A DNA stretch of 52,550 nt from assembly GCA_002811645.1 (NCBI GenBank), contig PDIP01000057.1:230225-282774 (forward strand), read 5' to 3'. Position numbers and translations under genes: made by a program. The notes below the pieces were generated by a model that had not been told where the DNA came from, did not search any database, and was given only the letters and a program-made list of their open reading frames with translations. Shown here in pieces: positions 1-52,550 of this stretch. This DNA comes from Corallochytrium limacisporum Hawaii. Its lineage: Eukaryota; Protista; Pluriformea. Position 1 is the first letter of the stretch; each line of letters starts with the position of its first letter.

Positions 1-375
1 CCCAAGGTTCTAAAAAGGGGCCACAAAAAATTAGATCCCCACCCGAACAAGTCCGAATGCTCTCGTTTCCAGGCCAGCCCCCCCACCTCACTGCCACAGA
101 GGAACTCCTTCTGGACAGACCGGTTGTCACCTGAACCTTTGTGAAGAGGGCATACATGTTACCCTTCCGACTCCAATACAATCGATGGACACAAGTCCCT
201 ATGTGCCTTTCTAAACCATATCCATGAGTCTCATTTCAACGGTGCGGCTCAGTTGCACAATGACTAGTTTGTCTGCTTTACCGGAATCCGCGCATGACAC
301 ACGCAATGGAACTGTAGTGAGTGTATTCTGCATCCCTGTCGACCTTATGTTGTGGGCTCAGCTCCTTTAAGTACA

Positions 376-2154
376 CTACAGAGCATCCTCTGCGCACAGA
401 CTCTCTGAGGCCCCAACGTCATCAATAGCGGAGATTTCGCGTACGATGCTGTGGGCAACACTGGATGCCACGTTGCTGTCGTTCACATCCTGTTGGTTGA
501 CGTTTAAGGGGAACGCCAGCTTGCGCAGAAAGCTGACTTTGTCAGGAAGGTCATTTGTATGGGATTTGCCTTGCCCCAGATGCTGACGATGGTACTTGCC
601 ATACATGTCAACGGAGCCAATGCTTAGACGGGTGTTCATGTGAATGGATGCTCGGTTGACTTTAGTGCTACCAACATTGTTGGAAATCAAGAAGCGTTCT
701 TCGTCCTCTCCACTGGATACCGAAGCGTTGTCGAGGATCGAGTCGGTTGTGGTCGTACTCGGTTCCATAATGATGCTATGAGGCTGGTGATCCGTTGCGA
801 TACCCATCTGTTCCCTGGCGTCGTCCACAATGTGCCCATCGTTGAACGTTCCATCAACCAGTGAGCGGTAGGTGGCCAAGTGCATTTGCTCAGATGAGAA
901 TTCATTCGGCTGGTCTGGAATGCTTAGGTTCCTGCTCAGGCGCAGTGGATGTGATGCACTACTCGCCTCCAGCTCAATCGCACCCTTCACATCCTCAATA
1001 CGTTCGTAGTTGTCTGTCAATTCACTTGTTTCGGACATCCGCGATCTCGGCTCAGAGTGGCTCATGCGACACAACATCTTCAATGAAGGTATCCCTTGAG
1101 CCTGGCTCCGTGCTCGAGAGTGATGCTTGAAGGTCCGCAAGGTCAGCTTCAAGGCCTTCTTGTAATTGGTCCCGTCAGGTGTGTAGGACTTGATCATGTC
1201 TAAAAATTGCCTAGAGCGAATGAATGCCGGATAGATGACCTCCGAGATGAACTCGGCACTAAACTTCTCCATAGGCCCAAACACATCCACCATTTTGCCC
1301 ATGGAGGTCATGCTCATGTCATTATTTACCCGGAAGTCTACAGTCTTCTTGATCTCATCCGGTACCTGCACAGGATGTTGTGACCCATCAATAACATATT
1401 TCTGATAAATCGCCATCACGTCGTTGATGTAATCATCCATTGTGAACGTGACATTCTGTGCGTTTGACAAATAGTGGCGTCTGAAAGTCATTGCACTCAA
1501 CCAGAACCCAAGCATATTCAACAAACCCTGACCGTCCATAAACTCTGTAAGCGCTTTCATGCCCTTAGATGAGAACAAAACATCCTCCAATGCCACACTG
1601 TTTCTCTCCAGCCAAGAAGCTATGTGTTGCTTCCACAACCGACTGTCGTAGAATGGTGTCTTATAGCAAACATCCAGCAGATGTTGCACCTTCTGTAACA
1701 CTGTCTGCCAACAATCCAGTGAGACTTTGTGCTTACTGTACAATTCATTGTGGAGATCACGAACAGTTACGTCATCCAGCCCAATGTAGTCTTTAGCTTC
1801 CGCAGTTAAGTACTTTGCAAACAATGCCTTGGATGCAGTTGTGAAGTCAAAGGACGACGATATTGTCGCCTTTGCATCACATGTATGGAATTGCTCCGGT
1901 TTGTATTCATCATCCGTAGGCTCCGATGCTGCCTGCAACACAGAGTCCGGTGATTCGCCGGTAAGCTCTAAGAGCTTTGCAGCCCGCACTAGCGACTCAA
2001 CGCGTAGCACGAATTCAAGGAATTTTAGCGAATGTTTTTCTTCTAAATATTGTACAAAATTGCTTAGTCCCACTTCGTCTGCCAGAATATCTCGGATCTC
2101 TGGTTCAAAATGGGAAAAGACCAGGACCTGGTCCCAATGTGAGTGACAGGACAT
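376..2154 (-). CDS. AKAP10: AKAP10/D-AKAP2-like protein with two RGS domains and a C-terminal PKA-anchoring helix
   Basis: 592-aa ORF. Two RGS-like repeats (IRDILADEVGLSNFVQYL...LEFVL; LEDVLFSSKGMKALTEFMDGQGLLNMLGFWLSAMTF). C-terminal LSIGSVDMYGKY and VASSVAHSIVREIS parallel human AKAP10 MTFGRVSDLGQF and LAWKIAKMIVSDIM as I recall them. Confidence 0.75.
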   Translation of the reverse strand: MSCHSHWDQVLVFSHFEPEIRDILADEVGLSNFVQYLEEKHSLKFLEFVLRVESLVRAAKLLELTGESPDSVLQAASEPTDDEYKPEQFHTCDAKATISSSFDFTTASKALFAKYLTAEAKDYIGLDDVTVRDLHNELYSKHKVSLDCWQTVLQKVQHLLDVCYKTPFYDSRLWKQHIASWLERNSVALEDVLFSSKGMKALTEFMDGQGLLNMLGFWLSAMTFRRHYLSNAQNVTFTMDDYINDVMAIYQKYVIDGSQHPVQVPDEIKKTVDFRVNNDMSMTSMGKMVDVFGPMEKFSAEFISEVIYPAFIRSRQFLDMIKSYTPDGTNYKKALKLTLRTFKHHSRARSQAQGIPSLKMLCRMSHSEPRSRMSETSELTDNYERIEDVKGAIELEASSASHPLRLSRNLSIPDQPNEFSSEQMHLATYRSLVDGTFNDGHIVDDAREQMGIATDHQPHSIIMEPSTTTTDSILDNASVSSGEDEERFLISNNVGSTKVNRASIHMNTRLSIGSVDMYGKYHRQHLGQGKSHTNDLPDKVSFLRKLAFPLNVNQQDVNDSNVASSVAHSIVREISAIDDVGASESLCAEDAL

Positions 2155-4191
2155 CTCTACTATGACCTCATCTCCATGCCAGTCCTATATAACAACGTTC
2201 TCTATGCTACAGGGTTGACTTCAAGGTTGAACATCATACAAAAACGCATATTGTCATTTCTTTATCGCATCTTATTTGACTGCATCGAATTTCTTGATTG
2301 TTTTACCCTTGTCCTTGTGGTTCCCAAGTCATACAATCATTCGCCATGCCGTGTACCGCACAAAGATGCCGGCACGCTTCAAGAACCATGACTGTTAGAA
2401 GAGTTACTCATACACATGTCTCAGTCATGGAACACAACAGCTGAATATCCCGTTCACCAGCAATGGACAAGAGAACGATGAGCTTTCGTTTATTCACTCA
2501 TGCCGTGTGCAGTCAACGGCAGGCCAGGTGCCAATGCCGGTCCTTGCACAGCACCCGCGTCTTTCCGTGGGGCAATCCCTCCTCCCCGGAGAGGGGGGGC
2601 GGGACTCCTTAGCACCCCCTACCTATACAGCAACCGTGACACCAAGCGAATGTTCTGCCAATGGCAGGGGAATTTCTCCATTCTATGAGCTCTGCGCTGA
2701 AATCTTCAATTTAAAGTGACCTCTGCTCCACATCTCACTAGCCTTCATCTTTCCGAGGGCCCGAAGGCAAGCGTACCGCGACAGTGTGGAGTTCAATTAG
2801 CAGGGGGCCCTGCCGCCTGTCTCGTATCTGCAGTGCTCCCTCCTGTGCTACATTAATTTTCGCCAAGCAAGTTATGCTTCGGTTTGCCTCAGGCTTCTGT
2901 GCCCCCCCTCGTCTGTTACCCCTATCTGTCTCTTGCTCCCCCTGCCTGTCGTACTCGAGTGGTGCGACAGTAACTCAAACCATACTGAAGACGCTTATGC
3001 AAGGGGGGGCCAACTGAACTGTGTCTGGCCAGAGTACCTAGTGCGCACCAAGCTTCAATACCTTACCTAACAGGGGGGTCGAAGAGGTAAACCTCAGAGA
3101 ACTCCACTCAATTCTTTACACCGAACAGGTCGTGGTGGAAGAGATGTGTCTGCCCAGGCTGCCCAGTGCGCACCACCCTTCAGTTCCATTACGAAACAGG
3201 CGGTGTAAGAGATGGCACCTCGCAGCGACCAACCCATAAATTCGATTGTTTGGCCTCCATTTCCGCCCAATACGAACATGTTTAGAGGGGTACCGCCGTC
3301 CAGTGTAGGCGGATTCGACACTTGAATATCCACTGCAGTTTTCCTACTTCAACTTTATCATAGAGAGTCCCTAAGACATGACCAGCCCACCGTACTCGTC
3401 CACACGAGACCGTTTTGCCTGCGTTTTTTTCACAGGATTCAGCGTGGGTGTGCAACCAAGAGGCTATCCTGGGACCAGCGCTGGCTCCCCCGCACAGGGG
3501 CTACACAGAGCCGTGCAATCCAAACACCGAGTTTCGGTGCCAATTTCACTCGCGATGCAAGAAATGGAACATACATGGGGGATTCCCTGTAACTCAGTGC
3601 AAACGCGACCTTCTGTACAGATCCACTTTCTTTTTTGTCAATACGTAAACGTTTTTTTTTCTTTTACAGATCTGAGAGGTTTCCTTACATTAGAGTACCC
3701 TGGGTGTAGATGTATGCGGTTGTTGACGGTTATCAAATCCTCGGAAATTCAGTACCCAATGTGTCAAGGTTTCTGGAGCACCTTATCAGCAATGTGGGAG
3801 CTGCAGTTGTGTTAGAAAGATAGGAAATTGGCTAGATCCCAGAGTAGCTTGCGAGCTCGTAGCGCAAGTGATGTAAGAAAGTCAGTAGGGGAAATGCTGC
3901 AGATTCGTATGCAACTCAAATTTCGTCTCTGGGCGCGGCTTTAGTTTATATCAGGAAAAGATCGAAACCCTGAGGCCACCAGAAAGGGGAAAGGGAGGAG
4001 AACCGCGACGAGACTTTAGAACCACATATCCTACCAATGACACATACCAGGGCACGGGTGCCTCAAAATCGAGTGTTCCAACATTGACTGCTAAAGGTAT
4101 TTAAACGATGACACAGCGAGAACATGTTATGAGAGAGTGAAGACTGACTCTTCAGATTTATCAGTAAACTCTGTGGACACTAACTGAAAAC

Positions 4192-5277
4192 ATGCCTGGT
4201 ATGCGCCCAACAACCGAAAGATTCCAAGTTGACCGTGTCGACCGGTCTGGTCAGGTTGAAGACATGCGTCTCTACTGGCTCGATGCCCTGTTGGAAAGGG
4301 AACAGACCGTTCGAAGTCTGTGCAAGCAGCAGAACATCTACCAGGATCAGCCGAAGGTGATCACTGTCTTTGGTGCCACTGGTAACATTGGGCCCTACCT
4401 TTGCAAGTACCTTTCTGAAAAGTGCCCGAAGACTGAAATTCGCGCCCTGCATTTCACGTCCCCTCCACATGAGATGTGGGCCAACCTTCCAAATGTCAAG
4501 GCCGTTAAGTGTGACATGAACAGCAAGGATGACATGCGTAAGGCCCTCGAGGGAGCTGACCGTGTCTTCCTGCTCACCCGTTCCAACGAGGACTCCAGTG
4601 ATCGCGAATTGCCTGCCATTGACGTCATGGTTGAACTGGGCACCGTTCAGCATGTCGTGAAGATGGGCACCTCCAGCGGTATTACCTATCCAGAGTCCGA
4701 AGTCGGCTTTGGTCGCCATCACTACTCCATTCAGAAGAAACTGGAAGCCAGCGGGCTCTCCTGGTCCCTTATTCAAGCAAATTTTGCTATGGCTAATGCC
4801 GCTGCCAGCGCTGCCCCTACTTTGAACATGGGATTCGTGGCTCTTCCCTGGCCTGAAGGTTGCCAGGTCAGCATATCAGCCCCTCAGGATGTCGCGGAGG
4901 TCGCTGGCATCATCCTGGCCGACCCGGCGGCCCCACTGATTTACGGCAAGCGCCGTATCTTTGTCCACGGCAAGGAAAGGTTTGACGGTGAGGCGTTCGT
5001 CAAGGCGATCGCAGACTCCTTGCCCGGCAACAAAACCTTGAAGTTCCAGCGCATGGGCTTCGACGAGTGGGAACAGATGATCACTCCGATCATTGGCCCC
5101 TGGATGGCAGCTTCCATTAAGGGGGTATACAAGAACCTGGCCCTTCCTACCCAGCAGATGGACAACGTTGCGGAATTTGAAGCAATGACTGGTCGAGAGC
5201 CGACAACATTCGCAGAGTACCTGAAGGAGTTCTCCATGCAAGACGCTGCCGACCGTTTCCCCGCACTCAGGGGTTAA
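4192..5277 (+). CDS. NmrA-like / atypical SDR NAD(P)-binding oxidoreductase
   Basis: 361-aa ORF with Rossmann motif ITVFGATGNIG, ALEGADRVFLL, QDVAEVA and C-terminal MTGREPTTFAEY; about 50-aa N-terminal extension. Confidence 0.8.
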   Translation: MPGMRPTTERFQVDRVDRSGQVEDMRLYWLDALLEREQTVRSLCKQQNIYQDQPKVITVFGATGNIGPYLCKYLSEKCPKTEIRALHFTSPPHEMWANLPNVKAVKCDMNSKDDMRKALEGADRVFLLTRSNEDSSDRELPAIDVMVELGTVQHVVKMGTSSGITYPESEVGFGRHHYSIQKKLEASGLSWSLIQANFAMANAAASAAPTLNMGFVALPWPEGCQVSISAPQDVAEVAGIILADPAAPLIYGKRRIFVHGKERFDGEAFVKAIADSLPGNKTLKFQRMGFDEWEQMITPIIGPWMAASIKGVYKNLALPTQQMDNVAEFEAMTGREPTTFAEYLKEFSMQDAADRFPALRG

Positions 5278-6765
5278 AAAGATGTCATCACCAGATTATA
5301 TTGTATATTTCTTATGAGTTTACTTGTCACCCTTTGATTTGTGTCGTCTAATTCCTGTCAAGCGAATGTAGAGAAATCTGAAGTTAGCGAACCCTGATCC
5401 CTGAAAAGAAGTTGTGAAGCAAAACGTCGTCAGCAGCGCATAAAGTTTGTCCAGCATGAACAAAATATCCAGAAGAATACCGGATACTGTCCTCAGTCTC
5501 GTCATCTAAAAATCATCCGACGTCCAAAGTGCACCGTTGTGTGGGTACTTACAGCAGGTACTTACGGCATAGTAAAGGATCCGTTCCGAACTATGGGCCC
5601 TCGCAGCATGGCAAGGACCAAAGGTCTACGGCACGGAACTCGTTTTGCTTCCACTGTAAGGCCTCTCATAGCTGCGCTTCTGCTGCTCTTCCCGGAAAAG
5701 CCAAAGCTCAGCCTAGTGAAAGGCACCTCGATTTGCGCACACATTGGCAACCAGTTCTCCACGCGAACAAGTAAAAATTTGTGTTTTGAAAAACTCCGTA
5801 TATATAATATTCAGTTCCAGGTTCCACGGACTTCCTTCTGTTCTCTCCCGTCCGGTACTTAAAGTATGGGCACAGATCCGTATCACCAGATCCACGCATC
5901 AGCAACAGGTTGTAGTTCCATAAAGTTCAAGATGTTGCCGTTTGCGGCATAGTGTCTATTTACTATTGACTAAACTTAGTTATACATACTTCTCAGCCGG
6001 TTAAATTGCTGACCGACGGAGGTCCCTTACAGGCTGAGCTCACATAGTATTCTCCGGTGTTTCTGGAAACCAGGGGAAACAGAACTACGCGAGTACTATA
6101 AGCACCCGCACAGAGTTGTGGCGAACTGGCGTTTGGAACCATCCGATACGGCAGTGTTTTGGGTAGTGGGTTACTTTCTGCGGAGAAACCCGTGCAGAAC
6201 AAAAATCTTCAGCCACTGATACAGGGCCGTCCGTCTTTACAAAAGAAAACACCACTCCCGCGGCCTTCCCCCAGTTTCGCACCTTGCTTCTTCTCCGCTC
6301 GCGCCCACAGCAACAGTACTGGAGGAAATAGGTTTGTGCCCGACACATGGGGCGGGGAGTCGCGGCTCATCAGTGCTACCCAGTTGCGTCGTGCTGCGTG
6401 TACACTCTCCCTTGGTCACTCCAAAGCCCAGTAGAAACAGAAAACAGAATTCACGTTTCTCTTTGCCTTTGTAATTGGCCGATATTTTCCTACTCGTGAA
6501 AGTGGTAATCGTGACCTGCGCCATTCTCTGCAGGTGCCTGGATAATTCCCAACGTCTGCACAACTCTCTGCTGGTATTTCGGCTGTGGGACATGGCACAA
6601 TTAAGAATCTTTGATTTCTGGTCTTATTCAAGAGATGTAGGACGCAACCCGGTATAATAGAAAGAACAGGGCTTAAAAAATTGCTTCGAAGCAGTACTTG
6701 GTTCTTGTAGTCTTAAGGCCACTTGACGTTCAAGAGTAAAGAAACAGGAGTTTAGAACACCCACA

Positions 6766-7689
6766 ATGGCGTCACAAAGTGATCTGGATCGACAGATCGA
6801 GCAGTTGATGAATTGCGAACCTATCAAAGAAAGTGAAGTTAAGGCTTTATGTGCCAAAGCCCGGGAGATTCTCGTGGAAGAGAGCAATGTACAACGGGTA
6901 GACAGTCCAGTCACAATTTGTGGAGATATCCATGGTCAGTTTTATGATCTGAAGGAGCTGTTCCAAGTAGGCGGAGACGTTCCTGACACAAACTACCTGT
7001 TTATGGGAGACTTTGTTGATCGTGGGTTTTACAGTGTCGAGACACTTTTGCTCCTGCTTGCTCTAAAGGTGCGGTATCCTGACCGTATCACTTTGATTCG
7101 TGGTAATCATGAAAGCCGACAGATTACTCAGGTCTACGGATTCTATGAGGAATGTCTGCGCAAGTATGGTAGTGTCAATGTCTGGCGGTACTGCACCGAA
7201 ATCTTTGACTACCTGAGTCTTAGTGCACTAATTGACGAGAAGGTATTCTGTGTGCACGGTGGTCTGAGCCCCTCTATCAATACTCTGGATCAGATCCGTA
7301 CTCTTGACCGAAAGCAGGAAGTACCTCATGACGGTGCCATGTGCGATCTGCTGTGGAGTGATCCGGAAGACATCGAAGGTTGGGGTCTGTCCCCTCGTGG
7401 TGCTGGTTATTTGTTCGGAAGTGAAGTTGTACAGCAATTCAATTCAACAAACAACATCGACCTCATCTGCCGGGCACATCAATTGGTCATGGAAGGGTAC
7501 AAAATGATGTTCAATGACACTATTGTCACCGTGTGGTCCGCGCCAAACTATTGTTACCGGTGTGGTAATGTTGCGGCTATTTTGGAATTGGATGAGAACC
7601 TGCAGACCAACTTCAAGATATTTGAGGCAGCCCCTGGTGACGCTCGCGGAATACCTGCTAAGAAACCGCAAGCGGACTACTTCTTGTAG
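6766..7689 (+). CDS. PPP4C: Serine/threonine protein phosphatase 4 catalytic subunit
   Basis: GDIHG, GDFVDRG, RGNHE and SAPNY PPP motifs; N-terminus [30 protein letters not shown] and C-terminus ADYFL are PP4-type; 307 aa. Confidence 0.95.
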
Positions 7690-7836
7690 GTATCTGAAAG
7701 ATATCTGTAGCATCTGTAAAGGGCACAATCACGAGTGCATAGTTTCCCGGAACTGTAGTGGCATAAATGTCGTAGACTTTAAATCAGTCTGTTCATAAAG
7801 TAATTCCATAAGTAAGAGAATGACTGTGCGAACTTT

Positions 7837-10292
7837 TTAATTGCGTTGGATCACCTCAGATTCTTTGTCGTACTCAACGACCATGTACTGTTGGAGTGCG
7901 GCATGGACTTTAACTGCGGCTGCACATTCAAGTCGACCTCCGTCTAGTCCTGCAGCCACGGTCTCAGCCCGTCTCAGGACAGGCTCTGGGATCTCACAGT
8001 CTGCTGCGGCCTCGTAGCCGTATCCAGTGCCGCATTCTCCATGCACAACCTTGTACAGGTATACAAGGCTGTCGGATTCTGTGTGTACTTTGGTGGTAAG
8101 CCAATTGACGGTCCCGCATAGTGGGTGTGCCTGCATAGCGCGCATGGCATGGTGTAAGTGGGTTGAAAAGAGAGTAACAGGGCGCTGATGGAAAGGTAGG
8201 CCCATGATGTGCTTCATCACAGAGACCAGGAGCGCTGCACCTTGGTCGCTGCAAGTACCTCTGCCGAACTCATCCGCCAGGATCAGTGTCTGTCCATTGC
8301 AAGTGTGCAATGCATGGGCCATTTGGTGCAGTTCACCCATGAAAGATGACCTTGATAAGACCATCGCATCTGAGGTGTGAAGCCTGGTAACAATGCGCTG
8401 CATTGGAGTTAGCTCAGAAGAGTTTGCGGGAACAAAGGATCCTATCTGTGCCAGGAATACGACAAGGCCGACAGACTTCAAATACACTGATTTGCCGCTC
8501 ATATTCGGTCCAGTGACTACAGACACATGGCCCTTGTTGGTAGAGAAGTCATTAGGTACAGTCATTTCAGAGTTCAACACTTCAATCATGAGATGGCGTC
8601 CCTGTTGGATATTTATAACAGTAGATTGTTCGCCATCCCCAGCGTTCCCATCGTAGACAGTTGGGTTGACCAAATTCCAAGTCGTGGCCGCCAAAGAAAA
8701 CGCGACAAGGCACTCTATCTCAAGTACATACTGGTATCCCTCGATGAGTGCCCGCGAGCTCTCGGCAATGACCTTTAGCAGTGTGATATACAGTCGGGCC
8801 TCTTGTTCTACAAGCATAGCATTGGCTTTACCGTACTCATCATCTAGCTCACAACAAGAAGTGTTCTTCAAGAAAAGGCATTCCTGTGCTTCATACGCAA
8901 CACGTAGCCCTTCGACGTTGAGATCCTGTTCCTTCCCCGAGACATCCGATTTCGAGGTCATGCGAGCCAAAGTAGCGCGCATATGGCCCGTGCAAGCATT
9001 CTGTGGCACACAAATTAAGAATCCACATTGTTCTGCGAAATGGAGGTGACACTGTGTGAAGAGATGCCCATAGTTTTGCAAGCATTCTCTCGCAACATCT
9101 TCGAGGTGAGCTGGCATCTGTAGGAGGAGCTCATGGGTGGTCACCAGCTCTCCTGACGCATTACTGCGAGGAATAAACTTGTGTTGGCTTATGCTCTCCG
9201 GAAAGTCAACCGTATCATTGATCAGATTCACCATGACATCGACTTCATCTCCCGCCCAGGTTCCCAGTTTCACAACTGGAGTGTCTGCGATGTTTCCCTT
9301 ACCGTTAAGACCAGATTCTATCAGACGCCTGGCGATCTTTGCAATAGAGAGAACCGCTCTTGCTGTCTCGTTGATAGCCTTGAGGTCATACGATGTGACA
9401 CTCAAGGAGTCAACCTTTGCGAGAGTCTTCACGAGATTTGGGGAAACCGCTTTCAAGCAGTTGCGAATGGCATCTCGGCTGGAGAGTCCCATCTCATGTG
9501 TACTAAAGAGACTGACGATCGCGAGCCGCCTGTTTATTTCCTGACAAGATGCAAGTGGGCGTAAGAACCATGTCCTCAGCACCCTTCTGGACGCTTCAGT
9601 GTGACAAAACGCTGACATCATGCTATATAGGCTGACACCCTCGCGAGAAGCACCACTAACTTTCTTTGGGTGTGCCTCGGATGAAAAGATATTCAAGCCA
9701 ACTCTGGTCGCATTGTCCACACTCATGAACTTTGCGGGTTTGAATATGGTAATGTTGCTGGGCATTTTCTCTTCTGATAGTTTTAAGTTAGCAAATGCGA
9801 TAACGCAGCCCAACATAAGGGGTGCAGAATCTGTACTCATGGCCAGGAGAGTTACATTCCTCACCCCTTGGAACTCGTCCAAATAGTGCTGATATCCCTG
9901 GGGAGCCTTGAACTTTCGGAGGGATCGCTTTATCAGAAGTCCTCCGTCAGTGTCAACTATGTTTTCAAGCGCACGCACCCAGAATGGATCATCAGAGCGG
10001 CAAATGTACCACCGCCTTGGTAAGAATACAGCCTGGACGGAGTGGGTGATGTCCAACTCAAGAGACTCAGCCACATCTTCAACGCAGTGCAGATCTGTGC
10101 CGTCAAAGATGACACAGGCAAACGTGCATTCATGACGCCGAGCAAACACGCACGGAAGATTTTCCTATGAAACCATTGTCAGCTTCCGTTTACACACCAC
10201 TACACTTTCCCCAGTTACACTCTACTTACATCTCCCTCACCAATCTCCCCATCCTCGTGCACTCGTTCCCGACTTGAGGGTGTTGACTTCAT
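7837..10292 (-). CDS. MSH5: MutS homolog 5, meiotic crossover factor; exons 10292-10230 and 10164-7837
   Basis: Walker A TGPNMSGKSVYLK, AQIGSFVPA, DEFGRGT, STH; MSH5-like REGVSLY...LRTWFLRP; no mismatch-binding domain I. The ORF track start is a GTG. An upstream ATG at 10292 joins in frame via a 65-nt intron (GTAAGT...GCTGAC...TTTCATAG). Confidence 0.88.
10165..10229 (-). other. Spliceosomal intron in MSH5 (phase 0, 65 nt)
   Basis: GAT|GTAAGT donor, CTGAC branch-like motif, TTTCATAG|GAA acceptor; splicing gives MKSTPSS...GEGD-ENLPCVFARR in frame. Confidence 0.8.
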
Positions 10293-10871
10293 TTTGCCAT
10301 CAATTCTTTCCTACTGGTTATTTCTTTGTTTGAGCAGAGCCTTATTTTTAACTGTTCGTGACTGGATTGACGCAAATACCCTGAACAATGAAACTAATCT
10401 GTCCATGAGACCTTTCGGCAGATAATTTACCCGCCCATGAGACACGAATACGAGGGAGACCCACCTGCGGCTTTTTCGGACCGCATACGGACGCGCTCAT
10501 TATAATCAATAAAATTCCCCCAACAGTAAAAAGCCGATATAATCAAGAAGAACCACAAAGATGCTGGCGCGCAACAATATTGATGGACAGAATCCAAGTT
10601 TGTAAGAGCACCGGTGAACTGTGCGGGGGAAACGGTTTCCAAGGTTGTACTGGACTGATCAGCGTACGAAAGATGTGTGCACGAAACTCAGACTCATTTA
10701 CAGGGGCCCGCCCGATTTCGACCTATTCAAGGATGACTGATTCAGGCCACTCAAATACTGCCTGTAAAAAGTTCTGCTTTAAGTGGTAACCGGTATGGCC
10801 TTTCCAACGACTTGGTGTCCGTACGCAACGACATCGGCGTGACATGCAGTCTTGCCCATCCACCTGGCGAG

Positions 10872-12035
10872 ATGTCTACTACAGCAAAACTCGTCCTACA
10901 CCTGGACGTCAACAAAACCATTGTGATGTCTGATCCTGCGGGAGGCAAAACAGTGGAGACTGTATGCCAGGAGTTACTAGCTGAAACGTGCTGGGGTATG
11001 GTTGTGAGTAACGGGAATGCGGTTCAGAAATGGGAAGCAGTTTCGTCCTTCCCGAACCAGAAACCAACAGGAGCATCTGAATACGCAGATCCCATAAAAA
11101 TAGGTAGTATTTGTACCTACAAAATGTGGATAGACTCACAGTACCCCTACCCCAAATACAGCTCAACACAGGAAAAGACTATGTTGATGGCGGGTGTCAA
11201 AGACGCGAAGCAGAAGCGGACAGCTCTTGTGACCAAGTTCACAAGCGAAGGCGAGCCCGGTGATCGCTATCGGCCCTACTTTCGAAGGTTGATGGACTCA
11301 CTAACATATAAAGATGGCGAGGAACAAAGGAATTTTTACGTTATTGAGCCCTTCTTGCACCTTCTGCGATACCTAGACAACACTGGTGTTGATTACAGTG
11401 TCGTCCTACGCACATTTGGTGAGGATTTACCACATGTCATTCGTGATTTGAATGTATTTGGTAACGGCCTGCACGGGCGATTCAAAGGGGTGTCCTTACA
11501 AAAGTTTCGGGAGATCGATATGGTCCAAGATGTGGGCATCTTCTTTCGTGACGGTGTAGACAAGTACGGCACAGTCCTGATTTGGGGGACTTTGGAAAGG
11601 AACCCTGATTTGGACGACGGCCGAGAATTCTACCAGTCGCAGCACGGCGACAAGACCATGCACGATTCTTTTTCAGGCATTTTGAAGTCCATAAACAAAC
11701 ACTGCGACAGTAAGTTCTGTGTCGGAATTCAGGATTACTACGACTGGTGGAGTGCAAACAATGAGGCGAGTGGTGCTGGTAAGTTATTCATCATTGACCC
11801 ATCAGATACTGGTAGGCATCACTTGTTTCTAGATGACAACATCCGCCCTGACGAACCTGAAAAGAGCATTGTAGATATCCGCCATGTTGACGGACACTCG
11901 ATAGCCCTGGACAATGTTCTCAATAAGTACGCCATCAAGATCGATCCGTACGAGGCCCTCGTCAATGATAACTACTTCATTCGCTGCGTTGGGGATTGTC
12001 ATCGGGCATGGTGTGATGACCCCACCGTTTCATAA
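10872..12035 (+). CDS. Uncharacterised protein with HAD-superfamily-like motifs
   Basis: Long ORF, first ATG 10872. N-terminal LVLHLDVNKT (motif I-like), VLRTFG (motif II-like), LFLDDNI (motif IV-like). Confidence 0.7.
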   Translation: MSTTAKLVLHLDVNKTIVMSDPAGGKTVETVCQELLAETCWGMVVSNGNAVQKWEAVSSFPNQKPTGASEYADPIKIGSICTYKMWIDSQYPYPKYSSTQEKTMLMAGVKDAKQKRTALVTKFTSEGEPGDRYRPYFRRLMDSLTYKDGEEQRNFYVIEPFLHLLRYLDNTGVDYSVVLRTFGEDLPHVIRDLNVFGNGLHGRFKGVSLQKFREIDMVQDVGIFFRDGVDKYGTVLIWGTLERNPDLDDGREFYQSQHGDKTMHDSFSGILKSINKHCDSKFCVGIQDYYDWWSANNEASGAGKLFIIDPSDTGRHHLFLDDNIRPDEPEKSIVDIRHVDGHSIALDNVLNKYAIKIDPYEALVNDNYFIRCVGDCHRAWCDDPTVS

Positions 12036-12145
12036 ACAACTCCACTATGGCCCGCAATTGTCCACCTTGATCATAAATGTGTGACTATATTTGATGTCTT
12101 TCAAAATTGACTTCCTCTCCCAACAGAGACAATCACGGAGGTAAC

Positions 12146-14434
12146 CTACATCTTCGCCACAGACTTGCGATAGGATCGTGCCTCCTCTTTGGCGATGGTC
12201 TGCTTGTGGACTTCATCTGGGCCATCAGCCAGACGCAGGGTGCGCACCATCGAGTACATGTAGGCCAAGGGGAAGTCCTGCGAAACACCGCCGCCGCCAT
12301 GTGCCTGGATACCACGGTCAATGACGTTCAGGGCCATACGAGGAGCAATGACCTTGATCATTGCAATCTCCTTCCGGGCCAGTTTGGTACCACCGACATC
12401 GATCATCTTGGCAGCCTTCAGGCACAACAAGCGAGCCTGCTCGATCTCCATGCGAGATTCTGCAATGTCAGACTGAATCGTGCCGAATTCGATCAACTTC
12501 TTCCCGAACGCCACTCTCTCGTGCACACGCTTCATCATGACCTCTAGGGCACGTTCAGCCACACCAATGGTGCGCATGCAGTGATGAATACGTCCAGGTC
12601 CAAGGCGTCCCTGAGCGATTTCAAAACCACGGCCCTCACCCAAAAGCAGATTTTCTTTGGGAACGCGGACGTTCGTAAACTTCATCTCGTAATGGCCGTG
12701 AGGAGCATCGTCATAACCAAAGACATTCAAGTGACGGACCTTTTGAACGCCCGGGGTGTCCATAGGGACCAAAATCATGCTCTGCTGGGCGTGTTTGGCA
12801 GCGCCCGTGTCTGTCTTGCCCATGACGACCAGGATTTTGGCACGAGGGTCACCAGCACCGGAGGACCACCACTTGCGACCGTTGATCACGTAGTAGTCTC
12901 CGTCACGACGAATCGAAGTTTCGACATTGGTGGCGTCACTGGATGCCACCTGAGGCTCAGTCATGCAGAACACAGAGCGGATCTCACCAGCTAGCAAAGG
13001 CTCCAGCCATTTTCTCTTCTGAGCTGGGGTACCATACAGGTGGAGTACCTCCATGTTACCAGTATCCGGGGCAGAACAATTGAAGACTTCGCTCGCAAAA
13101 AATGCTCGGCCCATGATCTCAGCCAGTTGGGCATACTCGTATTGACCCAGCCCACTGACGCCGGTGAGGAACAAGTTCCACAGGCCCTGCGCCTTGGCTA
13201 TTTTCTTCAGTTCCTCCAGTTTGGGAATCACCGTCCAGCGAGTAGGTGAGTTTTTCAGCTGCTCAGCAACTATAGGCTCACTAGGATATATGTACTCATC
13301 CATGAACTTGAGCAACTTTGCCTTAATCTTGGTCAGGCGCGGCGTCTCGACGATGTACTCCTGGTAGTCGACCTGCGGGTTGCTTGTTGCAATGCCGTAC
13401 CCAAGGCGAGCCAGCATCACGGTCGCCCCACCAATGTCTCCAGCATCATTGGAGTTGTTTCCCTGCAGGACCCGGCCATGAATACCACGGGAGATAGCTG
13501 CCACGCGGAAGAGAGAGTAGGCAAGGTAGCTGCGCATGATACGGCCTTCCGGGATTTCTACCTTTCCTGCTCGTGCATAAATGGACCAGTACTCCGACTG
13601 GGATGGAATGCCTTTGGGCAGCTGGCCACTACCCATAGAGATGCCAACATTGACACCATTCGGTAGCATCCAGGGGACAGTAGAGTATGCCAGCTCTGCC
13701 AGGCCCTCACCAGAGGTTGCCAGCTCCCAATCCAAGACAGCAATCACACGGGGCTCAGTGGGGTGGAAAACCATGTTATCCAGACGGTAATCACCGTGCA
13801 CGAGGACTGCAGGCTTCTCGGTGAAATCGCAGTTCAACTGCAGCCAATCGTAGAGCTTTTCCATTTCGGGGCAAGGAGGCACTCCATCCACACTGCTCTG
13901 TACGTACTGACGACGCCAGGTGGTGACTTGGCGTTTGAGGTAGGAACCAGGCTTTCCCAAATCTTCCAGACCAAGATCCTTCAGATTGTACGAATGCAAC
14001 ATCGCGAGAGTTTCGGCAGATGCTTTATAGATGGCCGAGCGCTCGTTGGGGGATAGGTCAGGAAGAGAACCATCACGGAAGATGCGGCCAGGTATGTAAC
14101 TCATCAAATAAAACTCAGTACCAATCACGCTACGATCACCACAATAGGCAATTGGTTTCGGGACAGGGAAGCCAACCTTATGGAGAGCAGTGATGCAGCG
14201 GAACTCACGGTCGACCTGATGAGCACTCTTCAGCAGATCACCACTGGGCTTTCGCCGGAGAACCATCTCCTGGGACCCGCACTGTACAAAGTAGGTAGGG
14301 TTAGACTGACCAGCGGGGAAGGACCTCACCGTAACGGGAGCTCCGCGACTGATCAGGCCCTTTGATTCAAGAAATTTCTTGAGGCCAGCCTCATTGAACT
14401 GGTTGCGCTTAGGAACAGGGATTGTGCCTGCCAT
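12146..14434 (-). CDS. ACAD10/ACAD11-type APH-kinase + acyl-CoA dehydrogenase fusion
   Basis: N-terminal APH-like kinase ([27 protein letters not shown]) fused to ACAD ([34 protein letters not shown]). First ATG 14434; ends -AKM (PTS1-like). Confidence 0.92.
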
Positions 14435-15541
14435 TTTGACTTGGGAAACTTGCACAGACTGTGAACACTTCTGGAAACCTCAAGGATCTCAGAGATTGGC
14501 ATATCCACAATGCCACCTGAGCGCCCTTTTATACATGTCCGTAGTGAGGCCACTCAAAGAGCTGTTCCGAAAATGACAGATTCAATTACAAGCTAAGGTA
14601 ATTCTCAGCGATTTGTGTGTATGGCAAGCGGACCATTACACGGGAGTGCACGCCCAGGGAGTATTGTCGCCGTGAGCGTCCGAATATAGGACACAACAGT
14701 ACGGAAATGACAGTAGACCCACCCCAAAGCCTCATTGTGCGCAGTAGTCACTGCTGTCCCTTTCTGCGTATCGTCCGAGTGCAGTTCAGAATCACACCCA
14801 TCTATATTAACATACTTCACTTTCTGTGATAAGGAATCCTCGCCCTTTCCTTGGTTTGTGAAATCAAGGCTGTTGGGTCTGACTGTACTGAATTCTCTTG
14901 CGCACTGTGTGCCACGAATCATCGAGAGCTCAAAACAGCTGCGAACTGTACAGCTATTTTTAGATCTCGCCGAAGACAAAGCTTCTGAACACAAGCGAGA
15001 GAAACCAGTGGGGAAGGAGGTGCGGGGAACTCTGTGTCAATAGAAAACAGTACCGCGGTTTGTGGCTTCGTGACATTTTTGGGGAAAACTGAGAGGACAA
15101 GGAAGATCAGCTTACTGTCAGCCCATAACCCTGATGCACATAGCACCAACTGGACTCTGGCGTTCCTTGCTTCCTCACAGCAGACCTCCCACTGTAACCT
15201 GTAAGCCGTGTGAAATATTACGTATTTTGATTCACAGAATATATTCAATTGATTTGGGTTGCAAAGTTTGAAAGAAAAACAAAGTTTTTCTTTAGATATG
15301 AAGTCGACGGAGGGCACGGTTTAACCAAGACCAGTTGCGAGTACACAACTTCAATAGTCGAACACACACATCCGCTGTGTGGGCAAAACTGGCTGCGCTG
15401 ATTATGCGGAATAAATGCAGCAAAGACTTGGTATTCGAACGAGCTCTTTAAGACAGTTTAGAAGCAGATCATGAGTTAGTCGTCTTGAATACGCAGAATA
15501 TGCGCTCTTCCCGCAATTCGAACCTACCACGACTCCAAACT

Positions 15542-16138
15542 ATGGCACGCTTGGCTCTGGTTGCAGTAGTCCTCGTGACTACCATACTCTTCTTCACTGC
15601 CCCTTCCTCTATCCACGCAGCAAATGCTGAGCAGGAGGAAATCACTGACAAGGTCTTCTTCGACATGACAATTGGAGGTGAAGATATTGGTCGCATTGTC
15701 ATCGGTCTCTTCGGCAAGACAGTTCCTAAAACTGTAGATAATTTCAAGACTCTCGCTCAGCGTGAAGGCTCTGAGGGATACAAGGGCTCTCACTTTCACC
15801 GTGTTATCCAGAACTTCATGATCCAGGGCGGAGATTTTACCAATGCAGATGGAACTGGCGGTAAGAGCATCTACGGCGGCAAGTTCGATGATGAGAACTT
15901 TGCTCTAAAGCACGAGGGACCTGGCTACCTATCTATGGCTAACGCCGGCAAGAACACGAACGGCAGTCAATTTTTCATCACTACCGTTAAGACTGCATGG
16001 CTAGACGGCCATCATGTTGTGTTTGGCAAGGTTCTGGAGGGCATGGACGTCGTGAAGAAGATTGAGACCACTCCAACTGGTCGCCGTGACGTACCTGATC
16101 AGCGGGTTGAAATTAAGGACTCTGGAGTCCTTGAGTAA
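15542..16138 (+). CDS. PPIB: Cyclophilin B-type secretory-pathway peptidyl-prolyl isomerase
   Basis: Hydrophobic signal peptide [12 protein letters not shown]..., [45 protein letters not shown]. An alternative in-frame ATG exists at 15500. Confidence 0.9.
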
Positions 16139-16226
16139 GACTCAAGCAATCTGGAACTGAAAATCCAGTAGCATGGTATTTTGTACAGCTGGATATATGT
16201 TGATTTATCATAAAACAATACAGAAG

Positions 16227-17447
16227 TTAGCCTTCTGCAAATACATTGTCTGTAAACTTGGAATTTCCATAGACATTGTCCATCTTCGGATCGTCCTTAA
16301 GGCTAATATCACGACTGCGTAGGGACCGTTTCACCGCATCAGAGTCATTGTGATCGATACTACGTGCAGACTTTAAGCTCTCCCTAATGTTTGCAGGGTG
16401 GTCTCCATATAATTGCTCGTCCACAATAGCAGCTACGGCTTCCTGTTGGAGGACCTCTTCGTTTTCCGCGGACGCAGAGGCAGGTTCTGCATGACCACCC
16501 CCAGCTTCCATGGCCTCGATATACCGACGTCTAGATTCTTCCATTTCTCTACCCTGTGCCTCGCGTAGTTTTTCTCTCTTCCTTGCTGCTTTGGCTTCAG
16601 CAGGTGTCATCATGGCCTGACCAACCCTCGTGGTGTGCAACTGGGGCTGCTGTGCTAAGATCTTCAAGTCAGCCGATTCCTTAGAAGGTTCCTCATAGGC
16701 TGGATACAGCTCATTGGTCATGATCGCATCATTCTCATCCCACTCTCCATTTCCCGCCGGGTGCCCTTCATCCTCGGAATTCCAATCCAAATCATGTTGA
16801 GGTTTGCCGTCCCTCAAGCTGGGATTTTTGTCAAAAAATTCGTTCAGCTTTGTAAGGATTGGAACTGCCTTACTGTTGGCTGGTACAAAGTCCAAAGTGT
16901 CGAGTGGGTTTCCGTTCACATCCAACGTTTCCAGGACTTTCAACTTGCAAAGTGCATATGGTAGAGAGCTCAATTGATTGTTCTCAAGTGACACAAACTG
17001 AAGACTCCTGCAATTCCCGATTGCCGATGGTAGCGAAATGAGTAGATTGGAAGCCGCATTCAGTACGGATAAATGGACAAGCTCACCTATTTCTTCAGGG
17101 AGATCCTGGAGTTTGTTATTTGCAACATTTAAAATTGTCAAATTCGTCACAGACCCGATGGCTGGAGGAAGGCTCACCAGTTTGTTTCGTTGCAAATATA
17201 ATTCCTCAAGATCTTCCATGAAGCCGATTTCGTATGGTAGAGTAGTTAGCTTGTTGTCTTCCAGTTCGAGAACCCGGAGCCTCTCGTCTTCGACATAACT
17301 CGGGTCAAGAACAGTCAAACCAAGTCCACTGCAGGTCAATTTTCTGCCTGAAGACTTGACTTTTGCTTTTTTGACCTCCTTGTCAAGCTTTTCTTTCGAC
17401 GGGAAGGCGCCATCTTCTCGATCTGGCCTACCTTGTTCGTTTCCCAT
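16227..17447 (-). CDS. Leucine-rich repeat protein with possible N-myristoylation and a charged/disordered C-terminus
   Basis: About 6 LxxLxLxxNxLxxLPxxIG repeats; starts MGNEQG; coiled-coil-like stretch in the C-terminal half. Confidence 0.85.
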   Translation of the reverse strand: MGNEQGRPDREDGAFPSKEKLDKEVKKAKVKSSGRKLTCSGLGLTVLDPSYVEDERLRVLELEDNKLTTLPYEIGFMEDLEELYLQRNKLVSLPPAIGSVTNLTILNVANNKLQDLPEEIGELVHLSVLNAASNLLISLPSAIGNCRSLQFVSLENNQLSSLPYALCKLKVLETLDVNGNPLDTLDFVPANSKAVPILTKLNEFFDKNPSLRDGKPQHDLDWNSEDEGHPAGNGEWDENDAIMTNELYPAYEEPSKESADLKILAQQPQLHTTRVGQAMMTPAEAKAARKREKLREAQGREMEESRRRYIEAMEAGGGHAEPASASAENEEVLQQEAVAAIVDEQLYGDHPANIRESLKSARSIDHNDSDAVKRSLRSRDISLKDDPKMDNVYGNSKFTDNVFAEG

Positions 17448-18408
17448 AGTTATTTGCTCCTAGATCTTCTTATGCGATCCAATCGAACTAACACCTACCC
17501 ATTGATATTCTGTAGACTGGTGCATAGTCATAAATGTGCTATTAATAACATGTCTTGTACCTGGCCGAATCAACATACTATTGGCCCTGTGGTGACCAAC
17601 CTCGGCGGAGTCATTTTCGGAGGCTGTGCGTCCTAACAGGGCGGGTTCATCCCCTTTGTGGTGAGGATGCCTGTGCGGGAAAGAGGAACAACACAGGCGG
17701 GAAAGAGCCCTTGATCCATCGGTGGGTCAGAGAGCCTCCAGTACTTTTTCCTTTGCCTTTGGGCGATTGCATGAGATCTTACTTTCATAATCATAAGAAC
17801 CCCTTTGATTCTTCGTCCCATGTATGCCAATTGGTCGGTCGGGAGCACTTTCCTTGGATGCACGAGGCACCGGGGCAAAGTACCAGTAGTTCTAGTGCTC
17901 TGTTAGGGAAAACTCATATTCGTGTTCTGTACGAATTTTCTTGCACCCTTCCTCTCCCCGCCTTTCGTACAGTGAAGGTGAGGCGACAATGCATGTATAG
18001 ATAGAATTAAAGTCAGGAACGTCCAAAAACATCCGCCAACCACCGCAATCAATATATATTGAAGAATTGCTTCGTGCGCCGTGTACGTGGGCAGAATGTG
18101 GTCACAAGGACTGTCCTTGCGAGAGTCAGCGCAAAACCGATCCCCGGCGCATTCAAACCATGTCCACCTTAAGTGAACCAAAGCTACTAGAGGCTTGACG
18201 AAGAGTGAGTGTATTGCTGCAAGGTAGTATCCTGCTGGAGAGAGTGATTTCACTGTACAATAAGCTGTCAACATTGATTCTACAACTGGTACCAAGATGA
18301 CTTGTGAACAGAGGTTTTGTCACGGACATGGATAGAGAGAATCTTCACAGGGAGTAGCAGCATATTCGTTCTATATCAATCAATTGCACTTTTGTCGCCC
18401 AAAGCATC

Positions 18409-18891
18409 ATGCCAGCCGAAGAACCCGGGAGGATTGTACGCCTTGATGCAGATGAACAATCCAACATAGAGTCTCTCCGGTGGTTGCGCATCTGGTTCCG
18501 GCTAAATCTATTTCTGATGGTATTCGTCAGCGTACCATTCTTTGTGAGTCCAGAGTCTGCACAAAGTCGTTTAGGTCGGGGCTGTATTGATGTCTATGCC
18601 TCACGCATGGTTGCAGCTGCTCTTATATCTGTGGGGTTTCTATCGTACAGTGCAAGGTATTCTACTCTAGAGACCCTAAGGAGGGTTCTGGATTTCAAGA
18701 TCTGCTGGAGTACGCTCAGTCTGCTTGCATTACTCATGTCCTGCTGGCATGAGCCTGATGAGGTTCCAGGTGTTGTCATGGTGGGTATATTTGTACTAGC
18801 CTCCTTGGATGTGATATGGATTTACTACAGGATCGAATTGCCATATTTGTTTGCTGAAGGTGCCAGGAGAAACAACCATAAAGCAATGTAG
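18409..18891 (+). CDS. Small multi-pass (about 4 TM) membrane protein of unknown function
   Basis: 160-aa ATG ORF with four hydrophobic segments; SRMVAAAL, KICWS and WIYYR motifs. Confidence 0.7.
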   Translation: MPAEEPGRIVRLDADEQSNIESLRWLRIWFRLNLFLMVFVSVPFFVSPESAQSRLGRGCIDVYASRMVAAALISVGFLSYSARYSTLETLRRVLDFKICWSTLSLLALLMSCWHEPDEVPGVVMVGIFVLASLDVIWIYYRIELPYLFAEGARRNNHKAM

Positions 18892-18903
18892 GAAACAAGT
18901 TCC

Positions 18904-19416
18904 CTATGTAAAATCCCTCTTTCCTCCGGTCTTTTGAACCACTTTGATGTCTGAAATGATCATATCGTGTGACATTGCCTTGCACATGTCATAGATGGTA
19001 AGGGCAGCACAGGATACTGCCTGAAGGGCCTCCATCTCTACCCCAGTTGTATACGTTGTCTTCGTCTCGGCCGAAATCGCAATTGTGCTTGATTCTTCGT
19101 CAGTATCGAATTCCACCTTTACAGAAGACAGAGGAATCTGATGACAAAGGGGGATCGAAGAGAAGGTCATCTTGGCGGCATTGATACCAGCAATTTTGGC
19201 AACAGTGAAAACATCGCCCTTTGCAATTTCTTTTTGTTTCAAAGCGGTCATCACATTAGAAGGTACCTTGATTGTCCCTATCGCTCTGGCTGTCCGCAAT
19301 GTTGCTTTCTTGGTAGAAACATCTACCATAGTCGCCTTTCCTTCAGAGTCCAAATGGCTGAAGCCGCTTGTGTACGTCCTTATCTGGTTTCGAGGGAGTG
19401 CACTATGTCTCAACAT
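18904..19416 (-). CDS. MOCS1B: MoaC/MOCS1B cyclic pyranopterin monophosphate synthase; frame open upstream to about 19503
   Basis: SHLDSEGKATMVDVSTK, KGDVF, IPLCHQIPL, TGVEMEAL, TIYDMCKA, KTGGK. First ATG 19416 is followed by an Arg/Ser-rich presequence-like stretch. Confidence 0.93.
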   Translation of the reverse strand: MLRHSALPRNQIRTYTSGFSHLDSEGKATMVDVSTKKATLRTARAIGTIKVPSNVMTALKQKEIAKGDVFTVAKIAGINAAKMTFSSIPLCHQIPLSSVKVEFDTDEESSTIAISAETKTTYTTGVEMEALQAVSCAALTIYDMCKAMSHDMIISDIKVVQKTGGKRDFT

Positions 19417-19493
19417 CAAAGGAGCAAGGAGGGGTTTATCACTGTCAGTCAAGTTTTTCGTATCGAACCTCGTCAGAGTGTCTAAGAATGAGC

Positions 19494-19603
19494 CTGTTAT
19501 AGCTTAATATATACAAATCATTTCATATTGTCAATACACATCGTCCACTACCCTCCAATGGTTACCATGGGTCGATTCCTTGTCTCTTTTAGTCGAAACA
19601 TAC
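19494..19603 (-). other. Predicted alternative/retained intron removing the MoaA stop codon and fusing MoaA to MoaC
   Basis: CAT GGA G|GTATGT donor at 19603. Acceptors ATAACAG| (19494) and TTCTTAG| (19482) are both phase 1 and in frame with MoaC. Confidence 0.6.
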
Positions 19604-20687
19604 CTCCATGTCGTGCTTTCTTTCGAAGAAGTGCTTCGCGAACCAGCTCCTCAATGTCATCATTACTAGCTCCTTCCCTCATCAAATTTCTTAAGCTTAC
19701 CTCCCCATTGTCAAAGAGGCAGACTTTGATGTTTCCATCTGAAGTGATGCGCAGCCTGTTGCATGTTCCGCAAAAGTTGTTGCTCATAGACGTAATGAAC
19801 CCAAGCGTACCCACGTAATCATTGATCTTGTAGTGTTTGGTGGTGTCATTCGGTCCATCAACGGATCTCTCTACCCTTCCATATTTCTGCTTCAAGCGAT
19901 CCACGACGGTTGTGTAGTCAAGGAACCGGTCGAAGGACCATCGATTCCCATCGAAAGGCATGAACTCAATGAATCGAAGGACAATCGGATACGTACGCAT
20001 GAATCTTTCTACAAAGTCCTCAACTTCATCATCATTGACATCCCGCATCAAAACGCAATTTACTTTAGTATCCATTCCCATAGAAACACACTCATCAATG
20101 TTTCCCAGCACGCGCGCTAAACCGGCACGCCTCGTGATATTCCGGAAGCGCTCCTCTTGCAATGTATCAAGACTTATGTTAATTGAGTCCAATCCAGCCA
20201 TTCGAAGACTGTGGAGCTTCATAGGACTGCAGTATGCGTTACTAGTTATCGCCACATGTTCAATTTCTGTGTTTGCTTTGACCTCGGAAATGAGATCAGC
20301 TATCCGGGGGTAAATGGTTGGCTCACCACCTGTTAGTCGAAGTTTTCTTACACCAAGGTTGCTGAATACCTTGGTCAGCCGAATCAATTCTTCAAAAGTA
20401 AGTACTTCTGCCGGTGGGGTCAATTGCACACCCTCCGCTGGCATGCAGTACTGACAACGCAAGTTGCAACGCTCCGTGAGGCTGATGCGCAGATAGTCAT
20501 GCTTTCTCATGAATGAATCAAAAAGTGGCTTGCTTCCGCCTTCCGTTAAAGTGTTGACTTTGTCATTGTCTTCAGTTGGTGCAGTCAGTTGTGACTGTGC
20601 TCGCGATGAGTAATAACGCTTGCAGGGTGCAGAGCGCCAGATTCGGGTACGCCGAATCGTTTCCGGTGCTCTCACTATAGACCGCAT
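19548..20687 (-). CDS. MOCS1A: MoaA/MOCS1A radical-SAM GTP 3',8-cyclase
   Basis: YLRISLTERCNLRCQYC (CxxxCxxC), RLTGGEP, FCGTCNRLR...KVCLF, terminal NRPMVTIGG double glycine; Arg-rich mitochondrial-type presequence from ATG 20687. Confidence 0.95.
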   Translation of the reverse strand: MRSIVRAPETIRRTRIWRSAPCKRYYSSRAQSQLTAPTEDNDKVNTLTEGGSKPLFDSFMRKHDYLRISLTERCNLRCQYCMPAEGVQLTPPAEVLTFEELIRLTKVFSNLGVRKLRLTGGEPTIYPRIADLISEVKANTEIEHVAITSNAYCSPMKLHSLRMAGLDSINISLDTLQEERFRNITRRAGLARVLGNIDECVSMGMDTKVNCVLMRDVNDDEVEDFVERFMRTYPIVLRFIEFMPFDGNRWSFDRFLDYTTVVDRLKQKYGRVERSVDGPNDTTKHYKINDYVGTLGFITSMSNNFCGTCNRLRITSDGNIKVCLFDNGEVSLRNLMREGASNDDIEELVREALLRKKARHGGMFRLKETRNRPMVTIGG

Positions 20688-21460
20688 TTTGCCATAATTA
20701 TATTCGTATTTTGATGTCGGACTGAACGTGTAAAGAGGAAGTCTGCTTTGGCCTGTGCAAACAAAACTCAAGAGATTAATGAAGCAAAGGTTCTAGAGTA
20801 GCTGTTTCGGATTCAGTTGCGTGGAAACTTGGAATCCTGAGCACCTCGTTAATTCTCTGCACGCGGGAATCGAATGAGAATTAATTCCCTCCAGGGCGGC
20901 TGGCTCGTGTGGGGCCGGTGAGCTGTAACTTGCCCAACCGAACAGGAAGACACTGGAAATATGACAACCGACAGTGACCCACCTCTACTCTACCGCGTCG
21001 TCATCAGAATGACTGCCATTGGTTGAAATTCCCATAGTATTTGTACTTCGAGGCTCCGATCATCCCCGCTTATCCCTTGCAGTTGGGGGTGTATTGAGGC
21101 AGTCAAGAGCGCGAAAATAGGGAAGGCTGACTATAGCGTCCACCGCAACGCCCTCTCCAAACCCGCTAGCGAAAACCACACTTACATATGCAATTTTCCT
21201 TTGCCTGCCTCTGCACAGTCCGAACGGACTCATCCAAATTTGTAGTATCTACCAGCAAAGTCCTATGGGACAGAGTATGGTATGAGAAAACGAGACGATC
21301 ATTATTACAGTCTTTAGATGGATCTGCACCGTGTATGGTGAGGTGGACTATAAAAATTAAGTTATGAAGACAAAGAAGTTATCAGGGGATTGAAGTGGGC
21401 ACTCAGGTAGCAGACAGGAATCTCGAGAGCGTCCTTGCGACTCAAAAAAAAAACATCAGT

Positions 21461-22406
21461 ATGGCAGCCAAGACATTAATGACCACGACATCAAATGCAC
21501 AGTGGACAAGGCTCAATGCCAGTTTGATGAGTCTGTTTCAACAGAAGAGCAAGATGGCTTTGTCTCAAAACAAAGACGTGATGAAGGACATTGAACTCTT
21601 AAACCATGCGGTAGCGTAAGTATACAACGGCAGTTTTGCACAGGAATGGACTGTTAAAAGGCAGGAATACCAACGGATGATTTTCATTTCTTATTTATGT
21701 ACAACTATTTTCCGTACAGGGATCTTGCTTCAGACGCAGACATGAGAACCAAACTTCCCTCACTAATACGGGGCCAAATGCTTCTCAAGGGCATGATTAT
21801 TCTGCGTGAGCTAGGGTTACGTGTAAGTACTATTTCCACTGTCTTCTTGATATCTTCTAATGGAGGGGTGGCGAACTGATGTTCATGCCGGCCGCTTCCG
21901 CTCCTGGAACTAGGCAACTAACTAAAAGCGACTTTCTCTCTTTTCTCTGGGTCTTTTCGGTATCACAGGATTTGCAAGGCTCTGCGCTTCTCCAAAGGCT
22001 TGCGGAAATTTGGAAACTCTTCTTTTCACATATACTAATCACTCTTGAAGCAGCATTTCAACCAATTCTTACAGATCCAGAAATTAAACTGCGGCATTGG
22101 GCACTGGTGGCCTTTAGAGATCATGTTATCCTAGGGGATTCTAATATCAGAGAGACATTCGAAGATGCCTTGAGTCAAGAGCGCATCAGGCCACCTGCTA
22201 TCAGTCATATGCTGTTAATGTTACAGAGTGTACGAACCGGATGTGACAAAGAACAGATTGTCAATGCCATGACCTCGTTCATCATGCCTTACCTCGGATT
22301 TTACACAGAAGATCCCAGCAGGTTCGGCTCTTACGAGAGCAAGCTTGATGTCATGCAGGATAGAATGGCCCCAATTCAATCCGTTGAAGACCTTGATATG
22401 CTATGA
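21461..22406 (+). CDS. PRR5: PRR5/Protor (HbrB/Bit61 family) TORC2-associated protein; exons 21461-21615, 21720-21822, 21969-22406 (231 aa)
   Basis: Spliced product has WTRLNASLMSLFQ, LLKGMIILRE, LLQRLAEIWKLFFS, ALVAFRD, PPAISHMLLMLQSV and PYLG, collinear with recalled PRR5 motifs (LLTKGMVILRD, LAETWDFFF, PPAIVQMLLVLQGV, PYLG). Both introns are GTAAGT...CAG and preserve frame. Confidence 0.85.
21616..21719 (+). other. PRR5 intron 1 (phase 2, 104 nt)
   Basis: GC|GTAAGT ... pyrimidine-rich ... CCGTACAG|G; removes the in-frame TAA. Confidence 0.8.
21823..21968 (+). other. PRR5 intron 2 (phase 0, 146 nt)
   Basis: CGT|GTAAGT ... ACTAAC branch ... polypyrimidine tract ... ATCACAG|GAT. Confidence 0.82.
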
Positions 22407-23675
22407 ATGAAAATATACAAAATTCAATTCATTCAAAATTGTCGTGGAAGATTTAATTTCACGAAGATTTAGTTTCACGAATTCATCAGAGATTCAATTG
22501 AACTGCAAGCGCCAATTAGCGCAATAGGAGCAGGCAGAAATATGAACACATGCAATAGCATACAGTGTCTATTCCCCTATCGCCATAGGTGCCTTCAATC
22601 GCTTGCGATCAGACGGTTACACTATCAAAGATTATGGTTGATGTGTAGAAGGTACATATCAATACTTCGTTGTGATAGAAGAATGGAATCCCCCAGAAAT
22701 GAAACTCATCGCCACTGTACTTCATTCTATCAGTCTATTTTGCCTTCATTTTGAAGTATTACATCAAGTTTGCCACACGTAGACATCTAAATTCACTGAT
22801 ATGGATGTAGAATTACATTCGTAGATTCAGTGGATCAGTCATGTAGGCCATATTCGAGAACAGTGCATGAGCTTGGAAAATTCCGAAATGAGGAGCGAAA
22901 AGTGTTCTTCACAGCTAACGAGAAATAAATGAACCTTAGTGGACACAAGATCACGTTTTTCAGTTCAATTGAATTGAGGATGCGCTACAGCTACATTTCT
23001 GGGCCTCAGACTGCGTTCCTGGGTCATAGTGGGTATTCTTGGCATTCGGTGTATCTGATATTCGAATTTGCTTCATGTGCTTTCGCTATTGTTGTGTGGA
23101 TAGTACTTTCTAAGCGGTTCTCAATTTTCTATATGTGATTGAAGGCATTTTCTTTCTCGAGTTACAGAATATGTAATATATCTTTTATTCCTTAATTGCA
23201 TACCTGACCATACACATCATTTTCTAGAAGTCACCAGCGCTGCCTCCCTGAGTTTCTCTCCAACCGTCAAGTTCGAGCCCCGCTTGTCTCTCATCCGTCT
23301 GCAAATACTTCGTTATAGTGTGCAACGCTGGAACAGAGAGCGGTCGGCAATTCGGAACCTGTTTTGATACAGTTGGCGGTGACCCCCCCCCCCCCAACCA
23401 CCCCGGGGGATGGTGCTGTCTGCACCAGCTCGATTTCGGCACGATTTCTACGTTAAATTACCCATCCAACGCGCTAGATATCTTCCGGTGCCACACCCAC
23501 CAAGTTGGAGGAAACAAGGTAACCGCGGTAAGCATCTGGTAGCTCCAATGTAGTCCCTTTCCTGGGGCTAACTTGGTACTAAATACAATCAATTTGTATG
23601 TTCGCGAGCATTCAAATGATCATGGACCTCAGAGAGTTCTTGACATAGGAGAGAAAGGTAACTTTCTATGCAACA

Positions 23676-24014
23676 ATGCTCCGGGCGCAGAGCTCTCTTC
23701 TGAGGGCCATGGGTTCACGAATACGTCCTGGTGTTCGATTTCGTCCACGAGCTTATGCCCAAAACACAAATTTGAAGCGGAATGTCGCTCGGGAACCAAC
23801 TTCAGAGGAGGTGCAGGATCTAGAAAAGCCATTGCTCTTCGGGAATCACCAGGGACTATTCAGAAACTTTATCTTTTTGGCCTGCTTTGGATCGTTTATA
23901 TACACTGTATGGATTCTGGACTATGGTGAACAAGAGCATTGCTTTTCGGAGCTGCGTCGGTATACGAAACGAGTATGGCAGGGAGTTACGGCACCAAAAG
24001 AAAATGGAAGATGA
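23676..24014 (+). CDS. Small putative mitochondrial single-pass membrane protein
   Basis: 112 aa; Arg-rich acid-free presequence (MLRAQSSLLRAMGSRIRPGVRFRPRAYA), one hydrophobic segment, then DYGEQEHCFSELRRY. Confidence 0.65.
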   Translation: MLRAQSSLLRAMGSRIRPGVRFRPRAYAQNTNLKRNVAREPTSEEVQDLEKPLLFGNHQGLFRNFIFLACFGSFIYTVWILDYGEQEHCFSELRRYTKRVWQGVTAPKENGR

Positions 24015-26114
24015 CTCTGCTTTAGATCGGTTTGTTCAACGCGCCTCCAATGCGTCAAAGACAACTGGACACTGCGTCATCACGGCATTGCGGCGGTGAA
24101 CAACTCTCTATTTGAGGACACGTTCTGCTTGATGACATTACTCTCCTCAATCGGGGCTTCAATTTCTTGCTGATGCCCCAAGGGCTTTAGAGATATACAG
24201 CGACAATGAGGAGAACTGGTCGATATTAAGGCACCCATCGATCACGTGCCAGTCAACTTCGAGTGTCAAGAGCATTTATTGTCAATTGCATTTCAGAGAA
24301 AGGTTCTATACTTCGTTCGGAGTCCCTGATTCGATCGGCTTCGCAGCCCGTTGATCGAATGTGGAGGTTTTTGAGAGCCTCCTGAGGATCGGTACATGGT
24401 TGAATCCAGGGTCATGTAGTGTGGGGCTAAGTCTCACGTTGCGTGTTATCCCTCAGATGGATTGCTTCTGGCATATCTTCCATGTCTCCCCATTGATGCC
24501 ATAAGCTTTCCACATCGGGTTTCATAGGAAATCGGATCACTCAATGGGTGTGTTTCTTATACACCAGCTGGCTGCCAACAATGTGCATCAATTACCTGGG
24601 CATCGGCAGTTTGGGGTACCTATTCGAAATATTGAAAAATTCGAATAATCCTGATTTAAAATGTATCCCCCTCCCCGTAAGCTGAGCACCTACTTTTGTA
24701 CGAATATATATGTAAAGTAGTGTGCACAACTGTTCTTCGATGCCTCTCTCTAAGTATCTAACCAGAGCCGGGTTGCGGCCTGGTGACTACTGACCGCCTT
24801 CCAGCAGCTGCGGTGAGGGAGAAATGGCTTTCTATCAAGCGATTTGAGCTTGAGTATGGACTCTTGGGCTGGTCTCGAGACCACTCGGGTTCATTAACTA
24901 TACCAGAATGGACGAGTAGGGTGAGCTGTTTGCATGTGGCCCAGAGGTACCCAGAGACAAGTTCCAGCAGTTATCAGGAGATATTGAGTGCTCGAGGTGC
25001 GCCCTTGGCGCAGACAACGAAGTCTTTGCACTTCGAACTAGGTCCCCCAACCGGAGCACCGTGAAGGACGAAGACATCTCGAAGCAGAATCGAGGACCAG
25101 AGTCTGTGGCACACTGTGCTGATTTGTGAATTCTTTGTTTGGGCTGAGACTGTGTAGTGAACTACTCTTCCGAGAGATATTCAACCACCTGCCGCAATAT
25201 ATAATGTTTTCTGCAGCCAACGAAGAAAAAAAATTGTTACAGTTCCGTTTTTGTTTTGGTTTGTTTACGTGTCTTTCCAGTGGCAATTTACTTATTTAGA
25301 CTACCTCACACATGGATGTTTGGTATATGGTGATGGGAATGAGGGTGGATTAGGGGATTAGACCAGCACGCAGGGGCCGCATGCTGGTGATTCCGCCACG
25401 GCTACCGCGCCTGTGGTGTACCTGCTCCTTCCGTGAGTTGCCCGCCGGCTTTGCCTCCACGACTTCCCCCGGTTCCTGATGCTCTCTGTTGTTTTATACT
25501 TTGTTTTGATGGAAAAACAACTTTCCGGTGCTCGGATCCGGGAATGGCTTGCCAAGCCAATTCGGTTGTTTTAGTATGGGAGTGTGGGCAAACACAGATC
25601 ATTTTTGGAAACAGTACTTTCACTATGGGAAGGAAAAACATGTGGTGCACACACCACGCTATGACGGTGTTGTCGTCGTGTTTGTGCTTGTGTTTGTAGT
25701 GCTGAACGGGGGTAGACCACACGGGGTAACCCGTTCTCACCCTGTGTTCCACTACTGTGAGGAACCCCAAGCCTCGCACAAAGAGCTTTAGAGGGATATA
25801 GTAGTGAAGGTGTTGTGTGAAAGGGCACGAGTATGTCTTTTGGTATCATTGTTGCGTGTCTTATGTCGCTGTCTATGCAAGCTCCTGTGTTCAGCGCTTT
25901 CGTTACGCTTTCGCATTCAAATTGAAACTTGATATGTCAGTTTACATTAGACTTTGAATAACAAAGTGAGATACAATTGTGAATCTATTCGTGATGAACA
26001 CGAAACCTATTTGTTTGTTTACTATTTCCCACATGCAAAACATGTGCCCTGTGCAAGTAAGCCTCGGATTTAGGTTTGTATACATATTACTAGAATCAAA
26101 GTCTTTCGGGCACT

Positions 26115-27749
26115 ATGCTGTCTAGGTTCTCAGCTAGCCGTGCCCTTACTCGGGTTGGGCGTGTTGGTCTGTCTCAGGGATATGTCGCTGGTGCTGTTGC
26201 CACAAGCGCACGCCGCTGGGCTTCTACCTCTGAAGTTTCTTCCATCCTCGAGGAGCGCATCCTGGGAGCCACCTCCAAGGTTGATATCAACGAGACTGGT
26301 CGCATTTTGGCTGTCGGTGACGGTATTGCTCGTGTCTATGGCCTGAAGAATGTCCAGGCCGAGGAAATGGTTGAGTTCCAACCCTCTGGTATCAAGGGTA
26401 TGGCTCTGAACTTGGAACCCGACAACGTTGGTATTGTAATTTTCGGTAACGACAAGGAGATCAAGGAGGGTGATCTTGTCAAGCGAACCGGTGCTATTGT
26501 CGATGTTCCCGTCGGTGAAGAGCTGCTTGGACGTGTTGTTGATGGTCTGGGTCAGCCTATCGATGGCAAGGGACCCATCACCTCAAAGAAGCGCACTCGT
26601 GTCGGTGTTAAGGCTCCCGGCATTATTCCCCGTAAGTCTGTGCACGAGCCCATGCAGAGTGGTTTGAAGTGCGTCGACTCTCTTGTACCCATTGGCCGCG
26701 GTCAGCGTGAGCTGATTATTGGTGACCGTCAGACTGGTAAGACTGCTGTTGCTCTGGACACCATCTTGAACCAGAAACGTTTCAACGATGGTACCGATGA
26801 GAAGGCCAAGTTGTACTGCATCTACGTTGCTGTTGGCCAGAAGCGTTCGACTGTGGCCCAATTTGTGCGTGTGTTGGAGAACAACGATGCCATGAAGTAC
26901 TCTATTGTCGTCGCTGCCACCGCGTCTGATGCTGCTCCTCTCCAGTACCTTGCCCCGTACTCCGGCTGTGCTCTTGGCGAGTACTTCCGTGACAACGGCA
27001 AGCATGCTCTGATCATCTACGACGATTTGTCCAAGCAAGCTGTTGCGTACCGTCAGATGTCCCTGCTGCTGCGTCGTCCTCCCGGTCGTGAGGCCTACCC
27101 CGGTGATGTCTTCTACCTGCATAGCCGTCTACTCGAACGTGCGGCAAAGATGAACGAAGACTTCGGCGCCGGTTCCCTGACTGCCCTGCCCGTCATTGAG
27201 ACTCAGGCCGGTGATGTGTCTGCCTACATTCCCACCAATGTAATTTCCATTACCGACGGTCAGATTTTCCTGGAGACTGAGCTGTTCTACAAGGGTATCC
27301 GCCCCGCTATCAACGTCGGTCTGTCTGTGTCCCGTGTCGGTTCCGCTGCCCAGACCAAGGCCATGAAGCAGGTGTCCGGTTCCATGAAGCTGGAGCTTGC
27401 CCAATACCGTGAAGTTGCCGCGTTCGCCCAGTTTGGTTCCGATTTGGATGCTGCCACCCAGTCTCTGCTGAACCGTGGTGAGCGATTGACTGAGCTGCTG
27501 AAACAGGACCAGTACAGCCCACTGTCCATTGAGGAGCAGGTGCCCGTCATCTACTCTGGAGTCCGTGGTTTCCTTGACAAGGTCCCTGTGTCCAAGATCG
27601 GTGTCTTTGAGGTTGACTTGCTGCAGCACCTGAAGTCTGAGCATAGTGATATCCTGGAGTCCATCCGTACCAAGGGAGCTCTGGACGATGCCACTGACAA
27701 GAAGCTGGCTGATGTTCTGACCACTTTCGTTCAGGGATACGTCGCTTGA
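26115..27749 (+). CDS. ATP5F1A: Mitochondrial ATP synthase F1 alpha subunit, nuclear-encoded precursor
   Basis: Presequence, [43 protein letters not shown]; strongly biased codons. Confidence 0.98.
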
Positions 27750-28031
27750 GTGTGTTCAGTTTAGCACAGCAAACCAAATAGTTTCCACTTTGCTGCGTGA
27801 ATGCATTATTTCGGCAGCTTTATGGTCATGTTAGGACCGGCATATTGCTCATAAAAAGCAAACCACCAATAGCATACATTTCTCTAAAAGAAAAAACAAA
27901 GCTTACCGAACACAAATACAGTATTGCAAGTTTCAAATTTTACAATTTTTGTAGCGGAGCCCGAAGCAATTGTGTTCGGTTGTCCTGAATAACGTCTGTA
28001 TTTACTATGACAATTGTTCCTGGCATGTCCT

Positions 28032-28664
28032 TTATCTATTGTGGTGTACATGGTGCACCTGATGCTCCTCATACCACACATAATAGTAGAGCAGCAAGGG
28101 AGCAACCAGGGCAAACAATACCAGCAGTATGACAATAGCGGTATTACTGATGCTTATACCGTCCTGGAACGACTGCCGGAAACGTGCTGGCATGGCTGAC
28201 ATTGACCAAGTGGTGTCTGGAACATCAGTCTCCGCTGTGATTTCGTCAATGTTCCGCCTGCTTGATGACAGCTCCTTATCTACCCGGTCCAACAACGACA
28301 GCCCATTCTTCCCATCGCCTTCATCGACTGAACCCCCGCCTCCTGATTCCAACAAATCTAAATCACCTTTTTCGAATTCCTCCTTCTTCTTTATAGCTTC
28401 TTCGTGTAGTATTCCGTGCTTTATCACACGCACCTTGAGAACCTTGCGTCCATGCAGCTCATCATTCGCATAAATCTTGTTCAATTTCTTTAAGGAATCA
28501 ACTGTTGTCCTATATTTGATCGCAATTCCCTGGAGTGTATTGGAAGGCTCGATGTCATGCTCTATGATCTCGAAGGTATCGAGCGGTAAACCAGACTCAC
28601 TAGAATCTGAAGCGTTCCGGCTATTGGGTGCCTTGCCCCGGTCATCTTTCGCTTGTCGAAGCAT
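28032..28664 (-). CDS. LysM-domain single-pass membrane protein (LYSMD3/4-like architecture)
   Basis: LysM: HDIEPSNTLQGIAIKYRTTVDSLKKLNKI...LKV; C-terminal TM helix followed by a His-rich tail. Confidence 0.85.
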   Translation of the reverse strand: MLRQAKDDRGKAPNSRNASDSSESGLPLDTFEIIEHDIEPSNTLQGIAIKYRTTVDSLKKLNKIYANDELHGRKVLKVRVIKHGILHEEAIKKKEEFEKGDLDLLESGGGGSVDEGDGKNGLSLLDRVDKELSSSRRNIDEITAETDVPDTTWSMSAMPARFRQSFQDGISISNTAIVILLVLFALVAPLLLYYYVWYEEHQVHHVHHNR

Positions 28665-29374
28665 TCTACCGAGGAGTCGTCCTCTATGAAACGTGCTCCA
28701 TGGTTCGCCGGTGCTGTCCAGGTCAAGAAAGTCTCTTACCTATGTTATCCGAGATTCTACACAAGCCGGTCTCAGACCATTCAACTAACTTTGGATGAAT
28801 TCCTCAAGTACCAAAGACACTACTTTAGCAACCGAATTGGAGGGAACTTGCCGACTATTTTCCAACAACCCCCACCCCCCCGCGGGGGCCCCAGTGCAAG
28901 TCGGGGATTCACCCAGGCACTCTCATTTGATGTCCGGGATCTCGAATCTTCATAAAATCAATATTATTGGCAGGTCTAACCCGATGTGTGCGATCCGTAC
29001 GAGTTCTGCACACGTCAATGCAATAGTGATGCTGAGGGGTCGCAATCCCCCAGTGTACTAAGATGATCTGTCATTGCTCCCCCATCATGATTATCAGTGC
29101 TCGCGGTTATATGAGTCTGTTCTATGTCAAGAAATGTTGAAACTATTCGTGCCAGCTTGAAGCTGCGCCGTGCCATGTGCACGGAGACTGACGTTTGATT
29201 CTTCCTCTACACGTCCAGATGATGTGTTGGAGAAGCAAAGCCACCATGGCGATCAAGGTTTTGGTTCTGTGCTATAGTGGCTGTAGTTTGTTGAAAGCCC
29301 GGCCCACTTAACAGTAGTGCGTCTCATCTGTCATCTCGCCCCAAAACTCCATTTCTAGGGGGGCCCCCCGGGGG

Positions 29375-29608
29375 NNNNNNNNNNNNNNNNNNNNNNNNNN
29401 NNNNNNNNNNNNNNNNNNNNNNNNNNNNNNNNNNNNNNNNNNNNNNNNNNNNNNNNNNNNNNNNNNNNNNNNNNNNNNNNNNNNNNNNNNNNNNNNNNNN
29501 NNNNNNNNNNNNNNNNNNNNNNNNNNNNNNNNNNNNNNNNNNNNNNNNNNNNNNNNNNNNNNNNNNNNNNNNNNNNNNNNNNNNNNNNNNNNNNNNNNNN
29601 NNNNNNNN
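29375..29608. other. Assembly gap (N-run)
   Basis: Run of Ns flanked by G-rich sequence. Confidence 0.99.
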
Positions 29609-30468
29609 GGGTGGGGGTGTTGTTGGGAGAGGGTGGGAGGGAGGAACCGGCTAGCGGACAATGTTTTTGCAGACGAGCTCTGGAACCCACGGTGAATGTG
29701 TGGCAAGGAGGTTGGTATCGCTGCTGTCATGTGGATGCAATGGCAGTACGCTTGCTGCTGGTGATGTGGTCACCGATTCGCCGAGATGATTCAGAGCGAG
29801 GAAACGCTGCTGCTGTGTGAAGGGTTTTTTTTTTTGCGTGTGTGTGTCCCGACTCATAATTTGCCACGGTATGGGGGGGGGTGAGAAGGAGGGGGACCAA
29901 GTGGTCCTCCGGTACATACTGTAAACAGTCAGCTTAGAAAGTGCCCCAAAAGTGTTTCGATCCAAACACCCGCACTACTTTCTAATGCATCCGAATGGCA
30001 GCGCAATTTTCAGGACCAGCATTTGCGAGACAACAATTTTTGGGGATGACGGTTCTAGTATTGAACGTATGAACATTGGGAGAGCCCCCAACAACTTTTA
30101 CCCACCGGAAGTAGTGGCAACGGTTTATGGGGCCCGCTGCTTGGGAAGAAAAAGCTCAAGAGTTTGGGGGGGGGTTCCAGTAGGGGAGCAAGCGGGGGAA
30201 AGGCCGGGTAGCCCCACACGTAGCAGTATTGCGAGTGCCTTTATCACTGGTCTGCAATACGCGTCGACGAAGAAACTAGATGAGGCATATCAACTCAAGT
30301 TGCCGCCAGTCGTGACCTTTCACGAGTGGATGCTGTGGCTGTTCGTGAGGTGGATATTGTTATTCTGATGTCTGCGAAAAGGTATTTCCGAAATTCCATT
30401 TCACGTGCACCCAGGACGAACGTCTGATTCTACTGGTTGCGTTCTAAATTAGACGGTACACAACAATC

Positions 30469-31770
30469 ATGGCACCTCTGCAATTTCAGGCTAAGGGCCT
30501 TACAAGGGCTGCCAGCCATTTCCTTCCCCACGAGGACGATGAAATTTTCAAGGAACTTGACTACTATCCCGGAAAGGGTATGCGGCCGCGGATTGAAAAG
30601 GCCCGTCCATACGAAATCAACTGGGTTGTTGCTAGCGTGCTACTGACCACCCCTGTGATTGCATTCTGGACCATCTTCACTCAACCCTTGCGATGGGAAA
30701 CCGGGGTTTGGGCATTCACCATGTATCTGCTGACAGGCCTCAGCATCACAGCTGGATATCATCGGGCCATGAGCCATCGCTCGTATAAATCGCACTGGAC
30801 TCTGGAACTCTTCTTTGCTCTCTTCGGTGTCGCTGCAATGGAAGGAAGTGCCCTGTGGTGGTGCCGCAACCACCGCAGTCATCACCGTTGGACTGATACT
30901 CCGAAAGATCCTTACAATGTAGGCAAGGGTTTTCTCTGGGCACACATTGGATGGATGCTGTTCCATCAGAAAGCTGAGGAGGTGGGTCCCTCCGACATTG
31001 CCGATCTGAAGCGCAGCCCCATCTTGCGTTTCCAGCACAAGTATTACGCGCCTCTGGTGCTGGTCATGGGTGTAATATTCCCAACTGTTGTTGCCGGTCT
31101 CGGTTGGGGTGACTGGACAGGAGGCTTCCTGTGGGCGTGTATTGTGCGCATGGTGTTTGTCCATCATGCTACTTTCTGTGTGAACTCTCTTGCTCATTAC
31201 CTCGGTGACAACACTTATAGTGACCACCAGACTGCTGTAGACAGCATCATCACTGCTTTGGTGACGTTCGGTGAGGGCTACCATAACTTCCACCATGAGT
31301 TCCCCCAGGATTACCGCAATGGTATCAAATGGTATCACTACGATCCGACAAAGTGGTTAATCAATGCGCTGGTCTACGTTGGCTTGGTGAAGGATTTGAA
31401 GTATGTGTCCGATGAAGCTATTAACACTGCAACTCTACAAGTCAAGGAAGGTCGCCTTCAGAATATCAAGGCTCAGATCTCCTACGGTGTTTTGCTCACG
31501 GACCTGCCACCTGTTACTCGGAAGGAATTCGAAAATCGCTGCCAGGAACACGGGGAAACCTTGGTTATCATTGACAAGAAGATCTATGACGTCGGTCCCT
31601 TCCTGGATCAGCATCCTGGCGGTCGCAAAACCCTGGAGGAGTATATTGGCCGTGACGTGACTGATTTGTTCCTTGGTGTCACTGGAGATCATGTCCACAG
31701 CGTAAGCGCAGAAAGTTTCCTGCCGCGTTTGGCCGTTGGTCAGATTGTGGACGAGCTGAAGCACGATTAG
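30469..31770 (+). CDS. OLE1: Delta-9 acyl-CoA desaturase with C-terminal cytochrome b5 domain (Ole1-type)
   Basis: His boxes HRAMSH, HRSHH, HNFHH; GEGYHNFHHEFP; C-terminal b5 domain with IYDV..F...HPGG and HVHS. Confidence 0.92.
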   Translation: MAPLQFQAKGLTRAASHFLPHEDDEIFKELDYYPGKGMRPRIEKARPYEINWVVASVLLTTPVIAFWTIFTQPLRWETGVWAFTMYLLTGLSITAGYHRAMSHRSYKSHWTLELFFALFGVAAMEGSALWWCRNHRSHHRWTDTPKDPYNVGKGFLWAHIGWMLFHQKAEEVGPSDIADLKRSPILRFQHKYYAPLVLVMGVIFPTVVAGLGWGDWTGGFLWACIVRMVFVHHATFCVNSLAHYLGDNTYSDHQTAVDSIITALVTFGEGYHNFHHEFPQDYRNGIKWYHYDPTKWLINALVYVGLVKDLKYVSDEAINTATLQVKEGRLQNIKAQISYGVLLTDLPPVTRKEFENRCQEHGETLVIIDKKIYDVGPFLDQHPGGRKTLEEYIGRDVTDLFLGVTGDHVHSVSAESFLPRLAVGQIVDELKHD

Positions 31771-31861
31771 ATTTGAAATCATACATTGAAATAAAGAACC
31801 CGTTCGATTATCATAGACCGTCTTTTAAACATTAAGCAACGAGTGTTGACATGTCTCTCTA

Positions 31862-32656
31862 TTATGTAATGGAAATGATCATAATCATGAAGAAGAAGAC
31901 GCCTGTGATGGCCACAACCAGCAAAAGCATCCACCAGCTACCCGACCTTTCGATTTCTTTCCGCAGGCGATTGGCTTGCTTTCTTAGCCCGTCCATGTTT
32001 AGCATGGAAACATTTTCAGCCTTTTCAAGTGTTTTGATATCGTCCAGTACAATCTTTCCAGAAGTGATGGCATTTGCCTTCAGCGCCTGCACCATCTCGA
32101 TCATATCGCCAGCGATTGACTCTTGGGCTTTGCGGTGAAGGTCCATAGAATCTTCGACAGTAAGTTCTGCAGAAGAGTTTCTATTTTCTCTTCTTTGTAG
32201 CTGCATTCCTTCGTAGTCACCAAGCAACTCTCTCCGCATGCTGTTAAGAGCGTCTTGTCTGCCTTTCATTTCAAAAACTACAGCATCCGCGGCATTATCA
32301 TCCTCCCGGGAGACCACGGACTGTTCGTCCTCAGCTACATGCCGAACTCCGGAAGACTTCTGTCTCCCAAATATACGTACTGAGCTTTCTCTGCCAAGCA
32401 CGGAATCCATGGCCACTGCAGTGTTTTCTCGATCTGCCATTGATCGGGCATAGTTTGCCTTCCTTAAGAGTTCCGTCCATTCGTCCGGTTCAAAATAGGA
32501 GTCGATCCCATCCTCTTGCGCTTCTGCCACCCGCCGAGAGAGATAGTTCGTCAACTTAGCCACCCGCCATGAGTCGTGCTCTGAGAGCATTCGCCGTCCA
32601 GTGAGTATATCATGAACCCTTGAAACCAAAAGTCTAAGGCTCACGGCGCGATCCAT
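31862..32656 (-). CDS. USE1: USE1-like ER SNARE
   Basis: HRKAQESIAGDMIEMVQALKANA...DDIKTL SNARE-like coil and C-terminal TM anchor; N-terminal WR..KL..Y motif; 264 aa. Confidence 0.8.
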   Translation of the reverse strand: MDRAVSLRLLVSRVHDILTGRRMLSEHDSWRVAKLTNYLSRRVAEAQEDGIDSYFEPDEWTELLRKANYARSMADRENTAVAMDSVLGRESSVRIFGRQKSSGVRHVAEDEQSVVSREDDNAADAVVFEMKGRQDALNSMRRELLGDYEGMQLQRRENRNSSAELTVEDSMDLHRKAQESIAGDMIEMVQALKANAITSGKIVLDDIKTLEKAENVSMLNMDGLRKQANRLRKEIERSGSWWMLLLVVAITGVFFFMIMIISIT

Positions 32657-35600
32657 GATACAAAGCTACTGGAATCCGTTCCAACACAACTGTCTGTTTC
32701 GTTGAGTCAATGACATATGTGAGCCTTGTTGGCAGGGCATCATTCCCAACACAGTTCAGAACAAGGAAGGACAGAGATATGTGTATACATGTAGAAGAGC
32801 GGTGTACATTGAAATACAAGGATCAGGGAAGTTTGCCCCTATGTGCATGCCAACAAAGTGCCACGGCCCGTGTTTGGGGGGGGGGATCGGGAAAGAATTG
32901 GAAGAGAGCGAAATATATTTTGAATCAATATGCCAAACTGCCCTATGCTAATAATTAGGTTATCAGGTAATAGAATCGCCAACAACCCGCGGATAGCCAT
33001 CCGGACGGTTTTAAAATATAGAAAGTGGTCGGCTTTAACCTTGCACTTCTTTGTGCTTTGCGGGCGTGTGTGCAATGTAGGCGTGCGCCTGCCTAGTCGC
33101 TGGTGCAAGGAATAGGTATCTTCCAACCCTTGGAGATTTCACATCTTGATCGCTTGAAAGCTATAGTCCCCGCGAACCGTCAGTTCCAAAACCACAAGCT
33201 AAACCTGTGGCTACTTGTAGGGATAGTTGAAGTTTTACTCTGCTGTGCCATTGGGCTCCAAAGAAACAGTCACAATGCTCATGGGGCAAGGTCACCCACC
33301 CTTCCGCAAATCATCCGTCGGACTTTCCAAGTCGCACCCATCTGGTACGCGGGTGGGACGCCTGTCCGGCCGAAGAAGTATAAACCTGTTTGAGACAGAA
33401 AGCATCCAGGAGCATGGATTCCGGCTTGAATGGCCTGAAAACAGAACTCATTATACAGTCCACACAGTATGGAAAAAGAGCAACACTTTTGGTATGCACA
33501 TGATTCTGGCGAACTGCAGATAAAGCGGATTTGCTGTGAAAACTGGTGTGACCTGGGCAGCAGCAAAGATAGTAAGGATCGAGATAAAGGGACGACTACT
33601 GTTCGGATCTATCAGACCTATTTATAGGGATCATACCCGGTCAAAAGTTGGTGGCGTCCAAATAACGTGAACGTAATGGTTGTGAATCTACTCGATCTTG
33701 AGTATATATGAGGATACATCTGTAAACTTCGCAGAAAAAGCGAGCAGTTGTGTTCGGACTTAACGCACAAACGGATCGATTCCTGTAGCGCCACCCGCAA
33801 GAAGTCACTGACGCCGGAGGATGTCTAACCCCTCAAACTCTATTTAGTTCTGGTCTATGCGTCATGTCACATAGCGGGACAATGAAGAAAGCTCGCTTAG
33901 CCGTCTAAGTATTCTTATTCGTACGTGGTCTGGGACAAGAAAGTGACAACTCGAGGTCTGTGTGAGGCGCATGCAGAGAGCAGTGTCTGTGTGCATTGAA
34001 TCCGGAGAACATCAGCCGCCTGCAGATACCACGGCAGCTATAGAGGGCACGGGGAAGGCCCGCCAGCGGTTTGGCTCTGCAGATGGGAATAGTAGGAGCT
34101 AAAAAGAGCCGCAGTTGTCGTCATTTTCAATCCATACGTACTTTTTAAGTGTGGACCTCCAAAAAAAAAAACCTAGGCACGAGCCTCTCTTTGAGACCTC
34201 TTCCAACCCTCCCCACCCCTGTCTTTCTCGTTCCGCCTCAGCCCCCCTCAGGTAGGTGTGATCTGATCTCAATCTTGAAGGGTGGTTGGGTAGTTTCTGC
34301 CCGCTCGCAGCCATTTGCACTACTTTTGTCCAAGCGTATTGACTCTATTTGTTCTCAGAGCGGTTTTCATCTATACATTATCTATCAAATGTCTCTCATT
34401 TTGCGAGTCGATGGTGTCGGGGGTGTGGTGCCGAAAAGGGCAAAACACAGAGAATAACTGCCGCTTGGGGGAAGCGGGGCAGTTTATACCGATGGGTGGG
34501 TCCTACAGGGGCGAGGAGCCTCCGAATGGGATCCGTGATTGGTGATCGCTGATTGGCCAAAATGCTGCTCCTTGCATACAGCTCCCTCACGCAGAAGTAG
34601 ACGGGTGAGCTTCACAGAACACGCGCGAAGGGTAGTACAATAAATTCGCATACTGCTATTTGCATGCCATAGGTTAAGTACAGCACAGTGTGATCTCCGT
34701 TCCCTACGGCTCAAGGTACGGTGCATTCGTCGAAGAACATCACAGGGACCACAGCTCAGCAAGAAACACGTTAGGGCGGCCGGGCTGGCGGACTGCGTAG
34801 CCCGTACCCGATTTCTGCAACTACTCCCCCTCCATCTGCATTATTCCAGTATGGAAAACCCATACCTACAAACAATAGTATGGATTCTCGTTCTCGAGTG
34901 CGGAGCACCTTTGTCTGACCGCACTTTTGCCCTCATCAGTTGGGTCACAACCTCGAGGGCCGGGGTCTGTCCACATTGGTATGTCGGTGGGTGGCTTGCA
35001 GCTATGACACGGTAGTGGTATTATGATAGTATGAGGTCCAAACTATCCTCTTGATCGTAGTTTTTCCATTCTGATGCGTCACCCCTTTGTTCCAGCGCGT
35101 TCGCGTGTGTAGCTTTGTTGCCGATAGTTTCGTCTGACGAGTACCAATTCGGCAGATGAGAGGAGGCGGAGCATCGGTGGTTAATGTATGCACATGTGGT
35201 CCACAGAGAAATGAAGGAAAAAAAATTTCGTCTCGGAGGAGTGTGTTTGGCTTGTCGACGACGAAGGAGGGAAGCCAGGCATGACAGTTTGGCAGAGTGC
35301 TGAACAATCACATGAATGAGCGGCGGCGACGAAAGGGCAAAACACGGTGAGCAGAAATCGGGAAGGGGGGAAAGGGGAAAAGGAAGGGTGGGTAGAGTGC
35401 AACCGCGGGGATGGTTGGATATGAGGTAGAATTGTACAGGTTTGTATTGTCCATGACGGTTCATCGAAATGTTCTGTGTATCTGGTACCTTCACCCGCTC
35501 ACGCAGACAGTCATTCAAATCCATGAGGAACGCACCGGCGTTGTTCCTGTGGTTTGAACTCGACCTCCTACTTAAGAAGTAGAATCGTTCACAATCACAC

Positions 35601-35668
35601 ATTCCCCCTGTTTTCCAGTACTGACGACAATTGTGCGCGAAGAAGAAGAGAACTGAATTGAGAATAAT

Positions 35669-36406
35669 ATGCCCAGTGGAATTATCACAGGAGGATCCTC
35701 TGGAGTTGGCCGTGCCATTGCTGAGAGTTTGGGTAAGCTCGCCTGCAATGTCTTTTTGATTGGTCGTTCTGAAGCAGGACTGAAGGAGACTGCATCCTTG
35801 GTGGCAAAGGCTGGTGGTAGTGCCGCATACGCGATTGCTGATGTTGGCAACGATGCCGACATGACACGTGCCATGGAGGCATACAAGGCTCAGTACGGTG
35901 AAGACATTGATTTTCTGGTGGCCAACGCGGGTACTACGACTCCACGGGCACCTATTGAGGAAATTGCCCTCGAAGCCTTTGACCAGGTCATGGCCACAAA
36001 CGTGCGGGGTGTAATGATATCTATACAGAAGGTGCTGCCCCGCATGAAAAAGCAAGACCGTGGCCACATTGTTATTATTGGCTCCATTATGGGACTACGT
36101 ACTATGCCCAATGCTTCTGCCTACTGCATGTCTAAGCATGCTCTGGAGGGTCTGCTGGGATGCACTCGCCACGAACTACAAGGTACTGGGGTCAAGTGCG
36201 GTATTATCAACCCAGCCGCCGTTGATACCCCCTGGTGGCATCGGGACCATTTTGGACCTAATTTCGAGAAGCCCAATGTTCCCATGCTGGCCCCTGAGTC
36301 TGTTGCCGATGCTGTGCTGTACCTGATGCAGCAACATGCCACTGCCAACGTCGAGCGCATTGTTTTGGAGCCAATGCAGCGTCCTATCAGCATTTCTTAC
36401 GGCTAA
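35669..36406 (+). CDS. Classical short-chain dehydrogenase/reductase
   Basis: ITGGSSGVG, ANAG, catalytic S...YCMSK; 245 aa. Confidence 0.9.
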   Translation: MPSGIITGGSSGVGRAIAESLGKLACNVFLIGRSEAGLKETASLVAKAGGSAAYAIADVGNDADMTRAMEAYKAQYGEDIDFLVANAGTTTPRAPIEEIALEAFDQVMATNVRGVMISIQKVLPRMKKQDRGHIVIIGSIMGLRTMPNASAYCMSKHALEGLLGCTRHELQGTGVKCGIINPAAVDTPWWHRDHFGPNFEKPNVPMLAPESVADAVLYLMQQHATANVERIVLEPMQRPISISYG

Positions 36407-36664
36407 GTCACCAATCTGTTATAGCGAAAACTGAAAAAGACATTTATGTGGAGTGACCAAATTAGTAGGTTAGCACACTTCTCATGTCCATCCATCATGA
36501 TTCACATTAATACATATTAGCATATAGCATATAAAAAGCAAATCCATGAACAACGAATATTGAATCTGGTGTACAGTGTGTTAATTTCGAGGGATGTCTA
36601 TGACGAGTCAGCGACTATTCTTTAACTACAATGACTTTCATCTAAATTTCATGATACAGGATGC

Positions 36665-38140
36665 TCAGAAGGCAAAGCGCATGCCATGGCCTCCCATACC
36701 ACCCATACCTCCCATGCCGCCCATGCCCTGCATCTGCATAAACATGGCCATCATATCCTCGTGAGACATGCCGCCAGGGCCCCCAAAGCCTCCCTCGTCT
36801 TCCAAGTCCGCACCAGCATCGTAGCGAGAGCGCTTGTGAGGGTCACTTAGGATTGAATAGGCCTCGTTAATGTCTTTGAACTTTACCTCCGCTTGCTCAC
36901 GCTTCTCATCGTCTCCACACTTGTCCGGATGGTGCACCAGAGCCATCTTACGGTAGGCTTTCTTAAGTGCGTACTCGTCAACGTGCTCCTCTACTCCCAG
37001 GATTTCGTAGTAATTTTTTCGCTTCGACTTTTTCAGCTCAATTTCCGCTTCCCGAATCTTGGCACGCCACTCGCGGTTGGCAGGGTCTTGGTCAGATAGT
37101 TGCTTATAATCCTGTACGGCTTCCTCAAACATTTTCAGCTTCATGTGGATCTGAGCCCTTCGTGCGTACGGTTTCACAAACTCCTTGTCACATTCAAGGG
37201 CATTCTTGACCTCTACAAGTGCATCCTCGTAACGGCTAAGCTGGAACAGGACAGTTGCAATGTTGTTGAAAATGCGCGCGGATTGATACAAGTCCGCCTG
37301 GTCGATGGTCAAGGCCTCCCGATATGCCACAAGAGCATCCTCCAGCTGTCCGTTGCGGAATAAATCGTTACCTTTTTCCTTCGCACTGGTGAGCCGCCTT
37401 GATTTCTTGAGCGCGTCACGTGCCAGCGTCAGATCTGGATCGAGGTTCAGTGCTGTGGTCAGGAACGTGGTGCCCTTATCCCGCATTCCCTGATATAATA
37501 ATGAAATACCTCGCAGTGCAATAGCATAGGAGTTGCGCTGATCCTTCCTGAGGATATCATGCAAGATAGAGTCCGCCTCCGGGAAGTCCCGCTTGCCCAG
37601 ATGTGCTTCGGCGATCGCACAAACAAATGCAGGGGAGTTTGGTGCATGGTCCTGAAGCTGTCTACTGAGCCTAATCACCTCGTCCCAGTTTCTAGCCTCC
37701 TTTGCCATAGATAATGCTTCCGCGTCCCTCATACACCGCCCAATGTTCCTGCTGATCTGTTCAAGTTCGGGGCCCGAAACACCACCCAAGTCAGTGGCCC
37801 GAGTAGCAAGTGCTCTGGCTGCACCAAAGTCTCCGAGCTTTAACTGGCATTTGCAGCCGCGAACGTAGGCCTTGCTGTATGTTGGATCCAAGGAGATGCA
37901 TGTCTGCACGTCGCTCACCGCTTCCTTCAATTGTCCTAACTCACAAAGGGCGGCAGCTCTGTTGTTGTAGATCTTGGCATCACTACCGTCCAGCTGAATT
38001 GCCTCTGTGTACTTTGCAGCGGCAGATCGGAAGTCCCTTTGCTTGAAGAATGTGTTTCCTTCCAAGCGTAAGCTCTCTGCAGTTGCTCCGTTCTCCATGG
38101 ACGGAGGTGGAGTGGGCTGGTCGACTTCCATAGCTAGCAT
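36665..38140 (-). CDS. DNAJC7: DNAJC7/TPR2-type co-chaperone (TPR repeats + C-terminal J domain)
   Basis: Multiple TPRs (RLEGNTFFK, NNRAA, KEKGNDLFR), LKKSKRKNYYEILG, HHPDK, G/M-rich tail. Start uncertain (ATG 38140 or 38131; frame open further upstream). Confidence 0.92.
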   Translation of the reverse strand: MLAMEVDQPTPPPSMENGATAESLRLEGNTFFKQRDFRSAAAKYTEAIQLDGSDAKIYNNRAAALCELGQLKEAVSDVQTCISLDPTYSKAYVRGCKCQLKLGDFGAARALATRATDLGGVSGPELEQISRNIGRCMRDAEALSMAKEARNWDEVIRLSRQLQDHAPNSPAFVCAIAEAHLGKRDFPEADSILHDILRKDQRNSYAIALRGISLLYQGMRDKGTTFLTTALNLDPDLTLARDALKKSRRLTSAKEKGNDLFRNGQLEDALVAYREALTIDQADLYQSARIFNNIATVLFQLSRYEDALVEVKNALECDKEFVKPYARRAQIHMKLKMFEEAVQDYKQLSDQDPANREWRAKIREAEIELKKSKRKNYYEILGVEEHVDEYALKKAYRKMALVHHPDKCGDDEKREQAEVKFKDINEAYSILSDPHKRSRYDAGADLEDEGGFGGPGGMSHEDMMAMFMQMQGMGGMGGMGGMGGHGMRFAF

Positions 38141-38929
38141 ACGAACTAATGAACACTTCTCTAATTTGTCATTACACGTACTTTCGGGGTTCAATGGCAT
38201 GCTCCAACGGGCTACATACTTACTGGGGATTTCTAAGTCACTGCACAAGTACCCTCACGCGGATGGGCTCCTCCGAAAACCTTCCGGAAGCAAAAGTTCC
38301 GGCCGTTAGTCCGGCAATGTGAGAAACCTTCCCTCCCTTCTCTTTGCCTTCTTCCGCCTGGTACTCGCAAGCGACTTCGGGAGGAGGCAGGGACTAATTT
38401 ATGTCGGTACTGTCACTATTGACAAGTGTTCTCCCAGGGTGCGAGCAAACGCGGACCCGGGGAGGCAACGGAAGGGACGCTGCGCGGTCCCATGTGACAG
38501 CAGTAGAGAGGGAGGGAGGAGTGAGCCCCAGGGTTTTTTTTTTTTTTTCTCCCTTTTGGGAGCGAGACGTGGCGGGGCGCGCGTCAGAAAGCGAAAGTGA
38601 GAAGAACGAGGGAGCAGCTTCAGATCTGTGGCAGCTTTTTTGCCGATCTTGCCACCGAGGAGCGAAACGTAGTGTCCCCTGATGTGGGGTTAGTGAGAGT
38701 AAGGCAACGCCATGATGGTTACATATGCGTTGATCACGTGGAAATGCGGTTTGTACTATGTTCTGGTACTTGATTCAAACTTCTTTTTAAGTTGGTACCT
38801 ATGTATATGTGTGGCTGCGCGGGGTCCGCGTAATGGGCAAACTTACATCATCATTATGTGTTGACTCTGAACCGGGAAGATCTGTTCGAGACACGACTCT
38901 CGACACAGACAACAGATCATAGAGAAATT

Positions 38930-40075
38930 ATGCACGCCCTGAGGAAGGCTCGTTCGGAAATGGACGATTTTATGGAGGTGGATGATGGCCCTGAAATCGA
39001 AGAACTCGACAAAGGGACGCAAGAGATGCCCTATGTCTTCACTGGAGCGCAACCTCATAGGGAGCCTCGGGTGGGAGAGTTCTACCGAAGTCCATCAGAG
39101 AATGTGCTCTTTACGTTCGGCTCGCCACAGCGATCGAAACCAAAGCAGAGGACAACCGAAATGGATGAGCTGGCGGTTCCACCAGCCAAACGGAGGAGGA
39201 TCCATGTGGTAGGACCTCGATCTCCAGACCAGAGTGAGCTGGAGATGCTCATCGATGCCAAGATGTGGGACAAGGCTACCGATCTCTGTACGAATCCCAA
39301 GCGTAGCTGCCGAAAATCATCATTCAATGCGCTATTTGCTGCCATGTACTCAACTGGAGCCTATGAGGAGTTGCTGGACACATTGGCGGACCATGCTGAC
39401 CAGTTCGACTTCATGATGTTCGCTAGCAGTTTGCCTGTGCTTTCATTCCCCAGTGATATGGGTGGTGCGATGACTGTTGATGACCTGGTGGCAGATAGTC
39501 ATCGCTTACGAGGCAATCGGGCATACATTGCTGGTGATATAGACACGGCTTTGGAGTGCTATGGAACGGGCCTGGCATCATCTGGACTCCAAAATGCGCT
39601 CATCCGGGCTCGTCTTCATCACAACCGTGCGGCATGCTATGAGAAGAGCGAAAGTCACGTTGACATCATATACGAATGCGACCTGGCTGTGGAACATATG
39701 CGGCAGTATGAGAAGGTATACCGTAAGCGAAGTCATGCAAACGAGGAGACTGGTCGGTTTGACCTCGCAATCAACGACCTCAGGATAGTGATTGAACTGT
39801 GCGCAGCTTCAAGCAAGGATTCGGCTGCGGACCAAAGAAAACTTGCAGATTTACTCAGAACAGAGTACCACTTGGACCAATGCCCGTGGGTTGTCTATGG
39901 ATTCTCCGCCCATAAGATGCCGGCACTCGGGGCCGTAAAGAAGGCGCATCGTCAACTGCTTCTACAATATCATCCTGATAAGTGGCCAACCGGTGATCCG
40001 CGACAGGTGATCGTCACGGACATTACCGTTCGACTGGGCAAATACTGGGAGAAGTGTAAAGAACAAATCCATTAA
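38930..40075 (+). CDS. Divergent TPR + C-terminal J-domain protein
   Basis: TPR block (LRGNRAY...ALECY; ARLHHNRAACY; KVYRKRS) and terminal J-like domain VKKAHRQLLLQYHPDKW. Start uncertain (ATG 38930 or 38960). Confidence 0.75.
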   Translation: MHALRKARSEMDDFMEVDDGPEIEELDKGTQEMPYVFTGAQPHREPRVGEFYRSPSENVLFTFGSPQRSKPKQRTTEMDELAVPPAKRRRIHVVGPRSPDQSELEMLIDAKMWDKATDLCTNPKRSCRKSSFNALFAAMYSTGAYEELLDTLADHADQFDFMMFASSLPVLSFPSDMGGAMTVDDLVADSHRLRGNRAYIAGDIDTALECYGTGLASSGLQNALIRARLHHNRAACYEKSESHVDIIYECDLAVEHMRQYEKVYRKRSHANEETGRFDLAINDLRIVIELCAASSKDSAADQRKLADLLRTEYHLDQCPWVVYGFSAHKMPALGAVKKAHRQLLLQYHPDKWPTGDPRQVIVTDITVRLGKYWEKCKEQIH

Positions 40076-40204
40076 AGAAACTCATGTGAATACTGCACGC
40101 CAGGAAAACAAAGGATCTCTGCATATAGGTTTCATGGGGAAACAAATGTAATGAATTACGAAAAAAATGGATAAGACAGGTAGAAGCCAAATGCCGCATC
40201 GCAC

Positions 40205-40372
40205 CTAGTGCTTGTGGTCGTATTCAGACAGACGGCGAGGAATTGGACGGCCAGCGGCCTTCTCCTGCTCAACCAACTTCTCCATAGAATTGCGGCGAGC
40301 CTGCTGAGATAGAGCATAGTAGCCAGCGCCCGCGGCGGCAGCAGATCCACCGATAACAGCAATAGAATACAT
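40205..40372 (-). CDS. Candidate 55-aa microprotein with N-terminal hydrophobic anchor
   Basis: MYSIAVIGGSAAAAGAGYYALSQQARRNSMEKLVEQEKAAGRPIPRRLSEYDHKH; codon usage (GCT/GCC, CGC/CGT, AAG, GAG, TAC, CAC) resembles the highly expressed genes here. Confidence 0.5.
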   Translation of the reverse strand: MYSIAVIGGSAAAAGAGYYALSQQARRNSMEKLVEQEKAAGRPIPRRLSEYDHKH

Positions 40373-43300
40373 ACTTAAAGGTTTAGGGAAAAAGGGATTG
40401 TTTGCCAACGCTTTCCGCAGATCTAACTCTCATCATTCTCTGTTACCTTATGGAAAATAGATGGAGGACGGCCAATAAATACCTGTCAGTGCAGCCGGGG
40501 AGGCAAACAAGCACACAAGCGGAACATTGGTGTGTATAACGCACACTTCCGCAGTGAGCACCAGTTTGAGAGGCGGGAGAAGACCCGAAGTTGCGCAAGA
40601 GTGGACGGACACAGAAAGACACATAAGATCGGGGTACGCTGGACGTGTACAGACAGGGAGACCTTCGTGACACCGGAACTGCCGTTCGAAGAGCAGTGAC
40701 CTGTGTGCTGAGAGTAACAGCCCGGTGACCGAGGCCACGGGTCCAGATGTTTCGAGCCTTTCCCCACCTTCTCTGCGTGCCTGTGGCTGCCCTGCAGTGC
40801 TCCTCTGCTCCATCTCCGCGCTTGCGGTCATCAACGCAATTTACGAAAGACTGGGATTTCATGGTAATGTATACGAAGAGGACGTATTGCAATGAGTAGA
40901 AAATCCATTAATGAAGTACTAAAATAATTCTGATACGTACCCATAACTGCAGCCGGGACCAATAAATTCTTGTGAGGCTGCGATTTTTGCAGCGACCCCG
41001 CGAGGACACTCACTCACTCTCTCTCTCTCTTTGTCGGTGATGATTCACGGTTAATGAGGTTTAAGCCCTCCTCCTGTTTGCCATTCCTCGGCCGTATCGC
41101 TTCAGAGCGGTTTCTCTTCCTTTCTTGTGTCAGTTCGTTCACTATTGCAATTTGGAACGTATCGGGGAAGCATGGGAAGAACAAGGATTGGCAATCCATC
41201 ACCACTTTTGGACGGTTCGGAACCGTCGGTGGAAGGAGAATCGCGCATCCGGATGGGTGGGTTTGAAAGGTATGCCACTATGCGCAGCGGCAGCGGTTCG
41301 CATTCATTTTCTATGGGCTGAGGTCGTTCTGACTTTGTTTCTGCCGATGAACACCCCCCCTCCCCCGGGGGGGGGGGCAGTGGCGAGCCTCGCCTACAAA
41401 AAAGTTAAAAAAGTTTGGATCATCCGACCCCGTCCCTGCGCAGAAATCGTTGCGATTCTGGAAACCCATACGCAACCCGGCCTGTCCTGGACAAAAGCAT
41501 TTTCTTTGGGAAAACCGGGGAGGGGTTGGTTGGTTTTTGCCCGGTACGCAGCAGCAGGTGGCTGGCTGGCTGGCGCTCCCCCTTTCTCTTTCTTTTGCTT
41601 ATCATGTATAGACGAACAGCCGGAGCCACTGAATGTTTCATATGCAATCGTCACACCGCCCACGTCCAACACTGAAGGAAGTTGAGAAACATTTCGTTGC
41701 ATCCGACCAGTGGGAGACCAAGCGGGATGGACGGTCGGCGACAGGGATGCTCCATTATGTTTACTGAATATATTGGTACACAACCACGGTGCACGCGATG
41801 CGTATGGCACTGTGCATAGGTGGACAAGCTTGCGGGCGTTGTGCGGCTGATCCGTAGGGGAGTGCGGAGGGATCGAAGCATTCTTGCTGCAGAAGTGTGA
41901 AAAAGGATGAATCTCGTGCACCAGTCCTAGATTGCTTTCACATGATAACGACTTGGCAGCGTTTTGATATCTTATGCGTCAAACACATTCTTCTACTGGT
42001 ATGAACATGTTGATTGGCATCGTGCCAAATCTGAGTAGGATCGCAGCAGAGTGAAAGTCTCTACTGAGGTGCGGTACGAACCGCAGAGCGCAAGAAAGGT
42101 AGAGAAAGCATTGCTGGCTGCCCGGCTAAGAAGAACTCGAATAGCCAATGGCTCCCTTTGTTTTCTCGGTACGCACGACAACTACAGGCAGAACACGTAT
42201 AACATTCTGTGTGGAGCCGAGTGTGAACCTAAGAGGAGCGAACAGGAACGTTAGGACTTCCTTCTTTTCGCTCTCCAGGATGCCATATACTTTACTTAAA
42301 GCCTCATGAATTCCCTAAATCGCCCATCGGCCTGAAAGCCCCGTGCAAAACTCCTCGATATTGATTTGGCCATCAAAGGAGGGAAAGATGGGGAGGACTT
42401 GCTCCTCGGGCGGGCATGATGCGGTACCGGATCTGTCGGACGTCCCTGCATTGCCATCCAACAACCAGCAAAAGATGCCCCCAAAGAGACCTGCTATGTG
42501 CACGACCGCGTGTAACCGTGATAAAGTGGGCAAATGAACGCACTGCCACTGAATGTGAAACGGCATCCTCGCACGTTGCGATGGAGTCATTGTAGCGGAA
42601 TAGAAGTCTCATCCGAACCACGAATTGTGGTTGCTCTTCGAATGGATCCTCTCGTAGATGGGAAGATGCTCTTTTGACAGCTACGAGGTTGGGTCGTGGA
42701 CGAGGCCACAGTAGATGGTTTAGCAATTGTCCTGCCACTGATCTGGGGGAACACTGATCCAACAAAACCGACCTTCAGAATGTATGTATCGTTTGACTCA
42801 CAGCGCAATGAAGGTGAGACAGCACAATATTTCACTGTCTCTGACAGTACCGGACAAAGGACCTATGTGGGGGACAATGCTCACCCCGCCCACAAGACAC
42901 TGGTATACAACGCAGCGCTCGGGTGACTATGCGGGGAGAGCAGGCCAATAAGGTGGGTATTTCGGAAGACTTCATGTGTACAGAGCAAATCCTACCAGGA
43001 GGAATGCGCTCCATTGCCCCTAGGAGTACTGTGCGATACCCTTAGAGGAAAGTTTCTACTTGCATAGATGGGAGGCCCCATTGCGACCCGCTCCAGCAGA
43101 CTTCTATCCCGCAGTCTGAGGCAATGCCAGGGAACTGAACAGCGCCCCGCTGCTGAGAGCAATGATACAGGACACGTACTAATTCACGAATGGATCACTA
43201 TGATATGATGATGTTCAAAAACATCTTGCATAGGAAGCAACCTATACGAGCGACCAGGCAACCGCCAAATGCAAGATCAATTAATCATCCACGCGCATAT

Positions 43301-43816
43301 CCACTGTACATGTCATCTCCTATTCTTTGGTTGTGTGGTCAATCCGTTCGCGTGCAAATGTCTGAGATCTATCCATAAGATGTGACCGGAAGCGCCCGTT
43401 ACGATTGTCCATGCAGTCCATGTGTTCGATGAGGAGCTTCACTTTGTTGGAGAAGAAATGTTACACGTAAAAGGGCTGTTTGCGTTCAGAGTCGCTCCGG
43501 CCTTGTACTGTAGCCGATCTTTGTTCAGACCGGCCCTCCTGCCTGTGGGCGACTTGGTCTGTCCAGCGCTGTCACGGTCACTGCCCCACTGAAACAAAGG
43601 AGGCGTGGTTACCCAGGTCGGTGTAAATTCGAAAAAATAACTTATTAGGTTTTCAGTTATTATAGTTTCACCTCAAATGAGCTGCTTTTCAAGTTTGCGG
43701 CTGTACATGGTCGACACAGTATGATGACTAGAGTAAGCTATGTAATGGATCGGAAAGTATGCTAATGCTCGATATGTCGAATGGCAGATTTTGAAATAAC
43801 ACAACGTGTACACGAC

Positions 43817-44308
43817 TTAGTTGAGTTCCATGCTATCCTTGGCCTGGCGCTTGGCAGCTTCTGCCATTGTCTGGTCCAGAATCTTCTCTTGCTCTGTAGG
43901 TGCCGTAAGTAGGTCAATGTGCTTTTGAACCTCCCGAATATTGTCTTCCTTATCTTTAAGCTTGCCCTGTAGCAGACGCTCCTTCACAAAGTGGCGCTCA
44001 CGCTTCTCACGAATCTCTGAAACCCGCTTAACAGCCTTGACAGTGGATTCCCACAACTCTCGGTCATAGCGCACAGGCACGTTGCGGCGCTTCTCAAACT
44101 CAAAGGTAGAGTCTACCACAAGCTCTTTGCCTGCCGCTTTGCGGAATGCCTTGGTCCAGCGCACCTTCCGGGGATTACGCTTCATCTTGAAGGCTTTGTG
44201 ACACTTTCTACGGCAGAAACGGAACATCTTGCTATCATTGCGAACAAAGCAGATACCGTGCCCGGGGTAGATTGTGCTCGAGCAGAAGTAGCACTTCTCT
44301 AGACGCAT
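43817..44308 (-). CDS. RSL24D1: Ribosome biogenesis protein RLP24
   Basis: [25 protein letters not shown]...[33 protein letters not shown]. Confidence 0.96.
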
Positions 44309-44893
44309 GGCTGTCTTTCAAATTTCTACTGTGAATAAAATTCTATGTCTAAAGGATACCCAACCAGATCCCTATTTCAGCGAGTACTGTACAGTTTGCA
44401 CCTATTTACCTTGGGATCCCACCTCACGTGGTTTGCTATGTGAGTCGAAGATTTATTTCCTGTTCCAAATACCCATGCATAGTGTACGCTTAAATAGTCA
44501 TGGCTTTCTTCCTGACCAAGTTATTTTCTTTGGTCCACACCCAGATACGCTGTATTATCTGAAGCGCAGTGCGAACGGTCACTTGCCAAGAATGCTGTAC
44601 TTTCGCGCATGGGATGGGCTGCCTCCACCACTCATGTGCGTCCTTCTGCGATAGTGATAGTATGGGGCGGGGGAGGTGTGCGTGGGAGCACGCTTCGAAA
44701 CTTTTACTCGTCGTTTGCGGGTCCTTTGCGAGTCTCGAATTTCGCCTGGCTTCCCTCCTCCCCAGGGGGAGGGGGGCGCCCGTGTGCCTCATTGTGTTGG
44801 CCAGGAACCAGAAACAATCCGTATATTAAAATCGCACTTCAGCAGGAGCTGAGAATTCCATCCGTGGAAGAAAAATTTTGGAGGAGGGGGGGG

Positions 44894-45132
44894 NNNNNNN
44901 NNNNNNNNNNNNNNNNNNNNNNNNNNNNNNNNNNNNNNNNNNNNNNNNNNNNNNNNNNNNNNNNNNNNNNNNNNNNNNNNNNNNNNNNNNNNNNNNNNNN
45001 NNNNNNNNNNNNNNNNNNNNNNNNNNNNNNNNNNNNNNNNNNNNNNNNNNNNNNNNNNNNNNNNNNNNNNNNNNNNNNNNNNNNNNNNNNNNNNNNNNNN
45101 NNNNNNNNNNNNNNNNNNNNNNNNNNNNNNNN
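44894..45132. other. Assembly gap (N-run)
   Basis: Run of Ns flanked by G tracts on both sides. Confidence 0.99.
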
Positions 45133-45819
45133 GGGTGGGTGGTGGTGGTAGAGAGGGCCGACGCCCGGATTGGAAAGTAGATGTGTATTGTGGCAACCGA
45201 GGTGCGACCACCTCAATATTCCACGAGATTCGTTCCCGGTGGCCGAAAACAGAAAGTGGCCACTACACTATATGAACACCTACCCGAAAAAGCGCAAAGG
45301 CAGCAGCACTTCTACGGCCTTGCTTGTTGTAGTTCTGGGCCACCCTCCTCCGAAATAGCTCTCAGACATGTGCAACAATCAGGGGCAAGTCACAAGCGTT
45401 CGTGGCCCCCCCTTCATAATTTTCCTACCGCGAACCAGGGAGCTAGCATCAATATGTGTTGCACACCGAGCTCCCGGCAAAAACCGCCTTCTGCCCTTCA
45501 GGCCCAGGACAGCTTCGTAAACTTCTCAGTGAATGGTCGACAGCAAAAATCGATGATGAGGAGATTTGTATTTTGATAGAAGGAGGGTGTCGGGACTATA
45601 GGCAGGTGGCGACCGATTAGGAAGGTAATAATGCGTTGTCCGTCCTTTGCTCTTTGGCATAATTCAGTGGACAAAAGATCATGAATTATAGTCAGCTACA
45701 AGGAATGTCAAAGTATTGAGTCACTGTCGTATATACACACAGAGACTTCAGAGAGCTATCCTCAGACGACTCGGTCGAACTTGGAGCAGGCATGAGTCTG
45801 GAGACCAACAGATCACAAC

Positions 45820-46626
45820 ATGACTGAGAATGGCATGAGGGGTTCCGAGGACTTTGAGCCTATCGGAGGACATGCTAGCAAAGGCCTTGGACCACCTCTT
45901 AGAGTGGAAGGTGATCAAATCCTCAAGCCGCTGGGAGGCGTGAGTGAGAAAGGCGGTGGAAGAGACCGCGGCGCAGCTGAAGTAGCCTTCTACGAGACCT
46001 TGCAGGATGACAAATATGTGAAGCTGCGACGGTTCATGCCTGAGTTCTACGGTGTAGAAGAGATGGATACACCTGACTTTGGTACTGTCAAATACATGAA
46101 ACTGCAGAACCTTCTCAAGGATTTTGAGAGGGCCTGTGTAATGGATCTGAAAATGGGACAAAGGACGTACGGCGAGAATGCGTCGGCAGAGAAGATTGCC
46201 CGCGAGAAAAAGAAGTATCCTCCGCAGGAGCATTTGGGCTTCCGCTTCACTGGCATGAAAGTGTGGAGCAACGGAGACTGGGAGCATGTTGACCGAGAAT
46301 GGTGCCTGGCTGTAGAATCCAAGGAGGATGTGATCGACGGTCTGCGAAAGTTTCTCAACGGCTCACCAAAACCCTCACATGAGCTGGCATCGCAGTATAT
46401 TGAATGCCTGCATACCATACGTGACACTCTGGCAGAAGTTGCGGCCTTTCGTATGTATGGCAGTTCGTTACTCTTCGTTTATGATGCCGCAGATCAGTCT
46501 AGACAGGCGGTGCATATGATTGACTTCGCCCATGTCTATGATATCAAGGACGGTGGCAAGGACGATGGATACATTCACGGCATCAACTATCTCATAGATT
46601 CGTTTCGGGATTTAGCAGAGCCATAA
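45820..46626 (+). CDS. Inositol polyphosphate kinase (IPK/IPMK family)
   Basis: GGH, EVAFYE, PEFYG, LQNL, (P>A)CVMDLKMG, SSLLFVYD and MIDFAH motifs; 268 aa. Confidence 0.9.
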   Translation: MTENGMRGSEDFEPIGGHASKGLGPPLRVEGDQILKPLGGVSEKGGGRDRGAAEVAFYETLQDDKYVKLRRFMPEFYGVEEMDTPDFGTVKYMKLQNLLKDFERACVMDLKMGQRTYGENASAEKIAREKKKYPPQEHLGFRFTGMKVWSNGDWEHVDREWCLAVESKEDVIDGLRKFLNGSPKPSHELASQYIECLHTIRDTLAEVAAFRMYGSSLLFVYDAADQSRQAVHMIDFAHVYDIKDGGKDDGYIHGINYLIDSFRDLAEP

Positions 46627-47865
46627 GCATCTGTATGAGTGATCTATCTATCTTTTATTCTTCATCATGAGACATGGTTCCATCTGTATGGCGAAATAGA
46701 ATAGTACTCTTAGAAAAGAGAAAGCTGTTAGTATTGATCTTGATCGTGCTCAACACAGTCGTCATGAAAAATTACAACAGTGAGGTTCTCAAAATACACA
46801 TTAAAGTTCAGTCAGCCGAATGTTGGAATCATGGTAATCATACGGTAATTCCATAGCGTATTATTCAAAACATCATTACAGTGGTGGAGCAACCCAGCGA
46901 GTGTCTCCATCCAGTATTTCGAAAACCGTCCCTGGCGTCTACTTACAGTCTTGAGCGGCTATAAAAATTAGCCTCAAATTTCTTTAAGAGTCATGGTTTC
47001 AGGTTGATCAGGCCACCGGTACTGTTGTTTGTGTACAAAGGAGAAGAGTGACATTGTTAGTTGTCTTGAAAATGTGGGATCAAGAAGAGCGTAGTAGGGA
47101 GCAGAAAGAAGTGCACTTGCTCAGAAAAGACATGAGATAACATTTTCGTCCTTCATAACAGTAAAATCGGTACAGGTCTGTGTTTTCTATCCTCACAGCA
47201 ATGTCTAGATCTTCGCTAACTGCAGCCCCGTGTGGTTATCGAAATTTTGGGTACTTACTTTCCAGATTGATTTTCCAACAGAGTGAAGGATTGCCCGCAA
47301 TGCTGCGGGCAAATAGAGCCTGTATAGTTGGAAACATTGCAGACATATGCCCAGAAATACCCAGCGGGGACAGTTGGACACAGGCGGCCGGTCGCGCACA
47401 AGGGCCATGCCTCACGCATAACCCGCTCAGATCTGACCTGGCTCAGTTCCCATGTGTTTAGCCTGCCCACACTCCCCTCCCCCCCAACTCCCCGGCAGAG
47501 GGGGGGGTGGGAGCTGTGTTCACCACTGTTCTTATATTGATTCTTCCCCGCCCAACAGCGGGGCCTGCCGTCACCGGTGCCCACACCTACACGGTTTGTG
47601 CAAACGAAAAGTCGAAAACGAACCGCCCGGCCGGGGCGGGACCAGGACCAGAAGTGGGCATACAAGCAGCCACCTTTCGGTGGAGATCATCTTTTCACAA
47701 TGAATCCACTTGCCCCTTGAATTCGATGCTCCAATGGTAATTCATGTTTGCCTATTTAAAACCCTGTATTCACAGGATATCCGAATGTCAGAGACTTAAC
47801 TGAATAGGGATAGTGCCGTGTTTCCACAACAGCCTGGCAGAATCAGCTGCGGATGGCAAGAAAAC

Positions 47866-49254
47866 ATGTCATCAAGTAGAGTAGTACAGTACTTGGGCGG
47901 ACGGCGGCCCGTGGTGAGAATTCTGCGTCACCAGGGTCGCCCAACTGTACGATTTATGAGCACCATGGAGACGAAACACTCCGAAATTGCTGTTGTAGGT
48001 GGCGGCATTGTTGGATTCACAATGGCTGCCATGCTGGGGCAGGCAGCCATGACGAAGAATTTGAATATCCGTGTCTTTGATGCGGGCTCGCCACCAAAGG
48101 AATGGAAGCGGGAGTCAAACGAATTTTCCAATCGCACCGTATCATTGAATCCAAAGACTCAGTCCTTGCTCAACGGTCTCGGGGTCTGGGCAAAGCTGGA
48201 GGACAAGCGCACCAAGTCCTACCGTCGAATGACTGTCTGGGATAGTCAAAGCCCTGGCACTCTGGAGTTCGATGCCCAAAATGTGGGCGAAGACTACATT
48301 GCTCATATGGTAGAAAATGATGCCCTCGTGCGGAGTCTGTTCGATGTGCTTGCAGACATGCCAAACGTGACGATTCACTTCGGAGAAGGATTACAAGAAC
48401 TGGAAAGGGGATCAAAGACAACCGTAGCCAGAAACTTCTCTACGCCAAAGGGGCGGTATAGCGCAAGCTTGATCATTGGTGCAGACGGTGCTGGTTCCAA
48501 AACAAGACAGTTGGCCGGGTTCGAAACCATCGGATGGGACTACAAGCAGCGTGCGAACGTGGCAACTCTAGACCTCGATCTGAGTGGGTGTCACGCGGAC
48601 ACGGGCAATGAGACAGCATGGCAACGATTCCACTCGACCGGGCCGATTGCCATTCTGCCCTTGACAGATACTGTCAGCTCAATGGTGTGGACCACGACAC
48701 CAGATATGTCACAGAAACTGAAGGAGTTGCCTCCCGATGAGTTGCTACATGCCATCAACAGTTCCCTACATGACCCAGTGGATCGGATGTGGCCCAAGCG
48801 ACCTGCTGGCACAGGAACTCCACACAGTTTTGCCCCAGACGTGCCCATCGTCACGGGAGTGCATGACGGGTCCCTGGCCTCTTTCCCCTTGGCCATGATG
48901 CACAGTACCCAATACATCCGGCAGAGACTCTGTCTTGTTGGCGATGCGGCCCACCGAGTCCACCCCCTTGCCGGCCAGGGAGTAAATTTGGGCATTGAAG
49001 ATGCACAACGAGTAACCGAGTCCCTTGAGAGCGCCATTCGTTCCGGCCAGGACTTTGGTGGCATGGACTGTCTCCTCGCGTATGAGAGCAGTCGGTTGGT
49101 GGAAATAGCGCCCATGTTGGCTGCAATGGATTTGCTTCAGAAGACGTTCTGTAACGACAATCCCGCGCTTGCGATCCTGAGGGGTATCGGCATGTCTAGC
49201 TTCAACCAGGCTGGTCCAATCAAGGAAGCTATTATGAAATTCGCCATGGCGTAG
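47866..49254 (+). CDS. COQ6: Ubiquinone biosynthesis FAD-dependent monooxygenase COQ6
   Basis: Presequence, VVGGGIVG, FSNR..SL, GADGAGS, AWQRF..TGPIAILPL, LVGDAAHRVHPLAGQGVNLG. Confidence 0.93.
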   Translation: MSSSRVVQYLGGRRPVVRILRHQGRPTVRFMSTMETKHSEIAVVGGGIVGFTMAAMLGQAAMTKNLNIRVFDAGSPPKEWKRESNEFSNRTVSLNPKTQSLLNGLGVWAKLEDKRTKSYRRMTVWDSQSPGTLEFDAQNVGEDYIAHMVENDALVRSLFDVLADMPNVTIHFGEGLQELERGSKTTVARNFSTPKGRYSASLIIGADGAGSKTRQLAGFETIGWDYKQRANVATLDLDLSGCHADTGNETAWQRFHSTGPIAILPLTDTVSSMVWTTTPDMSQKLKELPPDELLHAINSSLHDPVDRMWPKRPAGTGTPHSFAPDVPIVTGVHDGSLASFPLAMMHSTQYIRQRLCLVGDAAHRVHPLAGQGVNLGIEDAQRVTESLESAIRSGQDFGGMDCLLAYESSRLVEIAPMLAAMDLLQKTFCNDNPALAILRGIGMSSFNQAGPIKEAIMKFAMA

Positions 49255-50053
49255 AAAGCCACGCAAACCGAAGCTCACTAGATGTAGATGTGTTGACTTT
49301 GATCATGCACCATCATCGACGCTGGTGCCATAGAATTCTGCCACGTCAAAGATAGGTCCACTGCCACGCATCCTCAAAAGATATCCGGGAATAGTATTGC
49401 TGCTTTGTGTGGGTGGTGGGTGCAGTCGAACGGTAAGGGAAGTCGCACACGATATTGATCAATAAACCCATCCTTCCTGGTCTGGTCCATCCCTTTGTCC
49501 ATTCCATTGATTTTCATGAAGGCTTGCAAATGAGAGCAATGAAAATTCAGAGTCACCAAAGATACGTCTCACTGGTGCCCCGTTGCTGTAAAGCGCACCC
49601 GCCCCCAAGCAGTGATGAGATAGCGACAAAATGCATTCACTCGTTCTCGTCGGCCACGATCTTACTCTGCTGGTTGGATGCATTGGAACTTCGTCACGGG
49701 CTGATAACGAATGCAAACGGTGTCCTCGCTGATAGTGTGGGGACCCCTCAAACCCGTACCTCACCCATGTATGGAATTGCTCAGAAGTATCCGCAGTGGA
49801 GGTACGTCTACCATGTCGAAGACACGGTTACCACCCGTGTGGTCTATGACTACTTTACCTTTCTCGCAGGACGAGTGTTAACCTGCCTCCTACCCTCCTC
49901 CCCCCTTGTCGTTTTGGGCCATCAATAAATCACGCACGCAAGCGGACGTTCACTTGCATAATCTCTGCTGCCATCATTCTTTGCCCATCCTTTTTTACCC
50001 CGCACCCTCGCCCCATTTTATTCGCAGAAACTCCGACACCGTTCGCACAAGCG

Positions 50054-50075
50054 CACACACACACACACACACACA
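50054..50075. repeat. (CA)11 microsatellite
   Basis: Perfect CA dinucleotide run. Confidence 0.9.
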
Positions 50076-52338
50076 GAGGAACGGCGAGCGGAAAGACAAA
50101 CTTCTGACCTCTCCTCTATCGGTTCCGGAGCAGTGAAGAAACGTCTGGGAAAGTATGAGGTCCGCCGGCCCCCCTCCCCCTTCCCCAAGATGCTGTGCTT
50201 CCGGCCGCCCGGTCTCTCCCCCCCTTCTCCTCCTCTCGGTCCTCAGAACTCGCTCAGTAGAGAGAACTAAGTAGGCAGAACCCCAAGCAAAATGACATTC
50301 GCTCCGGTCGCATACCTCGGACACCAACAGGGGATCAAGAAAAGGGTGTGGGTACTGGCGATTTTGTGTCAAATTGTCAAAGGAAATACCTCCGGGTAAT
50401 ATATATATTACCCTTATACCAACGAGAACATTAATGAGATGAGAGAGAGGGGAATGAAAACGGGCCCGGCCATTCGGGACCACAATAGACACCGAATTCC
50501 CGGCCAACGAGGAATCCCAAGCGGCCCGGTCTTGGGCATTGGTTTGTAGGGACAAGAAAGGGAGGGACGGAGCAATCCCTTTTTTTCTTGTTTCGGTTGT
50601 TCATCAAACGCAAACGGCTCCCCTCCGACCCAACAACCAAAGTAGCGGTAGCTTCCAACGTTCTGCCCTGTTTCATTTTAGCGAAATCGTGCAGGTTAAA
50701 TTGAGGGCCCCCCCGGGGGCGAGGGAGGGAGGAGAAGCTTTCGCGCAATATTTTGGTCTCCCTTTGTTCTCCCGGCTCGCCTATTTTGGTTCGTGATATA
50801 GCGATCACTACTATTTTGTTTCAAGGTCATTGGTCCCCCCCCCTTTTCCGGAGGACGTCCGCGCGAGAGAAAAGGGGTACCCCCCCCCTTACGGACGCAA
50901 TGTTCGATCTACCAATAGTTAGTATATGTAACACCTTCTTTAGGTGTTTCACTTATTCCTATTCATCATGTGTTTCCTTTTCTCGGCCTAGGGTCTCTCT
51001 ACTGCCTAGGGAGAGAGGGGTGGAGGCCGAGGCAAAAGGAGGCAACGGACAAGCCATTCATCCAACCACAGACGCTACCACACTTCTCCCCTTCCCCAAC
51101 ACAATTCCCCCGCCTAATTTTCTAACTATGCCTATTTGTGTGTATATACATAGTCCCGGAGTGGCACTGAGTGGGGAGGGAGGGGGGCGGAGTAGTGGGA
51201 AGAACAAAATGTCATTCGCGACTCTTGCGCGAAACCCCCCCCCCTCCCCCACTGGGGATCCCCCAACCCCCTCTATAGCACTTGAGTTGCACTACAGTGA
51301 CAGTACAGTCAGTATGGAATGGAAGAGGAATGACGAAAACTGTAAGAACAGAAGGAACGGCAAATCAGAACAGCGGTGATGATTCTCGCGACGACGGTGT
51401 CGATAATTTGTGATCCAAAGGACTACGAAAGCCTGCGCTTACACTGGGCTTATGATTGATTGCTGACATACATACCTTTTCGCACTTCGGGATCCCTCAT
51501 CCCCCCCCCCTGGGCCCGGGGGGACCTGGTGGTCACGTACAGGTCCAGTGTGTTCATTTCACTGTGTGTCGTGGCAGTGAATATTTTCGTGCCGTCTGCG
51601 GTTGTGTGTTCCTTTGGGCAGTCGTGTCCGAAAAGGCGGGTCGGACGTGGTGGCGACAGTAGCACCAGGTAGAGAAATATTTTTTGAAGTGCGAATGTGT
51701 GCAAGCCCGGCAGAATAGTAAATTGGGTCCAATACACAAGTACTGGAAATATGTGGTTCTTATTGTGCGGAACGGATGCCTCCGGAATCTTTTTTTATTT
51801 TCCGCTGCAAGAGACCACAGTGGGTGAGATCCTCTACCCCTCGACCAACCACCAATCACAGAGCAGGCGAATGTGTACACTTTCTCCGTAAACCAGAAGT
51901 TGTTCGAGCGGGTCTGTGGCTGGACGTACCTACCTAATCGTGCTGGTGTCTCGGCAAGGTCTGGGATAAGAGAATTAAGCATAGAGGGTTCTGTTCCGGA
52001 CTCTGATCATAGAGGAGAATAGAGCGAACAAAATGAAGTCGGGCTCACTCCTGCCGATCCCATTCGCCACGGACAAGAATTGGCGACGGTGCAATAATGA
52101 GATCGCTTGGTCGCACAAAATTGCTTCCCCCCCCGGCGAGTATTCCTGAGGAACAACAAAACGGGAAATTTCATGAGGACAAGTAAAACCAAACATCGGT
52201 GGTATCGAATCGCAAAGGAGAAAAAAAAGGAGGGGGTGGTGATACCCGAAAAAAGAAAACGAAAAAGGGAAGCAGGGGGGGCGGGAGTACGGAGGGGATT
52301 GGACGGATGTCGCGGGCGCGGCCGGTCGCCACCATCCA

Positions 52339-52354
52339 ACGTACGTACGTACGT
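52339..52354. repeat. (ACGT)4 tandem repeat
   Basis: acgtacgtacgtacgt, continuing imperfectly as gcgtgc. Confidence 0.8.
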
Positions 52355-52550
52355 GCGTGCGGCCCGGCAGCAGCAAAAACAAAGAAAGTAAAAAAAAAAA
52401 AGAGGTGAGATATTAAATGCCGCGCTATGCAAAAAGAATGATGGTTGTTGCGATATTTTTACCCCGTCGGCGGTCATCTTGTCGGTCTAATCAAAAAAAA
52501 CCGGGATGGCTCCGAATAGAATGACTTATCCTCCCCTCTCTCCCCCCCCC

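Follow-up and report, generated by a model that had tools for sequence, protein, structure and literature searches.

The genes for MoaA and MoaC in Corallochytrium limacisporum probably constitute one transcription unit of the MOCS1/nit-7 type, with a splice switch that would select between a separate MoaA and a MoaA-MoaC fusion. The unit, read here from the sequence of a 52,550-nucleotide window (the whole stretch of DNA analysed), would encode the two enzymes that carry out the first step in molybdenum-cofactor synthesis, from GTP to cPMP. Its candidate intron would extend from 19603 to 19494 or 19482, or possibly to 19503. Were this intron retained, the ribosome would read the conserved MoaA tail to its essential Gly-Gly and stop, which would yield an active 379-aa MoaA. 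Were it removed, MoaA would lose its last 18 residues and its stop codon, and the frame would continue via a linker of ~45 residues into MoaC to give a fusion of ~553-560 aa. The MoaA part of the fusion would be inactive and serve as a carrier, and a presequence-like stretch in the linker, presumably cleavable by MPP, would allow mature MoaC to be freed in mitochondria. We infer the splicing itself, its partial nature, and the import and cleavage steps from the features listed below. A slash marks a splice or cleavage junction throughout.

19548..20687, minus strand: MoaA (GTP 3',8-cyclase) open reading frame, 379 aa, read from unspliced RNA
19604..20687, minus strand: proposed exon 1 of the fusion mRNA from sequence reading, MoaA residues 1-361 and the first base of codon 362
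19598..19606, minus strand: candidate 5' splice site GAG/GTATGT, exon end 19604, phase 1, in Gly362 of R-H-G-G-M-F
19548..19603, minus strand: MoaA tail (remainder of residue 362 through residue 379, Gly-Gly included) and stop codon, translated only with the intron retained
19482..19547, minus strand: non-coding part of the candidate intron (spacer), where stops interrupt the MoaC frame, the last being TAA 19506-19504
19482..19504, minus strand: candidate acceptor cluster of three AGs (G at 19503, 19494 and 19482), all fitting the phase-1 donor, with Ala, Gly or Asp as the junction codon
19417..19493, minus strand: predicted linker, coding only in the spliced form, an open frame of ~26 codons, acidic, with no ATG
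19360..19416, minus strand: presequence-like segment of 19 residues from Met, judged by eye (3 Arg and 1 His, no acidic residue, R-T-Y/T matching R-x-Y/T)
18904..19359, minus strand: MoaC catalytic domain (Pfam MoaC) and stop codon, including the strand S-H-L-D-x-x-G-x-A before MVDVS

The MoaA reading frame starts at ATG 20687 and closes with TAG at 19550-19548, directly after the C-terminus MVTIGG. A profile search matched it to the Pfam families Radical_SAM (4.4e-33) and Mob_synth_C (1.9e-37). Both Cys clusters are present, and C74, C78 and C81 of the CxxxCxxC motif are invariant in an alignment (A1) with animal, fungal, plant and bacterial MoaA, to which the protein is 46-52% identical. The best identity in a wider protein search was 55%, self match aside. 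The N-terminus is Arg-rich and presequence-like. At the other end, the Gly-Gly characteristic of the family occupies the very last positions (IGG, then stop) of a tail, NRPMVTIGG, in which N371, R372, P373, M374, I377 and G378 each reach at least 90% conservation in the same alignment. This Gly-Gly tail is reported to be essential for MoaA activity (bioRxiv 10.1101/429183; PMC7232280).

MoaC is likewise complete. Its Pfam match (4.7e-53) covers 18922-19329 and profile positions 1-136 of 136, the motifs PLCH and YDMCK that identify MoaC (cPMP synthase) are both present, and the stop codon occupies 18906-18904. Each of the two genes is present as a single copy in the 24.1-Mb assembly. Because both are single copy and the MoaA tail is conserved, retention of the candidate intron must occur, and any splicing would have to be alternative. 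The genes follow one another head-to-tail on the minus strand, MoaA first. The initial annotation had placed them about 130 nt apart, and the coordinates give 131 nt from the MoaA stop to ATG 19416, the first ATG in the MoaC frame and the only one upstream of 19329.

Public gene models divide the locus differently. The EukProt proteome holds a separate 379-aa MoaA and a 141-aa MoaC, the latter starting at ATG 19329, which is in good context. This MoaC model is N-terminally truncated, since the conserved S-H-L-D strand precedes MVDVS; the strand aligns with L-[ST]-H-[VI]-[DN] of known fusions. The locus as described here therefore corrects a 141-aa model that is without the conserved N-terminal strand and without any targeting signal. 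A Corallochytrium MoaA-MoaC fusion of 208-663 aa was absent from the public protein collection searched.

The proposed splice signals were assessed individually. A donor GAG/GTATGT had been reported within MoaA at HGG/MF (19603); it is present, in phase 1, 18 codons upstream of the MoaA stop, and no other strong donor occurs within the final 30 MoaA codons. The last Gly codon, where Mucor and others have their donor, is GGG (GGG TAG) and provides no GT, so that 19603 has no strong competitor. Two other candidates, ATG/GTAACC (19565, phase 0) and AGG/GTAGTG (19551, phase 2), were rejected as weak due to poor +4 to +6 positions, despite having in-frame AG partners further downstream. On the acceptor side, the two frame-restoring sites claimed at 19494 and 19482 both hold, but the count does not, as a third in-frame AG is found at 19503. 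These are the first three AGs 3' of the MoaA stop and all are frame-compatible with MoaC; later AGs are out of phase, bar one with its G at 19341 within the conserved MoaC N-terminal strand. A TAA at 19506-19504 is the last stop in this frame ahead of MoaC. The frame becomes open precisely at the first AG (TAA/G, 19503) and is free of stops from there into MoaC, as had been stated for the two acceptors first listed. Candidate intron lengths are 110 nt to acceptor 19494 and 122 nt to acceptor 19482. The predicted fusions measure 560 aa (19503), 557 aa (19494) and 553 aa (19482) by arithmetic, the exons having been searched separately rather than as a joined sequence; the earlier figures of 379 aa for unspliced MoaA and 557 aa for the fusion agree with these. 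In silico, the locus thus combines a donor before the MoaA stop with in-frame acceptors, an arrangement that would remove both the Gly-Gly and the stop.

The donor position is also shared with animals. Comparison with animal loci, which the initial annotation had proposed, shows that a constitutive intron of Drosophila busckii Mocs1 begins at CAT GCG G/GTACGT (H-A-G/M); it splits the Gly codon that the Corallochytrium donor splits, likewise in phase 1. At the DNA level the comparison covered Salpingoeca rosetta, Mucor flavus and D. busckii. Two fusion isoforms in NCBI, D. guanche X2 and D. navojoa X1, likewise exit MoaA at the equivalent Gly codon. The candidate donor is therefore at a position homologous to the one used in Drosophila. 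In D. busckii, the last Gly codon holds another phase-1 donor (GGC G/GTTAGT), with the stop within the intron; Corallochytrium has GGG TAG at this point, with no GT.

Within the candidate intron, the non-coding spacer holds two branch-point-like sequences, TTGAC (19534-19530) and CTATAAC (19502-19496), together with two copies of TGTA, a TATATAT at 19507-19513 and the ATGs of three short uORFs. The codon usage of the predicted linker is weakly coding-like (likelihood ratio ~5 over 26 codons). A sigma-70 match in the spacer (TTGACA-17-TATATT) was dismissed, as the locus is nuclear and eukaryotic and the overall count of such matches equals the shuffle expectation.

How often such a pattern would arise by chance depends on how much of it is counted. 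The word GTATGT occurs in the window about as often as chance predicts (20 found, 18.3 expected). Here it is formed by the codons GGT-ATG-TTT of the conserved G-M-F, and it therefore arises whenever the Gly is encoded by GGT, which applies to a fraction of 0.36 of Gly codons in the window's genes, or ~0.09 if A at -2 is also required. An open stretch of 29 codons is found in 31% of intergenic windows. As a result of these two frequencies, the minimal pattern, as first described, has a chance of ~10%. All of the first three AGs fall in a compatible phase with a chance of ~0.04. The full pattern, which adds the in-phase AGs and the -2 A, has a chance of ~0.1%, a value that is partly post hoc since the extra elements were seen after the fact.

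These numbers bear directly on the main rival, which we regard as unlikely. It holds that the locus produces two separate mRNAs: MoaA would be cleaved and polyadenylated in the spacer, and MoaC would use a minimal promoter within the spacer or immediately upstream, be translated from ATG 19416 and carry its own N-terminal mitochondrial presequence. The splice-like signals would then reflect the G-M-F codons and chance, and a chance of ~10% for the minimal pattern makes this conceivable. The spacer itself offers material for such a reading. TATATAT is strongly enriched in the window as a non-coding motif (13 found, 2.2 expected); the copy at 19513-19507 lies 91-97 nt before ATG 19416, with no ATG between, and would place a transcription start near 19480. 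TGTA, enriched in 3' flanks (13/18 genes, compared with 30% of random windows), is found there too. In addition, the residues from Met 19416 resemble a textbook presequence, the public annotation lists two proteins, and in Salpingoeca rosetta, where MoaA precedes MoaC on one strand, the two are annotated as tandem genes. From its sequence, the 19360..19416 segment could either direct targeting and cleavage from within the fusion, as in human MOCS1AB, or form the start of a MoaC made on its own.

Other features of the same region argue against two mRNAs. ATG 19416 has an atypical T at -3, which is found in 0/14 gene starts, and a purine occupies this position in 13/14 of the window's genes. The spacer of 131 nt is far below the ~660-1500 nt of promoter-bearing spacers elsewhere in the window. 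GGTAYT, a motif with 64 copies in the window against 33.6 expected, has no minus-strand copy in 19450-20360, and it was rejected both as an explanation of the donor and as a MoaC promoter. Independent transcription of MoaC also leaves to coincidence that 3/3 proximal AGs are in frame, that the first of them is precisely where the frame opens, and that the donor is at the homologous animal intron position.

A variant that we count inside the preferred reading, and consider quite unlikely in its specific form, sets splicing against polyadenylation. The fusion would still be made by splicing, but the MoaA-only mRNA would end at an intronic poly(A) site instead of retaining the intron. The 3' half of the candidate intron contains the two TGTA copies and TATATAT, and in this respect it is similar to the 3' flanks of other genes, among them those at 4192-5277 and 16227-17447. 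Against this, 5' flanks show TGTA enrichment to the same degree (8.3 vs 10.6 per kb), so that the word may merely mark non-coding DNA, and TTTATG, a word specific to 3' flanks, is absent from the spacer. In the spacer, TATATAT and TGTA could act as a TATA-like element for MoaC, signal the 3' end of MoaA or reflect plain non-coding composition.

Two further explanations fare worse. An unspliced bicistronic mRNA from which MoaC is translated via reinitiation, leaky scanning or internal entry has a precedent in the bicistronic human type I MOCS1 RNA, but we rate it as very improbable: the second reading frame of that human RNA is not translated (bioRxiv 10.1101/429183), and scanning ribosomes should miss ATG 19416 in Corallochytrium because MoaA is long and has many internal ATGs, and three uORFs follow in the spacer. 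Constitutive splicing with the fusion as sole product is scarcely credible, having no specific point in its favour and requiring that the only MoaA copy keep a fully conserved tail, including the Gly-Gly reported essential for activity, inside an intron that is always removed.

In favour of a single unit with a splice switch, we counted the tandem same-strand genes, the short spacer, the in-phase AGs, the donor homology, the lack of a GT in the last Gly codon, the single-copy status of both genes with a conserved MoaA tail, the poor context of ATG 19416, the uORFs in the spacer, the presence 2 kb away of real introns of similar size and the switch demonstrated in nit-7 and human MOCS1, which together make this reading probable. 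Counted against it were the missing fusion model in the public proteome, the G-M-F codons that force GTATGT, the precedent of Mucor described below, the flank-like spacer, the weak branch point and pyrimidine tract, and the depleted SR/EJC repertoire of the organism.

The real introns provide a local standard for comparison. The HbrB/PRR5 gene, 2 kb away, has two spliceosomal introns (GTAAGT...CAG) of 104 and 146 nt, both of which are needed, since the match of the last exon to the Pfam profile does not begin until position 75. The HBS1 locus, where the choice of donor is ambiguous, shows a clean GTACGT...TACTAAC...CAG intron. The signals of the candidate MoaA intron are weaker than in these three inspected introns: it has GTATGT where HbrB/PRR5 has GTAAGT, no TACTAAC-type branch point and a short pyrimidine tract. 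Weaker splice signals would suit an intron that has to be retained part of the time.

The candidate intron is situated in an unusual genomic context. The window is nearly intron-free, and the C. limacisporum genome as a whole (24.1 Mb) is reported to contain 0.0 introns per kb of CDS, along with a depleted set of SR and EJC factors (PMC5560861). It is reasonable to propose, as the initial annotation did, that this intron was kept despite genome-wide intron loss. A tentative and broader suggestion is that, in a genome stripped of almost all introns and of some splicing and NMD components, the surviving coding introns are those whose partial retention yields two different proteins. On this suggestion, the locus would present the ancient opisthokont MOCS1 switch in minimal form: one weak intron, its 5' third formed by the MoaA tail, perhaps with a choice between splicing and intronic polyadenylation. 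If this is true, Corallochytrium would be a natural experiment on which introns are indispensable. A metagenome scan with the MoaC exon, made for close relatives in which conservation could be assessed, returned 80 loci with a best identity of 55%; all were bacterial-like and none corallochytrean.

The initial annotation interpreted the locus as a MOCS1-type switch that may predate animals. The anatomy fits such a switch. The evolutionary part of the claim is not new, given that Neurospora crassa nit-7 uses the same switch (PMC7232280) and an origin outside animals was already implied. The mechanism is established in humans, flies and Neurospora, and the locus is probably a new example of it that adds no new mechanism to molybdenum-cofactor biology. 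It is of interest because a candidate intron, with its donor at the animal position, would have survived in a holozoan that has almost no introns. If RNA data confirm the switch, the MOCS1/nit-7 arrangement would extend to a third opisthokont lineage (Teretosporea), and the donor at the animal position would support an origin before the animal-fungal split rather than convergence. Confirmation would also mean that an intron can be kept for a coding function when nearly all others are lost.

Known systems resemble the locus to different degrees. Bacterial moaA and moaC and plant Cnx2 and Cnx3 specify the same two enzymes and the same chemistry without a splicing switch, being operon genes in the former case and separate genes in the latter (PMC7232280). 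Among known fusions, those of Mucor flavus (L003), sponge, ant and mosquito resemble the Corallochytrium locus in their tandem domains and in a phase-1 donor around the MoaA stop. Unlike the Corallochytrium candidate, their donor is in the last Gly codon (GGA G/GTTAAA in Mucor), and no more than the final Gly and the stop codon are removed. Mucor shares GGT ATG TTT with Corallochytrium, yet its annotated fusion uses the other donor.

Human MOCS1 shares more of the proposed design. It has a MoaA and then a MoaC reading frame in one locus, a Gly-Gly tail and stop in an alternatively removed segment, and a fusion without the Gly-Gly. As outlined in bioRxiv 10.1101/429183, which cites Gray & Nicholls 2000, its type I RNA is bicistronic and provides MOCS1A, while types II and III encode MOCS1AB. 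Type III splicing drops the whole of exon 9, with the Gly-Gly and stop, and type II removes 15 nt (bioRxiv 10.1101/429183); the predicted Corallochytrium fusion, from which the whole tail is removed, corresponds to type III. The two human types match the two exits from MoaA described above for Drosophila, and Corallochytrium, with no GT in its last Gly codon, has just the type-III-like donor at its disposal. The architecture differs in that human MOCS1 has ten exons, with the tail as a separate exon 9 between two introns (exon skipping), whereas Corallochytrium has a single candidate intron (retention), the 5' part of which is the MoaA tail coding sequence itself. The linker is ~45 aa in the predicted Corallochytrium fusion, compared with 95 aa in the human one. 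The human linker carries a mitochondrial signal and cleavage site; in Corallochytrium, a presequence-like stretch is read from the sequence only.

Closest in design is N. crassa nit-7, for which the switch has been demonstrated experimentally: unspliced RNA yields NIT-7A, with the Gly-Gly and stop encoded by the intron, spliced RNA yields NIT-7AB, and mitochondrial import is followed by the release of NIT-7B (PMC7232280). Import in this case depends on the N-terminal signal. The nit-7 intron is 237 nt long, compared with 110-122 nt for the Corallochytrium candidate, and its donor is at the Gly-Gly codons (nt 1460 of a 1467-nt reading frame), such that only the Gly-Gly is lost, whereas the Corallochytrium donor is 18 codons upstream. 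With two exons and one intron, nit-7 nevertheless has formally the same retained-intron design as is proposed here for Corallochytrium.

The public EukProt model of MoaC (window 18904-19329, minus strand) comprises 141 aa and opens with the residues MVDVS. Its start codon lies in a good context, with A at -3 and G at +4. The start has probably been mis-called, having been picked for this context, because neither the conserved S-H-L-D-x-x-G-x-A strand nor a targeting sequence is included in the model.

Further features lie at both ends of the locus:
20675-20695, minus strand: 6-codon uORF, from ATG (20695-20693) to TAG (20677-20675)
18906-18904, minus strand: MoaC stop codon
18409-18891, plus strand: convergent ORF of 160 aa with four TM segments
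The uORF is out of frame with MoaA, whose start codon it overlaps, and could damp MoaA translation, provided that the 5' UTR includes it. At the other end, only 12 nt separate the stop codons of MoaC and the four-TM ORF (window 18889-18906), and as a result the 3' UTR of each gene must enter the coding sequence of the other. Over a total of 1.8 kb of sequence flanking 18 window genes on the 3' side, TTTATG (or CATAAA, its complement, where pairs are convergent) was counted 6 times, compared with frequencies of 0.56 per kb in 5' flanks and 0.28 per kb overall. Of the 18 3' flanks, 13 contain TGTA. Both motifs are candidate 3'-end signals. Across the whole window, GGTAYT is enriched about twofold (64 found, 33.6 expected) and TATATAT about sixfold (13 found, 2.2 expected), with the latter sites falling in non-coding spacers.

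Introns were also recognized in a neighboring gene and, as a candidate, elsewhere in the genome:
window 21461-22406, plus strand: HbrB/PRR5-like gene, three exons
window 21616-21719, plus strand: its intron of 104 nt, GTAAGT...CAG
window 21823-21968, plus strand: its intron of 146 nt, GTAAGT...CAG
L087 1906-2003 (G000:C186): intron-like stretch at the HBS1 locus
The upstream HbrB/PRR5-like exons are needed, as the match of the last exon to Pfam HbrB begins only at profile position 75. In the HBS1 stretch, flanked by the HBS1_N and GTPase ORFs, GTACGT is accompanied by a TACTAAC box that fits perfectly and by a CAG end rich in pyrimidines. The HBS1_N ORF stops ahead of GTACGT, which is thus only a candidate donor.

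Salpingoeca rosetta provides a comparison for the MoaA-MoaC arrangement:
L002 (S. rosetta DNA) 6500-7500: MoaA and MoaC in tandem on one strand
The two are spaced by about 570 nt and annotated as separate genes. The codons of the H-A-G-M motif, which marks the D. busckii Mocs1 intron position, read GCA GGC ATG and lack a GT. A GTGAGT about 50 nt downstream of the MoaA stop suggests an intron that would start inside the 3' UTR.
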